DNA of 64,000 nt, from positions 1-64,000 of IMG/VR virus record IMGVR_UViG_3300008952_000012, one strand, 5' to 3'. Each line of letters begins with the position of its first letter. Position 1 is the first letter of the stretch. The stretch comes from a virus. The notes below the pieces were generated by a model, which had not been told where the DNA came from, did not search any database, and saw only the letters and a list, made by a program, of their open reading frames with translations. Of this stretch, positions 1 through 64,000 are shown piece by piece. A program made the translations under genes and the position numbers.

Positions 1-112
1 ACGACTCTGGCGGTCGGTCGAGAAGAGGGGGAAAGTTCTGAACGAAATTGATCTGCTCTTCAGTCAGATCGTGATCGTCATGGGCGATACTGGTGAATAC
101 GGTGTTAGGCAT
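1..112 (-). CDS. Hypothetical protein, truncated by the window edge (MPNTVFTSIAHDD...)
   Basis: ATG at 112 with RBS AAGGAG; open to position 1; lies downstream of promoter motif copy 1. Confidence 0.5.
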   Translation of the reverse strand, partial: MPNTVFTSIAHDDHDLTEEQINFVQNFPPLLDRPPES

Positions 113-165
113 ATGAACTCCTTCAGGGTGGTAAACGGCTAAGAGGTAGATCCCTTAGCATCATT

Positions 166-194
166 CTTATACCCACATATAGGAGCTGTTTTGC
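166..194 (-). promoter_or_regulatory. Repeated promoter-like motif GCAAAACAGC-N14-ATAAG, copy 1
   Basis: Identical 10-mer and spacing in three intergenic copies; followed by hairpin GCTAAG...CTTAGC (138-159). Confidence 0.7.
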
Positions 195-361
195 TACTTT
201 TTCTCTGCCTCTTCCCAGGCTTTTAGGAGGGCCCGACAAAGCTGTGTGATCATCGCCGCTTGGTCTGAGTTCATAATGTTTAATCTTCGGGTGCTTGCCT
301 TACTCAACCACTCCTCGACGGTCTTCTTATCTAGTTTTTTTGGAGGAATAGGACCCGACAT
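194..361 (-). CDS. Small hypothetical protein (55 aa, MSGPIPPKKLDKK...)
   Basis: Hand-translated ORF filling the gap between the terminator and promoter copy 1; weak RBS. Confidence 0.45.
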   Translation of the reverse strand: MSGPIPPKKLDKKTVEEWLSKASTRRLNIMNSDQAAMITQLCRALLKAWEEAEKK

Positions 362-428
362 TAATACAGCCTTCAGTTAAGGTATGTATTATTATTACTC
401 GGTAATAGAGCACAGTCGAATACCACAT

Positions 429-455
429 AAAAAAGGGGGCACTAGGCCCCCCTTT
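429..455 (-). terminator. Intrinsic terminator
   Basis: GGGGGC-CTAGT-GCCCCC hairpin followed by T6 on the minus strand, immediately after the stop of 458..970. Confidence 0.75.
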
Positions 456-457
456 CA

Positions 458-970
458 TTATGTACTAGATACAATTTTTCGTCGCCTGACATGAAATGTT
501 GGGCTAACTGGAACGGCTCGTGTGCCGAGGATACAGAAATTGTATCCCAGATCGCACACCTTACCTTCAACGCCTATAACCGTTTGCGCCTTGGTTGCCG
601 TCGCCCAGGAAACGATGCCGAGCTTCTCGCCCTTGGTCCCCGTGCCTCCATACCAGAAGTCGGCGCTGAGCCTGATCCAGCCAGAGTTTTCTAGGGATTT
701 CCACAAATCCATTGCGGCATCCATGCTGCGGGTTGTTTTTCTGGAGGGGGCGATTGAGCCCGCCTGTGTCATGACCAACACCCGCCTGTTCGGCTGTATT
801 ACGAAAATATATACGAACGGTGTTTGGCCGCAAGCTGCGCTATTGTCGTCGCGCATTAAACTTCTGCATGACTGTTCGCCAATGCTGGACGGATCTACAA
901 TAAGTTGAGCCGTTTCGACCTGTGTAAGATTGAACGTTGTTGGCTTGGGCCGTGGCTCAATGTTCTCCAT
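458..970 (-). CDS. Hypothetical protein (weak WGR-like segment)
   Basis: ATG at 970 has a GGAGG RBS (better than the track start at 1051); segment VLVMTQAGSIA...AMDLWKSLENSGW loosely resembles WGR domains. Confidence 0.55.
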   Translation of the reverse strand: MENIEPRPKPTTFNLTQVETAQLIVDPSSIGEQSCRSLMRDDNSAACGQTPFVYIFVIQPNRRVLVMTQAGSIAPSRKTTRSMDAAMDLWKSLENSGWIRLSADFWYGGTGTKGEKLGIVSWATATKAQTVIGVEGKVCDLGYNFCILGTRAVPVSPTFHVRRRKIVSST

Positions 971-1089
971 TAAACTCGCCTCCTTTGTGTTTTTGTTTTC
1001 TGCTCCTACCCTTGAGCAGATCATACCCTCTTGTATGGTGGTGACCGGCATAGTTTCCGGTTCTTAAGGCGAGACCGAGACTGGGTAGG

Positions 1090-1290
1090 CTACGTGTCTT
1101 GATCTCCTTCTTCATCTTCTTGTTCTTCACGCCATCCTCCGTTGCAGTGCGCTTTGATTTCTAGGTAGGTACATGCTTTGCACCAGCTACCCAGCTTAGT
1201 AGTGATATTATATTTTACGTCGTCTGTTTTGCCGCATCCGGAGCATTCCAAACTCTTATTCTCCCAATCAGCGATGTAATTCAAAAACAT
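1090..1290 (-). CDS. Small CxxC...CxxC zinc-finger-like protein
   Basis: CSGC and CKAC pairs, acidic tail; RBS GAGGAAGGGA upstream. Confidence 0.6.
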   Translation of the reverse strand: MFLNYIADWENKSLECSGCGKTDDVKYNITTKLGSWCKACTYLEIKAHCNGGWREEQEDEEGDQDT

Positions 1291-1337
1291 ATTACTGTCC
1301 CTTCCTCATGGTAATACTTCTTCAGTATTATGAAAAT

Positions 1338-1679
1338 ATGAAGAAGTTATCATTAGTAACAATGGTCCTCTCTTTTTTGGCAGCCGGTTGTTGCACAGTG
1401 GGCTGCAACAGCACAAAGGGAGCTAAGGTTGAAAACCCCCTGGTTTGCCAATGGACAATTATTACCATGCAGAAGGGCATGTCCGTAGTCACCGATGGAA
1501 ATCCTACGAAAAAGAGTGTAGAAGAGTTAGTAAGTTCTGGAGTAGGATTTTCACAACGGGTAGAACGGGAAATGCACTGTCAGCCACACAGTTCGGGAAG
1601 CAGCATTAAGCTACTCCCGCACAACGGTAAGCCCAAGGAGCCCAAGACAAAGGGAACCTGGGTACGAAATGACATTTAG
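1338..1679 (+). CDS. Putative lipoprotein
   Basis: MKK + hydrophobic stretch + lipobox LAAG-C when started at ATG 1338. Confidence 0.6.
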   Translation: MKKLSLVTMVLSFLAAGCCTVGCNSTKGAKVENPLVCQWTIITMQKGMSVVTDGNPTKKSVEELVSSGVGFSQRVEREMHCQPHSSGSSIKLLPHNGKPKEPKTKGTWVRNDI

Positions 1680-1698
1680 TGGTATTAGGGAGTAATAA

Positions 1699-1998
1699 TT
1701 GGCTTTTTGGGATGCATCAGCTTTAGTAGACGCTGACACAGGTGAGACCAAGTCCTTTGTACTTCAGGCTCCCGACGACTACTCCGAGGAGAAGGTCAGG
1801 AGCACCATTCTAGAGGTGCATCCTGAGTACCTTAACCTCGATCTCGTGAGTATTGAGAAGCCTGACTGGATTCCACGCGCTTACGGAGAAGAGGAAGAGA
1901 GTGACCCTAAAGAGACTTTCTCGCGTGCTCAAGCTCAACAAGCAACGGACGCAGCCAGTTCCAAGAAGCGTCGTTTAGCTGGAAAGTTGTCGAGCTAG
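1699..1998 (+). CDS. Hypothetical acidic protein
   Basis: TTG start with AGGGAG RBS; protein-like composition; 3' end overlaps the convergent ORF 1907..2149. Confidence 0.5.
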   Translation: MAFWDASALVDADTGETKSFVLQAPDDYSEEKVRSTILEVHPEYLNLDLVSIEKPDWIPRAYGEEEESDPKETFSRAQAQQATDAASSKKRRLAGKLSS

Positions 1999-2149
1999 AC
2001 CCCGACCCCAGTTGCACTAACACTCCGGGGCTAAATCCGATTGCTGCTACACCAAATTTGGCAAGCAGCGCCCTATCCTCTTCAACCCGGTTACCCAGCT
2101 TGTCTTTATCATGAAGCAGATACCTAGGCGTGTAGTCTGGATCAGTCAT
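1907..2149 (-). CDS. Hypothetical protein
   Basis: Coupled to the upstream gene by a TAATG overlap at 2149. Confidence 0.6.
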   Translation of the reverse strand: MTDPDYTPRYLLHDKDKLGNRVEEDRALLAKFGVAAIGFSPGVLVQLGSGSSSTTFQLNDASWNWLRPLLVELEHARKSL

Positions 2150-2778
2150 TACTTACCCTCCAAGGCGTCGGCTTTTCGTCTTCCCGCTTCAGTCAGCTTG
2201 TAGGCATCACCGGACTTTTCGATAAGGCCTCCGGCCATCGCTTCCTGCAGGCCATTGACTCCGCCATTTTCGCCGTAGCCACCCATATTCTTAATCGCCA
2301 TGGTTGCCTCCTTAGCCCCTTGGAGGAAGAAGGCTACCTTGTCCCTGACGAGCATCACTAGATCACCAAAGCCCCAACACTCACGCGTGCGTAAGTGTGA
2401 GGGTCTTTGTATGTACTGGGCTTGATGCGGCATTACGCTCTTAAGAACGGCCCGCATTGCAGGACCGCCAACTGGCTCCGCCAAGTCCCTGATGTTTTCG
2501 GAGTTGGCCAGCCGCGTCATGGCTTTACTGCCAGGGAACCCATGCTTGCCGTGGTTACGCCACGCTCCTGGGGTAGCCTCTCCGAAGTCCCCGCATTCTG
2601 AATGATCCTCGGGGGCGCGAACCTCAACTGGGTTACCAGCCGCTATTATCGACTCTTTTATTTCCTTACCTGTCTTTGCTATCTCACGCCGAAGGGAGTC
2701 GGAGCCCATGGGGCCACGCCTTTGGGCGCGGTTTATTTCTTCTACCTTTGTTTCTGGGGGTGAGTGGTCTTTTTGCAT
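2149..2778 (-). CDS. Hypothetical protein with C-terminal winged-helix-like motif
   Basis: C-terminal GLIEKSGDAYKLTEAGR resembles the wing of wHTH domains; sits in a tightly packed operon. Confidence 0.55.
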   Translation of the reverse strand: MQKDHSPPETKVEEINRAQRRGPMGSDSLRREIAKTGKEIKESIIAAGNPVEVRAPEDHSECGDFGEATPGAWRNHGKHGFPGSKAMTRLANSENIRDLAEPVGGPAMRAVLKSVMPHQAQYIQRPSHLRTRECWGFGDLVMLVRDKVAFFLQGAKEATMAIKNMGGYGENGGVNGLQEAMAGGLIEKSGDAYKLTEAGRRKADALEGK

Positions 2779-2791
2779 CTTCTTTCCATTC

Positions 2792-3058
2792 TTATTGGTT
2801 ATCTACGTCTCTGTTCTCTAGCTTACTAGCTGCACTATCAACGCTGTCCGCCTGTCTAGGCATACCTTGTGCTCTGAGCCTCCCCGCGTATTCGCGGAGG
2901 TCTTTGGCTTCGGCTAGGTTATAATCAGGGCGTTTCCGCTCCTCATCCTTACACTCCATACAGATCCATTCGGTGCTGTACATAGACATAATGTGTGCAG
3001 TGGCAGCCGCTTTACAGCGATGACACTTGCCTTTCCAACGGTTAGGCATCGGTTTCAT
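2792..3058 (-). CDS. Small Zn-binding protein (CxxC-IMSM-ICxxC family)
   Basis: CHRC...IMSMYSTEWICMECK..E pattern; RBS GGAGG upstream. Confidence 0.7.
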   Translation of the reverse strand: MKPMPNRWKGKCHRCKAAATAHIMSMYSTEWICMECKDEERKRPDYNLAEAKDLREYAGRLRAQGMPRQADSVDSAASKLENRDVDNQ

Positions 3059-3218
3059 GCTCCACCTCCTCTAAGTCATCCCCACGACCACACCCAAGAC
3101 AAAGAGGACCCTCTTCGTCGTGGGGTGCGTCGCCGCAGAGAAAGGTTGCATCGCACCAAGTGCAATGAAGTTCGAGAGTAGGCGTTACACAAGACATCGA
3201 AGTCGCCAACTGGAGCAT
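3042..3218 (-). CDS. Small zinc-finger-like protein (58 aa), not in ORF track
   Basis: MLQLATSMSCVTPTLELHCTWCDATFLCGDAPHDEEGPLCLGCGRGDDLEEVEHETDA; CxxC...CxxC; RBS AGGAG. Confidence 0.55.
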   Translation of the reverse strand: MLQLATSMSCVTPTLELHCTWCDATFLCGDAPHDEEGPLCLGCGRGDDLEEVEHETDA

Positions 3219-3317
3219 GATGGACGCTCCTGTTGAGTATTAATAATAGCCTCTGCCCAATCACAAAGTTCGCCGAGTGTCTCCATATTCCCATCTACAA
3301 TAGTGCTTATGACTCCC

Positions 3318-3779
3318 TCAATCTCCCGCCTCTTCAGGCTCGTACATTGGCGGAGTTGGGGATAGTCGTTTCCTGGGCCTGATGATGTCAGTGATGTCTG
3401 ATAAATTAATTCTTCCATGAGAATCTCCGTCCCATAAGGGCGCTAGTTTGATTGTTTTCTTTGTTACATCAGCTACGACGCGGGTGCGGTAGCCGTTCCT
3501 AAAGAATGAAATAATGTCGCCCTTTTTGGGCGTGTTCTTTCCATACGGCGGCTGTGCGCGATAGATGACTTTGAACTCGCCTGCTTCAAGCGTGATCCAT
3601 GCTTTGCATAGGATATTTTTGAACCACTTCTTGAACTCAGTAGCGTTCCATCTTCCACTAGCGCATCGGTTGGTCTTGAACCAACTAACAAGCTCATCGC
3701 TTAGCTCCACATCGATAATCATCTTATCGACTTCCGCGTTTACTTCTACAATGGAGATGGTGTGGTTCTCCTTAGTCAT
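3318..3779 (-). CDS. Hypothetical protein with C-terminal SH3/KOW-like domain
   Basis: ATG 3779 has an AAGGAG RBS; KGDIISFF..RVVADV..TIKL..GRINLSDI is an SH3-like beta pattern. Confidence 0.6.
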   Translation of the reverse strand: MTKENHTISIVEVNAEVDKMIIDVELSDELVSWFKTNRCASGRWNATEFKKWFKNILCKAWITLEAGEFKVIYRAQPPYGKNTPKKGDIISFFRNGYRTRVVADVTKKTIKLAPLWDGDSHGRINLSDITDIIRPRKRLSPTPPMYEPEEAGD

Positions 3780-3806
3780 CGATTCACACTCCTTGGGTTT
3801 AAGAAT

Positions 3807-3855
3807 AAAAAAAGGCCCCAGAAGCAACCACCCGAAGGTGGCTGCCACTGGGACC
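3807..3855 (-). terminator. Strong intrinsic terminator downstream of the TROVE gene
   Basis: GGTCCCAG..GCAGCCACC-TTCG-GGTGGTTGC..CTGGGGCC-T7 (C-UUCG-G tetraloop). Confidence 0.85.
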
Positions 3856-3927
3856 ATAAAACCGCGCCCCACGTTGAAACGAAGGAGGCAATCTCAGCCT
3901 GCGGGCGGCTCGGCTTGGGGGTGAGAC

Positions 3928-5517
3928 TTAGACCAATGAGATGGCCTCGATCTCCTCCACAAACCTTTCTACGCTTTCGCCTTCAGGCTTATCGCCCTTA
4001 ACGAAGTTGGCAATGGTGTCGAAGACAGCATCGCTGAAGCCACCGACGTTGAGGATGTCCTCTCGGTCGTGGGCCTGCGTAGAATCATATGGTTGGATGT
4101 CAATGCACACCAACCGAGCGCTTGGATTGCGCTCCTTGTAGACGTTCCACTCCTGCATCACTGAGGTACCCTCTGACCGGTACCAATAGCCACGCTCCTC
4201 ACCCTCGGGGCGAACCCAAGACTCGTTATCACTAACGAACACAACGAGGTTACCGGTATGACCGGACTCATTGAGGTGACGAAGCGCTGAGGCGCAGTAG
4301 GTTCCACCGCCGCCATAAGAGGCGAGGAGCTTGGCGTTTTCGAAGACGCTTTCGCTTTGGAACTCCACTGAGTGAACAGCAGTATCGAACGGAACTACCG
4401 TGCAGCGGTTGCCCGCCTTGCGCTTGAAAGCGCTAGCAATCAGAGCAGCTACGTCAACACAGCGAACTGCGGACGTAGATCCCTTTCGGTACCCCGTAAT
4501 GGAACTTCCCATAGAGCCAGACACGTCTGGTAGGACGGCAATGTTACCCTCAACATCCGGGAGGTTCTCCATAGCGCAGTCGATAGCGCTTTCGAGCCCG
4601 TGCCGGATAGGAGCGGGGAGGTCATCAGACACGTTCGTGTACGCAGAGAAGATCTGGTACGGGAACACGCGAGACTTACGGATGGTCTCTTTGTCAGAGA
4701 GACGGGCCGCAACGACCTCAATGAGATCCGGATGCTCATCGAACACGTTGTGCCGAAGCGCTGTGTTCAAGTTCATCCGAGTCATATGCCATCCGGCGTG
4801 CCGGATAATGTCTGCCCAGTTGTCCGTGCTCAACTCTTTCGAGGTGAGCAGTTCAAACGGAACCCATGACACACCCTCAAAGGAAACGGCCTCGCCGTTC
4901 TTCCATCGAACGTAGTCACGAACTCGCATGGGCAAGTGCTCCATGTCGAAATCCTTGCCAATCAGGTAGGCGAACGTGGCGTTCTGGGCCGGGTCCGTTG
5001 CCTTCGGACGCACCATGTTGATGACGTCTCCGATGGAGGGCTTGTTGCCGACACTATCCCGAATAAGCTGCTCAGGTGTCCTAGAGGTGAGAAAGTTCTT
5101 CACCAGATTCTTGGGACCAGAGCCAAAGGACTTACGACCGGTGATACCGGAACGGACAACCTGGGCGAAGTTTCGCACCATCTTGCCGTTGTCGATAACA
5201 ACGGGGAAGACCTTCTTGAGAAGGTCAACGTCCTTAGAAGCGAGGTAGGCACACAGGACAGCGGGAGTGTCCTTCATGTGACCCTTGGTTCGGGCGAAGA
5301 TCGCAGCCTTGGCCGCGAACTCGTTATCTACCTCTTCCAACGTATTAAGGAAGCCAGCAAGCTGCTCCTCAGCCGTAGAGTACGCACCATCCGAAAAGGT
5401 TCCGGTTGTCACGTACTGTGCAATTCGATGTTTGGGCGGGAAGGCGTATGCCTCTCCGCCTGCCTTGTTGGTTGTATCAACAGGGCGGGTAGCCGTAGCA
5501 AACAAATCGGTATTCAT
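3928..5517 (-). CDS. rsr: Ro60/TROVE-vWA RNA-binding protein (Rsr-like)
   Basis: TROVE motifs HMKDTPA, DNGKMVRNF..VVRSG..GRKSFGS and RVFPYQ..AY; vWA MIDAS DVSGSM, GGGT, SDNESW, CIDIQPY..TQ, VGGFSD.VF; AGGAGG RBS. Confidence 0.95.
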   Translation of the reverse strand: MNTDLFATATRPVDTTNKAGGEAYAFPPKHRIAQYVTTGTFSDGAYSTAEEQLAGFLNTLEEVDNEFAAKAAIFARTKGHMKDTPAVLCAYLASKDVDLLKKVFPVVIDNGKMVRNFAQVVRSGITGRKSFGSGPKNLVKNFLTSRTPEQLIRDSVGNKPSIGDVINMVRPKATDPAQNATFAYLIGKDFDMEHLPMRVRDYVRWKNGEAVSFEGVSWVPFELLTSKELSTDNWADIIRHAGWHMTRMNLNTALRHNVFDEHPDLIEVVAARLSDKETIRKSRVFPYQIFSAYTNVSDDLPAPIRHGLESAIDCAMENLPDVEGNIAVLPDVSGSMGSSITGYRKGSTSAVRCVDVAALIASAFKRKAGNRCTVVPFDTAVHSVEFQSESVFENAKLLASYGGGGTYCASALRHLNESGHTGNLVVFVSDNESWVRPEGEERGYWYRSEGTSVMQEWNVYKERNPSARLVCIDIQPYDSTQAHDREDILNVGGFSDAVFDTIANFVKGDKPEGESVERFVEEIEAISLV

Positions 5518-5572
5518 GAGATCCTCCTAGATAGTTCATGACAAAGGTTGTGGTTATGGCGCAAAAAAAAGA

Positions 5573-5693
5573 CCCCGACAAGAGGTTGCTTAAGATGATC
5601 GGTGAGGTAGCAATGTTTCAAATGAATATTATTGAATAATACTCACCCACATTCTACTTCGTGCTTTGATGTAATCCTAAGCGGCATTCGGGG
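5573..5693 (-). ncRNA. Ro60-associated structured small RNA, copy C (121 nt, Y RNA-like)
   Basis: CCCC-GAAUGCC-GCUUAGGAU-UACAU-(72-nt loop)-AUCUUAAGC-AACCU-CUUGUC-GGGG, then a U tract. Confidence 0.75.
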
Positions 5694-5703
5694 AAAAGAA
5701 AAA

Positions 5704-5771
5704 GCTCCTGACAAGGTATTAGAGTAGTTGTATTTTGATTGGCAATGTAAACCACTCAGGCATTCAGGAGC
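5704..5771 (-). ncRNA. Ro60-associated structured small RNA, copy B (68 nt, Y RNA-like)
   Basis: GCUCCU-GAAUGCC-UGAGUGGUU-UACAU-(15)-AACUACUCU-AAUAC-CUUGUC-AGGAGC, then a U-rich spacer. Confidence 0.75.
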
Positions 5772-5781
5772 AAAATTAAAA

Positions 5782-5844
5782 GGCTGACAAGGAGTTGTTG
5801 AAGTTGTCATTATTTCGGTATGTAAACCTCAACGGCATTCAGCC
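5782..5844 (-). ncRNA. Ro60-associated structured small RNA, copy A (63 nt, Y RNA-like)
   Basis: GGCU-GAAUGCC-GUUGAGGUU-UACAU-(14)-AACUUCAAC-AACUC-CUUGUC-AGCC, then a U-rich spacer. Confidence 0.75.
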
Positions 5845-5925
5845 AAAACATAAATAACAGAAGGGCGACTCGACCCCCAGGAAGCAGATATATCACAGTA
5901 TTCTGTGAGCGTATATTAGTATACG

Positions 5926-5953
5926 TATATATCTACTCCCTAGGGGGAGTCAA
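5926..5953 (-). promoter_or_regulatory. Sigma70-type promoter for the RNA array and TROVE gene
   Basis: TTGACT-N16-TATATA on the minus strand, embedded in nested inverted repeats. Confidence 0.55.
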
Positions 5954-5965
5954 CAGGGAGGACCG

Positions 5966-6262
5966 CTACCGAAACATCGGGAGGCTTTTCTTAACCTCAA
6001 AGCGGGCGTCTCCGTGTAGCTTGCTCAACCAGAGCAGCCAACCACCAGAGAACTCTGTGGCCCACACCGACACGGTGCTTCGTCCATCCCCAGCCCGTAA
6101 TTCAATCCACTCAATGTCCTGGGGTGTGACACCGTGGTTCGCCCTGTTGTGTGGGCGAAAGTTAATGCCGTCTTCTGACAGCAGGTTAAGGTCTTGCGAG
6201 CTAATCTCGTTGATGAGACCTGCTCGCGGGATGTTAGAAATAACTTGGCCATAAATACTCAT
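5966..6262 (-). CDS. Hypothetical protein
   Basis: AAAGGAG RBS; downstream of promoter motif copy 2. Confidence 0.65.
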   Translation of the reverse strand: MSIYGQVISNIPRAGLINEISSQDLNLLSEDGINFRPHNRANHGVTPQDIEWIELRAGDGRSTVSVWATEFSGGWLLWLSKLHGDARFEVKKSLPMFR

Positions 6263-6338
6263 GGTTGCTCTCCTTTGGTTTCATACCACTGGGCTGGGGG
6301 TTCGGTTGGAGTAAGCGTAAAGGCTTCCTTCCATTATT

Positions 6339-6367
6339 CTTATCCCAATAAACATGTGCTGTTTTGC
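6339..6367 (-). promoter_or_regulatory. Repeated promoter-like motif, copy 2
   Basis: GCAAAACAGC-N14-ATAAG, directly after a terminator. Confidence 0.7.
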
Positions 6368-6379
6368 ACACCTCATAGC

Positions 6380-6410
6380 AAAAAAGAGGAAGGAGCTATT
6401 GCTCCTCCCC
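6380..6410 (-). terminator. Intrinsic terminator
   Basis: GGGGAGGAGC-AATA-GCTCCTTCCT hairpin followed by T6. Confidence 0.75.
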
Positions 6411-6457
6411 CTTCCCAATCTCCCAGCCAGGAGAATTAGCCGATGAATTCCGTGGGG

Positions 6458-6625
6458 CTAAGCCTTAGCGGTGGAAGCCTTCTTGCGGCGACCGAGGCGG
6501 GGCATCTTGACCTTACCGAGCTTACGCTCAGTAGCCTCGATTCCACGGACGGTTGCGTGGACAGCCGTGTACGCAACACCAAGAGTGACAGCCAACTTGA
6601 CGAGTTCGATTCCAAATTTACCCAT
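6458..6625 (-). CDS. Small basic membrane-anchored protein (55 aa), not in ORF track
   Basis: AAGGAGG RBS; MGKFGIELVKLAVTLGVAYTAVHATVRGIEATERKLGKVKMPRLGRRKKASTAKA; flanked by its own promoter and terminator. Confidence 0.7.
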   Translation of the reverse strand: MGKFGIELVKLAVTLGVAYTAVHATVRGIEATERKLGKVKMPRLGRRKKASTAKA

Positions 6626-6688
6626 GATATTCCTCCTTCAAGGACAAGTGGTGTAAGTCGAGAAAACCGTAAGGTTTCCCTCATAATA

Positions 6689-6717
6689 CTTATGCCTAAA
6701 AAAGGGGGCTGTTTTGC
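6689..6717 (-). promoter_or_regulatory. Repeated promoter-like motif, copy 3
   Basis: GCAAAACAGC-N14-ATAAG, followed by hairpin GAGGGAAACC-TTAC-GGTTTTCTC. Confidence 0.7.
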
Positions 6718-6783
6718 ACTATATTAGGGGGTAATAAGTACTAGGTAATAAACGCCCGAAGGCGCATAAGAGGGATTCGTGGC

Positions 6784-7188
6784 TTAGAACGTTGAATCTG
6801 CTGTTGAAAACAGAAACACCGTATCTCCACCAAGGAAAGATGCTTTCCCTTTCTCGAATCCCATTCTTGATGCTAGCTCTCCTGCTAACTGATTTAATAC
6901 CTCTTCCATCAGCCTGTCTTCAGGCGACACGAGGATCTCTTCGTTAGGTATGCATATGCGTAACCTTCCAAACTGATCCTCTACGAGGAAGTGCCCGCTT
7001 CGGGTATAACCCTTGACTACACACCTGGACACAATATTAGCGGCATGTAATAACCGAACCTTGATGGCCATGTTGGATGTTGGAAACAACCAAACTACTG
7101 GACGCAGCAAGAGCGTCGGCAGTGTGTAGAGTGCTAGCACCGTTAATACTATTGAAGCCAAGATGATCAGCAGGATCTTAAAGGTCAT
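6784..7188 (-). CDS. Hypothetical protein with N-terminal TM segment
   Basis: Hydrophobic N-terminus; ATGA overlap with the upstream small gene. Confidence 0.6.
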   Translation of the reverse strand: MTFKILLIILASIVLTVLALYTLPTLLLRPVVWLFPTSNMAIKVRLLHAANIVSRCVVKGYTRSGHFLVEDQFGRLRICIPNEEILVSPEDRLMEEVLNQLAGELASRMGFEKGKASFLGGDTVFLFSTADSTF

Positions 7189-7322
7189 TGAATCTCCACG
7201 CGTACTTTCGTGTTCTTCAGCAGGTGGTCAACCCACAGTAGGGCTAACTGACTGCCCACTTGTACGGCTACGGGGATAAAAATGCTCGCGAATAAGATCT
7301 TGCATAACTCTTTTCCATTCAT
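7185..7322 (-). CDS. Small hydrophobic protein (45 aa), not in ORF track
   Basis: AAGGAGG RBS; MNGKELCKILFASIFIPVAVQVGSQLALLWVDHLLKNTKVRVEIQ; ATGA coupling. Confidence 0.6.
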   Translation of the reverse strand: MNGKELCKILFASIFIPVAVQVGSQLALLWVDHLLKNTKVRVEIQ

Positions 7323-7373
7323 GGAAGCCTCCTTCTATGTTGAACTATTTTCGTTGTAAAGTGTTCACAACGA

Positions 7374-7405
7374 TTATGGGCGTTGAAGCCCATAATGCTT
7401 ATACC
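7374..7405 (-). promoter_or_regulatory. Variant promoter (-10 GGGTATAAG only) with perfect 8-bp hairpin
   Basis: GGGTATAAG matches copy 1; TTATGGGC-N6-GCCCATAA just downstream; upstream box degenerate. Confidence 0.45.
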
Positions 7406-7434
7406 CGTAAAATCGGATATACTGCGGAGACAAT

Positions 7435-7797
7435 ATGAGCGTAAAAAGGTGGCCTTCTTTTGTATTTCTGAACAGTCGCGTGCCCGCACTGATCAGTTGG
7501 TTTTTCCGGGTTGGTGCTGTAACCATCGGCCCATTCATCTTTGTTAGGGAAGGGTGCGAAAGCGATAGACTGCTTAACCATGAGCAAATACATATTAGAC
7601 AGCAATACGAGCTTCTATTCTTGGGGCAATGGCTGTTATATGGGTTGTTCTGGCTTTGGGGGTTGGTTAGGTATGGGGACCCAACCAAGGCGTACCGGGA
7701 GAACCCGTTTGAAAGAGAAGCCTATGCAAACGATGATGATTTGGGGTATTTAGATACGCGCAAAGCGTGGTCTTGGACCAAGCACTTGAGGGGTTAG
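7435..7797 (+). CDS. Small HExxH zincin-like protein
   Basis: AVTIGPFIF...LLNHEQIHIRQ...AYRENPFEREAY motif set. Confidence 0.75.
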   Translation: MSVKRWPSFVFLNSRVPALISWFFRVGAVTIGPFIFVREGCESDRLLNHEQIHIRQQYELLFLGQWLLYGLFWLWGLVRYGDPTKAYRENPFEREAYANDDDLGYLDTRKAWSWTKHLRG

Positions 7798-7964
7798 TTG
7801 CTAGTAATCCACATATTAAAAATATGGGCGAGCGTCCCCCCTGCTACAAGGGCCACTAAGATGATCATGCAAATGAGTAATTTTTCTGGTCCGCGCATAC
7901 CACATGTATACACTGATAAGGGATACTATGTGAAGCACGATGACTTAACGGTCGGAGATTAACA

Positions 7965-10900
7965 ATGCCAATTACCTCAACAGACGTTAGCAATATTATT
8001 GCTGGCCAGATTGGGATGTTCAGCGCTTCGTCGCAGTACTCCCAGGCCATCTCTGCTCAATACGGTTTTTCTCCATCTGGTTCGCCCTTCGGCGCTGACC
8101 CAAGAGCCAACGTAGCCCCCGGCAACTTGATGGGTGGCGCTGGAATGGCGAGTGCTGGTGCTCGTATGCCCGGTATGGCCATGGGTGGCTTGGGCATGGC
8201 CGCCATGTTCAATGCAGCCCCGCGCATGTTTGATCCGTTCACCTCCACCATGCACGCCGGGGCAATGGGCTATAGAGCCGCTGGTGTTGGTGGTGCCATT
8301 GGTATGGGAGGGATGACGGCCCTTGGTTATGGTGCCATGGCTGGTGCTGGTAGCTGGATGACTAACCAAATCGCTACCGGTGCCCAGAACCGTGGAATGA
8401 TCACGAGTGCAGCACAGGGCATGATGCCTAATCAAAGTGTTGGCGGCCTAAATGCTGTAGCTAACCAAGTGGAGAGTATGCACAGACAAGGCATGGGATC
8501 ATTGCGTGAGCTTACGGGTATCATGCAAGGCGGTGCCATGTCTGGTGCCGTTGATACTGGCTCACTCCAACGGTTCTCATCCTCATTCCAGAAGTTAGTA
8601 AATAATGTAAGACAGGTGGCAGTAGCCCTGAACACCACCATGACCCAAGCACAACAGGCGATGCAGCAAGTTGAGGGCATGGGTATTAGTAATAGTAACG
8701 CCGCCGGTTTTCTAGGTACAGCACGAGCATTCGGTGCCCAAACAGGTATCGGACCACAGCAAATGATGCAGTACGCAGCAGGTGGCGCATCATTCGCCAG
8801 AGGTGCTGGTATTGATAGATCTATAGGTGCCACAGGAGCCATTACCCAAGCAGGGATATACGGCTTGGCCAACAAGTGGGGCCAGCCAGGAATATTACCT
8901 GACTCGTACAGTAAACACATGCAAGGGGCATCACGGTTCCTCATGGGTAGGTCGGGTCGCGCAGTTTTAGGGGCAATGATGGACCCCAACACTGGAGAGC
9001 TAAACGCTGGGGTGGCTCGTCAGATGTCTGCTGGGTTATTAGACCGTAATGAGATCTTGTCGTTATCCAAGCAGAATCTTGGTGGCAACCTGGACATGTT
9101 CAACTCACGGCGGGGCGAGTTAGCCGCTGGGTTCCTATCTCAATATGGTCCCCATGCTGCCTCGGGCGCATTAGGGGCGATGACCTCAAATAGGGCGCAG
9201 CCCATGTCTACCCAAATGGCGCTCACCGGTTTAACCCGAAGCGACATCACGGGGATGAAGTCTCTCAACCAAAGTGCTGGCGCTCTCCAAAGTCAGTTGG
9301 TCGCTGAAGCTCAGCGTGGATTCCGAGAGGGCAGCACACAACAATCACTCGGCGGTGCTCTTGGTCAGGCATGGGAGAATTTGATCAAGCCGATCCGAGA
9401 TGAGTTCAGGCAACTAGGCGCTGGCATGACCAAGTCCATGCAAGGCGCACTCCAGAGCATGACCGAAGAGTTTGTGCGCAGCCCACCTCCTAACGCCGAT
9501 CCCAGATCACGGATGATGCAGTTTGAAAAAGCACTCACCGGTTCTGGCCGTGACGAGTGGAGCCAGGGTGGTAGATATCGAGGACTCTCCGGTGGGCTTG
9601 GCTTGTATGACTCATCCCCCACAGGAGTACTATCATCTGTGCTACCCCAAGGATTCCGTATCGGGCGGATGTCCCCAGGCACATCGCTTGATGAATTATC
9701 AGGGTATGGGCTTGGTACCGAGTCTTGGAACCCATACCTGACTGGTGGCGTTGCAGCATCTCGCGCCACATACCAAGGACGAAACGCTCTTGGGTGGTTA
9801 GGTCGAGGCGCAAATGAAGTAGGTAGAGGAGTCGCTGCTTTCGGTGGAACCCCCCAAGCAACTGGCTTTTTAGGGTCTGGCGGCATTGGTGGCCCCGGCT
9901 CTTGGATGCGTGGGCTTGGTAACACAATAAGTGGTGCGGGCTGGGCTGCCCGTGGTCTTGGGTTTGCTACCAGAACTCTAGCACCACTGGGTATTGCATA
10001 TGATGCAGTAACAAATACAGGCCCCGCCGCAATGCGACGAGCGGGTTACTCCCCAGTCACTCAAGGAGCAATCACAGGCTCACAGCGAAATATGATGGAG
10101 AGCCTCGGTCAGGCTGGCGTCTTTGGTGATGACCCATTCGAAGACATTAAGACCAAAGACATCAGTGGCGAAACACCTCCAGGCATGACTCCTCTCGGAG
10201 GGTTCCTCCCAGGCAGCGCGCAAGGCGGCGGTGGGTTTGGTACGCAGAGATTTATTAAAGGCAAAGCGATTGCTGCTGCGAAGGCGGTCTTCTCTCCCCA
10301 GTACAAGAACAAGGTTCTCAAGAGGATCGGGGGCAACATGGCCCCGGTTCAGGAAGCCGTGAGAAAGGCTAAAGAGAAGTACGAGGCAGCGAATGGTGCG
10401 GGAACATGGTCGTCACTAGACCCAGGCGCTCAGGTAACAAACATTACGGAGGAGCTTCACAAGAATCCTGACAAGAAGCTCCAGTCGCTTACCACTGCTG
10501 ATGTATTTTCCCTTGCTAAGGATGTTGGCGGCGCAATCACCAACATGCCCCAAGCGATGGACGATACGTTCAACCCGGACAAGGTACGGGAAGATACAGC
10601 GAACGAGCTTCAGCAGTTTAGTGATGTTGCGTCGGGCGTTGCTCTTTCAACAGGAAAGCAGAAGGTAAAGGATTGGCAGAACGCGGATCTAAATAGATTA
10701 GGAAAGACTCTGCACAGCAAGAACAAGGGCACCGCAGCAGGCATCATATCGCTCACCGAGCAAGGGGAAGAGAATAAGCTTAAGCTGGACCAACTTACTT
10801 TCGGCGCTGAGGGGAACTTTGCGGACCAACTCCGAGCGGGCAACATCTCATTAAACACTGGGGCAATCAGAGGGCTTGTTACCAAAGAAGATATCGAATC

Positions 10901-12086
10901 TGGGAAGTTTCATGGTGCCGGTGACCTTGCTTTGGGCAAAGGCAGCGATGAGGCCACGGCTCACCAATCCCAAATAGCCTCACACATCGCTGCCGACATG
11001 AACATGTCTACCAAACTCGCAGGCTTCCAAAAGCGTTGGAGAGATGCCAAGGAGAACGGAGATGTAACGAAGATGCAGGAGATCAAAGATGAGTGGTCTA
11101 GGTATAAGTACAATCAGGATGGGTACAGACAGGCATTCAAAGGGACAATGGGTGAGGACTACAGCCCCAACAGGGATGTCCTTGCTGAGCAGGAATTAAA
11201 TGATAATAACCTGACCAAAGCCGCCGCACTTCAAGACTTATCTCAGGCAACCGCGTATTGGGATAATGCAAGATCCGACTTTAAGTCTGAGCAGGGCCAG
11301 AATCGGATGTCTAACATCAATACGCAGGCATCACGATTGTCTGGCGGAACGAGCGCAGCGACGACGGCGCTTGGTGGCATCATGAAAACGTGGCATGGGG
11401 CCGACTCTGCCCAAGGCACGCTTCCGAAAGGCGACCCACACCTGACTGCTAGGAAGCAGTTAATTAAGCATGTGCAACAAAGGCTTCAGGGGGGAATGGG
11501 GAACGCCACGGCAGCAGACATCGAACAGGCTGTTGGGCAGGGCGGCGTGATGTCCCTGGATGATGTCAAAATCATGCAGCAAGAGTTGGCGGCATCTAAT
11601 ATGCCTGGGCATCAAGACTTAGCCCACAGTCTTGGTAGCTTCATTAAGACTAGAGAGATCACAAGAACCAAAGAAGGTAAGAAGAGAACAGCCAAGCAGG
11701 TTCTTAAGAGGTCGGGCATTGACACCGGAAAGCTTGGGCCGGAAGACATCAAGTTCCTTGAAAACAAGTCAGATGTGATGTCTACAAGGCTGGAGGGTGA
11801 GTTCAACAAGATGGCCATATCGGCATTAAGAGCCACCTTAGATCATGAACCCACTAAGGCACAGATGGACGAGAGATCTATAGCCATTCAGACAGCCCTT
11901 AGAAAGGGTAATATGAATGAGTATGAAAACCTTGTGAGCACTACAGGCGCACCGCATGGTGTTGGCTCAACACAGTCTGGTAAGAAGGCTGGTGCTATGA
12001 CCGCGCAAGCGGGGGAGTTCTCGAAAGCAATGGCAGCCGCAACAACTGCTGCGAACTCCTTCGCATCCAACGTTGGCAAGAAGTAG
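7965..12086 (+). CDS. Tape-measure-like virion protein (1373 aa)
   Basis: Long Gly/Ala/Met/Gln-rich helical protein with hydrophobic Gly-rich segments, located at the head of the tail/baseplate module. Confidence 0.6.
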   Translation: MPITSTDVSNIIAGQIGMFSASSQYSQAISAQYGFSPSGSPFGADPRANVAPGNLMGGAGMASAGARMPGMAMGGLGMAAMFNAAPRMFDPFTSTMHAGAMGYRAAGVGGAIGMGGMTALGYGAMAGAGSWMTNQIATGAQNRGMITSAAQGMMPNQSVGGLNAVANQVESMHRQGMGSLRELTGIMQGGAMSGAVDTGSLQRFSSSFQKLVNNVRQVAVALNTTMTQAQQAMQQVEGMGISNSNAAGFLGTARAFGAQTGIGPQQMMQYAAGGASFARGAGIDRSIGATGAITQAGIYGLANKWGQPGILPDSYSKHMQGASRFLMGRSGRAVLGAMMDPNTGELNAGVARQMSAGLLDRNEILSLSKQNLGGNLDMFNSRRGELAAGFLSQYGPHAASGALGAMTSNRAQPMSTQMALTGLTRSDITGMKSLNQSAGALQSQLVAEAQRGFREGSTQQSLGGALGQAWENLIKPIRDEFRQLGAGMTKSMQGALQSMTEEFVRSPPPNADPRSRMMQFEKALTGSGRDEWSQGGRYRGLSGGLGLYDSSPTGVLSSVLPQGFRIGRMSPGTSLDELSGYGLGTESWNPYLTGGVAASRATYQGRNALGWLGRGANEVGRGVAAFGGTPQATGFLGSGGIGGPGSWMRGLGNTISGAGWAARGLGFATRTLAPLGIAYDAVTNTGPAAMRRAGYSPVTQGAITGSQRNMMESLGQAGVFGDDPFEDIKTKDISGETPPGMTPLGGFLPGSAQGGGGFGTQRFIKGKAIAAAKAVFSPQYKNKVLKRIGGNMAPVQEAVRKAKEKYEAANGAGTWSSLDPGAQVTNITEELHKNPDKKLQSLTTADVFSLAKDVGGAITNMPQAMDDTFNPDKVREDTANELQQFSDVASGVALSTGKQKVKDWQNADLNRLGKTLHSKNKGTAAGIISLTEQGEENKLKLDQLTFGAEGNFADQLRAGNISLNTGAIRGLVTKEDIESGKFHGAGDLALGKGSDEATAHQSQIASHIAADMNMSTKLAGFQKRWRDAKENGDVTKMQEIKDEWSRYKYNQDGYRQAFKGTMGEDYSPNRDVLAEQELNDNNLTKAAALQDLSQATAYWDNARSDFKSEQGQNRMSNINTQASRLSGGTSAATTALGGIMKTWHGADSAQGTLPKGDPHLTARKQLIKHVQQRLQGGMGNATAADIEQAVGQGGVMSLDDVKIMQQELAASNMPGHQDLAHSLGSFIKTREITRTKEGKKRTAKQVLKRSGIDTGKLGPEDIKFLENKSDVMSTRLEGEFNKMAISALRATLDHEPTKAQMDERSIAIQTALRKGNMNEYENLVSTTGAPHGVGSTQSGKKAGAMTAQAGEFSKAMAAATTAANSFASNVGKK

Positions 12087-12094
12087 GAGGTTAA

Positions 12095-12445
12095 ATGAAT
12101 CCGCTAACCAATCTAGGTGATTACACCAAAACCGCATTTAGCTCACTTCTTAGGAGCAAGGGTGGCGGGGAGCCTAAGCTAGAGGACTTCATCCAAAGAG
12201 ATGATGATGGTAATATTGAGTATTCAAGCGTTGGGCCTGGGTACAATGAAATCAGTACAATGTATCAGTATGGCACTGGTGCGCATCATATCAGGTTCTT
12301 AAATCTTGTCTCTCCTGATATTATCTTGGTGCACCAGAGTAAGATGGTCGGGTTCTATAGGGTGCTTAGGTCTCCGGACGAACTGTCTATAGTGCAGAGG
12401 GACATAAAAAACCTCCTAGTGAAAGACGCAAATATTACTTTGTGA
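12095..12445 (+). CDS. Hypothetical protein
   Basis: AGGAGG RBS; N-terminal YTKTAF. Confidence 0.7.
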   Translation: MNPLTNLGDYTKTAFSSLLRSKGGGEPKLEDFIQRDDDGNIEYSSVGPGYNEISTMYQYGTGAHHIRFLNLVSPDIILVHQSKMVGFYRVLRSPDELSIVQRDIKNLLVKDANITL

Positions 12446-12448
12446 TAA

Positions 12449-15400
12449 GTGGGTACCATGGGCAAGGAAAGTTCTGACAAGAAAAAAAGATTAGCGGTAG
12501 CGGGTGCTGCTGGACTTACTCCCTTTGCTGGCCTCATTGGTAAGACAAAGGAACTTAACCCAATGGCGGGTAAAGAGTTCGCCACCTCCTCAGATCTTGC
12601 GAGACAGGCCCAAAAGGGCGACATCTTAATGGCCGGTGCTCCTGGGAGAACTTTGAGCGGCGGTTTTAATAAGACTTTCATCAACATGGGCATTGGTAAG
12701 CCTGCTGGCTACCACCCCACAATCGTAGAAGGCGTTACCCCCGATGGACGCCTTACTGTTCTTGAGCACGGGCCCGATAAGGGTTGGCAGCGAAAGACAT
12801 TAGGCAAAGATAGTCAGGCCAGCCTCAGTTTACTCAGACAAAAGTCCCAGGCAGGGGCGACGAGCACCGTAGACACCGCACGGCGGTATGTTGCGGCCAA
12901 TGAGAAGCTCGGCACCGAGCTACTTAAGCACGGATTACCCGAAGAAGAGGTTCTACGCATCCAAAAGCAGGCTTATTCGCATCGAATGAACCCCGCAATT
13001 GGTATGCGCGAACTCTTTTTACCTAAGGGGCGCTCCAAGACATCTGTTGCGACACAACGTGCGGGCGCAGATAAGGCCCTTCACTTTTTCGAGCAGAATA
13101 CCGCTCAAATCGCAGAGAATTTGGCTAACAAGTCCAAGGCTGGTCAGAAAATCACCTTATCTGACCTTAAATGCCTTGGTGGCGTATGCACTACGGTTGC
13201 CGCTAAGTCGGGAGTACCTGTCAGGGCTGGTACAAATCTTCAGTACACCTCCCCGAATGACATTCTTGGATCAGGGAAGCTCCGCAATGTTGGTTACAAG
13301 AGAGCCGTTAACTCTGGAACCCTTGGCCAAAGAGCCCTACATGGCGTACTTCGTCATGCTCCCAACCTAGTAAGAGGCGCTGCCGGTGTTGGATTGGGTG
13401 CCTTAGCCTATCAAGGCGCTAAAAAGATATGGCCCGGAGAAAAAACAGCAGGGGTGCTTGAATCAGCACTCCCAAGGACTGTGCTTGAGATCCTAAAGGC
13501 CAAGAAAGACATTAAAGACAAAGGCGCTACCACAAAGGCCGATGTTCATAAGGCTGCCGACAAGGCGGGTATACCTTGGGATAATGACCCAAGCTTTAAG
13601 AGAGTCTCTGAAGAGGTTACGGGAAAGGCCCATTTGGACAACATGACCCCCGACGAGCTTCACAAGATGAAGCGGGTCATACAGAGCAAGGGGATACTCA
13701 AGACTGCAAAACCAACTATTGCAAATCAGGGTGAAGATTACACTGGTAATATCGCTACTGGCGCTGCTGGTGCTGGGTTAATGGCCCCTAAAGCAATTGA
13801 GCCTATGCTCGGGAAAGACGTTACTAGGTACAAGCCCGGTAAGCCGATCCATATCTACTACACTGATCCAGATCGAGGGCGCGGCCATAAGCAGCAAGCC
13901 CAGAATATCGCCACCGCCCTCAAGAGAAAGGGCATTCCGTACGAACTAATAAATGTAGAGCAGAGGTACACCACCCCAGCAGCTAGAAAACATCTTATTG
14001 ATACATATAAGCGTGTAATGAACGGGGAGCTTTCTCATGGAGCATGGAAAAAAGAATGGACAAAGTTTTATCTGACTCAAGTAGACAAGGGTGCCCTGAA
14101 GGCGGAAGCGAAGGGCGCAGGGGGAGTCATTTTGACGAATCCTGGTCTAGCCCCTTGGATGCGCGGGGTGATGCCATCAAACATAGTGGTTTCGGACCCA
14201 TCGAAAGCGATGATCGACACGCCTCTGGGCACTTCATGGACTCGTGCTCAAGACACGAAGTATGTTCCGGAGAGTATTAAGGATGGATATAAAGGCCCGA
14301 ATGTACGACGGATCTCCAATGTCCCGTTAGACCCGGAGATGTTCGACCGCTACGGACCAAGCCCATTTAACCCAAAAAGGTCTCATGTGACGGTCTCCGG
14401 CGGCGGAACCGGAACCGATGTGCTCAAGCAGGTTGAGCAATTAATGGGAGCTAAGACTAGGGAGATCAAGGGTAAGCCGCTTACGATCCACGCGATCACT
14501 GGGTCGTTAAGGAAAACCCGACCAGGAGATTATCAGCGCCTTTTACAGATGGCTGAAGAAAGCGGCGGACGGCTTATTGTTCACGACAAGCTTCCCCATG
14601 ACAAGCTCAGACCTATGCTTCAGATGGCCGACGCTAATGTGCTTAGGCCTCACGGAACAATGGGCACTGAGGCCGTCGTCGCCAAAAAGCCAATGATTTT
14701 ATCAGCCAGGGGTGGACTTGGTGGTGATGCTAAGGCGAGATACGCGACTGGCATGAACTACTCCAACGCTCTAAAGTTTAGTGAGCTTACTGGTGCCCCG
14801 ATAGCAGGAACTGGTGGACAAACAACTAGGGCCAATCTTGGGCAAGTATTTGATCAAAATATGCCCAAGCTTGACGACCTGGGTAAGGGTGTTGGTGAGG
14901 CTGCGTCTAAGTTCAGCGACACTGCTACAAGTATTACAGATGATATAATTAAGCGACCTAAGATACACGCGCCGGGGCGAATACCTTTCTCCAAGCAGAT
15001 GGCCGTTGCCGGTGGCGTACTAGCAGGGGGCGCTGGCCTACACGCGTTGTATAAGCGTTACAGAGGTAAGGACAAACCAATGAAGAAAGTATCCATGAGG
15101 CTCGCTTGGGCTACACAACCACTTACCCAATTTGAGCGCATGACCATGGATGATCTTCGGGACGACGGTTACGTGCGCGGCATCACTAAAGCTGCGGCGG
15201 TTATGGGCCTAATAAAGACAGCCAATGGGGCATTGACTGGTCACGGTGACGGAAGCCCGGACTTAATGAGAAGGGACAGTAACAGCCCAACCGGGTGGTC
15301 CCCGGCGGGGGTGACGGGCACATATAAACCAAGAGAGTCAAAGAGGTACTACAGCCACGCCGCAAAAGGCGATGCGATGGGTTCGGGAAGAAGTAAGCCA

Positions 15401-18082
15401 AAGCCAAAGCCGGTTGAAAAGCCGGTTGACCCTCGGCTTGCAGCAGCACTCAAAGACTCCCAAAAACAAGATCAGGCCACCACCGCCGCTAAGAGCCACA
15501 CAATACAAGCAAGGGTGCAAAAGCAGTTAGCTAAAGGTAACCCTGTTACTGTCGGTTCCAAGGACACCGAGACGGTCGCCCAACACAAGATGGACAACCC
15601 GACAGGGAAGACCACCGCAACATGGAAGGGCGAGGGGATCACTCCCGTAGGCGAGGGGAACGCAGTCAAGATCACCCCAAATCAAGCCCCAGCATCTAAA
15701 TCAAACTCTTTTTCGAAGGCCGCGCCGTCAGGAAATCCCGTCTCGAACCCCCCTGCGGGGAAGTCCTCAGTACCCACGGCAACACTTAAGCAGTACAGGC
15801 CGCCAGGGATAAACCCGTCAACTGGCGAGTTGAATACCATGCTCTTTCCGGGGGATGAGGGTTGGTCAAAAGGTATGTATGAACGACCGTGGGCACCGAG
15901 AGGCGTGAACGTAGACCACCTTGGGAACGTGGTTGATAAACCAATAGTGCCACAGAACCAGAGCAAGCTTACTGCTAGGGGCGTGTCTCCGATAGGCGCG
16001 CAATTGTTAACGTCGATGATGGGCCAGGGGCTTGGTGCGGGAGCAAACCAACTCACCAAAGCCAGTTTACAAGGCACGGGTCAAGCAGCGACTGGCAAGG
16101 TAACCAAGCCAATACTTACGCCCGATGAGGAGCCAAACGTATCCAAGCGACTAGAGTCTGCTGTTGATGCTGGGTTACCAGGAGGGAAACGCGAGCGAGG
16201 GTCCTGGGTTGCTGAGGCGGACAGACCAAAAGTATATCCAGGCCAGGACGGCACCGCACATGATCCGTACTTCAGAACCGGTTATTATACCAGCGACGCA
16301 AAAGTAAATCAGACTAAGCCACAGGTTGCCCCGTCTGCTCAAGGCAAACCAACTGTTGCCAAGGGCGACTTTAACATCAAGATGAAACCCGGCCAAGGGT
16401 ATGGATACTTGTCTAGGCAGCTTAAGGCCAAGGGCATTGACATTTCCCATAAAGACTTGCGGGCGCGTATGGGCGATCAGATGCTCTATCGCAACAAGAG
16501 TTACACCTTTAACCCGTCTGAGTTTGCCGAAGGCTCTAAGGGCCTAGTGTCTGGCCGAAGAGGTGATGCTAAAAAGATTTCAAAGGGCGTCGCCACAGCA
16601 CAGCGAGGCTTGAAGCAGTGGGAAGGTGGCGGAAGAGCCAAATTCCTCGCCGCACGGAAAGCTAAAGCTGACGCCGCCAAAGCGGATGCAGCCAAGCCCA
16701 CAGTTGCCAAGGAAACCGCACCGAAGGCGGCACCGCCAATAAGTGATGAGTTGGCCGGATCACCCGCGCACCAAAGACAGGTAGCACTTGCTGATAGCCA
16801 GCCTAAGAGAACACAGGAGAAGCCCAAACTCGTACCCAAAGTTACGGGCAGTATCGTCCCGGGCTCAGTGAGGCCTTTGCCCCAGAAGCCGGTGGTCGAA
16901 GCTAAGCCAAAGGTCGAAGCTAAGCCAGTAGCCGAAGCTAAGCCCGTTGTTGGTGCCGCTAATCTATTCGGCAGTTCCGAGAGCACACCTAAGGCTAAGC
17001 CCGAGACGCCACCGAAAGTAGATGCGTCTGCTAAGCCAGCAGTGAAACCGGCACCGGCATACGTGCCCAGCATGATACGGGATGCGCAAACGGCAGTAGG
17101 GAAGTCCGCCCCAACGGCGGTGGCGAAGGCTAAGCTGCCAGACGTTGGCGGAATGACTCAGAGCCAAAGGTTTACGGAGTTCAATACTCCGGGCCTAAAG
17201 AAGTCAAACCCAGAGAGGTATCAGGCTCTTTTGGCCGGTATTAAGAAGAAGAACACACTTGACACCTTGCAGCAGCACGCTGGAGAGATGGATGATTCCG
17301 CTGCGGGCATTCGAGATATCAAAGCGCATGCTGCCCTCGGTTCCCACCTCCCTGGGACTGGGCAGAAAAAGATGGACGCGATTAGGGAAAAGCAGGAAGC
17401 CAAGAGACAGAAATACTTGGCGAGCGCACCTAAACCTAAGCCCGGTCAGAAGTTCGCGCCCACTACTCAAAAAGACCTAGATGACTTCCACGAGATGCAG
17501 CATAGATTTAAAAAGTCGCAAGATGAGTATAAGGATGAGGTTGGTACCGTAGTTGATCGGGGCCATGCCAGGGGCAAGGCGGATTATGCGGTAGCAGCGA
17601 AGAAGAGAGAAGCGGTCCCAGCATCAGAAGATCAGGGCAGTCTAGAAGAAGCTATTGGCAGTAGCGCTAGATCATATAAAGGAACCAGCCTAGAAGGCAG
17701 AAGTCACCCTGGTTATAACCCAAGCGACTCACAAGGATTCCGGAACCTCCAATCTCTCAAGGGCACCTTTGGGGGAGAGAAGGGCGGGCTCCATGGATAC
17801 CTTAGTCAGCACGGCGACTATGATCCAGCAAAGAGGGGTGCCTCTAGAGCATGGGACGGAAAGCCACTTAAACCAGATCAGGTAAGAGCCCTTGTTGCGC
17901 GAGCAGGTACCGATGGTAAGGCTGACTCTGTTAGAGCCATCCAGACACTTTATCAGTCTGGTAATATTGATGCATTAAAGGGGATGCTTAAGAGAGACGG
18001 CGGATCAGCCAAGAAGCCAAGCCAAGCAACTAAGCCCCACGTACCCCACGACCATGACGGCGATGGGAAACCGGATCACTAG
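12449..18082 (+). CDS. Multidomain polyprotein-like protein: permuted NlpC/P60 + GT28 (MGDG synthase/UgtP-like) glycosyltransferase + LysM-like + Pro/Ala/Lys-rich region
   Basis: GDIL..YHPTIVE..C..V..SPNDILGS..L (about 12617-13290); IHIYY..GRGH..A..IA..L, VTVSGGGTG, ADANVLRPHGTMGTEAVVAKKPMIL (about 13844-14950); IKMKPGQGYGYLSRQL (about 16370-16510). Confidence 0.75.
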   Translation: MGTMGKESSDKKKRLAVAGAAGLTPFAGLIGKTKELNPMAGKEFATSSDLARQAQKGDILMAGAPGRTLSGGFNKTFINMGIGKPAGYHPTIVEGVTPDGRLTVLEHGPDKGWQRKTLGKDSQASLSLLRQKSQAGATSTVDTARRYVAANEKLGTELLKHGLPEEEVLRIQKQAYSHRMNPAIGMRELFLPKGRSKTSVATQRAGADKALHFFEQNTAQIAENLANKSKAGQKITLSDLKCLGGVCTTVAAKSGVPVRAGTNLQYTSPNDILGSGKLRNVGYKRAVNSGTLGQRALHGVLRHAPNLVRGAAGVGLGALAYQGAKKIWPGEKTAGVLESALPRTVLEILKAKKDIKDKGATTKADVHKAADKAGIPWDNDPSFKRVSEEVTGKAHLDNMTPDELHKMKRVIQSKGILKTAKPTIANQGEDYTGNIATGAAGAGLMAPKAIEPMLGKDVTRYKPGKPIHIYYTDPDRGRGHKQQAQNIATALKRKGIPYELINVEQRYTTPAARKHLIDTYKRVMNGELSHGAWKKEWTKFYLTQVDKGALKAEAKGAGGVILTNPGLAPWMRGVMPSNIVVSDPSKAMIDTPLGTSWTRAQDTKYVPESIKDGYKGPNVRRISNVPLDPEMFDRYGPSPFNPKRSHVTVSGGGTGTDVLKQVEQLMGAKTREIKGKPLTIHAITGSLRKTRPGDYQRLLQMAEESGGRLIVHDKLPHDKLRPMLQMADANVLRPHGTMGTEAVVAKKPMILSARGGLGGDAKARYATGMNYSNALKFSELTGAPIAGTGGQTTRANLGQVFDQNMPKLDDLGKGVGEAASKFSDTATSITDDIIKRPKIHAPGRIPFSKQMAVAGGVLAGGAGLHALYKRYRGKDKPMKKVSMRLAWATQPLTQFERMTMDDLRDDGYVRGITKAAAVMGLIKTANGALTGHGDGSPDLMRRDSNSPTGWSPAGVTGTYKPRESKRYYSHAAKGDAMGSGRSKPKPKPVEKPVDPRLAAALKDSQKQDQATTAAKSHTIQARVQKQLAKGNPVTVGSKDTETVAQHKMDNPTGKTTATWKGEGITPVGEGNAVKITPNQAPASKSNSFSKAAPSGNPVSNPPAGKSSVPTATLKQYRPPGINPSTGELNTMLFPGDEGWSKGMYERPWAPRGVNVDHLGNVVDKPIVPQNQSKLTARGVSPIGAQLLTSMMGQGLGAGANQLTKASLQGTGQAATGKVTKPILTPDEEPNVSKRLESAVDAGLPGGKRERGSWVAEADRPKVYPGQDGTAHDPYFRTGYYTSDAKVNQTKPQVAPSAQGKPTVAKGDFNIKMKPGQGYGYLSRQLKAKGIDISHKDLRARMGDQMLYRNKSYTFNPSEFAEGSKGLVSGRRGDAKKISKGVATAQRGLKQWEGGGRAKFLAARKAKADAAKADAAKPTVAKETAPKAAPPISDELAGSPAHQRQVALADSQPKRTQEKPKLVPKVTGSIVPGSVRPLPQKPVVEAKPKVEAKPVAEAKPVVGAANLFGSSESTPKAKPETPPKVDASAKPAVKPAPAYVPSMIRDAQTAVGKSAPTAVAKAKLPDVGGMTQSQRFTEFNTPGLKKSNPERYQALLAGIKKKNTLDTLQQHAGEMDDSAAGIRDIKAHAALGSHLPGTGQKKMDAIREKQEAKRQKYLASAPKPKPGQKFAPTTQKDLDDFHEMQHRFKKSQDEYKDEVGTVVDRGHARGKADYAVAAKKREAVPASEDQGSLEEAIGSSARSYKGTSLEGRSHPGYNPSDSQGFRNLQSLKGTFGGEKGGLHGYLSQHGDYDPAKRGASRAWDGKPLKPDQVRALVARAGTDGKADSVRAIQTLYQSGNIDALKGMLKRDGGSAKKPSQATKPHVPHDHDGDGKPDH
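16898..16948 (+). repeat. Coding 18-nt tandem repeat x3 (EAKPxV/A)
   Basis: GAAGCTAAGCC at 16898, 16916 and 16934. Confidence 0.8.
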
Positions 18083-18100
18083 CAATTATTAGGACGTAAT

Positions 18101-18781
18101 ATGAGCACCCCAGAAGAATATAATAGCCAGCAGATGAGCCTTGGTAGGCTAACTGACGCCCAAATAACGCATCTTGTCAAAAACTGGCAGGAGCAAAGCG
18201 GACTTGAGGTGGACGGATACTGCGGCCCAAAAACCCAGGCGTCGATTATTTCCGATCTATTTGGCGCAAATGGCGAACCTAGTAAACTCGGTCTCCAAGC
18301 TCTACAAGTAGCAATAGGTGAGATCGGTAATGGCGAGGTGGGAGGAAACAATTCTGGGCCGCACGTGGCAAGATATCACGGCATCATTGATGATGGTGAT
18401 GATGATGACGATGGCGCTTGGTGTGCTAGTTTTGTTAGTTATTGTTGTGGCGTCGCAGCAGATAATCTCGGCATTACGTTGCCCTTTAAAAAGAGTCGCG
18501 GCGCGAAAGCGTTGCACGCGAAGGTCGTCAAATCGGAAGGCGGGCGGTTCGTGGAAGTGAGCCAAACTCTTCCTGGAGACATAGTGATATGGGACCGTGG
18601 CCCCTTATTGGCCAATGGCAAGCCCTCTTGGATGGGACATATAGGGTTTGTTGAGAAGCTTGAAAACGGTATTTTATATACAGTTGAGGGCAACGTTGGT
18701 AGGTTTCCGTCAACTGTGCACCGTATTAAGCATGACTTAAGTAGAGAGCCCAAACTTATTGGGTGCGCGAGGATGCCTTAG
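18101..18781 (+). CDS. Endolysin: peptidoglycan-binding domain + CHAP amidase
   Basis: WQEQSGLEVDGYCGPKT (PG-binding); AWCASFVSYC, PGDIVIWD, GHIGFVE, TVEGN (CHAP). Confidence 0.9.
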   Translation: MSTPEEYNSQQMSLGRLTDAQITHLVKNWQEQSGLEVDGYCGPKTQASIISDLFGANGEPSKLGLQALQVAIGEIGNGEVGGNNSGPHVARYHGIIDDGDDDDDGAWCASFVSYCCGVAADNLGITLPFKKSRGAKALHAKVVKSEGGRFVEVSQTLPGDIVIWDRGPLLANGKPSWMGHIGFVEKLENGILYTVEGNVGRFPSTVHRIKHDLSREPKLIGCARMP

Positions 18782-18783
18782 TA

Positions 18784-18996
18784 ATGTTATTAGACGCAGC
18801 AAGAAAGAAATACGAAGCCAAGATCGCTGAAGCAGAGGCTATTACACGGTTATATTTAACCAAGCCTGTGGCAGTAGCTGATCACAGTGAGATAATGTGC
18901 GAAATAGATCGCTGGCTTGGTGTTCTTGCTGAGAGTAAGGATAGGCTCGACGCCCTAAACGAGCTTGATCTCGTAGGAGATAATAATGGCGAGTAA
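18784..18996 (+). CDS. Small conserved phage coiled-coil protein
   Basis: YEAKIAEA..LYLTKPVAVADHSEIMCEIDRWL pattern recalled from marine phage small proteins; start at ATG 18784. Confidence 0.65.
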   Translation: MLLDAARKKYEAKIAEAEAITRLYLTKPVAVADHSEIMCEIDRWLGVLAESKDRLDALNELDLVGDNNGE

Positions 18997-20134
18997 GAAA
19001 TACCCAAGAAATCCACGCATGGACGTAACAGCGCAGGCCCCCTTTCTCGGACCCCTTGCTGCCCTTAGCGCTGAAAAAGGCAAGGGCTGGAGAACGTTCT
19101 TCGGGCAAGGTGCCGGTGCTGGTGTAGGCGTGGGCGTGGCCAAGGCTCTTCTACCCATCATAGCTAAAGGGAATGTACCTTTAGCGCTCGCATTGCCCAG
19201 TATTCTGGGCATGGGTGGAGCGGCTGGTGGCGCTTATATTTCGCATGGCAAGAACAGCCCTAAAGTGCAGGCAAAGATTGATGCTTGGCACGCCGCTAGG
19301 AAAGCAGCAAAGAAGAAGAAATCAAAACAGAAGACCGCTGCCTGGAAAGATGGGGAGCCTCACCGCCGCAAAATGTTCAAGGATATGAAGAAAAGCGGCA
19401 AAGGGGCTGCGAAAGACTTAAGTGCCATGAAGGGTGAGTTAGCAGCCATGCTAGCTTCTTACGGGGCCACTGGGTATGGGTTGCACAATGTGCTGACCGG
19501 TGAGGATAAAGCCGTGATGACCAAAGATCCGGTATTCCAGAAGGCACTCAAGAAGATGACCAAAAACTTCAAGGCTGCTGGCGGAACAATGACGGAAGGC
19601 CCTAAGATGTTTGCGTCGTATAGACCCGGGGCGGAGATAGTCATGCACCCGAAAAAGAACGTACCCATCACCCTGCATGAGTTAGGTCATTCTACGGCCA
19701 TGTCTCACAAGCGGAAGGGTACGCTGCAAAAGCTCATGGGTAAGTTTAGAAAAGCCAATATGAACCACTTCTATGGGATGGGCAAAGGATTAGCGCCTGC
19801 CGCCGGTATGCTTACGGCCCTGTCTGGGGAAGATAAAGATGCATTAAAGAGGGGCAAAGCGGGAGCCGCCATATCCGGCATCGGGTCTCTGGGTATGCTC
19901 GGGGAGGAAGCTGCTGCTAATGTCAACGCCATGAAAGCCCTTAAAAAGGCATCGGGCGGGGGGAAACTTGGTAGAAAAGCCATGCTCCGATATGTAAAGG
20001 CCGTAGGACCCGCACAGGGAACTTATTTAGCCGCCGTTGCTGCCGCAATGGCCACACCACTAATTGCCGGAAAATTACGCCGACGCTCTTATGAGAAGAA
20101 GATGTTGAAGGCCAAAAAGCAAAGGAAGTCTTAG
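18986..20134 (+). CDS. Membrane-associated HExxH zinc metallopeptidase-like protein with KTA motif
   Basis: TLHELGHS (19676-19690) plus downstream EEAAANVNA; flanking Gly-rich hydrophobic helices. Confidence 0.75.
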   Translation: MASKKYPRNPRMDVTAQAPFLGPLAALSAEKGKGWRTFFGQGAGAGVGVGVAKALLPIIAKGNVPLALALPSILGMGGAAGGAYISHGKNSPKVQAKIDAWHAARKAAKKKKSKQKTAAWKDGEPHRRKMFKDMKKSGKGAAKDLSAMKGELAAMLASYGATGYGLHNVLTGEDKAVMTKDPVFQKALKKMTKNFKAAGGTMTEGPKMFASYRPGAEIVMHPKKNVPITLHELGHSTAMSHKRKGTLQKLMGKFRKANMNHFYGMGKGLAPAAGMLTALSGEDKDALKRGKAGAAISGIGSLGMLGEEAAANVNAMKALKKASGGGKLGRKAMLRYVKAVGPAQGTYLAAVAAAMATPLIAGKLRRRSYEKKMLKAKKQRKS

Positions 20135-20135
20135 T

Positions 20136-20795
20136 ATGAACTCTTTAGAAAAACACGCAGCGAAAAGACTGCTTTTGGAAAAAATGGCCTCTCTCGGGCT
20201 TGCCCTCAAGGGCGGACAGTTGCTTGACAAAGTGCGACGCGGAGTGCAAATCGCTAAGCGAGCGCCCGCTACCGCTGTTAGAGCCACAAGGGGCGCACGG
20301 CACGGAGTCCGAAGCGGAATTGCCGCCGACAAGGCGGGCAGAGTGGTGGCTAATAAAGTCCACAATCGGACTTGGAGCGAAGCCGCTAAAAAGGGACCCG
20401 TTTTCCGCCATTCGTCCAATATGGGTAAGAGGCTATACAAGACCACCAAAAACCCAGTCGTTCTGGCAACTGCCGGGGCGAGTGCTTACGAAGGGTCAAG
20501 AAGAGCGGTGAATGCCGCTGGTGGGACAGAGGGCATCAAGAACCGTCTCAAGAATGCTTGGGAAGGATTAAAGAACCCACGAAAAGACGCTTCCGCCGAA
20601 AACGCCTTCGCTACCAAGGTTGGTTCCGCTTGGTCTAAGCTGGCCAACCCGAATGTGGTGGCGGGCAACAAGAAGCCGAAACCGGCACCGAGAGGCGGAA
20701 TCCCCGCACCTAAACAGCCCGCTGCCAGGGTCGCTGGCAATGTTAAGCCATTGCAGCTATCCCTCAACACCCGGGGCTCAATGGGAAAAGTATAG
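20136..20795 (+). CDS. Basic EKxA-motif protein (putative internal virion protein)
   Basis: N-terminus EKHAA...EKMAS, then K/R/A/G-rich sequence. Confidence 0.65.
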   Translation: MNSLEKHAAKRLLLEKMASLGLALKGGQLLDKVRRGVQIAKRAPATAVRATRGARHGVRSGIAADKAGRVVANKVHNRTWSEAAKKGPVFRHSSNMGKRLYKTTKNPVVLATAGASAYEGSRRAVNAAGGTEGIKNRLKNAWEGLKNPRKDASAENAFATKVGSAWSKLANPNVVAGNKKPKPAPRGGIPAPKQPAARVAGNVKPLQLSLNTRGSMGKV

Positions 20796-20804
20796 GAGTA
20801 AATA

Positions 20805-21014
20805 ATGCATAACAAAAAGCATAAAGAGGAATCGCTCAGAGCAGCGCCAACCCCAGAAGGGGTGGAGGCTTCTCATGATCGAGGGTTTGTTGGTCTTGCT
20901 GGTCTTCTCCAAAAGGAAGAGGCCTTGGGAGCAGCAAAGACAGTTAAAGAAAAGAAGAAAGAAGCTATGATCCAAGCTTTGGCAGCAAAGCTTAGAGAAA
21001 GAGCAAGCGTGTAA
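20805..21014 (+). CDS. Small basic hypothetical protein
   Basis: AGGAG RBS; tight packing. Confidence 0.6.
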   Translation: MHNKKHKEESLRAAPTPEGVEASHDRGFVGLAGLLQKEEALGAAKTVKEKKKEAMIQALAAKLRERASV

Positions 21015-21107
21015 TTGTTTTGCCCATTGGGCTAGACAGTTCAGCTAAACCGCAGGAAAATTACGTAGTAATTTCCATTTTAGGCATTAATGCCGAGGAG
21101 AGTAGAG

Positions 21108-21242
21108 ATGGACGCATTTTTAGATATCATGAGTGGATTTGGTTGGGGCGTGGTCGTTGGAGCCGTTGCCTCCCCGTTTTTAATTACTTGCGCCAAGTGG
21201 GCCCTTAACAAGACTAAGGCCGCACTTGCTGCAAAGAAGTAA
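21108..21242 (+). CDS. Small membrane protein (44 aa), not in ORF track
   Basis: GAGGAG RBS; MDAFLDIMSGFGWGVVVGAVASPFLITCAKWALNKTKAALAAKK. Confidence 0.6.
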   Translation: MDAFLDIMSGFGWGVVVGAVASPFLITCAKWALNKTKAALAAKK

Positions 21243-21268
21243 TTTGCAGAACAACAGGAGATAACGTT

Positions 21269-21448
21269 ATGGAATTGCAAATGGCCGTTCAGGCCCTTTC
21301 AGAAAAACTTGGTGAAGCCCTCGTAGACGTCGCTAAGTTCGAGGACAAAGGCAATGATGCTGCTGCACGAAGGGCCAGGAAGACCCTTCAGCAGATTGCC
21401 GTTGCTTGTAAAGAGCTTCGAGCGCGTATTCAAGAACAGCGCTCTTAG
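21269..21448 (+). CDS. Histone H1-like (Hc1-family) small DNA-binding protein (59 aa), not in ORF track
   Basis: AGGAG RBS; DVAKFEDKGNDAAARRARKTLQQIAVACKELRARIQE matches the KF..KGN.AA..RARK....I....KELR signature. Confidence 0.8.
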   Translation: MELQMAVQALSEKLGEALVDVAKFEDKGNDAAARRARKTLQQIAVACKELRARIQEQRS

Positions 21449-21478
21449 TAGAGAGCTTATCTAGCGGGGTTATTTATT

Positions 21479-24400
21479 ATGGCTACTACGGCACCACGAT
21501 CTCTAAATCTAGAGTTATTTAGGACTAATTTTGATGACGAAAGCGACTTCGGGTCGGTTATTGCACAGGTGTCGAAGGCCAGCCTAGACTTGGTGTGGAA
21601 CGGTAAGTTTGATCCATCTGTCCCAAGTTTTTGGGCGGTTTATTTGCATATGGATGGTGAGCCAGCCAAGGGCTACTTGCCTATTACAGCCTTATACCCA
21701 AAGCTCAATCATCAGGGCACTGCCTATACTATTTCATGGGAAAGCCAGCCTAAGGCTCTATACGAAGAATTGGTTGCCAAGGGATATACCCATGCGACCG
21801 TGGCCGTCCGTAACCCGGCGGGAACCTACACCGGCTCCAACTTGGTTGCCCTTGCGGGCGACGGGGGCGGCGCGGGGAGACAGTGTCTTCCAGAAGGCAC
21901 GTTTGTCAGTTTTGACGGAGAGCCAAACGCCGGTGCCGATGGCAACCCCGAGACGGAAATACTTCTCGACTGGAACTACCTGTTAACCGATAGCGACGGT
22001 GACGGCGCTCCGGACTGCCCGCACGACGGGTTTCATATCTACAGGGGCGGTGAGCAAGTAGGAGATGTTGGTAGTACGGTTGCTGAGTATCTTGACCGAG
22101 GTCTCCTTGCTGGGACTTCCTATGTCTATACGTTGTACGCATACAACGAAGACGGGCAAGCTGATAATTACGCCTCTGTCGAGGTAGCTACTCACGCAGA
22201 GAACGAAGCGCCTATTGCGACCGACACTGAAGAGGGCTGGACACAAGGCCAAGACGCGTACACAGGCAGCTTTGTCGCGTCGGACCCCGATGGTGACGTT
22301 CTTACTTATTATGTAGCAGACGCGTATGTGAAAGATACCGATACCGGGAACGTATGGGGATCGGTCTCATATGACACCGCCAGCCCCACCTTCACGATCA
22401 CCGTGACGGACGCCACTTGGTATGGGTCTAGTTATATCGACTTCACGGTTTCCGACCCACACAACGAACACGATGATGGCCGCGTAACAATTAGTATGGC
22501 TGAGGCTGTGAACGAGCATCCCGTCGCCTCCTCATCATCCGAAACCGTAAACGAGGACGGATCTCTTGACGCGACTGCCGTTGCGTCCGATCCGGAGAAT
22601 GGCTCGTTAATTTATCATGTTGTGTCGCAACCCCAGAACGGGTCTTTAGCAAATGGGATCGACGGAACCGGGAATTATACGTACGATCCATCGGCAGAGT
22701 GGCATGGGACTGACTACTTCACATTTAGAGTGGAAGACCCTGAGGGGAACATATCAAATGTTGCCCAGGTAACCATAACGGTAGTGTCGGTCAACGACGC
22801 GCCAGAGATCACCATTACTGGTGACAACCCGTATGATGTGATGTTTACGGACCCGGGAACGTATGTAGACCCCGGGGCACTATGGTCGGACGTTGAAGAT
22901 GGATCGGGGCTTACTGCCGTAAGTGGGGATATTGTAAATCTGGCCAATTCGGGCAATTATTACATCAAGTACGACTACACTGATACTGATGGGGCCCCTG
23001 CGGATCAGGAAACAAGGACTGTTCGCGTCAACCTCGGCGCAGTACACGACTTAGCTGTCTCCCAGAATGAGGGCGCTCCCTCACAGGCGTTAGACCTTAA
23101 TTGGTCAGAGCCCCACACGCCAACAGCCGGTGACCCAGGCTACATAGCCGAAGCCAACATAATCTTTAAGATCTACTGCCAGCAATCACAGAGTGAAGAG
23201 CCCATCGCGATTGCCACCACCTCGCCGTTCATTGATACGGGCGACTGGTTAGACGGAGGGCTACAGCCGGATACCGAGTACACCTATTGGATCACTCGGC
23301 ACGACACCAACGGCTATTACTTACAAGCACAGGATGGAAACACGGCAAGCGGGAGAACCGCTTCGCAGAGCACGACCCCATCCCCGTGGTATCTATCGGT
23401 CTTAGACGGGATTCCTGAGCCATGGCATCAGTGCCGGTTGGAGTGGTCTCCCACGGTCGAAGAGACAGACATCACTGAGTTTAATCTCTACCAAAAGAAG
23501 GCAGAGGACACTTCGTGGGACCTTGTCTATACCGTAGACGTATCGGACGGGATCTTCCCAGATGACTTAAACCATCTACTGTCAGACCTAGATCCCGACA
23601 CGCAGTACCAATTTTATGTAACCGCTGCTAACTCTGCCGGTGAATCAGTTCCGTCCAATACGGCTGAGTTTACTACATCCCTCGTACCTACCGGCGTATT
23701 AACCGCTGATACGGATGAGGTAGGTGAATCCGCAGTAGTCACGGTGACTGGCGTCATACCTAATGGGTGGGGCTACACAACTGAAGACCCCGGTGATGAA
23801 ACAGACGTAACGCAGTGGCCTAACGTCACCCTAGTCACAAATGGGTCCATGTCTGACACAGCCGCTTACCCAGCGGGATCTCATGAGGTGTGGGTTGCGG
23901 GAATTGGTTACTCAGATCCAACACACCACATTCAGTTTGAAACATACTCTGGGATCTCACCAGACGTTACGCCAGAAGCAGCTATTGCGCAGGATAACGT
24001 AACACTGTCTTGTTCGGTGCCCCATAGCGGCTCAAACGACTGGACAAGTGTCTTTTACGCTGTCGATTTAGTGGGCTGGGCGGGGAATCCCGGAGACTCG
24101 CTCCTTGGGACATCGTTCATCAACGGTCTTCCTGACGAAAGCGGAGATTTTTCCGTTGATGTGAGTATGCACCCTCCGGGCGTGTACGACGTTACTTTTA
24201 TTGGCGCGTATAACGAGGACGGCGATCAGGAGCAGTGCGGCACACAATCTTCCGCTATCACCTTCCATCGATACCGAGGGATAGATGATATCTTGGTGCA
24301 GGTAACTGGGCACGACGGAATACCGGACAATGTGAACATCACTGTTTTCGGAACGGGCCCAGACACCCCCCACGGGTGGAGGTATTCTACCTCCGGCCCT

Positions 24401-26284
24401 CCGGTAGATGAGTCCGGGAACATTTTGACGGACCTGAACAACTGGGAAGGAAGCGTCTTCGTTGAAGGCGAAGTCGCCCCAGCGGGAACAAACAAAACCA
24501 TAACGATTGATCAGGCAGGCACGTACACACTATTCGCAATGGCGTGTTGGGCGGATGGTACCCCAATCGTGGCCGCGAACACCCATCACGGGTTCGTGTT
24601 CTACCCAAGAGTCGTTGTGCGCCCCCACCCATACATGGGCCTGACGGAAGTGACGCTTACCAAGGACGGTGGGGACATAACGATCACAGCGAAGGGTGAC
24701 TACCATCACTGGCACTATACGGTGAACGAACTGTTTACCACCTCTCGCAACGGGGCGATGATCGACCCAGCCGAGGGGACGGAAGTGCTTAGCGGGGAAA
24801 CCGCCACGTTCACCCCCGACAAAAACGGTAAGTACGTTATCTATGTAGCTGCTGTTGATCACAGGCATAGGCTGGTCCCAGGTAGCCCAACGGCAGGGGT
24901 TGCGGCTGTACATGTCCGGCTTTTCTTGTGGGGAGACATTCCCACCATAGACCCCCCAAGCACGTACGACCCTCAGGCAATTGTCCTCCCGGGCGGCGTG
25001 TTCGCCCAGTACCCCGAGACGATTGACGCTGATGGGAAGTCAACGGGCCCGGTAACTGTAACGGATGTCGAGTTCAGCGCTGCGATTGGGTTTGCTAGCG
25101 TTCCGACGTTGACCGCAATGGCTGCGTACGGAGACTTCGGCTTCAGAAGTCTGATCATGCTTCACCAGTCTGTGGGAGCAGATTTCTTTAATAGCTCATC
25201 GGTGGACTTCAATGCTGATGTGGCGAATGGGTTTGTTACGACAGATAATTCCATTATGGAGGCAATGTCTGGGACTTTGGAGACAGGGATTGGAACAGGG
25301 ATTATGCACCTGGAAGAGGCGCTCGACTTCCCGGCAGCCTATGTGGGTTGGCGTTTAGATGAGATGTACAAAAACGGAGATGTTGACTTCCAAGCTTGGG
25401 ATCAGGTCGTAAACGGTGGCTCTATCCAGATCCCTTACCAAAATGAGGATACGGGGGAGACCGAGATCTATCATAACGTAGCTAACACCGTCCGTTGGCA
25501 GTACCACGTGACCAACCCCCTGACAAACCCAAGAGGGGGCGCTTTTTATGATCCACAGAGAACAGCCGAGAGTGACCTACGCAAAAAGTTAGCGGATGAC
25601 ATGGATAGTCCCTACACGAGTGCATACATGTACGAGACTCTCAACATGCCCGTAAAAACCTACGCGGCATCGGGCGCATGGAATGATAAGGCACGCATTG
25701 CACACTCCTGGTCAGATTTAAAATTAGACAGAGATCTCTCAGGTAGAGGGGCAAGGTACTGCCCTAAGCAAAAAATCGCCACCATCCCTGTAGACCCGTA
25801 CTTCGGAAACGGGCCGATAGAAGACGTAAATATTAGCTCTACAACAGGAGACAGAGAGAACCTGGATATTTCAAATCTCCCGTTTACTCACGGACCAATT
25901 GATTGGCATTGGGATATTGGGTTTTCCCACGCTTACACGTGGGCTTCCGTAGCGGGCTCTAGCATTGTGCACCGGGGTGACGTTCAGGACTGGGACACCT
26001 ACGTTTGTTACAAGGAGTGGATGGGAGTAGACCCCGACACACTGGTAACCCTCCCAATGGAGGAGCAGTCGCAGTTCATCCAAAGAGAGTGGGACTACGA
26101 GTGGAATGAAACCCCCGAGCTTCCGGCAACAGGGCAGCGACGAGATGAGTGGCTTTTCGTTGTTTATCTCGAAGCGGCGGTTCTTGGGTTAGAGCTTGAA
26201 ACGTCCGGGTGGGAGCCTCCAGCAGACGAGGTGGCCAGATACAGCGGCGTGAACGCAAGACATAAAGCCTTGGTTAAAAAATGA
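21479..26284 (+). CDS. Large acidic Ig/FN3/cadherin-like surface (virion appendage) protein, 1601 aa
   Basis: FN3 motifs (GFHIYRGG..Y.DRGL.AGTSY.Y, L.PDT.Y.Y), cadherin/Big-like modules (N.AP.A..., Y.P..E..G.D.FTF), DUF5011-like Ig (APEITITGDNP..YVDPGA..D.EDG). Confidence 0.8.
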   Translation: MATTAPRSLNLELFRTNFDDESDFGSVIAQVSKASLDLVWNGKFDPSVPSFWAVYLHMDGEPAKGYLPITALYPKLNHQGTAYTISWESQPKALYEELVAKGYTHATVAVRNPAGTYTGSNLVALAGDGGGAGRQCLPEGTFVSFDGEPNAGADGNPETEILLDWNYLLTDSDGDGAPDCPHDGFHIYRGGEQVGDVGSTVAEYLDRGLLAGTSYVYTLYAYNEDGQADNYASVEVATHAENEAPIATDTEEGWTQGQDAYTGSFVASDPDGDVLTYYVADAYVKDTDTGNVWGSVSYDTASPTFTITVTDATWYGSSYIDFTVSDPHNEHDDGRVTISMAEAVNEHPVASSSSETVNEDGSLDATAVASDPENGSLIYHVVSQPQNGSLANGIDGTGNYTYDPSAEWHGTDYFTFRVEDPEGNISNVAQVTITVVSVNDAPEITITGDNPYDVMFTDPGTYVDPGALWSDVEDGSGLTAVSGDIVNLANSGNYYIKYDYTDTDGAPADQETRTVRVNLGAVHDLAVSQNEGAPSQALDLNWSEPHTPTAGDPGYIAEANIIFKIYCQQSQSEEPIAIATTSPFIDTGDWLDGGLQPDTEYTYWITRHDTNGYYLQAQDGNTASGRTASQSTTPSPWYLSVLDGIPEPWHQCRLEWSPTVEETDITEFNLYQKKAEDTSWDLVYTVDVSDGIFPDDLNHLLSDLDPDTQYQFYVTAANSAGESVPSNTAEFTTSLVPTGVLTADTDEVGESAVVTVTGVIPNGWGYTTEDPGDETDVTQWPNVTLVTNGSMSDTAAYPAGSHEVWVAGIGYSDPTHHIQFETYSGISPDVTPEAAIAQDNVTLSCSVPHSGSNDWTSVFYAVDLVGWAGNPGDSLLGTSFINGLPDESGDFSVDVSMHPPGVYDVTFIGAYNEDGDQEQCGTQSSAITFHRYRGIDDILVQVTGHDGIPDNVNITVFGTGPDTPHGWRYSTSGPPVDESGNILTDLNNWEGSVFVEGEVAPAGTNKTITIDQAGTYTLFAMACWADGTPIVAANTHHGFVFYPRVVVRPHPYMGLTEVTLTKDGGDITITAKGDYHHWHYTVNELFTTSRNGAMIDPAEGTEVLSGETATFTPDKNGKYVIYVAAVDHRHRLVPGSPTAGVAAVHVRLFLWGDIPTIDPPSTYDPQAIVLPGGVFAQYPETIDADGKSTGPVTVTDVEFSAAIGFASVPTLTAMAAYGDFGFRSLIMLHQSVGADFFNSSSVDFNADVANGFVTTDNSIMEAMSGTLETGIGTGIMHLEEALDFPAAYVGWRLDEMYKNGDVDFQAWDQVVNGGSIQIPYQNEDTGETEIYHNVANTVRWQYHVTNPLTNPRGGAFYDPQRTAESDLRKKLADDMDSPYTSAYMYETLNMPVKTYAASGAWNDKARIAHSWSDLKLDRDLSGRGARYCPKQKIATIPVDPYFGNGPIEDVNISSTTGDRENLDISNLPFTHGPIDWHWDIGFSHAYTWASVAGSSIVHRGDVQDWDTYVCYKEWMGVDPDTLVTLPMEEQSQFIQREWDYEWNETPELPATGQRRDEWLFVVYLEAAVLGLELETSGWEPPADEVARYSGVNARHKALVKK

Positions 26285-26679
26285 ACATTAATAGAAACTC
26301 AACTGCGATTATTATCGCCCTAATAACTGGGCTGGCGGGGCTTGGAACGTCTATTGTCAACAGATGGACACCGAACGAGATGTCTGTCGCTCAGAGCGAG
26401 AAGATGGGCCGCAAGAGTTATAAGGCCACTAAGGCCTCTATCGAAAACGTGGCTGAGGATGTGGACGCCAACGCCAAGCGGCTGGACATCTTAGAGCACA
26501 CAATCATACTCCAGAATCGCACCATTCAGTTCCTAATGGCTGATGTTGGTGTTCATTCACCGAACGTACCGGCTGCCCCGAAACTCCCGGACGAGCCTGC
26601 TGGGCTCATGGAGAAGAGAACGCCTACGCGTGTGCGCGGTGCGCCACCTTCGTATGATGCAGCGCAGAAGGCACCATGA
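26281..26679 (+). CDS. TM + coiled-coil protein, possible inner-membrane spanin
   Basis: N-terminal TM, helical middle, Pro-rich tail; overlaps the lipoprotein gene by ATGA. Confidence 0.4.
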   Translation: MNINRNSTAIIIALITGLAGLGTSIVNRWTPNEMSVAQSEKMGRKSYKATKASIENVAEDVDANAKRLDILEHTIILQNRTIQFLMADVGVHSPNVPAAPKLPDEPAGLMEKRTPTRVRGAPPSYDAAQKAP

Positions 26680-26984
26680 TGAAGTATTTACTAGCAGTTA
26701 TCGCATTAGCGGCAGCCATCGCATGTATGGATGGTGGTGAGGGGGATCTACTCAATGACTCCTTCGAACGAACTACCGGCATCGGTGGTACGTGGCACGA
26801 CCGTTATATCGAAGACAATTGCAGCAGATGCCCCGATTGCTGTGTGGTTGAGGACTTCGGGAAGTACGATGATCCCAATTGGAAGCCCGAAGAGTACCCG
26901 TGCAGCGAGAGATCCCCACGGAGCAACTGCTTTGAAGAACCCGGTTGGGCGGACGCCTGGACGCCACCAGACGATGAGGAGTAA
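26676..26984 (+). CDS. Cys-rich lipoprotein, possible outer-membrane spanin
   Basis: MMKYLLAVIALAAAIA-C lipobox; further Cys residues. Confidence 0.45.
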   Translation: MMKYLLAVIALAAAIACMDGGEGDLLNDSFERTTGIGGTWHDRYIEDNCSRCPDCCVVEDFGKYDDPNWKPEEYPCSERSPRSNCFEEPGWADAWTPPDDEE

Positions 26985-26987
26985 TAG

Positions 26988-27275
26988 ATGATCAATGTAC
27001 AGCACTTAATCGGCATGCGCGAAGAGATGGAGGACATCTACCAGCGCGAAGCGTCAACCCTCAATAAGGTTGCCGTAAGCCTCTCTCAGCAGGGCTTTGA
27101 CCCGAAGACCATAAAAAAGATGAAGGCTACAGCCATGAAATCAGTGAAAGCGGGCCCACAGCAGGCATCGCCCGGACAGCAGCAACTGGCAGCTAAGCTT
27201 GAGGCTGCGGGGAGAAAGTTTAGAGAACAGCGGCAGATGAATCCAGCGCAGGCCCAACAGAGGGCAATGACCTAA
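26988..27275 (+). CDS. Hypothetical basic protein (KVA motif)
   Basis: GAGGAG RBS; LNKVAV followed by K/Q/A-rich tail. Confidence 0.6.
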   Translation: MINVQHLIGMREEMEDIYQREASTLNKVAVSLSQQGFDPKTIKKMKATAMKSVKAGPQQASPGQQQLAAKLEAAGRKFREQRQMNPAQAQQRAMT

Positions 27276-27306
27276 AGAGTTTTCTTCGGGTGCTTTCACC
27301 CACACC

Positions 27307-27333
27307 GTTTACAGTCATATTATTACTGTAAAC
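27307..27333. promoter_or_regulatory. Perfect 9-bp inverted repeat (operator or hairpin)
   Basis: GTTTACAGT-N9-ACTGTAAAC in the intergenic region before the hub operon. Confidence 0.45.
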
Positions 27334-27350
27334 AGATGTGAGGAGGGCAC

Positions 27351-27491
27351 ATGGCCGAAGTAGCGTTGGTGATAATAAGTTTAGGGTTAATATGTCTAGA
27401 TCATGTACTAACAGTTCACGAAATGAACAAGCAGCACGAGAAGCTTAAAAATACGATAGACTCAGAAATGAGACGTATTATTAAGAAGTAA
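27351..27491 (+). CDS. Small protein (46 aa), not in ORF track
   Basis: GAGGAGG RBS; MAEVALVIISLGLICLDHVLTVHEMNKQHEKLKNTIDSEMRRIIKK. Confidence 0.55.
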   Translation: MAEVALVIISLGLICLDHVLTVHEMNKQHEKLKNTIDSEMRRIIKK

Positions 27492-27504
27492 TAAAGGAGG
27501 TCAC

Positions 27505-29199
27505 ATGGGAAATTCAGTTGTTCTAGTAGAGCCAGACCCCTTTATCGGCGTTGGTAGAAAAGTAACCAGCTACATCCCCAACTACCGCCTCGACAGCGAA
27601 GACTTAGCAAAACAAAAAAGAGCGGCTGCTGACGGGAAAGACGGAAACATCTCTTTTGGGGATATCCAGTATGTGTCCAGGCCCTTAAATGGGATCGCCA
27701 CTAAACCGAACACCCATGCGTACATCCAGATTCTTAACGCTGATGCCCAAGTAATTAAGGTATTTAATCAGCTAGGCATGCCCGGAGGCGTGGGCCAGTC
27801 TGGCGACAGACAGAGCCCAGAGCACGGAGATCCGCCTATCCCGTTTGCGCAGTATGCAAAGAGACAAGAACACTCGCATTCATCTAATGCGAAGCGGGTG
27901 AATGCTGCCCCTGTAAACGGAACTGTGATTGGGGATGAAACCCCGTACGGAGACACGCGATTAACCACGCCTGGAATGGGCGTTGATGAGCAGGGGAACC
28001 CGCAATCACATGCGTGGACTGATTGGATTCTGAACGCCGTCCGGGAGATCAGGATGGAGAAGACACAGCTAGTTGAGACCTTCGGGGACAGCTACCTGTA
28101 CGCCTTTGGCGAAAAACCCCGTGTCCTTGGGTTCTCCGGTTTGTTGATGAATACGCTTGATTACAACTGGCGGGCCGTGTTTTGGGAGAACTGGGACAGG
28201 TACTTCCGCGCTACACGCCTGATTGAGATGGACGCCAGAATGTACATTAGCTGGGAGGACATCGTTGTAGAGGGGTACCCAATCCAGGCCGTAGCCCAGG
28301 AGTCTTCCGACAGCCCGAACGCACTATCGTTTACGTTCCAGTTCTACGTAACTAACTACTGGAACATGTCCATGGTTAACGTGAAGTCACTGGCGTCGGC
28401 CAAGAAGAAATACCACTTGGCCATGTCTCGGTCGATGTACCAGCACTCAAAGATGTTCGACTGGGAGATCAAGAGCGATCTCTTTTCGGTGTTCGATACG
28501 ATTCTGGGTAAGGGCGCTGCAAGCCACATGTTCCTACCATTCACAGAGCAAGGCGGGGCCTTCGGAAAGGAGACCCACGAGCTAAGTGAGATGGAGAAAC
28601 TTGGTCTGAGGAGCCTCAAAAAGGCTTCTGACGCTTTGACCAAGCTACCTTTCAAGCTCGCTACCCTGAAGGCAGCCAATATCACGGCCTTCTTAAACGC
28701 TACCCTGCTACAGCTTACTTTTGATGCCCTGAAAACAACGGGGTCCGTAGCAACCCAGGCAGCAGAAAAGGCGATGAAGGCTCAGCGTGGTGAGATTAAC
28801 GCTTGGTTTGGCTATCTAGGGGCCTTACTAGATACCGGCCTTCAGCGACATGCTGGCCGATGGGACGGGAACAAGGGCTCTTTTGACACCCACACCCTCT
28901 CCATGATGGGCGACTTGTTTAGACAAGGAAGCATCGACAGGCTTGTTCAGAGGATGTCGTACCAACTGGTGGGTCTTCTTGGCGTCGCCGGGAGGTACCG
29001 AGCTTCCACCACAGAGGTGGATATAACGCACGGAAGCAACATGAAGTACGGTGCTGCCCCAGGCGCTGCGGTTGTAATCCATCAGTCACCCGTGAACGCA
29101 AACAGCACTACAGATTTATCGATCATTACCAATGAAGCTATCGAAGGCACTGCTGACCAGGAAGGTTCAGCAGAGACCGGTGATGAGTTCGCGCTATAG
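27505..29199 (+). CDS. Tail/baseplate structural protein (tube-like fold candidate)
   Basis: Beta-rich core EKTQLVETFGDSYLYAFGEKPRVLGFSG...SFTFQFYV; immediately precedes the hub-like gene. Confidence 0.5.
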   Translation: MGNSVVLVEPDPFIGVGRKVTSYIPNYRLDSEDLAKQKRAAADGKDGNISFGDIQYVSRPLNGIATKPNTHAYIQILNADAQVIKVFNQLGMPGGVGQSGDRQSPEHGDPPIPFAQYAKRQEHSHSSNAKRVNAAPVNGTVIGDETPYGDTRLTTPGMGVDEQGNPQSHAWTDWILNAVREIRMEKTQLVETFGDSYLYAFGEKPRVLGFSGLLMNTLDYNWRAVFWENWDRYFRATRLIEMDARMYISWEDIVVEGYPIQAVAQESSDSPNALSFTFQFYVTNYWNMSMVNVKSLASAKKKYHLAMSRSMYQHSKMFDWEIKSDLFSVFDTILGKGAASHMFLPFTEQGGAFGKETHELSEMEKLGLRSLKKASDALTKLPFKLATLKAANITAFLNATLLQLTFDALKTTGSVATQAAEKAMKAQRGEINAWFGYLGALLDTGLQRHAGRWDGNKGSFDTHTLSMMGDLFRQGSIDRLVQRMSYQLVGLLGVAGRYRASTTEVDITHGSNMKYGAAPGAAVVIHQSPVNANSTTDLSIITNEAIEGTADQEGSAETGDEFAL

Positions 29200-29209
29200 G
29201 GGTTTTTGA

Positions 29210-32200
29210 ATGGGCAGTGGGAAAACACAGGTATATGGTCGCTACGTCGGCTTCCGCGTATTCATCGAGGGTATCGAGATAGATGTCATCGAGGGAACCG
29301 TCACGGGAGGCATTATGTCCCCGTGCACGGCCAATGTGACTATCCCCTTCAATGACTACGCGCACAAATTCTTGCCGAGATCGCTGGTTCATGTGTTTTT
29401 CATGGACTCAAAGTGGGAGGTCGGAGCAGAGGCCATTCGGAAGGAAGGCGAGGACGTTAGCCTGCCAGCCAAAGTTTTACACTATAACAAGTCCGGTGTT
29501 GCAGAGGCACAGGGTGCGGATGCCAAAAAACTTACCGAAACGGCTGCTCACCTAGTTGATAAGAACGACCCACTTAACTGGAAGCTCTTATTTGTTGGGG
29601 AGCTTATCGGGTACAAATATCAGAAGGTTGGCGCTATTCGCCAGATCGTTTTGATGTGTCAAGACATGACCTCATACCTGCAACAGGCCAAGTTGCACTG
29701 GGGCAGGCAAAACACCAGCCTTAGCAGCTATAAACAGGCCATCTTTGCTGGCGCAACCCAGCTTTATAGAGGGAAGAGTAGGGTTGATAGCTCTAGCGAT
29801 CTCGCAAAGCTTCTATCCGTGCGGTCGTCTATTATGCCACAAGTCCCTGGACTGCTCGGCGGACTCGTCGCCACCCTAGAGTCAGTAACTGGGGTCTTTG
29901 CTCCAGAAGCCACTAAGAAGTTTAGGGGCGTAAGCGATTTCATGAGTCAAGCCGAATTGAGGCTTCATCTGACTCGTATGATAGGCGCTTCCGAGAAAGA
30001 CGATACAACGGCTACGTTTATAAGTAGCAGATCGTTCAAAAGATACCTGAGAAAGCTCACAAAAGCCCAAAAGGGGACAGCTTCTTATTACGATCTAATG
30101 AACGTCATTCTTCAGAAGTGCTACCAGCAGTGGAACTCTGTACCAGCCCCTCCGTATATCGACAGCGGATCGATCAAGGTAGAGTGGCTAAAGAAGATAA
30201 GCGGGTTTAACTATAAGAACGACCCGTCAGTAAATCCGTTTTTTAAAGATGTAGACGCTGTGTATGAGGAGGTGTCGAAAAAACTCCTTACAGGCAAGAA
30301 AAGAAGGGCCCAAACCATCGCCACGTCTGGCAATACCACAGACGCCTCAAAGAGCATTAAGCTGACCTCCGATTTCATCCGCACAAAGCGTGAGGGCGAC
30401 GCAGAGAAAGTGGATACGCAGACCCACAAAGAAGTGGCAAAGTTCACCAAGAAAAGGCTGGGGACCGGAGGCAGCCACGGGACTCAGAGCGATATACGAG
30501 ATAAGGGGACCAAGATTTACCAAGACGCCGTTAAGGAGGCAGGTGGCAAGCCCGGTTCCAGGGGAGGCGTTGCGTCTGTAGGAAACTCGGCCAAGGTTAA
30601 AGCCGCCAGAAAGGTTAGTCAGGCATACCAGCTAGTTGCCGACGCAAAGGTTGATATTGACTCGTTGGAGGACAAGAAGGGGGATGACCACCCCCATCAC
30701 ACACAATCCGTGTATTACGGCATCAAGTCTAAGCTTGAGCAAGCCAGGGCGCTGTTAGCGAAATCAGCGGGTATTCGCTACGAGAAGAAGCACAAGTTTG
30801 AGAAGATTAACCCCCGACTCCACTGCTTCTTGTTTCACCCGGACCTATTTATGGTCCCCCCGCCCAAGTGCAATGTGCTTTTCCCGGACCACATCCAGTC
30901 GCTCACATTCAGCCGTGGCTGGATGAGTGAAATAACCAGGGTGTGGATGCACGGCAGGACTGAGTCAGGGAGGGCACGGAAGAACTGCTATTTCTCCCCA
31001 AACACAAGCATTCTTACCTCAAGCGATATGCTTTCTGAGACCGCAGTGAAGAAGGGCCATACTTTCATGATGCGGCACGAGCGGTATACGGGGATCAACT
31101 CTGTGATCGTAGGCCTTGGGGACAACGGAATATTCAAGAAAATCCACGTCAAGGGCTTAGCTAAGGCCAAGAAAGACGCCAGGGAGAAGTTCAAGGGGGA
31201 CAAGAGCCCCGAAGCAAAACAGAAGATCGAGGACGAGATCAGTATGTTTACTGGTCCGGCGCAGCACTCACCGCAAGCACACTTACAGCGTGCTGCGAAC
31301 TACATGTTTTGGGTCAACCGTTACTCATCAAGAGTTATTAGGGTGCATGCCCGATTCTCCCCACAGCTTGTTGTTGGGATGCCTTGTTTGATTTTAGACC
31401 CTATGCGGGGGAGCAAAAGCAGGTTCATACAGGACAAAACGACGGAGCTATTCAAGGCCGACACCAATGTGCGGGAAGTTCAGTCCATTATCCCAGAGAA
31501 CGCTGGGGAGGTCATAAAGACCACGACGCCTAAGGGGACTCACTTTGTTGGGACAATCGCGAGTCTCCAACATACGTACGCTGCCGATGGTGGGGCAAAC
31601 ACGCTGATTCAGCTTGTTAAATGCAGAGAACACAACGAAGCCCATGATGTTTTCAAGGATGACGACAACCCTAAAGACGGCAAGTTTGACACGAAGCGTG
31701 TAAAAAAGAAGCCGTGGAGACGGGAGATAAAGCCAAAGGGAACCGACCACTCAAGCGAAAACGGCTTATCAGCGACCGGGTCATTCCAAACAGGCACCTC
31801 AACACAGGGGAACCTAGAGGAAGACATGGATGCCATCATGGGCAACCAGAAGGTCAAGGGGCGAAAATACGTCGTAGAAGCGGTTCACGCCAAGGGCTCA
31901 ACAAAGCCGGTACCAAGCAAGCTCCTGTACGGCCAGACCCCTGAGGGCCACAGGTTTTCCCCGGGTGACAGAAGCGAAGGACGCGACGGAGTAGAGGTTA
32001 AGATCTTTCAGGTCGGGACATCTAAGGTGCCAAAGGATGTGAATTTCACGTTTGAGGCCATGGCCACACCACCCTGGTTCGCAGATATTTATCACGCCGC
32101 TAATATCGGCGCAGAATATTACCAGCCTATGATGGGGTGCCAGTCCGTGGTGGATGGCTCTCTTATAGATTTAGCGGACGGCGAAGAGTGGAAAAAGGGC

Positions 32201-32773
32201 CATACGCTTGAAGAGGTCGTTGAGTCGGAGGGGGAGGGGGAGCAGACGATTAAGCACGAGACGATCATACTCCCTATGCCAACAACTGATGGTAAGGGAA
32301 CCCGTGAGGTCCTCATACCTAAATCATTGATGGACCCGGTTATTACCACATCAGCCGCCGCAGAGGCGCTAGCGGAGCTATGGCTTGGGTTAAAAGAGAT
32401 TGGCGCTAATACTAATTTGTTTATAGACGCCTACAATGATAGAGCATACGCAACAATGATTGATATATTAGGCAACTTGAATAAGGACATTTTATTGAAG
32501 GTGCAGGATATGAACTCACCCAATATAACTTTGGGTGACACACCATTTGAGGGGTTCCATACATGGGCCGTTGGGAACCTGAAAGGCCTTTTAGATGGGG
32601 AGGGGACGCCTATATCGGGCGCTGATGAGCGCTTGATTAAAGCGGACCCAAGAACCAAGCCCAGAACGGTCGATGCTTCTGTTGACACGCGGGCAGACAA
32701 ATACGCAGCCGCCGCCTCATATTCTAGAGAATTACAGGCAGGGAAGCGTGGATATTCACCGGAGACTGCATAA
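29210..32773 (+). CDS. Baseplate hub-like protein (gp27/Mu gp44/VgrG-type N-terminus), 1187 aa
   Basis: RVFIEGIEI..TANVTIP..LPRSLVHVF..LLFVGELIG..IVLMCQDM pattern; later RFSPQLVVGMP..L motif. Confidence 0.65.
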   Translation: MGSGKTQVYGRYVGFRVFIEGIEIDVIEGTVTGGIMSPCTANVTIPFNDYAHKFLPRSLVHVFFMDSKWEVGAEAIRKEGEDVSLPAKVLHYNKSGVAEAQGADAKKLTETAAHLVDKNDPLNWKLLFVGELIGYKYQKVGAIRQIVLMCQDMTSYLQQAKLHWGRQNTSLSSYKQAIFAGATQLYRGKSRVDSSSDLAKLLSVRSSIMPQVPGLLGGLVATLESVTGVFAPEATKKFRGVSDFMSQAELRLHLTRMIGASEKDDTTATFISSRSFKRYLRKLTKAQKGTASYYDLMNVILQKCYQQWNSVPAPPYIDSGSIKVEWLKKISGFNYKNDPSVNPFFKDVDAVYEEVSKKLLTGKKRRAQTIATSGNTTDASKSIKLTSDFIRTKREGDAEKVDTQTHKEVAKFTKKRLGTGGSHGTQSDIRDKGTKIYQDAVKEAGGKPGSRGGVASVGNSAKVKAARKVSQAYQLVADAKVDIDSLEDKKGDDHPHHTQSVYYGIKSKLEQARALLAKSAGIRYEKKHKFEKINPRLHCFLFHPDLFMVPPPKCNVLFPDHIQSLTFSRGWMSEITRVWMHGRTESGRARKNCYFSPNTSILTSSDMLSETAVKKGHTFMMRHERYTGINSVIVGLGDNGIFKKIHVKGLAKAKKDAREKFKGDKSPEAKQKIEDEISMFTGPAQHSPQAHLQRAANYMFWVNRYSSRVIRVHARFSPQLVVGMPCLILDPMRGSKSRFIQDKTTELFKADTNVREVQSIIPENAGEVIKTTTPKGTHFVGTIASLQHTYAADGGANTLIQLVKCREHNEAHDVFKDDDNPKDGKFDTKRVKKKPWRREIKPKGTDHSSENGLSATGSFQTGTSTQGNLEEDMDAIMGNQKVKGRKYVVEAVHAKGSTKPVPSKLLYGQTPEGHRFSPGDRSEGRDGVEVKIFQVGTSKVPKDVNFTFEAMATPPWFADIYHAANIGAEYYQPMMGCQSVVDGSLIDLADGEEWKKGHTLEEVVESEGEGEQTIKHETIILPMPTTDGKGTREVLIPKSLMDPVITTSAAAEALAELWLGLKEIGANTNLFIDAYNDRAYATMIDILGNLNKDILLKVQDMNSPNITLGDTPFEGFHTWAVGNLKGLLDGEGTPISGADERLIKADPRTKPRTVDASVDTRADKYAAAASYSRELQAGKRGYSPETA

Positions 32774-32976
32774 TGAGTGATATTACCAGCGATACAGGCC
32801 CCTTCGAAAAGGAGCTAATTGGTGATAAAGTTCCGGAGTCTTCATTAGACATACAAGATGACTTGGGTAATGATGCCGAGATTGGAGAGGTGACATTTGG
32901 GAGAGGAGCTACTAAGAAGGTACTTCTCTGCACACAGGGTGTCACCTTGAAGAAACTAGTTGATATGTCCAAGTAG
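32773..32976 (+). CDS. Small hypothetical protein
   Basis: TAATG coupling to the hub gene. Confidence 0.55.
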   Translation: MSDITSDTGPFEKELIGDKVPESSLDIQDDLGNDAEIGEVTFGRGATKKVLLCTQGVTLKKLVDMSK

Positions 32977-33062
32977 GTAGTTCGTAATTGCTTTACTATG
33001 TTGCATAATAATCATGACGCTTTTAGGCTCTGCCGTGCCGAATTAACTGGAGGAAACCAACC

Positions 33063-33596
33063 ATGGAACAATTAAGTAAGTTGGCTGCCAAACAAAGGTT
33101 GGTTGCCGTTCTGGAACGGGAGTTCAGTGAAACTCCCGATTTTGATAAAGAAGCAAAAGCAAAAGCCTTTTTCGAGAATGTCGGGAAAGCGCTGTCTGGC
33201 TGGGGAAAGAAAGCCAAGGAAACCGCTAAAGGCGCTGTTGAGGGCGTCAAAAAGGAGGTTTCTGTGATGCGAGGCAAGCCCCAGGAGAAGCTCAAAGAAG
33301 AGGCGAAGCAAGGGCGGCTACTAAAAGTGCTTAAATCCAAGCCAAAGGCGCAGTCAAAGAAGCAAGCGAAAAAAATCCTCAGTCAGGACTCAGCCAAAAC
33401 TCTCGCTGACCGGAGCAAAGCTCTCGACAAGGCCGAAAAGGGCCCTTTGACCAAAAAACAAAAGCGTAAGCTGATGGTCATGGACAAACAAACTAGTCAC
33501 TCTAGAAAGAGGGCCGTCGCTGTAGGTGGTGGTGGCTTATTAGGTTTAGGAACTTTGGGACTGATGAGCAGTTCCGACAAAACAGAGCGGGCGTAG
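33063..33596 (+). CDS. Basic KxA-motif protein with C-terminal TM
   Basis: GGAGG RBS; SKLAA, DKEAK; C-terminal AVAVGGGGLLGLGTLGLM. Confidence 0.7.
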   Translation: MEQLSKLAAKQRLVAVLEREFSETPDFDKEAKAKAFFENVGKALSGWGKKAKETAKGAVEGVKKEVSVMRGKPQEKLKEEAKQGRLLKVLKSKPKAQSKKQAKKILSQDSAKTLADRSKALDKAEKGPLTKKQKRKLMVMDKQTSHSRKRAVAVGGGGLLGLGTLGLMSSSDKTERA

Positions 33597-33616
33597 CTCG
33601 TATTTATTAGGAGGTA

Positions 33617-34519
33617 ATGAAGATGCTTTCAGCAGATAGACGAGCTACGTTGGAAAACCGGCTTGCAAACACAGTGTATGAAGAACCACAGCCCATGTAT
33701 AAACAGGCGACCATTGAGAAGGTGGCTGAGTTTAGGGATTATTACGGGTGGATGTGGCCTATTGCTCTTGAGAAAGAGGCCGCTGCCGCTGGTAACGAAG
33801 AGCTTATGAAGATCGCTGAGATTGAGAAGCAGGCTATTAAGGCGTGGCTTCTTCGCCAGGGTCTTGGTTTAGCAGGCCGAGCGCGGCAGGTGGCGGGTGC
33901 TCTTAAGTCTACCGCTGGTCGTGGGTTAAGTCGTTTCGGGGTGGCCGGTGGCCGCGCTGATCTGGCTGGCCAGAGAGCGATCCGCGCTGGTCAGCAAACC
34001 AAAGCGTATGGTACTGCTCAACGCGCAACTGCTCAGGCAGCCAAGGATATTGGCCTCACCCCAGCGCTGGCGCGAGTTATTAGCGGCACGACCAAGGCGC
34101 AGACTAGAGCCGCTGCTGCAAAGGCCGGTACCTCGAAAGCTAAGCAAATCACTCAGGCCACCACTAGGGCCCGGGCTGACGCAAGCTTCAAGGGAAGCTT
34201 GGTTGACAAGGCCAGAGCCAAGGGCCTGATTCCCGGCGACAAGGGCGCGACCCGTGCTTTCACTAAGAATACCAAAGATAAGAAGCTCACAAGACAGCTT
34301 GTCAATGTTCAGGGCCAGAAGGCTAAGGGCAAAATGGTTCGAGACATCTACGGTCGAGCTACGGCACAGGCCGCTGAGCGGGGCGGTATTGCCGGAGTCA
34401 CCCAGAAGGGTCTTGAGGCAGCACTCGCTGCACCATCCACTGTCAGTAGGTGGGGCAAGGGTCTGAAGCGGGCATTTGGTAAAAGAGATTGGGCCGCTGA
34501 AGCTGCTCGTCTTGCGTAG
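33617..34519 (+). CDS. Basic EKxA-motif protein
   Basis: AGGAGG RBS; EKVA, EKEA, EKQA in the N-terminal third, then A/K/R/G-rich sequence. Confidence 0.75.
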   Translation: MKMLSADRRATLENRLANTVYEEPQPMYKQATIEKVAEFRDYYGWMWPIALEKEAAAAGNEELMKIAEIEKQAIKAWLLRQGLGLAGRARQVAGALKSTAGRGLSRFGVAGGRADLAGQRAIRAGQQTKAYGTAQRATAQAAKDIGLTPALARVISGTTKAQTRAAAAKAGTSKAKQITQATTRARADASFKGSLVDKARAKGLIPGDKGATRAFTKNTKDKKLTRQLVNVQGQKAKGKMVRDIYGRATAQAAERGGIAGVTQKGLEAALAAPSTVSRWGKGLKRAFGKRDWAAEAARLA

Positions 34520-34542
34520 CATAACTTGAGAGTAAACTTGGT

Positions 34543-35442
34543 ATGGAGATGGCTTTGGAATCCAATCCTGTAGTGGATTTCCTGAAATTTGCTGAAAAGC
34601 GAACTCAGGTGCGCGCACACGTGCGACGCACAAAAGACAAAGTTGTACCAGTTACTCAACATGATCGGGAGCTATCCGAATCCGCAGAGGAGGATAAACA
34701 TGCCCCCGAAGGCTACGCACACCCGGAGCTACAGTTAGACGATAAGAAGGCCATAGAACTTGAGTTGTGGCGGAAGTGGAAAGAGGGGGGAGAGAATCCT
34801 AGAGACCTCGCCCCCCTTTTGCGAAGCTTCCGACCACTGCTCAGGTCCAAAGCCAACGTCTACAAAGGCAAGGTGAAGATGATTCCAGACTCTGCCATTG
34901 AGGCAGAGTTTCAACTTCGCTTTGTTGACGCCCTGCGCTCCTATGACCCGAAGAAGGGCTCACTAGGAACGTACGTCTATAGGTATTTGGATAAGTCGAA
35001 GCGCTTCATTGTCGAGAACCAAAACATCGGTCGCATACCCGAAAACCGTGTCTACAAGATTCGGCAGTACACCTCCGCTAGGGATGAGCTATCGGAAGAT
35101 TTTGGGAGGGTGCCCTCTGTTGAAGAGGTTGCCCAAAGACTCGGATGGAGGTTGGCGGAAGCAAAGCGTATGGATTCTGAACTTAGGAATGATCTGCTAA
35201 CGCAGGGGTTCGAAGAAGATCCATACGCCATTACTCCGTCAAAATCAGAAGAGGTGCTTCGCCTTTTCAAGTATGAGCTTACGGGCAACGAGCGTGCGGT
35301 GTACGAACACCTCACCGGTTATGGAAAACCAAAGATTTCGTCAACCAGCGAAATAGCTAAGCGCTTGAAGATGCCAGACTATCAGGTCAGTCGCCTCAAG
35401 AATGCTATTCAAAAAAAGTTAAAGAGGTATCTACATGGCTGA
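34543..35442 (+). CDS. Phage sigma-70-family RNA polymerase sigma factor
   Basis: Region 2 (FRPLL..A, DALRSYDPKKG.LGTYV), region 3 (RIPE..L...GRVPSVEEVAQRLG), region 4 HTH (ERAVY...SEIAKRLKM...VSRLK..IQKKL). Confidence 0.88.
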   Translation: MEMALESNPVVDFLKFAEKRTQVRAHVRRTKDKVVPVTQHDRELSESAEEDKHAPEGYAHPELQLDDKKAIELELWRKWKEGGENPRDLAPLLRSFRPLLRSKANVYKGKVKMIPDSAIEAEFQLRFVDALRSYDPKKGSLGTYVYRYLDKSKRFIVENQNIGRIPENRVYKIRQYTSARDELSEDFGRVPSVEEVAQRLGWRLAEAKRMDSELRNDLLTQGFEEDPYAITPSKSEEVLRLFKYELTGNERAVYEHLTGYGKPKISSTSEIAKRLKMPDYQVSRLKNAIQKKLKRYLHG

Positions 35443-36181
35443 TAAGAACAAGACCGCGAATATCGCCAAGGTCCATTTCCTTATGAAGGAAAAGGGTATG
35501 AGCGCTACAGAAGCAATCAAACAAGCGTACCCAAGCTGGCCCGAAGAAAAGGTCAAGGCTTTAGCAGCCAAGCTTGATGCCATGAAGGGCGCGGGCAAGG
35601 CGATGGCCTCCGGCGGACCAATGGCAGCCAAGAAAGAAGAGCCACAGGAAGAGGAAGCTGAAAAAGAAGCGTCTGTGCTCGTGGCTGGCTTGCGGCAGGG
35701 CTCTGGCGCTCTTTACGGAAGCTTCGTTAAAAAGCAGGCTGCCCGAGAGAAGCTAGCGGCAGTCGTTTCTAACAACTGGCTGTCGAACAAGTACCTCGGA
35801 CCAGCCCTGGCGCTTAGTGATAATGACCTCTACAAAAACTACATGACTCGGTCACCGTACGTGAACACCGGCCTGGACACGCGCTTTTATAAAGAGAAGC
35901 AGGCGATGCTCAATCCGCTCGCCGCTGCCAAGGCGACTAGATGGCTGAAGACACTTTTTAGTGAAGGGTCGAAAGCCGTGAGCAAGGGTGCAAGGCATGT
36001 CGCTGAGAAAACGAGCAAGACGGTTGCCAAGCACATGCCCAGAACGAGCGCGTCCGTTAGGTCGAAGTTTCAGGATCTTGTTAAGAACAATCCCGAGGCC
36101 TGGGCGAACATCAAGAAGTACTACAAGCCTGTTCTTGGCGGCGCTGCTGGCACTATAGCCATCGGCAAGTTGGTGGATTAA
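35435..36181 (+). CDS. EKxA-motif protein
   Basis: EKEAS, KKQAA, EKLAA, EKQAM; C-terminal GGAAGTIAIG. Confidence 0.7.
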   Translation: MADKNKTANIAKVHFLMKEKGMSATEAIKQAYPSWPEEKVKALAAKLDAMKGAGKAMASGGPMAAKKEEPQEEEAEKEASVLVAGLRQGSGALYGSFVKKQAAREKLAAVVSNNWLSNKYLGPALALSDNDLYKNYMTRSPYVNTGLDTRFYKEKQAMLNPLAAAKATRWLKTLFSEGSKAVSKGARHVAEKTSKTVAKHMPRTSASVRSKFQDLVKNNPEAWANIKKYYKPVLGGAAGTIAIGKLVD

Positions 36182-36183
36182 AA

Positions 36184-36441
36184 ATGGCCACGCTGCATGG
36201 ATTATTACTTAGAAATACGAATAAGGATGAGTTTTTAGAAGATTTAAAAACTCAGGTTGTCCGGTTTCTTCGTTCTGAAAAGATAAGACTCAAAACTGAG
36301 AGAGCCTTTCTAACATCTGTGCAGGCGGGTCTTACGGAAGCCGACATTAAGTACAAGAGGTTGGCAGAGGTAGAGACCTATGCTGACGTTTCTAAGCTCT
36401 TAGGGATTAGCCCATCAAAGGACACAGGCAGTGAAGGTTAA
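36184..36441 (+). CDS. Small helical hypothetical protein
   Basis: Tight packing in the operon. Confidence 0.6.
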   Translation: MATLHGLLLRNTNKDEFLEDLKTQVVRFLRSEKIRLKTERAFLTSVQAGLTEADIKYKRLAEVETYADVSKLLGISPSKDTGSEG

Positions 36442-37678
36442 ACTAGGGACAAACGCGGTTCTTCCGTTCTTCGATTCTACAGCAGTGGTTGGCGTTGCCA
36501 GCTTCACTGTTCAGGTCGATGACCCTAGTGGTGCAACCATTGCCACAGTGGACATGGTGGCGGTTACAGATGTACCCAACCTTCACCTAAGCGAGCCGGT
36601 TCTATTCGCTACCCCAGGTCAGCATACTGCAACGTATACTTACGACGGTGATGTCGTTAAGCAGGCATTCATTGAGGCCGGTGCCGCACCGATAAGCGAC
36701 TACCCAAGAGCCGTTGCTTCCCCACTGGTGCTGGACCAGCGAGTTGCTGGTGGCCCCGCCGAAACAATCACCGTGCAGGTCATTGATCAGTCGGGGGAAA
36801 CCGTCTTTGGGCCAGTGATTGCTCCATATGTTGCCGGTTCTTCTGGTTACGTATCTTCATATACGTTTCTTAATGAGGAGCAGTACTTTGTTGTCTGGCT
36901 AACGGGCGCTCCGGCTGTCCCCTTTAACATGGAGCCAGCCATTGTCTTGGCCCCGCTGGGGGCGGAGACGTGTAGGTTTACTGTTGCCACCCTGGAAGGG
37001 AACAACGGTAATCCGCACACGAGTACAACCGTTTTAGCGAGTCTCCCAAACGGCACACCTGTAGCTCAAGGCCTTACCGACATAGAGGGCGAGGTTGTGA
37101 TCAACCTAGATCCGACAAGCTATGTTTTGTCTTTAGCGAAAGACGGAGTGGTCTTTTCCAGAAATAACTTCACCATTGACGTTATCAACACCAGGGAGAT
37201 CTCTAACGACCCGCTATTGTACTCACCAGAGGCAACCGAGATTCAGGCCTTCCAGATTGTTACAGGCTCTTTTACTCCGACGTTCACTGCCCCCATATCC
37301 CCAGCGCCAATGTGCCAGCTATTCGCTGATATTTACCGCATGAGTGGGAAGCCTTTATCACACGCTAATGTGCAAGTGCGGCTTTTGCATACGCCCCAGT
37401 TGTTTTCCGGGGTAGCCGTGTTTGATACACAGGCTACGCATAAAACAGACGCCAACGGGCATGTGGAGTTTATGCTTGTTCAGGGGGTTAAAATAGAGGT
37501 AATAATTGCTCCGCTCTCGCTGAGACGCATTGTTACCGTGCCCTCTGGGGACGACGCGGTTGATCCAAATTCAGGACAGTTTATACCTGTCAATCTACTA
37601 GATCTTATGGCCAGCGCTGACGATGTATTCAACATCATTAAGGCCGAGGCCCCAGCCGCTCCGAGGAGGACTCTGTAG
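36431..37678 (+). CDS. Beta-sandwich structural protein with carboxypeptidase-regulatory/transthyretin-like modules
   Basis: GLTDIEGEVVINL and KTDANGHVEF motifs; similar to 40201..41163. Confidence 0.65.
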   Translation: MKVKLGTNAVLPFFDSTAVVGVASFTVQVDDPSGATIATVDMVAVTDVPNLHLSEPVLFATPGQHTATYTYDGDVVKQAFIEAGAAPISDYPRAVASPLVLDQRVAGGPAETITVQVIDQSGETVFGPVIAPYVAGSSGYVSSYTFLNEEQYFVVWLTGAPAVPFNMEPAIVLAPLGAETCRFTVATLEGNNGNPHTSTTVLASLPNGTPVAQGLTDIEGEVVINLDPTSYVLSLAKDGVVFSRNNFTIDVINTREISNDPLLYSPEATEIQAFQIVTGSFTPTFTAPISPAPMCQLFADIYRMSGKPLSHANVQVRLLHTPQLFSGVAVFDTQATHKTDANGHVEFMLVQGVKIEVIIAPLSLRRIVTVPSGDDAVDPNSGQFIPVNLLDLMASADDVFNIIKAEAPAAPRRTL

Positions 37679-39360
37679 TGAGTTTTGACCGAAAAGAAGC
37701 GCTGGATTTCATGCGGAGGTTTACAAAAGAAGCCTCCGCATCAAGCGTATCCGGACGGCCCGGGCAGGGCCTTGATATTATGGGGATGGGCATGGCCCCG
37801 TGGCCCATTAAGCAGCAGCCAGTCACAGGTGCGACGACACAGAGCTTACTGAGCAAGCAGCTTGTTAACTACGCGGCGAAGTCTCAACAAAAGAAGATGA
37901 CGGGAAGTATCAACGCGTCTGGCAACCGGCAGATGGCCAAAAAAACCGGCAAGGGCGAGCTTCTCGGAAAGACCGACACCATTCTCTCCGATCCGAACGA
38001 AGCAAAGACTGCTGCGGTCAAGAAGAGAGAGCGCCCGCGAGAAGTAAAGAATCTTCTGTCAAGACTTACTGGTGGGGACATAGCTATTGCTGGTGGGATC
38101 TCCGGAGCCGGTACGGGGCTCGCTACATATGACCAGCTAGGGAAATTCAACGAACTCCTGAAGGGGCACGAAAAAGCCCTGAAGTCCAAGGCCCGAAGCC
38201 TAGAAGGCACGGGGAAGCTAAAGGCCGAGACGCTTGAGAAGCTATACAAGGAAAAGGCGGAGAAGCTCCCGAGGCTGCTTCGCTGGTATGCGAAACGAAA
38301 AGGCATGCCGGACACAATCGACCTAAAGAAACATCTACCGGAGATAGAGAAGCAGATCCCACGGCTAACTATGTCAAGGAAGGCCGTAACCCGGACAGCC
38401 ATGAAATCGGGGGCCAAGGTTGGTACCGGCGCTGTTCTGTCACTCCTTCTAGCCCGAGCTTTGTCCAGGAAAGCAGAGAAGAGCAGAAAACTGACAAACA
38501 TCACCAACGTCCTCGATGGCGGCACTGTGAAGCTGTCCTCTGCAGAATATCTTGAGAAGGAAGCCCGTTTCGCTGCCGCAGCACGCATGTGGGGGTGGGG
38601 CAAGAACCTTCTCCGAAATCTTGCCCCTAGGGTTGCTGCACCAGAGGCCGCGTTACCACATGCCGGAAAAGTATTTCAAAGCGCTGGGGCGGGAACCTCT
38701 GAGGCGGTCAATGCCTCTACGAGATTAAGAAACGCGCTTAGTGCTGCCAAAGGAAAGTTTTGGGCGAAGGGAACCGGAAGGAAAAACGTATACCGCAAGC
38801 TAGATGATGCCGGTAAACCGCTTCTGGACGACGCCGGAAAAGAAGTGCAGTTCCTTTCAAGCAAGGGGATGTTTAGGGCACCCAAAGACTGGCAGAAGGT
38901 AAAGAGATGGGACCAGACCGGTGGGTGGATTCAGCAGGGCGTGAAGGGTCTCGCTAGACATGGATCACAGGGTGCCGTAGGCGGATACGGTTTGTCGTGG
39001 GCGTTAAACCAAGACGCTAAGTGGAATGACCAGAAGCGCATCGATATGGCCTTAGGTGGCGCTCTCCTCTACCCATCCATGAAGTTTTCAAACATGCCTG
39101 CGTCGCTAGCAGCGGCTGGGGCGCAATGGGCTGCCCCAAACACTCTTGGAGGAGTTATCCCCGGAGCGTTTACGTCGGCCAAGCGACTTTGGGACACTAA
39201 GGGCGGCGATGGTACTCGCTTTTCAAAGATGCAGAATCTTAGCACTTCGTTAGCGGCACCACAGTTGGCGGCCAGAAAAGCTACTGAAACCAAGGCTAAG
39301 AGGCTGAACGCCAACGCACGCAAAATTCAACGAGAGCTTGCCGAGGCAAAAACCACATAG
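37678..39360 (+). CDS. Basic KxA-motif multi-module protein with Gly-rich hydrophobic segments
   Basis: FTKEAS, EKEARFAAAA; several GG-rich hydrophobic helices. Confidence 0.7.
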   Translation: MSFDRKEALDFMRRFTKEASASSVSGRPGQGLDIMGMGMAPWPIKQQPVTGATTQSLLSKQLVNYAAKSQQKKMTGSINASGNRQMAKKTGKGELLGKTDTILSDPNEAKTAAVKKRERPREVKNLLSRLTGGDIAIAGGISGAGTGLATYDQLGKFNELLKGHEKALKSKARSLEGTGKLKAETLEKLYKEKAEKLPRLLRWYAKRKGMPDTIDLKKHLPEIEKQIPRLTMSRKAVTRTAMKSGAKVGTGAVLSLLLARALSRKAEKSRKLTNITNVLDGGTVKLSSAEYLEKEARFAAAARMWGWGKNLLRNLAPRVAAPEAALPHAGKVFQSAGAGTSEAVNASTRLRNALSAAKGKFWAKGTGRKNVYRKLDDAGKPLLDDAGKEVQFLSSKGMFRAPKDWQKVKRWDQTGGWIQQGVKGLARHGSQGAVGGYGLSWALNQDAKWNDQKRIDMALGGALLYPSMKFSNMPASLAAAGAQWAAPNTLGGVIPGAFTSAKRLWDTKGGDGTRFSKMQNLSTSLAAPQLAARKATETKAKRLNANARKIQRELAEAKTT

Positions 39361-39380
39361 GCTCTATAAGGAAGTTAGCT

Positions 39381-40187
39381 ATGGAATATTACGTATCAAA
39401 TGAAAAACGGGAGCAGCTAAGAACTGCTTTTCATAAAGTAGCCATGGCTAAGTCTCCCAGCCTTGAGAGCAAGGTTCTAGAGACAACTACTAAGCTTGCG
39501 TTTGTTCGTGAGCTTGCGGAAATTGACCCGGGCTTGGATTTCGAAAAGACCGCTGGTTTCTGGGACTTCGTAAAGAAGTGGGGTCCGGATATCGCACTTA
39601 CCGCACTTATGTTTGTGCCTGGGATTAACGTTGGCGCAGGTGCCATGCTTGCTGCCCGAGGAGCGCTCGCCGTAGGCAGGGCAGGGCTGGCCGCTCGCAA
39701 AGTGTATCAGGCAGGAAGGGCGGTTAAGGGCCTAAGGAGCCTAAAAACTATGGGCTCGGCCCTCAGGGGACCGAAAGCGGTAGCGAGTTCTTTCAGAAAG
39801 GCGCAAGGGCTTAAGCCAGGAACGTTCCTAAGAGGCGCAAACAATACTCAGAGAGCCGCGTGGAAATCGCAAGCTCAGGGTGGTAGAGGCATGCTGTCGA
39901 AGGCTTGGCACGGCACTGGTAAGGGTTCGTGGCGCGGCGGCGGCGGCCTCAAGAGCGTTGTTGGTAACACAGACAAGGCTACCGGCGCGTGGAAGTTTAG
40001 TCCTTTAAAAACTGGCTTCAATGCCCTCGCACTGGCCGAAGGTGTCCCAGCGGCCAGTCGAATGGTGAGAGGAAAGCCCAAAACTTGGGGCGATCATATG
40101 GGCGGCGGCGGAGCCGGACAGAGCCACTATCAAGGCGGCGGATTCAAGAAGATGCAGGCCTTGTCATCTGGCGCTGCAAACGCATAG
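39381..40187 (+). CDS. Basic EKxA-motif protein with toxin-TM-like helix pair
   Basis: HKVAM, TKLAF, EKTAGFWD followed by DIALTALMFVPGINVGAGAMLAARG. Confidence 0.7.
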   Translation: MEYYVSNEKREQLRTAFHKVAMAKSPSLESKVLETTTKLAFVRELAEIDPGLDFEKTAGFWDFVKKWGPDIALTALMFVPGINVGAGAMLAARGALAVGRAGLAARKVYQAGRAVKGLRSLKTMGSALRGPKAVASSFRKAQGLKPGTFLRGANNTQRAAWKSQAQGGRGMLSKAWHGTGKGSWRGGGGLKSVVGNTDKATGAWKFSPLKTGFNALALAEGVPAASRMVRGKPKTWGDHMGGGGAGQSHYQGGGFKKMQALSSGAANA

Positions 40188-40200
40188 GAGAGAGCAATAA

Positions 40201-41163
40201 ATGGCTGACGTATACGTACATTGTAGAACCGCTCTACTTCCTGCCGGGGATGCCGTGCAGGACGTGTACGTGTCCATACATGCGGTTGGTGTCTACAATT
40301 CATTAGCAGACGGAACAACGGACGCTAACGGGTCCGTATTTCTAGGTAATAGAGCGCCCGGACTGTATGAAATACACCTCACACCAAACGGGCCAGCGAA
40401 GGTCCAGAACGGGAACTTGCAAACAGTAACCGTTGTGAATGAGGACGCCAACAACGACTTGGTAATTGATCCCAATATTTTTGATGTCCTTGTTGACGTA
40501 ACAACACTTCCCGCTGCATCTGACGACCACTTCTGCCGATGCTCAGGGACCTTCATAGACCCGTATGGGAAACCAATTAACGAGTTAACCATCCGGTTTT
40601 CAGAGAATACCGTATTTTTTCCTAACTTAATTTATTACCCGCAGGGCAGTGCAAACGCACTAATACCAACCTCAAAGGTTGTTCGAACCGATAGTAGTGG
40701 TTTTGCTTCCGTAGACTTACTCAGAAATTACGAGTATTTAGTGTTTATGGAAGGATACGAGAATCTGGCACGGAATATTTTAGTGCCAGATGCGTCCGCT
40801 GCCCCGCTTACTGATGTTATATTCGCCGCCGTAGATGGTATCGAATACACTTTGGGAAATGTCTTATTAGACGGTAATAGCCCATCTGTAACATTAAACG
40901 TGGGACAACAGGCCACTCTGCTTCTTGAAACAGTTTTTCGGAGTGGTCTTAGAATCTCAGGGGTGGTAGACACAGTATTAACAACTCCAGAGCAAAGCTT
41001 TATTAGCACTACATTGACAGGTAATACTCTTTTGATAGAGGCTCTTAGTCCCGGAAATGTAGAAATTGAGGTCACTCGTGTTAAACCAGCAACAGGACAT
41101 GGGATCACCATCGCTCCTGACCCTGGAGTCCGAGGTGCCCTCAGTGTCCTGGTCAACCCCTGA
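40201..41163 (+). CDS. Beta-sandwich structural protein, paralogue-like of 36431..37678
   Basis: GTTDANGSV, CRCSGTFIDPYGKP, RTDSSGFASVDL; C-terminal Ig-like segment. Confidence 0.65.
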   Translation: MADVYVHCRTALLPAGDAVQDVYVSIHAVGVYNSLADGTTDANGSVFLGNRAPGLYEIHLTPNGPAKVQNGNLQTVTVVNEDANNDLVIDPNIFDVLVDVTTLPAASDDHFCRCSGTFIDPYGKPINELTIRFSENTVFFPNLIYYPQGSANALIPTSKVVRTDSSGFASVDLLRNYEYLVFMEGYENLARNILVPDASAAPLTDVIFAAVDGIEYTLGNVLLDGNSPSVTLNVGQQATLLLETVFRSGLRISGVVDTVLTTPEQSFISTTLTGNTLLIEALSPGNVEIEVTRVKPATGHGITIAPDPGVRGALSVLVNP

Positions 41164-41470
41164 TATCAGTCGTGATGCACAGCCACAGAGGCCGATTTTG
41201 TGGTTTACGCGGCTTTGGGCCGCTGTTGTCAGACGCGCCGCAGTCGATTGGGTCTTGTACAAAGACCACTCAACTTCCAAATTAAGGAAGGTAGGCGCGG
41301 ACGCCGAATATTGGATTTTCTTAGATAAGGAGGAAAATAGGTTAAGTTCTTTTGTATCTGTATGCGATATTCTTGGTCTCGAACCCAGCTTAATGCGAGA
41401 AAAGGTAAGAAGTTTAAGCGAAGAGGATGCTAGGAGGCTAAGAGGAATGGAGTTTGGCGATGACTGGTAA
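41144..41470 (+). CDS. Small conserved helical protein (LWAAV..A..D...W.F...F..VC..LGL.P family)
   Basis: GTG at 41144 with a GAGGT RBS is more plausible than the track start at 41066. Confidence 0.6.
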   Translation: MSWSTPDISRDAQPQRPILWFTRLWAAVVRRAAVDWVLYKDHSTSKLRKVGADAEYWIFLDKEENRLSSFVSVCDILGLEPSLMREKVRSLSEEDARRLRGMEFGDDW

Positions 41471-44429
41471 ATACACAGCCGAAGAGTTCGAGAAGAGTGT
41501 TGAGAGTATCTCCTCCTCTCTACAGGGCGTTGTTAGGGGAACAACCCAGTCAGCAGACGACATAGTAGACAGCGTAAAAGACTTCATTTTCCGAACGCTT
41601 AATTCAGACATTGATTCTGTATACGCGCTTATATTCCTCCTTAGAAACAAGGAAGTAATTACCTGCACAGAGGCATTGGTTGATTCAGAGAAGGTTTTTG
41701 ACCTTTTGCCTTCCGCGCTATCAGAGGAAGCGAGTGCCGACCAAGACGCCATCAATAAAATAAACGACCTGATGGAGGAGATAGCTTTCGCCCCAGCGGG
41801 TATACGTGAAGAGCTTGTTGCCGAACTACAGAAGCAAACGGCGAAAATGGTTCAGGGAAATAAGACGTCTACGGGTAAGGCGCTTTTAGGAACGAGCAGA
41901 AGCGCTGCACAGGCCTCCATAAAGAGTATATGCCACGACCTGTCTATTATCGTTGAGTCAATCAAGATCAACGGGGATAACTTCTTGGAGGCTATCCGCT
42001 CCTACATGCTCGCTGATTTCGAGGACGTGTCGGCCAGCGTCCAAGCTAAAGATGCCCAAAAAGCCATCGAGGCGCACGCAGACGACGAAGATATTGATAC
42101 GCAACAACTACTTCTTGATGCTGCTGTCGCCACATCCCTGGTAACCCAGGCGTCCCAGGCAAAGCGGGACATAACGAAGCCTAAGTATGAGGGCGATGTT
42201 GTAACCCTTCCGGGTGCACAGGCTGAGCTTCTTGGGGGCACTGACCCGTTCATATTGCAGGATAGCGATGAGCTTTTAGCGTCTATGGAGATTGACGGAA
42301 CGACCGTTGCTAAGGTTGGGGCGAATCCGTCCACATACCCAACCCACACACGAACATGGGACAACTCACTTAAGATTAGGACCGATAGCGGCCTTTTCTA
42401 CGACAACGGGACAAACGAACTAGACGATACGCTACTCAGCGATGAAACTACCAGCCTAGGGATTAGGCCCGCGCTTCTTAAGTACATTATCAAACCGGCT
42501 ACCTTGGAGGGTTCGGTTCTCTGGGTACCTCAGCCTGGGAGCGGCTCTCCGCCCACTATCATGGAGTTGAGGGACATACCCGGCCCGGACTACCCATATG
42601 GGGGTGGCGTTATCGAGTGGAAAGAAAAAGCAGATCCACTTGGGAACTGGGGTGCTTTTGGCCACATTGACTACGCTGCTGGGGTTCTTTCCCTAAATAA
42701 CGACTTTGGGGGAGACGGTGTCGGTGACCAAACGCTCACTGGGGCGATCTACATCACCTATAAGTATTATCCACTAGGGGACTTGGTGTTTAGGGCCGGG
42801 ACAGTCACCGAGTACGTTCCTCCGCCCTACCCAACACAAACGTACGCCAGAAAGGTAGAGCTACCTTTCGGAAACCTAGCGTACGCCGCCCACAACCGCC
42901 CTGTCACTCGGGTGCCGGATCTTGCGAATATTTCGGTCCCGGTGTCTACACCATTAGATTACGCCACCGCCCTACAGGACGGGAGTTGGCTTGACCCCCA
43001 ACACGAGGAAATGGGGGAGTATATGAAATGGGGCGCAACAGCGGATAGCTTCTCCACCAAACTACACAGAAACGGGTCCGCGCATAGGCTTTCTTATCCA
43101 TCTAGCGCAGCGCTACCACCGCTTGTGTGGAACACGGGGCCGCTAGGAGATACCTTCACAGCCCCTCCTGGGTCCATGAACATGATACTTGGGCTCTTTC
43201 ATGAGAAGACTGGGGACATCTTTGGCGGAGACACGCAGGCCAACACCCTCACGCCGCTTGGGCCTATTGATCTCGATGTCCCACAAGGACCGCTTCTAAT
43301 AGACGGAAACAGTGTTTTTGAGACAAGTGAGTCTGGGGTAGGCACGCATACGGACGCCCTGGACGGCTCTGGGAACCCAACGCTTAACGGGTATTTCCCG
43401 GTGAACACCGATGGCCTTGAGGTGGGCGACGATGTTTATGACTCGGTAACCCAATCTCATGCAAAGATTATTGCCATAGGGGTTGATGCCGAAAACACAA
43501 CCCAAACAGACGGGGTGATCATTTTTCCAGCGTTCCCAAGGCCCATAATCGCTTCCGGGACCGGGGGGATTGAGCCCACCAGCACACACAAGACCCAGTT
43601 TAGTAGGCACAGGGTACGGGTAAGTTCTCAGGCAAATGATGCCAGTAGCTCTATTTCAGTGACATTCTCAGCGCTCGGCTTCCCTCTCGGCCCTCCAGCC
43701 TTGGGAAGTTCTTTGGCGATCTCGCTCGGAAAGACCGTTGACCTTGATAATGTGGTCACAGATCCGGGGTACAACATAAAGCCTGGGGACGTTGTCCTGG
43801 AGAAGACTCTTGGAGCATCACGACCCATAGGGAGGGTGGAGACTGTAAACGGTAATAGGATTACCATCGTAATAGAGCCGAAGGGAATTTCACACGATTA
43901 CCCGTTCACGTCCCTAACCATTGTCGCGCTCGGGTGGCAAAAGCATGTGAAGCTAAGCGCCCAGCTTCGTAAGTCACTGGATTTGCTCAAAAAAATTTCG
44001 TCTAAAGACATAGTAGCACTAGCTAATACCGTAGCTTCATCCGGGTCCGGTCAGGGGCAGTTCACCCAACTTATGGGTGATGTTGTTGCTGCCGTTGCCG
44101 GTATTAGAAATGCTTACCTTCTGTATGACGCCCACACCGTAAACACGGTTAGTAAGCTCATGACTTTTTTGAAGCAGGAGAAAATGACCGTCCTGCACGA
44201 TCTTTTGATTACCGGACAGTTTTCCCAGGTGCCAGATGTGGACCCTGAGCAGGTTTCCTCCAAAGGGGACGTCGAAGGGATGCTCGCTATTGCTTCTGAC
44301 CTATATGGACAGCAGGCAGACTTTGTTGAGATTACTCGCGGATACGACCCGCTAGCCGACTTTACTAACAGAGGCAAGGAGCCAAATGTAGAGATTCAGG
44401 AGCTTCCAGATGTTGACATTATCCCGTAG
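41460..44429 (+). CDS. Large tail/baseplate structural protein (about 990 aa)
   Basis: Helical termini, beta-rich middle with G.IDY..G.L.L motif; ATG 41460 with GGAG RBS. Confidence 0.65.
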   Translation: MTGKYTAEEFEKSVESISSSLQGVVRGTTQSADDIVDSVKDFIFRTLNSDIDSVYALIFLLRNKEVITCTEALVDSEKVFDLLPSALSEEASADQDAINKINDLMEEIAFAPAGIREELVAELQKQTAKMVQGNKTSTGKALLGTSRSAAQASIKSICHDLSIIVESIKINGDNFLEAIRSYMLADFEDVSASVQAKDAQKAIEAHADDEDIDTQQLLLDAAVATSLVTQASQAKRDITKPKYEGDVVTLPGAQAELLGGTDPFILQDSDELLASMEIDGTTVAKVGANPSTYPTHTRTWDNSLKIRTDSGLFYDNGTNELDDTLLSDETTSLGIRPALLKYIIKPATLEGSVLWVPQPGSGSPPTIMELRDIPGPDYPYGGGVIEWKEKADPLGNWGAFGHIDYAAGVLSLNNDFGGDGVGDQTLTGAIYITYKYYPLGDLVFRAGTVTEYVPPPYPTQTYARKVELPFGNLAYAAHNRPVTRVPDLANISVPVSTPLDYATALQDGSWLDPQHEEMGEYMKWGATADSFSTKLHRNGSAHRLSYPSSAALPPLVWNTGPLGDTFTAPPGSMNMILGLFHEKTGDIFGGDTQANTLTPLGPIDLDVPQGPLLIDGNSVFETSESGVGTHTDALDGSGNPTLNGYFPVNTDGLEVGDDVYDSVTQSHAKIIAIGVDAENTTQTDGVIIFPAFPRPIIASGTGGIEPTSTHKTQFSRHRVRVSSQANDASSSISVTFSALGFPLGPPALGSSLAISLGKTVDLDNVVTDPGYNIKPGDVVLEKTLGASRPIGRVETVNGNRITIVIEPKGISHDYPFTSLTIVALGWQKHVKLSAQLRKSLDLLKKISSKDIVALANTVASSGSGQGQFTQLMGDVVAAVAGIRNAYLLYDAHTVNTVSKLMTFLKQEKMTVLHDLLITGQFSQVPDVDPEQVSSKGDVEGMLAIASDLYGQQADFVEITRGYDPLADFTNRGKEPNVEIQELPDVDIIP

Positions 44430-44449
44430 ATTTGTGCTTGAGGTGATTT

Positions 44450-44854
44450 ATGGCCGATGATCCATTAGAAGGTGCTGACCAACAAGTAGCCTTGGCTGGA
44501 AAAGCAAAGGACTATAAGGCGCAGGCAAAGATAGCTGCGATCATGGAGGAAGCCCTTAGTATTATTCGTTCTACGGCACGTACTAACGATTATTTTGTGG
44601 GATACTCGTTAACGGAAGCGATAACTGAGAGGTTACAAGCAATTGGTCTAGAGGCGGACGATAAAGAGGAGAACAAATTTGTTCCAGGGACTTTGGCAGA
44701 ACGCACCCAGATTTCGCAGGTTAATCACCTGTGGGCCCTCCTGCTCGGAGAGGATGAGGCTGGGTCAGCAGATAATGGTGGAGCCATAGGCAAGGCCCTT
44801 AACACGGGCGATATAAACGACCTTAAATGGGAAGATGATGAGGGAGAGGACTAA
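44450..44854 (+). CDS. Hypothetical acidic protein
   Basis: GAGGT RBS; operon position. Confidence 0.65.
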   Translation: MADDPLEGADQQVALAGKAKDYKAQAKIAAIMEEALSIIRSTARTNDYFVGYSLTEAITERLQAIGLEADDKEENKFVPGTLAERTQISQVNHLWALLLGEDEAGSADNGGAIGKALNTGDINDLKWEDDEGED

Positions 44855-44857
44855 AGC

Positions 44858-45865
44858 GTGAAGGACTTGCAGGCCATATACGTCAGGGACGTTGCGGAAC
44901 TAGACGATATCGAGATCGCATCTATGGTGCGAATCGAGGAGGTTGATGTTTCAGCAATCGCTGATGTGCGGCTAAATGGGGTATCAGCCAAGTTTTTCCC
45001 GCTTGGAATGACTACGCTTATGGTTGCGATACCGGCCTCGTTCTCCGATTACCAGAATCTCGAAAGCAATCACCCTGGGTACGTGGCCCAGTCTATCAAC
45101 AATATCCGTATTATACGGAAATATACTGGCACAGATGGGATTGAGCGCGAGCACGGGGAAGTGATTGCGTGGGCTGAAGGGAACACGATTGACTCAAAAG
45201 CCCCATCTGGATCAAAGAGGGTAACCCTAGACGGGGGCGTTCTAAGGCTGTACGGCAAGGGCTTTGATCAGGCAGTTCGGGTTTTAGTGAACAACAAAGA
45301 CCAACCGTTTCTTGTTGAGGGTACTGGTGGCACCCTTCTAACGGCGATACCCGAAAAAGACCTGACCTTAGAGAGTGTAGATGTTATTACAACATCAAAG
45401 ACTGTTAATCGAATGACGTTTTTCGAGTATCTTCTTGGTCAGGAGATGCACACGGTTTCCGGGACTTTTAAGCTTGTCCAGCAATTCATAAAATTGCTGA
45501 TGACAACCCCAGGGACAGATATGTTCGGGGACAGGGGAATGGGCGGCAATATGCAGAATTGGGTGGGCCAAAAAGTCAACCTTAGGAACCCGCAGGGTCT
45601 TGTAGCAAAGACCGTTTTAAATATCATAACACTTGGGACAAAAATGCAGGTTCAGCAGATATTAGCAAATGTACCGGCAACGGAGAGACTAAGCGATGTA
45701 ACTGTCTTAAATGCGTCATTGTCGCCAAACGACCCAAGTATTATGGAATTATCAATCAAGTTGAACACGTATGCTGGACGGCAAGCGTTTTTTAGCCTCC
45801 TTATTGGTCAGGCTCAAAATGCAATTGAGGACGCCTCTGCCGCACAAAGCAGCGGGCTTTTTTAG
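44858..45865 (+). CDS. IPT/TIG-like + gp25-like baseplate wedge protein
   Basis: LRLYGKGF..VRVLVN (TIG-like); KLVQQFIKLLMTTPGT...G.GGN..., ERL..V.V...LSIKL (gp25-like); precedes baseplate J. Confidence 0.7.
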   Translation: MKDLQAIYVRDVAELDDIEIASMVRIEEVDVSAIADVRLNGVSAKFFPLGMTTLMVAIPASFSDYQNLESNHPGYVAQSINNIRIIRKYTGTDGIEREHGEVIAWAEGNTIDSKAPSGSKRVTLDGGVLRLYGKGFDQAVRVLVNNKDQPFLVEGTGGTLLTAIPEKDLTLESVDVITTSKTVNRMTFFEYLLGQEMHTVSGTFKLVQQFIKLLMTTPGTDMFGDRGMGGNMQNWVGQKVNLRNPQGLVAKTVLNIITLGTKMQVQQILANVPATERLSDVTVLNASLSPNDPSIMELSIKLNTYAGRQAFFSLLIGQAQNAIEDASAAQSSGLF

Positions 45866-45878
45866 TAGGTAAGAAATT

Positions 45879-48800
45879 ATGGCCACTGAAAATCTAAAAC
45901 GATTTATGACCGAGCGGCTGCTCGACCTTGACCCAACCCTAAGTGATCAGGCTGGCTCCCTGATGTTCACGAAAGTGATCGATCCACTGGTAGCAAGGCT
46001 CGGCGTTGACCCGCTAGGCGTCGATATCGGCACGTTTATTCTTGCCAGACTTCAGGAAGAATTCCCGGAACTTGACGTAAATTCCCCCGGCTCGGTCCTT
46101 AAAGACGTATTAGTCGCCCCGCTTGCTCTGATTCTTGAGCCCCTTAGAAGAGAAATCTTCTTCCTAAGAACCCAGAACTCTCTTGCAGATGCTACCGCCC
46201 TCTCTGAGCCAGAGATGGACGCCCTCTTATCGAACATTCTCTCCGAGAGGCTTAATGGAGCTAATGCCCTTGGGAATGTTCGGGTGTACTTTAATAGCGC
46301 TAAGACGGTGGGAGTAGATAGCTCTATCATCTTCTCTACTGCCGATGGGATTAATTTCACCCCCACGAGCCCCTCAACATACTTCCCAGAGAACTTCACC
46401 AGATCGGGCAACCACTGGTACATAGACATCAGCGTAAGATCGATGGAAGCAACCATCGAAGCGAACGTACCAAAGAACTCGATTAAGTTTGTAAACGGCC
46501 TGGATAACGTAGCTAGGGTAACGAACAGTGTTGGATTCAGTGGAGGCATAACTGAAGAGACGAACGAGGAGTTTCTGGCTAGGGCGGAACGTAGCCTATC
46601 CGAAAGGTCTCTGAATACTGAGCGCGGTATTGAGACGGACCTCTTCAACAAGTTTTCGGACATTACGTCTATTCGGGTCATTGGGCACGGCGAACCTGAG
46701 ATGCAGCGGGACATACTCGAAGCCGAATGCAACCGCGATGTAACCGAAACTCTCGGACCACTGATTTACATGTCAGCAGACTGGGCCACCCGAGAAGTGA
46801 TTAGCGGGAACATTACCGCGATGGGCGCTGTAGCCCCTATGATGGAGAACGGGTTTCCGTTCACGAATACGATTGTTTTCAATGCTCCACCCGGCGGATG
46901 GGACATTGACCTGAAGACGAAGATGCTCAAAGCGAAGTATCTCAGGGTTTCAGACGGGAACCAGTACTACCACAACACGATGTTGAATCGCGTGCGCGTG
47001 ATCGATGAGATCAAAGAGCACATGAGCGGCGACATCTATGTTCGCACAAAAGACTTCGAGGTGTTTCCTCCTCCTGCTGACATCTTCTCTGAGGGTACAA
47101 GCGTCTCTGTTTCAGGGCGCACAGATGGTCCTCATCACGGACTAAATAAGCATTCGTGGCAGGGCTCCGACTTTAAGATGATTGGCGGAGGGGATGATGC
47201 CCTCGATTACGTAACTGGGGCCCACCTTCCGTTCACTGATCATATCGATACTGAGTTTGATTTCGTAGACGTTCCTGGGTCCGTTATCGCTGGGCGCGAC
47301 TTCTTGGTTGTTGTTAGTCGGGGGAAATTCGACGACGACATGGACCCCGTGGACGCCAATACGGAGTGGTCCAAGAAGATCATGACGTTCCCACTTCTTA
47401 AGCACTTCGGGCATGAAGATCTTGGGGTCGGAAGATCTGACGGATTCCTCGTAAGCAAAGATCGTATTCTCTACAAAGGGGAAGCGAACTTTGAGTACGA
47501 GCCAAACCTTGAGTACTCAGGCCTCAGGGAACACACGCACATTAGAGATTTCGGTGGACCAAAGCTGTCTGACTGGGAAGAGGACGACGCCCAGGACATT
47601 GTTTGGGGCGGCATTGACAAAGAAGACTATGGTCGCCGTCCCGGCGTAGCCATTGAGGGCAAGAAAGTAAACCAGCTTGGGATGGATTCAGCCCCGACCT
47701 CTTTAGAGATTTCGGACAATGGGAACGCCGAACCTCAAGAGTGTGACATTATACTCAATCAATCACAGACACCGTGGTCGGCACGTGGGATTCAAGAGGG
47801 AGACTACGTTGCTTGCACAGTGTACGCGGAAACCTATGGCGGTGACCCATACAAAGGTAAGCTTACCGATGCAGATGAAGCTATGCTTTGGCATGCGTGG
47901 GGCCGCATCAAAAAGGTAGGCTTCGGTAGCCCGTGGCGTCTTAGAGTAGAAGGTCTAGACTGGCGACCCCTGCATACCGGAAAACTACTTGAGTTCTCTC
48001 CGGTGGCGCGTGCGGAGGTCACTATCCACGAACCTCTGGAGCATCTAGGGTTCGACACAGACCAGCTACTAGAAGAGCCTATGGGCGTACCCGGGGAGGA
48101 GACTAGATATCTTTTCGGGAAGGTCGAATGGTTTAGCGGGTCACCCGGCAGTTGGCGAAACTACCCATTCGGGCCGGTCGCTGAGCCGGAGGCTTACTTT
48201 CCGGGAACCGCCTACGATTTCAAGAAAGCAGGCTGCACCAGAGACGCTTGGCAACAAGAGGGCACTCAGGGTGGGTACAAAACTAATATCGACCAAGCGG
48301 CCCTAGGGAACGTACTATACAACGCGTCCACCGTTATTGGGACCACGGTGGATTTACACTTTAAGATCCTTGGTCACGGGCGCGGCGACGGGACTATGCC
48401 CCCTCCACCAGGAACCCCGTATGCACAGATTAGGGATGATTACACTATAATAGTTCCGTGGGATGCCGCCTTTGCCCCAGCCTCCAACTCCACAGCGGAT
48501 AAGGGGATCGCAGCTAAGAACTTGATGATAGCCTTTAGGGATCTTGTGAACGAAGGGTCTCACCCGCACCACATCGATACTTTAGCGGTTCCCGCTAACC
48601 CAACTAGAACGTTCCCTGCGTACCTAGAATTTGACCCAATCGCTGATGCTGACCCAGTAGACCTTGCTGCCGGAACAGCCTTCGTTCAGTTCCATTTCCT
48701 ATCATTAATTTATCACGAGCTAGCCAACCAATGGGAAGTGTTTGGGGCCGCTGTGGACACGGCGGTGACTGACGCCTTTCCCGGCACAGGGTTCTTTACC

Positions 48801-51800
48801 AACATAACGTCGCTTGATATATCGGGAAATATTGGGGCAGGTGACACCGGAAAGCTGTTCGATAGCCCAGAAGCCGTATCACCAGGACAAAAAGCCACCG
48901 CTGCGGCTATCTGTGAGGCTATTAACGCCGCTTCCGGACAGGCCGTCTTTGACGGGTTTCTTGGCATGTCTGGGCTTCTAAAGGCATACTTAAAATACCC
49001 CTCCCAGGCCGCAGACGAACCCTGCACATTTATTGTTGAGTGCTTGGACCCGGTTACCGCCCTCCCCCCTGGCGGAAATGGGTGGACTGTCAGAGTTATC
49101 CCTGACGGGCACGCAACTCCGGTGCCTAGCCAGATAGAGCACCCTGTTTGGGACGGTGGGTACAATTACTCGTGGCCAATTAACGAAACTGGCTATCCGG
49201 AAGGAAACGTAAACGGTGGGTACATCGGAGGCTTTGGGGCCAGGAAGCAAGTAGTGGGCAAAGAGCCTGTTACTTGGCCACACGACGGATTCCCATCGGT
49301 TCCCGTTTTTGACTTCAATCATCCAGACTCGAAACCTGTTCCCGCCCTCACCGGCACCGTCGCCGGTAGCGACACAGACGATTACTGGGGCGTGGTTGAT
49401 CAGGAAGAACACCCAGACCACGCTACCCCGTACGAAGAACTCGGGAGCGTTGTGGCGTCCGGGGGGAGCGCTACAGACTCGCCCCCAACCTATGACGCTG
49501 GTACAAACATCTTCGTATTTAGGCTTAATAATGTACCGGCAGCAGAACCAACAAACTCAACAGATAGTCCTATGCTTAGGATTGTTATGGAAGTCGAGCT
49601 TCCTGGGCCAGCCGAGTCTACAAGTAGCTCCTTACCGATAGGTACAAAGTACCCAGAAACGAAGACGTATAAGCTCTTGTTCACTGACGACGGTAACGGG
49701 AACATCGTATACGACCCGGCCTGGGTGCTTCCTTCTGACGACTACGACCCCGCCAACCCTGACGACCACCCGCACGGGAATGTGCAGGCCGCTTTGGGCG
49801 ACTGGCTTGATACGGCAAACAGCAAGATAAACTATACGACTGGGGAAATCAGGCTGGCGTTCAAGGAAGACTTTGAACTTAGTTGGCCGAACTGGAGTAA
49901 CCCCAACGCCGACTGGGGCGGAACACCGGGGGACACCTTTGAGTGGCCGCCTGGATATGACCCGCTAGGTCCGCCGAGGGGATACACTTTCCATCCAAAC
50001 TGGACCACCCTGGGCTCGGACCCAGCGCCATACAAGTACGATGGTGGAACCGTTCCGGTTCTCGAAAAGCCGCACGTAGCTGGTGAACTTCTTCATCCCG
50101 TGTTTTGGGCTGGGTATACCTACGTGAAAAACCCGTATCGGGCTTTCTATACGGTATATCGAGGCATGTCTGAACTGCTTACCCCGACTGGCGTGAACAC
50201 GCCTTCTTACGATGAGTTTGCGTTCCTACCCGCGCATAGAAGACCAAACCCAGTTCCTCATGGCTACCCCGCCCATGAGCCAATCCACACCACCATGCCT
50301 AGTGGATATTACGGAGACATGTGGGAAAGCGAGAGCTTGGGCAACAACAGGATCTTTTCGAACTTTGGGTTTGATGACACAGCAAACGAAGTCCGCATGG
50401 TTTGGATTAGACTTGGGAAGCCCTTCAACGTAGTTCATCCAAGTATCGGCGGAACGCCATCTGAGAAATGCTTTACGGCAGAGCTTGTGGATCTCGATGG
50501 TGCGCAGGATGACATCACGGCACTTGGCGTGCCGCAGGAACCAGAGTACTCCGGCTATACCAAAAACCGCTATCGCCATTACATACCAAAAGAGATCGCC
50601 GGGAACCCAAACCCAGACGCTTTGGACATAGACGATGACGGTACGACTACGGACGTAATGGTACAGCCAACCAGCCTTCCGCTTGTCGGGGGCAGCACGA
50701 GTATTGACGACGTAGACAAAGAGTATCCGGATTTAGATTTTACGGATAAACCTGAGCCTAACGAAAAGGGCTTGTCAGGATTCCTAATTCCGTATCCGAT
50801 GGGCAACAACTACGACATGCTTAACATGCCGTTTGGCTCCTCGATGAATAAACCGATGTCAGACGTGGACCTCCTTGAGCACCAAGTTGCTCACCTATAT
50901 GAGGGGTTCGACATGGCGGCAGAGGACTCGCTTTTAACTATTTCTGGCATTCCAGGCGGAACCCCGTTCCCGACTAGATTCGGCGTTCCTCTTGAGATCG
51001 TAAACAACCAAGTACATATCGGCGGTATGACGGATGTTTACCTCAAGCCGGGAGCTACTACGGAGGCCACGAGCGAGGAAATCAGAATCCAGCCAGAGGC
51101 CCCAGTTGTTCCTTACGTGGATGGTGGCGAGGTTGTCTTTGCTGGAAGCGACGGGAAGATCGATTGCTTGGACAACCCAGTACACTTCAACAGCCCGACA
51201 CTGCATGCGGAGTTAACGGCGTTGTTTGGGAGCAACCCCAGACCGCTGGATAACTTGGTTCTCGAAATACTAGACCCGCCGTCACCGGAGATACAGCCTA
51301 CATTCTTTAGAATCATCCACACGTTTTCCTCCATGACTAACTCTGGCGTCAAAATTGACGGGGAGTTTCCGGAGAGCTTGGGCCTTGGGTTTGATAACCT
51401 CCGGTTTAGGGTGATGAAGGAGTGCTCGACTAATCTTGTGGAGCCTCTCACCATACTGAAGCAAGGCGATGATTTAATCGTTCACGAGAACGAGATGTCT
51501 GCCTTTAGTCCCTCTGGGTACCAGTTTGGCGCAAACCCTGTAACTGCCGCTCTGTATCTACATATCGACTCGGAGATTAATTATGGGGAGTATCGCATTG
51601 AGGGGATTAACCTAAATACGCTCATCCTCACGACAGCTATTGATGAAGAGGGGACGAACCTAAAGTATAGAATCTACACCAAGCAGGGCACGGGCCTCGA
51701 CATGCCTATGGTTAGAGTTAAAAACGTTTCATTAGCCGGTGATAACGGGGGACTAGAAGTTCCTTACAAGCACCCGGTCGATGTCGTATCTAGCGACTTC

Positions 51801-54029
51801 TCTGGCCTAAACGATGACCCAATAAATGAGGACACCATCGGAGTTGACGGTGGAACTCTTTCTGTCGAGTACGCTGACCTGAATAGCGACGGTGTAATTG
51901 ACGTAGAGCCGGAAGCAGAGATCGATCAAATCGAACGCGTGTGTTTCACGCTCCCCGCAGAGGTGAACCTCGTAGAGTACGGAACTGCTAGGTATGACGT
52001 TTTACGATTAGACGACATGTTTGGCGACGAAAAGCACTGGTGGGTTGAGGCAATAACCTCAGCGCACTGGCCCATGAATGAATGGTATAGCTTTTTGGAG
52101 GATGTGCCAGCCCTGGGACTCGTCAATGAGTTGACGGTTACGGAAACCGGCGCAAATACAGACACTCTTATTACGTCTGCCCCAACGACTAATGTCGATT
52201 TAACCCAGTACCTTAAGCGCGGGGATATGGTCAAGGGTATCGAGAACCCGCTTGTGACCGCGACCGAAGAGTGGTTTGGGATTGTTGACTCCGTTACTTA
52301 CAACGGAGCGACATCAACAATAACCCTGGTGCCAGGAACCGGTTTTTCGCCGGGAGTTGTGTTTACCGGGCAGTTATTCTTTAGGTCCCTTGGGGTCAAT
52401 AACAGGCTCGTCCTGGATAGAAATCAGGCCCTACCAGCCACCATCGAGGACTTGCGGTTCACGCTTGGGCACCCATCAATTGGAACGGGGCGCGTGTACT
52501 TCAAAGACAAGACCTTCTTTGAGGCCGACCCCAAGACAGTGTTTACCTACACTGATCAGAAGACGCAAAAAGACTGGTACTTGCGACCCTCTCCGGCAGA
52601 GAAGGCTCTCATTTACAAATCGTCACACAGCGACACAGATTTACGTCTGGACAACACTTCTGACCCAGCTAAGCCCTGGAGGTACTTGGTCTCGGAAGAA
52701 ACCGACTTCTTCAAACACAACATCCTGCCAGGAGACAAGCTGAGCGTACTCTCTAAGGTGTTGTGGTCTGAGGCGTTCATGTCCGGGCTTGAAGAGGAGA
52801 AGAACCTTCTGGTTGGTGGTAAGACGCTGGCGGTGTCTGTGAATGACGCTATTCGGACATGCACGTTTAGCGGACCCAATCCGATGACCCTTGACGACGT
52901 GGTTGCTGATATCAACAGGCAGCTTGGGGACGTTCTGTTCGCAGACGTATTTCAGTATAATATTGAGGGCGTTGGCCCAGGTGCTCCCCCCAGCGAAGAA
53001 GTAGACGGGCCGGGATATAGGATTAGGATATTCTCTAGCCACGACATCATGCTGGTGACGCAGGGGACAATCGGAATCCTCTCTGACCTTAGATTTAGCG
53101 ATAGGGATAACACGCCTACGCCGCAACTGATCGGTGAGTACACGGTGTCCGGCCTTGAGTACATAGAAGCCGCAGGACCGATAGCCGCCAAAACAAGGAT
53201 ACGCCTAACGGTCGGGTCAACTGAGCCCGATACGCTGGAGACTTACATCCAGACATTGGCGTTGAATTCAGACGACGACGGTGATGATGTTTGGGATAGG
53301 TACTATGATCTTCTCTTCATCGAAATCCACAGGGACAAAAACCAGAGGGTTTACCCAGCAGACATGGAGACCGATGAGACCGGACTACACTATGCCTACA
53401 TAAAGCTCACGTCTTACGACCCAAACACGTCCACAGGGATCGTCCCAGACGAAAGTCAGTTAGAGCCATACAACTACAATTCTCTTGGATACGAGGTTGT
53501 TGTAGAGAACGAAAACTACTCGTATAGCCTTGGTGAGGACTCCAGTCTGAAAACCACGTCTGTGGTTCTGGATACGGTTGCCGACAGCTTTGAGAAAGTG
53601 TTCGAGGTAACCGGGGCTAGTGTGACGATTGGGTATGATCGCTCTGATACGGTGGCTTCCGTACAAAGCTACCTTTTGCAAAGAGACGCCCGAGTTGTTT
53701 GCAATAACCCACTGGCACGTCACTTCTTCCCCGCGTATCCAATGTTTTCCATTGAGCACACGGGGACACTTCTTAACAGTGAATTGAAGGATAAAATAGC
53801 TGACTTCTTGTCATCTCTGTATCCAAACAGGCCACTTGAGGTGTTTGATCTTACGTCAGTTCTTACAAAGACAGGCAGCAGCTACATGCTTATGCCGCAG
53901 GAGGCCGCGTTTTTGGTCCACAGATCTGACAGAAGAATCAAAGTTATTAGAAGCAAGAATATTGTATTCCTCGGCAATCAGTACCACATCATGGAAGACC
54001 TAAGCCGAGTCACGATTAACGGGGAATAA
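45879..54029 (+). CDS. Giant baseplate J/gp6-like wedge protein (2716 aa)
   Basis: N-terminal J-like motifs (PG SVLKDVLVAP, A.G.VRVYF, VTNSVGFSGG..EETNEEFLARA, IRVIGHG); internal HIGGMTDVYL; C-terminal J-like tail. Confidence 0.85.
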   Translation: MATENLKRFMTERLLDLDPTLSDQAGSLMFTKVIDPLVARLGVDPLGVDIGTFILARLQEEFPELDVNSPGSVLKDVLVAPLALILEPLRREIFFLRTQNSLADATALSEPEMDALLSNILSERLNGANALGNVRVYFNSAKTVGVDSSIIFSTADGINFTPTSPSTYFPENFTRSGNHWYIDISVRSMEATIEANVPKNSIKFVNGLDNVARVTNSVGFSGGITEETNEEFLARAERSLSERSLNTERGIETDLFNKFSDITSIRVIGHGEPEMQRDILEAECNRDVTETLGPLIYMSADWATREVISGNITAMGAVAPMMENGFPFTNTIVFNAPPGGWDIDLKTKMLKAKYLRVSDGNQYYHNTMLNRVRVIDEIKEHMSGDIYVRTKDFEVFPPPADIFSEGTSVSVSGRTDGPHHGLNKHSWQGSDFKMIGGGDDALDYVTGAHLPFTDHIDTEFDFVDVPGSVIAGRDFLVVVSRGKFDDDMDPVDANTEWSKKIMTFPLLKHFGHEDLGVGRSDGFLVSKDRILYKGEANFEYEPNLEYSGLREHTHIRDFGGPKLSDWEEDDAQDIVWGGIDKEDYGRRPGVAIEGKKVNQLGMDSAPTSLEISDNGNAEPQECDIILNQSQTPWSARGIQEGDYVACTVYAETYGGDPYKGKLTDADEAMLWHAWGRIKKVGFGSPWRLRVEGLDWRPLHTGKLLEFSPVARAEVTIHEPLEHLGFDTDQLLEEPMGVPGEETRYLFGKVEWFSGSPGSWRNYPFGPVAEPEAYFPGTAYDFKKAGCTRDAWQQEGTQGGYKTNIDQAALGNVLYNASTVIGTTVDLHFKILGHGRGDGTMPPPPGTPYAQIRDDYTIIVPWDAAFAPASNSTADKGIAAKNLMIAFRDLVNEGSHPHHIDTLAVPANPTRTFPAYLEFDPIADADPVDLAAGTAFVQFHFLSLIYHELANQWEVFGAAVDTAVTDAFPGTGFFTNITSLDISGNIGAGDTGKLFDSPEAVSPGQKATAAAICEAINAASGQAVFDGFLGMSGLLKAYLKYPSQAADEPCTFIVECLDPVTALPPGGNGWTVRVIPDGHATPVPSQIEHPVWDGGYNYSWPINETGYPEGNVNGGYIGGFGARKQVVGKEPVTWPHDGFPSVPVFDFNHPDSKPVPALTGTVAGSDTDDYWGVVDQEEHPDHATPYEELGSVVASGGSATDSPPTYDAGTNIFVFRLNNVPAAEPTNSTDSPMLRIVMEVELPGPAESTSSSLPIGTKYPETKTYKLLFTDDGNGNIVYDPAWVLPSDDYDPANPDDHPHGNVQAALGDWLDTANSKINYTTGEIRLAFKEDFELSWPNWSNPNADWGGTPGDTFEWPPGYDPLGPPRGYTFHPNWTTLGSDPAPYKYDGGTVPVLEKPHVAGELLHPVFWAGYTYVKNPYRAFYTVYRGMSELLTPTGVNTPSYDEFAFLPAHRRPNPVPHGYPAHEPIHTTMPSGYYGDMWESESLGNNRIFSNFGFDDTANEVRMVWIRLGKPFNVVHPSIGGTPSEKCFTAELVDLDGAQDDITALGVPQEPEYSGYTKNRYRHYIPKEIAGNPNPDALDIDDDGTTTDVMVQPTSLPLVGGSTSIDDVDKEYPDLDFTDKPEPNEKGLSGFLIPYPMGNNYDMLNMPFGSSMNKPMSDVDLLEHQVAHLYEGFDMAAEDSLLTISGIPGGTPFPTRFGVPLEIVNNQVHIGGMTDVYLKPGATTEATSEEIRIQPEAPVVPYVDGGEVVFAGSDGKIDCLDNPVHFNSPTLHAELTALFGSNPRPLDNLVLEILDPPSPEIQPTFFRIIHTFSSMTNSGVKIDGEFPESLGLGFDNLRFRVMKECSTNLVEPLTILKQGDDLIVHENEMSAFSPSGYQFGANPVTAALYLHIDSEINYGEYRIEGINLNTLILTTAIDEEGTNLKYRIYTKQGTGLDMPMVRVKNVSLAGDNGGLEVPYKHPVDVVSSDFSGLNDDPINEDTIGVDGGTLSVEYADLNSDGVIDVEPEAEIDQIERVCFTLPAEVNLVEYGTARYDVLRLDDMFGDEKHWWVEAITSAHWPMNEWYSFLEDVPALGLVNELTVTETGANTDTLITSAPTTNVDLTQYLKRGDMVKGIENPLVTATEEWFGIVDSVTYNGATSTITLVPGTGFSPGVVFTGQLFFRSLGVNNRLVLDRNQALPATIEDLRFTLGHPSIGTGRVYFKDKTFFEADPKTVFTYTDQKTQKDWYLRPSPAEKALIYKSSHSDTDLRLDNTSDPAKPWRYLVSEETDFFKHNILPGDKLSVLSKVLWSEAFMSGLEEEKNLLVGGKTLAVSVNDAIRTCTFSGPNPMTLDDVVADINRQLGDVLFADVFQYNIEGVGPGAPPSEEVDGPGYRIRIFSSHDIMLVTQGTIGILSDLRFSDRDNTPTPQLIGEYTVSGLEYIEAAGPIAAKTRIRLTVGSTEPDTLETYIQTLALNSDDDGDDVWDRYYDLLFIEIHRDKNQRVYPADMETDETGLHYAYIKLTSYDPNTSTGIVPDESQLEPYNYNSLGYEVVVENENYSYSLGEDSSLKTTSVVLDTVADSFEKVFEVTGASVTIGYDRSDTVASVQSYLLQRDARVVCNNPLARHFFPAYPMFSIEHTGTLLNSELKDKIADFLSSLYPNRPLEVFDLTSVLTKTGSSYMLMPQEAAFLVHRSDRRIKVIRSKNIVFLGNQYHIMEDLSRVTINGE

Positions 54030-54035
54030 TACGTT

Positions 54036-57000
54036 ATGGCGCAGCTACCTGTATCCCCCACATGGGACCTTATAGACTACACGTTTAGAGCTTCGGATAG
54101 CGATATCTACGGCACTGGTGCGCGGTTCCTTGGTGATACGGTTTCTAGTATTGAGGGCCTCTCGTACATCCAGTACCCCCACAACGTTGTTATTGATGAC
54201 GCGTACGTATCGTTTATTGCCAAGACGTCAGACTCCATAGCTGCAATCAAGGAGACAAGCTCTCTCATAGTGTCCGCAGAAATAAACGGCGGCATACCAG
54301 AGAACTTCTCTATTGAGTTTGACATCTTCTTAAGTGAGGACCTGCCTAAGCAGGCCAGCAATAAGGAAAATCGCTTATTCGTTGGGGCAACCAACGTACA
54401 GGGGTACTCGGCAGGTTTCATATTCAGCAGAGAAGGTATCCATGTAGCCAATTCTCCTGACGATCCAAGCCCCGTTATTCTTGGTGGGTCTTCGTCCGTT
54501 ATGTTTAAGGACGACGGTTCCCCTGTGGACGGGCTGTTTATCAGGGCTGTTGTAAGCGGCGAGGACGGGCGGCTATACGTGTACGCCGAGTCTTCGGAGA
54601 AGGCCTACTATACAGAGAAGAACATAACCGATGCGGAGTTGTTGGCCTCCAGGGCAGCTAAATTCGCAGTCTCCCCGCTTGGCGACGCTGTGATCATTCA
54701 TGGGTCTGCCCTGTCTGCCGCCATGCAGGTTGAGCTAGGCATGCTCCCGCCAGGAGAAGATACTGCCATTGGGCAGGACGTTTCTTTTTCGATTGGGTCA
54801 TTAAGGCTGTCTGGGGCCAAGAGGTTCCCCAAGGACAGGCCGGAGGCTTCAATTGTCGCCCAAAGCCAAATAGTTGTTGGGCAAGCAATGGTGCTCAATG
54901 GCACGCAGAGTTCAGACAAGATGGCGAGGCCGCTAGACTTCTTCTGGGAAATAGACTTAGCCCCCGAGGAAAGCACGGCAAAGATGCAGGGGGCCAAGCA
55001 CTCCGAGTGCTCGGTTACGATACCAGCCCCTGACCCGCTAGACCCACCAATCGAGGTAGCCCAGCTTGTATTCATTGAGGCATCACTAAAGCATAATGAT
55101 TATAAGTTAATACTCGAACTCGGTGGGCCGGGAGGGTCTCTCACAACTGACATCGACTTCGTGGCCAAAGAGATACGTGTAAATCTTGAGGCTGATTTAG
55201 CAGGGGACCCCGCCACAACAGTCGCAGACTTCTTAGCGTCGTTCTCAGACACGTTGGCTGCCGGGTACAATATGAAGGTCTCTGGCGGAGAAGACCTCAC
55301 AACGGGCACCGTTTACCCAAGAATAGTAAAAGCTCTATTTACAGAGGGCACCGTTGCATCTGGGAACGAGATGGTCCAACCGGGCGTGTTCTTGTTTTCC
55401 GGAGGGGTTGGGTCAGACCTCACGTCGCCAATCTTTATTCCGGACGTCCCCGGTACCTACATACTCAGCCTGATTGTCCACAACGGCATTAGGCAGAGCC
55501 GAAAAGACCTACAGGTTGTTACCGCCACGGTTTCCGAGCAGCTTCTCGGACACAGGCCGAATTCTACGTACATCTTCAAGTACCTCCCAGACTTTTGGAA
55601 TCTAGTCTCGGATAAAAAGCAGCTATCAGCAATATGGTCTGCCATGACGCAGGCAGTATCATCAGAGTTACTTGTTGCTTGGCAGAACGATTATGGGAAG
55701 GCCCTACGAGACATATCTCGTAGATACCAGCGTCGATGGCTGCACCACGATTGTGCGATTGAGATCCCACCAGATACGCCAGTTGATTTAATCTTCAACG
55801 AGACGGCTGAGTATGGAACACAGCCAGACAAACTTAGCGTCAACCCCATAGCCGAGGGAACTCATACAAAGATTTCCTACATCGTAAGTCCCGAGTTGGT
55901 GCAGCCGGTTCAGGTCGGGAAGGGCTTGGTATTTAGTGACATTGGGCCACCAGAACCCATAGAGATTACAGAGGTCTCTTATGTGGACGACACGGTCGGG
56001 TGGAAGATTTCGAGCAAGCTCACCTCATTCCCTGTTTACGACCTCATAGCTGAGCGTACCGGAGGCTACTTCGTACAAGACCCTGATGACGTAATCGTTG
56101 TAACGCCGGTAAAAAGTGCGGTTCTGTATGAGCCAACGTACCCGTTCTCAAAGATAAACCAAGAGACTGATCGCGTACGCTTGTACAAAAAGGATGGGAC
56201 CACAGTCACAAGCCCTGTTGTCGAGTTCGGTCCCGGGGGGAAAAAGAACACGATCAGACTTGATATTGAGAGAGAAGAGGCAGACGGGCTAGCCAGAAGG
56301 TGGGATCATCTTCGAGAGGTTCAGTACCAGTCTCTTTGGCAGGGACCATACTTATCAATATTCCAGACGTTCTACTTTAGTGATGATGTTGTTTTTGAGA
56401 ATGGCGATCTTGCAAAGATCCAGATTATTGATCCGTACACTAGCGCAGAGGTCGATGTCCACCTTCCCATATACGCATTTGTGGACAACGATCTATTTGT
56501 ACAGTGGGAACCGTTAATAAGCTCGCTAAATGCCGCCGCTAAACTAAATGGTGATGAGAAGGTATGGACAGAAGAGGACCTTAAAGAGTTGGGCTGGAAG
56601 CTCACCGCCCTCGTCAAGCACAAGGAAACTTTTAAGAAAGAAGATCTAGTCTCCATACCCATCCTTGGCGAGACCACCGTGACCCCAGAGGGGCTCAAGG
56701 AGAGGTTCGACTTCGATGTAAGGGACAACAGGATAGCTTTTAAGCCACTCCTTTCTGGGGCGGTGGACCTTGTTTCGACTACGGTAATCGCAGACGACGT
56801 ACCTATACAGTGCTGGTCAGCCACGCTTAAACCTGACTTTTCGTACCACCCAGCCCTAAGCGATATTGTAAATTCTGTTTCTATACTTGATTCGGATATG
56901 GCGCAGGAGATGGGGTTCTACTCTGTTGTCCTAGAGGACGGGCCCGCTGGTACATACAAGCTTTTGGGGGTATCCGAGGACGGCACCAAGATCCTTCTCG

Positions 57001-60000
57001 ACAAGAGAGCCGCCGACCACACCGTAACAAGCCTGAAGAATGTTAAGTTCCATGCGCCAACGAAGAGTGCGTTCACTCCCGGCGTAGACACGTACTGGGC
57101 TGAGATCTCTTACTTCGACAACGTAAAAACAGTTGAAGGGAACTTCGGGCTATTTGTTGGGTTCCCTGAGGAGCTTGTACACAGCTATGATGAGAACCTG
57201 GATTACTTGAGTGTGATCAAGTCTCTGTGGTTCGCTTTCCTAAGCGGGCCTCACTTTGACAACCTCAAGATGGGCGTCCAGGCACTGTTCAACCTTCCCT
57301 ACGCAGAGGTTCGTGGGCAGATAACATTTATTGACCCGCCCACAGATGTCGAGCCTGGGCACATCGTCATGGTTGACGCCGACAACAGGACCTATAACTA
57401 CAGCTACCCAGAGAACGCGGAGTTGGCCATAAACCCGGACACGGGCAGGACCATCAAGGCGTTCAATCTGATCGAGGATGAGAGCACACTTAGTGAGGAA
57501 GAGGCCGCTATTTTAGCGGATGCGAAAGTAGCCCCGTACACCAAGCTTGTGGATGTGGTCATGATTGAGGACTACATCTCAAACCCGGACCTAATCGAGA
57601 GGCAGTTCGGAGGCAACGTAAGACACTACGTGGACGACGAAGGGGTTGTGCACGACATAGACGAGCCCCCAACTATTATAGAGAAATACCACAAGTTTAT
57701 AGTTGACGTCCCTCTAGAGGTAGCCCGGACGACCCAGGTATTTCCGCTCGTAAAGACCTTCCTGAAAGAGGCCAAGCCCGCATACACCGACTTCATATTA
57801 CTAGGCTCTCTAAGGCTCTCAGATGAGGTCAGCGTGGTCGAAGAGACTATCCTGAAGCCAACCTTGCTTCTGAAAGATACGCCTCACACAGAGCCGTACT
57901 GGGCCCTGTACGATGGTTTGGGAACCAGCTACTCAGCGATGGCCCCGACTATGAGCGGCGGCCAGCCGGTCCTTGACCCTGACACCGGTTTACCGATGTG
58001 GCATTCGGAGCAAGTAGAGCAGGCGGTGATACCTGCGGAGCGGGAGCTTCTTACGTGGCCCGTCGAGAGAACGAAGGAAAAGGTAGCTGGAATAGATAAT
58101 GAGGCGCTTGAGAGCCTTAACGCTACCGTCCTCTCTCCCCCATCCGGGTATACGTTTGAGTACACGGACGACGGGATGGGGAATCAGATTGAACCGGTTA
58201 GACTCACAATCCACGCAACGAATCAGCTTGGGACTACGATAACTACGGGACCGAACACCTGGAGCTTCACAGATCTGGGTGAGTTGCTAATCAACAGCGG
58301 CCCCAACTCCGGCGTTAACACTGTGTGGAAAAGCATAGGTTTCTACGTCCCTGGGGACCCAAAATTCTACACGGTCGATGTTACATCTTCTCTTTTGAGC
58401 TTCACCCCTGTAGTTGGGACCCCGGTAGCGTGCGTAATCGTATTCGATGCGCCATTCCCTATGAACGCAAACATTCTCAATGGGATGGACTTGTCGTTTT
58501 ACCTCTTAACAGAAGAGGTGGCCAACCTCCCAGCACCGGTGATTACTTACTGGGACGATGAGGATGTTAAGGAGAAGTTTGAGTCTGGTTACTGTGAGGG
58601 GGTCTTAGATGACTATTCTGGCGATGGCTCGTGGAACAGTCGCCGCACTACCCTCGACATGGTCAACAGCATTAACTCCGACTTGGACGTTGTTAACAGC
58701 CGAGTATGGGTTCCAATCATTAAAGACACCACAGACAACGAGCTTGAGTTCGTTCCTGGGGAAGAGATAGACGTTCGCTATCTGGGGAACCCGGTTGACA
58801 ACGCATCTACCGGAGATGCCCTGAATGTTATTTGGAACGACGCGCCCCCCACGCTCCTTCATTATGGGTCTTCGTACCACCCGAAGATGCCCTTTGGTGC
58901 AAGCTCTCCGCAGAACAACCACCCCTATACGTACATGCTTTTAGGGTTTGAATCTGAGTATGGCCTAGAGAAGCCACAGCTAACCGGGGAGGAGTTAAAT
59001 AGCAGCCCGGACAGCTTGATGAACTATGGGCACGAGTCACGGCTTGATGTGCTTAAGGCTGTCTACGACTACGTGACCTCCATTGCCGGTGACCCAAACG
59101 ACATAACTCTGGTCGGGTCTATCAGCGGGGCCGTAGCCAGAATGGATGCGCTAGAGAATGGCGACCCCGTAGTAGACAGAGCCAACTCGGTACACTCTCC
59201 ATATTTCTTGCTAGAAACCATGTGGCAGGCCGATAAACTTATTAGCTACGGGCCAAAGGCTTTTGCGGATCTTATTACCACTAAATACATTCCCCTGGGT
59301 GGAATATCCGTAACAGACTTCCAGAACGCATCTCTTAATCTCCATCCGGAGGGCGGCTTTGTACTAGAGACCAGCATGTTCTATGACGATTTCTCTAAGG
59401 GAATGGGTAGCTGGATAACAAATACCCTGGCCCCGGGAGAGATTAGACATCAGATAGGGACCCTTTCTCCGAACGTTGCCAACCCAAGTGGGCATCCGAA
59501 CCAGACCGCCTACGTATTCTCACTTGGTGATTCTGGTACCACCCCTACTAGACTTCTTGAGTTGGACCGAGATTTCACAGTTTCAAGTGGCCTAATTATC
59601 CAGTACAAATGGGCTCACGGAGATTTCGAGGATAACGCTGGACACTTGGACATGGATAAGCCCGACGCCGGTGAAGACCTAAAGCTTTATTACAATCATA
59701 ATAATGGCGGGTGGGTTCTAGCTGATACACATGCAGCCACCCTTGCTACACAGGGCGATGACGTTGGGTGGCAGCTAAAAAATGTGATCATAGAGCCTCT
59801 GGGGGTGGCAAACGGGGACACGATTAGGATCAAGTGGGAACAGACCGCGTACGCACAAACCGCTGATAATTGGGCATTTGCTGACGTTAGGGTTTCCGAT
59901 CTGGTCGATCCGGTTAGTCCAGACAGCGTCCACTACCCAAACTGGGGGGAGCCTCCCATCGACCATACGTCAACAATCATTTTGGAAGAGAACTCCAGAA

Positions 60001-60917
60001 AGTGTGTTTCAGAGGTCCAGCAGCACCCATACAACCAACTCAAGAGTGAGAGCGAGCAGTTCATCCCAAGCTACAGCCCCGGGTATTACTCTTGGCAAAA
60101 GCCTGTGGCAGGGGCGAATGACGGTGGGCCAGGATGGAATGATGGTACAAACATAGACCTGGACGGGGGAGGGGTTATCGTTCCGGCAACCCCCGCTCCC
60201 CTACTGACTTGGGACTATCTCGATGTTGGCCGCCTTACGGACACGCCCACAAACTTAGACTTGTTCACCCAGAACACCGCCACAAAGCCGTTACAGAACA
60301 TCCACATTGGGTACAAGATCCGATGCTGGAAGGAACACCACCACACTCATGGGTTTACAGAGTTCTTTATTCCGCCCCCAAGCCTTAAACTGATAGAGCC
60401 GGGATCTTCCGGATATGACATTAGGCTCGGAGGCTTCTATTTTTGTAACGATGATCCAACGCGATCAACTGTGCCCACATCCGACCCAGACTCCTTCGAT
60501 GGGGTCATTGGCGGTAGCTGGCTGTTCCTGCGGCACAGTGAAACCGGGGATGAGATTGCTGTGACTGATTGGGTTTTTGAGGTAGGCACACATACCAACA
60601 AGCACATTGTGCCTAAAGGTCCGCTTAACGATGGCACCCAAACCTGGGTGCTTGGAAGAGACCCTGACCCGTTAGAACCCTTTGACCCAGGCCAAAGAAG
60701 CGATGGCCATATCTACGAACTTAATATTCCGGTACTTTCCCGTCCGGGTTATTATGACATCATAATCCGAAACTATCGACCCTGGTACATGCAGCCTGGA
60801 GCACCAAGACAAATTCACATGGATGAAATAGTTGCTCATAGGTCGTATTATTACGAAGTTGATGGATGGGGCGGCATCGCTTGGGGTACTGGTCCTTGGG
60901 GCGGCGCTGAAAGCTAG
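54036..60917 (+). CDS. Giant baseplate wedge/tail protein (P2 gpI-like core, PKD, Reelin-like domain), 2293 aa
   Basis: PKD (VLNGTQSSD...FFWE...PDVPGTYILSLIV); LWFAFLSGP..NLKMG, FLKEAKPAYT; Reelin-like segment at 59380-59900. Confidence 0.7.
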   Translation: MAQLPVSPTWDLIDYTFRASDSDIYGTGARFLGDTVSSIEGLSYIQYPHNVVIDDAYVSFIAKTSDSIAAIKETSSLIVSAEINGGIPENFSIEFDIFLSEDLPKQASNKENRLFVGATNVQGYSAGFIFSREGIHVANSPDDPSPVILGGSSSVMFKDDGSPVDGLFIRAVVSGEDGRLYVYAESSEKAYYTEKNITDAELLASRAAKFAVSPLGDAVIIHGSALSAAMQVELGMLPPGEDTAIGQDVSFSIGSLRLSGAKRFPKDRPEASIVAQSQIVVGQAMVLNGTQSSDKMARPLDFFWEIDLAPEESTAKMQGAKHSECSVTIPAPDPLDPPIEVAQLVFIEASLKHNDYKLILELGGPGGSLTTDIDFVAKEIRVNLEADLAGDPATTVADFLASFSDTLAAGYNMKVSGGEDLTTGTVYPRIVKALFTEGTVASGNEMVQPGVFLFSGGVGSDLTSPIFIPDVPGTYILSLIVHNGIRQSRKDLQVVTATVSEQLLGHRPNSTYIFKYLPDFWNLVSDKKQLSAIWSAMTQAVSSELLVAWQNDYGKALRDISRRYQRRWLHHDCAIEIPPDTPVDLIFNETAEYGTQPDKLSVNPIAEGTHTKISYIVSPELVQPVQVGKGLVFSDIGPPEPIEITEVSYVDDTVGWKISSKLTSFPVYDLIAERTGGYFVQDPDDVIVVTPVKSAVLYEPTYPFSKINQETDRVRLYKKDGTTVTSPVVEFGPGGKKNTIRLDIEREEADGLARRWDHLREVQYQSLWQGPYLSIFQTFYFSDDVVFENGDLAKIQIIDPYTSAEVDVHLPIYAFVDNDLFVQWEPLISSLNAAAKLNGDEKVWTEEDLKELGWKLTALVKHKETFKKEDLVSIPILGETTVTPEGLKERFDFDVRDNRIAFKPLLSGAVDLVSTTVIADDVPIQCWSATLKPDFSYHPALSDIVNSVSILDSDMAQEMGFYSVVLEDGPAGTYKLLGVSEDGTKILLDKRAADHTVTSLKNVKFHAPTKSAFTPGVDTYWAEISYFDNVKTVEGNFGLFVGFPEELVHSYDENLDYLSVIKSLWFAFLSGPHFDNLKMGVQALFNLPYAEVRGQITFIDPPTDVEPGHIVMVDADNRTYNYSYPENAELAINPDTGRTIKAFNLIEDESTLSEEEAAILADAKVAPYTKLVDVVMIEDYISNPDLIERQFGGNVRHYVDDEGVVHDIDEPPTIIEKYHKFIVDVPLEVARTTQVFPLVKTFLKEAKPAYTDFILLGSLRLSDEVSVVEETILKPTLLLKDTPHTEPYWALYDGLGTSYSAMAPTMSGGQPVLDPDTGLPMWHSEQVEQAVIPAERELLTWPVERTKEKVAGIDNEALESLNATVLSPPSGYTFEYTDDGMGNQIEPVRLTIHATNQLGTTITTGPNTWSFTDLGELLINSGPNSGVNTVWKSIGFYVPGDPKFYTVDVTSSLLSFTPVVGTPVACVIVFDAPFPMNANILNGMDLSFYLLTEEVANLPAPVITYWDDEDVKEKFESGYCEGVLDDYSGDGSWNSRRTTLDMVNSINSDLDVVNSRVWVPIIKDTTDNELEFVPGEEIDVRYLGNPVDNASTGDALNVIWNDAPPTLLHYGSSYHPKMPFGASSPQNNHPYTYMLLGFESEYGLEKPQLTGEELNSSPDSLMNYGHESRLDVLKAVYDYVTSIAGDPNDITLVGSISGAVARMDALENGDPVVDRANSVHSPYFLLETMWQADKLISYGPKAFADLITTKYIPLGGISVTDFQNASLNLHPEGGFVLETSMFYDDFSKGMGSWITNTLAPGEIRHQIGTLSPNVANPSGHPNQTAYVFSLGDSGTTPTRLLELDRDFTVSSGLIIQYKWAHGDFEDNAGHLDMDKPDAGEDLKLYYNHNNGGWVLADTHAATLATQGDDVGWQLKNVIIEPLGVANGDTIRIKWEQTAYAQTADNWAFADVRVSDLVDPVSPDSVHYPNWGEPPIDHTSTIILEENSRKCVSEVQQHPYNQLKSESEQFIPSYSPGYYSWQKPVAGANDGGPGWNDGTNIDLDGGGVIVPATPAPLLTWDYLDVGRLTDTPTNLDLFTQNTATKPLQNIHIGYKIRCWKEHHHTHGFTEFFIPPPSLKLIEPGSSGYDIRLGGFYFCNDDPTRSTVPTSDPDSFDGVIGGSWLFLRHSETGDEIAVTDWVFEVGTHTNKHIVPKGPLNDGTQTWVLGRDPDPLEPFDPGQRSDGHIYELNIPVLSRPGYYDIIIRNYRPWYMQPGAPRQIHMDEIVAHRSYYYEVDGWGGIAWGTGPWGGAES

Positions 60918-60928
60918 GAGATTTTATT

Positions 60929-63900
60929 ATGGCATTTATTAAACTAACACACCCTAGTGGCCCTACCGGCGACAAGCTCTACAATGTAGACGCCGCCCAT
61001 GACGGTGACGTCATAGAGGTCTGGTTTACAGAGGACGGCTCGCCTAACAGTGATGCTGAGTACCTTGGGGGTGGCCCTCCTTACGGGAACGCTGACGTTG
61101 GTAAGTACGTAAACCTAGCGTGGAAACTTTTCGGCCCAGACGGTCCTCCGAGACCTCTCTCTGACGCCGGTCCTGGCGTTCCTGACGCTACAGACGCCAA
61201 CCCCAAAACTTTTGAGGCCCCAACTCCTGGTCGGTATCTTATCCGACTTACTGCGAACGTTATTGAGCCCCAGGGGAGTGGGTACGGCCCGAGCGCTGAT
61301 GACTCTCATTTCGCTGCTTTTGTGGAGATCGAAGACCCGAACATTCTAGGGAATGTAGACGGTGGGGGCGTTGAGTACGCGCCCGGGTCAACCGGGGCAT
61401 CGTACATAGCCCCCACAGAGGCCAATGAATTTGATCCAGATGAGGGCTGGGCGCGTAGTGCGGAGAGGTACTTCTCCTCAATCACAAAACAGATGGGTAA
61501 CCGTAGAATCGTTACCCTGAAACTCCAATCCGAGGTTTTCCCAGGGGATGTGGTCACTCTGCAGCCCGGAGCGTACTCGCGATGGAGACAGGCTTTGATC
61601 GGGACAGACCCCGGCGGCGAAGAGGTCTACTACTACAACTTTGTGTTAGACGCCCGAAGGATCACCATTGCGGACATGACAACTGGGAATGTTCTTGAGC
61701 ACCCCATAGTCGTAGTTCTTCAGCACGCCGCTGCTGGAGCCCGTGTTCATGGGATGGTTGAAGGAACGCTCCCATTTGATACTACACCTTGGGCAGGCGT
61801 GAGCCCGGGCGACCGTGTTTATGTATCGGCTGCTAGTGCTTTAACTAATGTTCTGCCAAGCTCTGGTGACCCGGCGCATGCCGACCGATTAGTCGGCCAT
61901 GTTGTCAATACTGGACAGGACTCAGTCACCCCTCCGGGATCTGTGTTCTTTCACGGCACCATTCCGTGGCTCCCGACAGTTGTTACGGGGCCGCTTTCCA
62001 GCACAGACGACGCTGTCGTTCGTTGGGACGGAACTACCGGAGACAAGATTAAAGACAGTCGCGTTATCCTCACGCAGGACGACGGAACCGAAGACGCCGA
62101 GTTTAGAACGTCTACAGACGATTGGAACGTGACTGTTACCACGGGTGACGCAAGTGGAGCGCCCACGGCTACCCCAGGGAAAGTCACAATTAAAGCAGGT
62201 GACAGAATCTCTGGGCTCGGGGCCAAGGCTTCGGTAGTCGGTGGCCGTAGTCACGATGCCCAGGGGGGTCCGGTTGCAATCCAAGGCGGTCGTGGCGAAA
62301 CCGAGGGCGGAGTCGCAACTGTGGAGGGCGGCGGAGGCTGGGATGCAACCACCGGCGAAGGAGGAGACGCAAAGCTTATTGGTGGTCCTGGAGCAGGCGG
62401 CGATGGTGGGCAGGTCCATATTTCTGGTGGCTCTGCTAATAACGGCGGGACCGGCGGGACGGTGTTCATCGAGGGCGGCCTCGATCTCAATACTGGTCTT
62501 TTGAACGGGATTGTTCGGATAAACGAGGGTGCTAACGCTATCTGTGAAATCGGAAATCCGGCACACACGCCAGTACATTTATTAAAAGTCCACAAAGGTC
62601 TGGAGATTATTAACCAGTCCAACACCAATCTGACCATTGAGAGCACAGGGAATAAGACGTTCATCAATATGCTCGCGACTATCCCTGGCGAGAACAGCAT
62701 CCTTTTCGGCTCTTCTGGCGGAACCCCGGTGGCTGGGTACATACAATACGATATGGCCGCTGCCGCTCACGCGTCAGACAGCATGAAGTTCGGGGTCTGG
62801 GACGTCTCCATCCCCGGCGTTGCCAACATATTAACTCTTGATACCGCCACTGGCGCACGGGCCACTATTGACGGCGACCTGACTGTAAACGGCAACGGCT
62901 ACTTCTGCGGCGGCAAGGTCAGGCTGTACGATAGCCCGTTTACCGGAAACTCCCCAGTGGACCCCACTAGTGCGGTCGTTGACATGGTTGCCTACTTCGA
63001 TGGAGACATCGATGTAACAGGCAATATAGATCCGACAGGCGTAGTCTTTTCGCAGCAGGACCCAGCAACTCCGCCCTACGACCCAACGCAAGGCGGAGCC
63101 ACCAAAGGCCTTCTATATACCGCTGAGGGATCTGGTGGAGATGCGAACACGCTTCGGTACATCGACAACCAAGGCGTAGAGATCATCGTGGGTCAGTCTG
63201 AGATTAGCTCTCCGGACATGGACGTAAACGGGATAATCTCTACAGATAGAGCCATCGCCGCTTGGGATGGAGACCTTGGAGACAAGCTAAGAAACACGCA
63301 AGTATTAGTCGATGATATAAGTGGGGGGCCATCACTCTCAACTAACTCCCTAGACCCGGACAATTCCGGGAATGTCCCAATTACGAGGGGTCTTACGGTT
63401 AGTTCCGCAGACGGGGTGAACCTAGGCCAGGGTGGACCAATGTCCACTGGCAACCTCATGCTTTCTGCTGGGGCCGCCTTTTCTACCGGACAATCTCTCG
63501 CAGCAGGTGGGGACGTTAGAGTTGTTGGTGGCAATGGTTCTGGCGCGGGCTACACACCAACCAATGACGACGGAAGCGGCGGGGGTGTAGCGCTTGAGGG
63601 GGGCGGTGCGGTTCATCAATTTATGAACCCCGGAGGCATTTACATAAACGCTGGCCGACACCTCGGCGGACTGCCGTCAGACGGAGTTACTCCAAATCCT
63701 CATCTTGCAGATTACGGACTTAGTCATGGCGGCCCTGCTCAGTTATCTGGCGGTCCAGGGAATTTTGGTGGTGACACTCTTATCAAGGGTGGGTCATCCA
63801 CAGACCTCACCAGCAATCAGGCCGTAAACGGCTGCGGGGACGGCGGCAATGTCCGCATCGAAGGTGGTTTAGGCGGGCTATGGGAGGTCGATGGTCAGCA

Positions 63901-64000
63901 GGATATTGATAGCACCGCTACCTCAAGAGGCACTCTATATGCTGGGCATGTGCAGCTTAAGGGTGGAGACTCCGCAGAGTCTAGAGACGTAAACGCTGGT
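60929..64000 (+). CDS. Tail fibre/adhesin protein, partial (runs off the window; absent from ORF track)
   Basis: ATG 60929 after an AGGAG RBS; in-frame segments checked up to the last codon (63998-64000); two GP.SSTD.A..RWDG..GD.I..S.V motifs; GG.V.I.GG repeats. Confidence 0.8.
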   Translation, partial: MAFIKLTHPSGPTGDKLYNVDAAHDGDVIEVWFTEDGSPNSDAEYLGGGPPYGNADVGKYVNLAWKLFGPDGPPRPLSDAGPGVPDATDANPKTFEAPTPGRYLIRLTANVIEPQGSGYGPSADDSHFAAFVEIEDPNILGNVDGGGVEYAPGSTGASYIAPTEANEFDPDEGWARSAERYFSSITKQMGNRRIVTLKLQSEVFPGDVVTLQPGAYSRWRQALIGTDPGGEEVYYYNFVLDARRITIADMTTGNVLEHPIVVVLQHAAAGARVHGMVEGTLPFDTTPWAGVSPGDRVYVSAASALTNVLPSSGDPAHADRLVGHVVNTGQDSVTPPGSVFFHGTIPWLPTVVTGPLSSTDDAVVRWDGTTGDKIKDSRVILTQDDGTEDAEFRTSTDDWNVTVTTGDASGAPTATPGKVTIKAGDRISGLGAKASVVGGRSHDAQGGPVAIQGGRGETEGGVATVEGGGGWDATTGEGGDAKLIGGPGAGGDGGQVHISGGSANNGGTGGTVFIEGGLDLNTGLLNGIVRINEGANAICEIGNPAHTPVHLLKVHKGLEIINQSNTNLTIESTGNKTFINMLATIPGENSILFGSSGGTPVAGYIQYDMAAAAHASDSMKFGVWDVSIPGVANILTLDTATGARATIDGDLTVNGNGYFCGGKVRLYDSPFTGNSPVDPTSAVVDMVAYFDGDIDVTGNIDPTGVVFSQQDPATPPYDPTQGGATKGLLYTAEGSGGDANTLRYIDNQGVEIIVGQSEISSPDMDVNGIISTDRAIAAWDGDLGDKLRNTQVLVDDISGGPSLSTNSLDPDNSGNVPITRGLTVSSADGVNLGQGGPMSTGNLMLSAGAAFSTGQSLAAGGDVRVVGGNGSGAGYTPTNDDGSGGGVALEGGGAVHQFMNPGGIYINAGRHLGGLPSDGVTPNPHLADYGLSHGGPAQLSGGPGNFGGDTLIKGGSSTDLTSNQAVNGCGDGGNVRIEGGLGGLWEVDGQQDIDSTATSRGTLYAGHVQLKGGDSAESRDVNAG

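What the first reader, a model, noticed from the sequence alone, without database searches (positions are those of the whole stretch)
5573..5844. Tandem array of three covarying Y-RNA-like small RNAs with a non-canonical conserved core
Seen: three units in the same register: stem1-GAAUGCC-[9-nt stem2]-UACAU-loop(14, 15, 72 nt)-[stem2']-AANNN-CUUGUC-stem1'. Both stems differ in sequence between copies yet stay paired (compensatory changes), while the unpaired motifs are invariant. Units are separated by exact 10-nt U-rich spacers (UUUUAAUUUU, UUUUUCUUUU) and end in a U tract. Known: Y RNAs pair their 5' and 3' ends, end in oligo-U and carry CUUG(N)C on the 3' strand. Here the 5' strand is GAAUGCC rather than the bulged-C GNCCGA, and no tRNA-like T-arm is visible. 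Inference: a distinct Ro60-RNA class in an array, with variable loops as cargo or guide segments; the U tracts may be both processing sites and leaky terminators setting a high RNA:protein ratio.
Basis: partly seen in the sequence, partly recalled or inferred. Interest (0 to 1): 0.85.

Follow-up and report, generated by a model that had tools for sequence, protein, structure and literature searches.

The report
Phage Ro60 gene with three Y RNAs
Three small structured RNA genes sit in a row just before a phage gene for the Ro60 RNA-binding ring protein; they are real, but they are short, tRNA-domain-less members of the already known bacterial Y RNA family (YrlA/YrlB type), so the finding is ordinary.

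Summary
On the minus strand, three units (63, 68 and 121 nt; 5844-5782, 5771-5704, 5693-5573) share the layout stem1 / AUGCC / 9-bp stem2 / UACAU / loop / stem2' / 5 nt / CUUG / stem1'. They lie 45 nt upstream of a TROVE/Ro60 gene (3928-5517) in an uncultured marine phage.

The core is not "non-canonical". It is the consensus handle of Rfam YrlA (RF02553: CgaAUGCuu...CUAc...cUuGucG). It also matches the two motifs published for bacterial YrlA, GNCGAAN0-1G and YUAY.

A covariance model of the unit finds 187 copies in 80 bacterial rsr loci, one to six per locus, nearly all just downstream of rsr. A model built only from those bacterial copies picks out exactly the three window units (E 1e-12 to 3e-11). 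Covariation is strong: all 17 pairs show double changes.

The window's units lack the tRNA-like effector domain of YrlA. They are therefore hairpin-type, YrlB-like Y RNAs, like Yrl1 and Yrl2 upstream of the Ro60 gene of Thermus phage phiLo.

The guide-loop and leaky-terminator ideas gained no support. This scan has reported similar phage Ro60-plus-RNA arrays on other DNA. Verdict: new member of a known kind, low interest.

The parts
5782..5844 (-). Unit 1, 63-nt hairpin-type Y RNA: stem1 GGCU(GA), AUGCC, 9-bp stem2, UACAU, 14-nt loop, stem2', AACUC, CUUG, (UC)AGCC
   Evidence: Sequence; fold; R1 72.5 bits; bacterial-only model R2 53.3 bits, E 1e-12
5704..5771 (-). Unit 2, 68-nt hairpin-type Y RNA with the same core, different stem sequences and a 15-nt loop
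   Evidence: R2 48.5 bits, E 3e-11
5573..5693 (-). Unit 3, 121-nt Y RNA with the same core and a 72-nt structured insert that begins UACAUCAAAG. The insert is not tRNA-like.
   Evidence: It was not in the R1 seed, yet R1 gives 50.9 bits and R2 51.7 bits, E 3e-12. The same long-unit type occurs in L049 and L005. No RF02553 or tRNA match.
5772..5781 (-). Spacer UUUUAAUUUU between units 1 and 2; a likely single-stranded processing site
   Evidence: Sequence; the processing role is inferred
5694..5703 (-). Spacer UUUUUCUUUU between units 2 and 3
   Evidence: Sequence; the processing role is inferred
5562..5572 (-). U tract UCUUUUUUUUG after unit 3, 45 nt before the TROVE start codon
   Evidence: Sequence; flagged terminator-like with a weak 5-bp stem; not conserved as a U run in L049
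3928..5517 (-). Ro60/Rsr (TROVE + vWA) gene, 529 aa, the presumed protein partner
   Evidence: Pfam vWA_Ro60 7.6e-8 and TROVE 3.5e-7; phrog_850 RNA-binding protein 1e-29; best PDB relative is the Thermus phage phiLo Ro60, 9KOP/9L5Y, E 3.5e-13; 44-51% identical to 80 bacterial relatives
5866..5953 (-). Y-shaped long hairpin just upstream of the array: a stem of about 26 bp capped by two small hairpins
   Evidence: Fold -48.5 kcal/mol, z -7.8. The same shape with a different sequence lies at the same place in L049, z -6.7. It lies on the same 388-nt contig as the three units in an RNA library. Role unknown.

Best explanation
The three units are genes for small noncoding Y RNAs of the bacterial rsr-linked family. 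Each carries the YrlA-type Ro60-binding handle: a terminal 5'/3' stem ending in G-A/U-C, the unpaired AUGCC and CUUG, and an anticodon-stem-like 9-bp helix with a conserved G.U pair followed by UACAU. In place of the tRNA-like effector domain they have a short loop (units 1 and 2) or a non-tRNA hairpin insert (unit 3). That makes them hairpin-type, YrlB-like Y RNAs. The most likely mechanism is inferred from the family, not shown here. The array is transcribed together with the Ro60 gene 45 nt downstream. The precursor is cut in the pyrimidine-rich single-stranded spacers. Each mature RNA binds the phage Ro60 ring through its handle. It then gates access of other RNAs to the ring and, through its loop or insert, may tether Ro60 to a host partner such as PNPase, as shown for Deinococcus Yrn1 and in vitro for the phiLo phage Yrl RNAs.
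For: (1) Anatomy and adjacency: three same-strand units lie directly upstream of a TROVE+vWA gene.
(2) Handle identity: the RF02553 YrlA consensus reads CgaAUGCuu-stem-CUAc ... stem-aaAaA-cUuGucG. It aligns full length (E 1e-11 and 2e-8, below the gathering score) to tRNA-like units in L011 that carry the exact window core. L062 has two tRNA-like units and one short unit with the same core in one array.
(3) Published motifs: PMC4201824 gives GNCGAAN0-1G near the 5' end, also present in Salmonella YrlB, and a conserved YUAY at nt 22-25. Preprint 10.1101/312249 describes a Ro60-binding module joined by 5-nt unpaired loops to an anticodon-like stem with a conserved UA.
(4) Family size: R1 finds 187 units in 80 bacterial rsr loci, same strand, mostly just downstream of rsr. 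Among the best 150, 97 are short and 53 long.
(5) Independent recognition: model R2, built from bacterial units only, finds exactly the three window units (E 1e-12, 3e-12, 3e-11) and nothing else in 64 kb.
(6) Covariation. Phage set: 84.7% of cells paired, 15 of 17 pairs with double changes, score 0.728 against 0.21 shuffled and at most 0.16 slid. Bacterial set: 88.9% paired, 17 of 17 pairs, score 0.626 against 0.185 shuffled and at most 0.136 slid.
(7) Arrays of two or three units flank TROVE in phage relatives, upstream in L049 and L005 and downstream in L057, L059 and L062.
(8) Conservation between strains: one RNA-library contig of a 95-99% variant covers 5574-5961 with 5 differences in 388 nt. 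The four that fall within the units (the fifth lies upstream of unit 1) are in loops or spacers. The adjacent TROVE 5' coding sequence has 23 differences in about 300 nt.
(9) Precedents: M. smegmatis YrlA and YrlB are processed from one precursor upstream of rsr. Phage phiLo has Yrl1 and Yrl2 upstream of its Ro60 gene, and both are bound in EMSA.
Against: There is no direct evidence here of discrete RNA species, of their ends, or of binding to the TROVE protein. The RNA-library data are assembled contigs and may include DNA. None of the three units has the tRNA-like domain, whereas PMC4201824 reports at least one such RNA in each species it examined. Units 1 and 2 read UGAA rather than CGAA; this is a compensated U-A pair in stem1. 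The same RNA module occurs in phages in which no Ro60-like gene was found, three of them estimated complete, so the partner need not always be a phage-encoded Ro60. Alignments A3 and A5 were fitted to the model's structure, which favours pairing counts.
Confidence: 0.85

Rival explanations
1. The units act without the phage Ro60. They would be phage small RNAs that work on host factors (host Rsr, PNPase, tRNA-processing or modification enzymes), and their place beside TROVE would be only one of several contexts.
For: Units with the same core lie inside phage tRNA arrays, directly next to tRNA genes (L014, L015, L024, L028, L039). Three phage records estimated 100% complete (holding L009, L015, L039) gave no match to TROVE, vWA_Ro60, DUF2828 or the window's protein.
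Against: In this window, in phage relatives and in 80 bacterial loci the units lie beside the Ro60 gene on the same strand. Phages without the gene may use the host's Rsr, which still makes Ro60 the partner. The Pfam TROVE model is weak on phage homologues: true ones scored E 0.0016 to 5e-7. The DUF2828 search had no positive control.
Confidence: 0.08
2. The array is a cis-acting leader of the TROVE mRNA, a series of terminator or attenuator hairpins that sets Ro60 expression, and does not produce stable trans-acting RNAs.
For: The units lie in the 5' leader, each is followed by a U-rich tract, and no promoter-like site separates the array from the gene 45 nt downstream.
Against: In relatives and in bacteria the same module lies downstream of the Ro60 gene or in tRNA arrays, where it cannot be a leader. 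The U run after unit 3 is absent in L049. Terminators do not keep invariant internal-loop bases. The handle equals that of YrlA, an RNA shown to be bound by Rsr.
Confidence: 0.04
3. The units are decaying remnants of YrlA genes that lost their tRNA-like domain and no longer function.
For: All three lack the T, acceptor-like and D arms.
Against: Both stems are kept by compensatory changes between copies and between orthologues. Unit 1 differs from L049 unit 1 by two double changes in stem2. Every invariant handle base is intact. The strain variant changes only loops and spacers within the units. Short units outnumber long ones beside bacterial rsr, 97 to 53.
Confidence: 0.03

Closest known systems
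Bacterial YrlA (Rfam RF02553; Chen et al. 2014, PMC4201824; Wang et al. 2018 preprint 10.1101/312249)
   Same: The Ro60-binding handle is the same: a terminal stem with (G)NCGAAUG on the 5' side and CUUGUC on the 3' side, 5-nt unpaired linkers, an anticodon-stem-like helix followed by a conserved YUAY (here UUAC), and a position on the same strand within 2 kb of the Ro60 gene.
   Different: The tRNA-like effector module (T arm, acceptor-like hairpin, D arm) is missing. It is replaced by a 14-15-nt loop or a 72-nt non-tRNA insert. RF02553 does not score the units even at E 10.
Hairpin-type second Y RNAs: Salmonella YrlB, Deinococcus Yrn2 (PMC4201824)
   Same: These are Ro60-associated RNAs encoded next to rsr alongside other Y RNAs. 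[quoted passage not shown]
   Different: The published loops are pyrimidine-rich, whereas the loops here are A-rich. Here all three RNAs are of the non-tRNA type.
Yrl1 and Yrl2 of Thermus phage phiLo with phiRo60 (PMC12135203; PDB 9KOP, 9L5Y)
   Same: A phage-encoded Ro60 with Y-RNA-like hairpins just upstream of its gene. The RNAs have a 5'-3' stem flanking an internal loop with a CGAA motif. phiRo60 is the closest solved relative of the window's protein, E 3.5e-13.
   Different: There are three units rather than two. Units 1 and 2 read UGAA. I did not test whether the phiLo RNAs share the UACAU and CUUGUC elements. Binding and PNPase recruitment were shown for phiLo, not here.
Metazoan Y RNAs (Rfam Y_RNA) with Ro60
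   Same: The 5' and 3' ends pair, the 3' strand carries CUUG, the RNA has a U-rich 3' tail, and the partner is Ro60.
   Different: The bulged-C helix GGUCCGA/CUUGACC is absent, there is no Rfam match, and the RNAs are not Pol III transcripts.

Membership tests
YrlA (Rfam RF02553) | Terminal 5'/3' stem carrying GNCGAAN0-1G near the 5' end | tested here: met
   Unit 3 reads CCCGAAUG, unit 1 GCUGAAUG and unit 2 CCUGAAUG. The C-to-U change is compensated in stem1. The bacterial consensus cggGgCGAAUGCC aligns to all three units.
YrlA (Rfam RF02553) | Conserved YUAY after the anticodon-like stem, and CUUGUC on the 3' strand | tested here: met
   UUAC(AU) and CUUGUC are present in all three units. 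They match RF02553 consensus positions CUAc and cUuGuc.
YrlA (Rfam RF02553) | Central tRNA-like domain (T arm, acceptor-like hairpin, D arm) | tested here: not met
   No RF02553 or tRNA match at E up to 10 in 5400-6000. ARAGORN finds nothing in the window. Relatives L011 and L062 do have this domain.
YrlA (Rfam RF02553) | Score at or above the Rfam gathering threshold (69 bits) | tested here: not met
   No match in the whole window.
Bacterial Y RNAs in the broad sense (Ro60/Rsr-associated ncRNAs, including YrlB and Yrn2) | Encoded close to a Ro60 orthologue and on the same strand | tested here: met
   The units end 45 nt upstream of the TROVE start codon on the minus strand.
Bacterial Y RNAs in the broad sense (Ro60/Rsr-associated ncRNAs, including YrlB and Yrn2) | Physical association with Ro60, and Ro60-dependent accumulation | not testable with these tools
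   Needs EMSA or co-IP and a deletion strain.
Bacterial Y RNAs in the broad sense (Ro60/Rsr-associated ncRNAs, including YrlB and Yrn2) | Expressed as discrete small RNAs | tested here: inconclusive
   One metatranscriptome contig of 388 nt covers 5574-5961. Contigs show no ends or strand, and the library may contain DNA.
Metazoan Y RNA (Rfam Y_RNA) | Conserved bulged-C helix GGUCCGA/CUUGACC | tested here: not met
   The 5' strand reads (C/U)GAAUGCC, and there is no Rfam match.

The most novel reading that the evidence does not exclude
Handle-only mini Y RNAs may be a functionally separate class. They could serve as pure gates or decoys that load or block Ro60 rings, the phage's own or the host's Rsr, without recruiting the tRNA-directed effector. 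A phage that encodes only such RNAs, and no tRNA-like YrlA, might use them to redirect or silence host RNA surveillance during infection. The presence of the same module in tRNA arrays of phages with no detectable Ro60 gene would fit a role against host Rsr.
Probability: 0.1. Interest if true: 0.55.

Novelty: new member of a known kind. Interest (0 to 1): 0.25.

Why it matters
On its own it matters little. It adds one uncultured marine phage to the list of Ro60 genes accompanied by Y RNAs, and it corrects the impression that the core is new. Two by-products are more useful. First, a compact covariance model of the Y-RNA handle (63-67 positions) detects the short, tRNA-less Y RNAs that Rfam's YrlA model misses. 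Second, it shows that arrays of one to six such units are the rule beside rsr in many bacterial phyla and in phages. These could help annotate Ro60 loci, and they show that hairpin-type Y RNAs outnumber the tRNA-like ones.

Tried and rejected
- **Rfam.** Rfam at gathering thresholds over the whole window, and at E up to 10 over 5400-6000, gave no Y_RNA or YrlA match, only chance miRNA and snoRNA hits.
- **Exact-pattern scan.** The scan of viral contigs gave 46 loci, about the number I estimated by hand for chance at 18 fixed bases. Only about 14 had both stems, and the rest were dropped.
- **Named phages with Ro-like genes.** Myxococcus phage Mx1 (the closest named phage, TROVE 45% identical), Mycobacterium phage Myrna, Gordonia phage Trax, Streptomyces phage Gilson, Vibrio phage SRILMA and phage csAssE-Sib gave no significant R1 or R2 match within 4 kb of their Ro-like genes. 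The handle is therefore not universal among phage Ro60 loci at this sensitivity.
- **Guide hypothesis.** The reverse complements of the unit 1 and unit 2 loops occur nowhere else in the 134.5-kb record at up to 2 mismatches. Host targets could not be tested because the host is unknown.
- **Promoter scan.** No sigma-70-like site was found on the minus strand upstream of or inside the array. A TTGACT-16-TATATA that I read by eye at about 5952-5925 fails the scan's rule.
- **Metatranscriptome depth.** The array contig has depth 5.8 and the TROVE 5' contigs depth 2. Contigs cannot rank expression and DNA may be present, so this was not used as evidence.
- **Phages lacking Ro60.** No TROVE, vWA_Ro60, DUF2828 or protein match was found in five records. 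The DUF2828 search and the protein search had no positive control.
- **Neighbouring ORFs.** They gave no Pfam or PHROG matches.
- **Supplements.** The supplementary files of PMC4201824 were not held, so I could not compare directly with published YrlB or phage YrlA sequences.

Full report
**What is there.**
The window is part of a 134.5-kb uncultured virus record, linear and estimated 75% complete. On the minus strand, gene 3928-5517 encodes a 529-aa TROVE + vWA protein.
- Pfam: vWA_Ro60 7.6e-8 and TROVE 3.5e-7.
- PHROGs: phrog_850 "RNA-binding protein", 1e-29.
- Closest solved relative by sequence: the Ro60 of Thermus phage phiLo, 9KOP/9L5Y, E 3.5e-13.
- It is 44-51% identical to Rsr-like proteins of Acidobacteriota, Myxococcota, Verrucomicrobiota, Planctomycetota and Burkholderiales.

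Two 10-nt U-rich spacers separate them, and a U run follows the last, 45 nt before the start codon. Each unit folds alone into the proposed shape, and so does the whole region.

One correction applies. The G-A of GAAUGCC pairs with the U-C of CUUGUC and covaries. The invariant unpaired bases are therefore AUGC(C), UACAU and CU(U/C)G.

**Is it more than chance, and is it a family?**
An exact-pattern scan of viral contigs returned 46 loci. That is about the number I estimated by hand for chance, and only about 14 had both stems paired, each with a different stem sequence.

From 18 such units I built covariance model R1. It recovered unit 3, which was not in the seed (50.9 bits). It also found further copies with variant cores: AAAUGCC with CUUGUU, and GAAUACC.

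On 31 phage units, 84.7% of cells pair and 15 of 17 pairs show changes on both sides. The covariation score is 0.728, against 0.21 for shuffles and at most 0.16 for slid partners. Stem2 holds a conserved G.U pair (25 of 31).

**What it is.**
Some family members carry a long insert between UACAU and stem2'. In L011 and L062 this insert consists of a T arm (GGUUCGA), a hairpin and a D arm (UAGCUCAGU), which is the circularly permuted tRNA-like module of YrlA. Rfam YrlA (RF02553) aligns full length to these units, below its gathering score of 69 bits but with E values of 1e-11, 2e-8, 3e-7 and 0.012.

The printed RF02553 consensus reads CgaAUGCuu - stem - CUAc ... stem - aaAaA - cUuGucG. That is the window's core.

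The literature says the same:
- YrlA RNAs share GNCGAAN0-1G near the 5' end, a motif also present in Salmonella YrlB, and a conserved YUAY at nt 22-25 (PMC4201824).
- The Ro60-binding module is joined by 5-nt unpaired loops to an anticodon-like stem with a conserved UA (10.1101/312249).

**How common it is.**
R1 finds 187 units in 80 bacterial rsr loci. Nearly all lie on the rsr strand just downstream of the gene, one to six per locus. Among the best 150, 97 are short (under 85 nt) and 53 long. Covariation on this bacterial set is equally strong: 88.9% paired, 17 of 17 pairs with double changes, score 0.626 against 0.185 shuffled.

Model R2, built only from the bacterial units, picks out exactly the three window units (E 1e-12, 3e-12, 3e-11) and nothing else in the window.

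Phage relatives of the TROVE gene also carry two or three units. They lie upstream in L049 (70% identical protein) and L005, and downstream in L057, L059 and L062. Unit 1 and its L049 orthologue differ by two compensatory double changes in stem2.

**What the window's units lack.**
None of the three has the tRNA-like module: no RF02553 or tRNA match at E up to 10, nothing from ARAGORN, and no tRNA in the whole record. Units 1 and 2 are handle plus a 14-15-nt A-rich loop. Unit 3 carries a 72-nt hairpin insert beginning UACAUCAAAG, a type shared with L049 and L005.

They are therefore not YrlA in the strict sense. They are hairpin-type Y RNAs with the YrlA handle. The closest described cases are Salmonella YrlB and Deinococcus Yrn2 (PMC4201824), and Yrl1 and Yrl2 upstream of the Ro60 gene of Thermus phage phiLo. 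The phiLo RNAs were bound by that protein in EMSA and formed ternary complexes with host PNPase (PMC12135203).

**How it most likely works (inferred).**
- The array and the Ro60 gene are probably one transcription unit. Only 45 nt and no promoter-like site separate them.
- The precursor is probably cut in the pyrimidine-rich spacers, as M. smegmatis YrlA and YrlB are processed from one precursor upstream of rsr.
- Each RNA would bind the Ro60 ring through its handle. It would then gate the ring and possibly tether it to a partner through its loop or insert.

The leaky-terminator idea is not excluded. However, the U run after unit 3 is replaced by AUUUCUCUCUC in L049.

The guide idea found no support within the phage record.

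**Expression and conservation.**
One marine or vent metatranscriptome holds a 388-nt contig that covers 5574-5961. These are contigs, so this is not proof of transcription. That strain variant has 5 differences in those 388 nt. The four that fall within the units (the fifth lies upstream of unit 1) are in loops or spacers. The adjacent TROVE 5' coding sequence has 23 differences in about 300 nt. This pattern fits selection on the RNA structures.

**Open point.**
Units with the same core also lie between tRNA genes in phage tRNA arrays. Three phage records estimated complete gave no Ro60-like match. These phages may rely on host Rsr, or the RNA may have a Ro60-independent role.

**Earlier notes of this scan.**
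The scan has already reported phage Ro60-like genes with arrays of small RNAs sharing one handle on other DNA. I treated those notes as leads only.

**Verdict.**
This is a real, well-supported feature, and an ordinary new member of the known rsr-linked Y RNA family.

Noticed in passing
window 5866-5953 (-); L049:3262-3352 (-): A Y-shaped long hairpin lies just upstream of the RNA array: a stem of about 26 bp capped by two small hairpins, -48.5 kcal/mol, z -7.8. The 70%-related phage L049 has the same shape at the same place with a different sequence (z -6.7). It could be an RNase III processing site or a fourth structured RNA.
   Followed up: partly
L014:11723-11794 (-), L015:3167-3226 (-), L024:2222-2294 (+), L028:4350-4416 (-), L039:2669-2730 (+): Y-RNA handle units lie between tRNA genes inside phage tRNA arrays, several per array in L028 and L024. 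The phage records holding L009, L015 and L039, all estimated complete, gave no TROVE, vWA_Ro60 or DUF2828 match.
   Followed up: partly
L115:4629-5231 (+) (Undibacterium sp.), L077, L093, L083: Bacterial rsr genes are followed by tandem arrays of up to six handle-bearing units. Short tRNA-less units outnumber tRNA-like ones, 97 to 53 among the best 150. Rfam's YrlA model does not cover the short ones.
   Followed up: partly
L011:5317-5443 (-), L011:6333-6477 (-), L062:4732-5017 (+): Phage YrlA-like RNAs with clear T and D arms score 30-56 bits against RF02553, below its 69-bit gathering score. Standard Rfam annotation would therefore miss them.
   Followed up: yes
window 7965-12086 (+): A 1373-aa ORF close to the locus has no PHROG match, and none of the small neighbouring ORFs has a Pfam or PHROG match.
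   Followed up: no
L013:458-817 (+): A phage contig that carries a handle unit and a TROVE gene also encodes a tmRNA (RF00023, 68.9 bits) next to its tRNA array.
   Followed up: no
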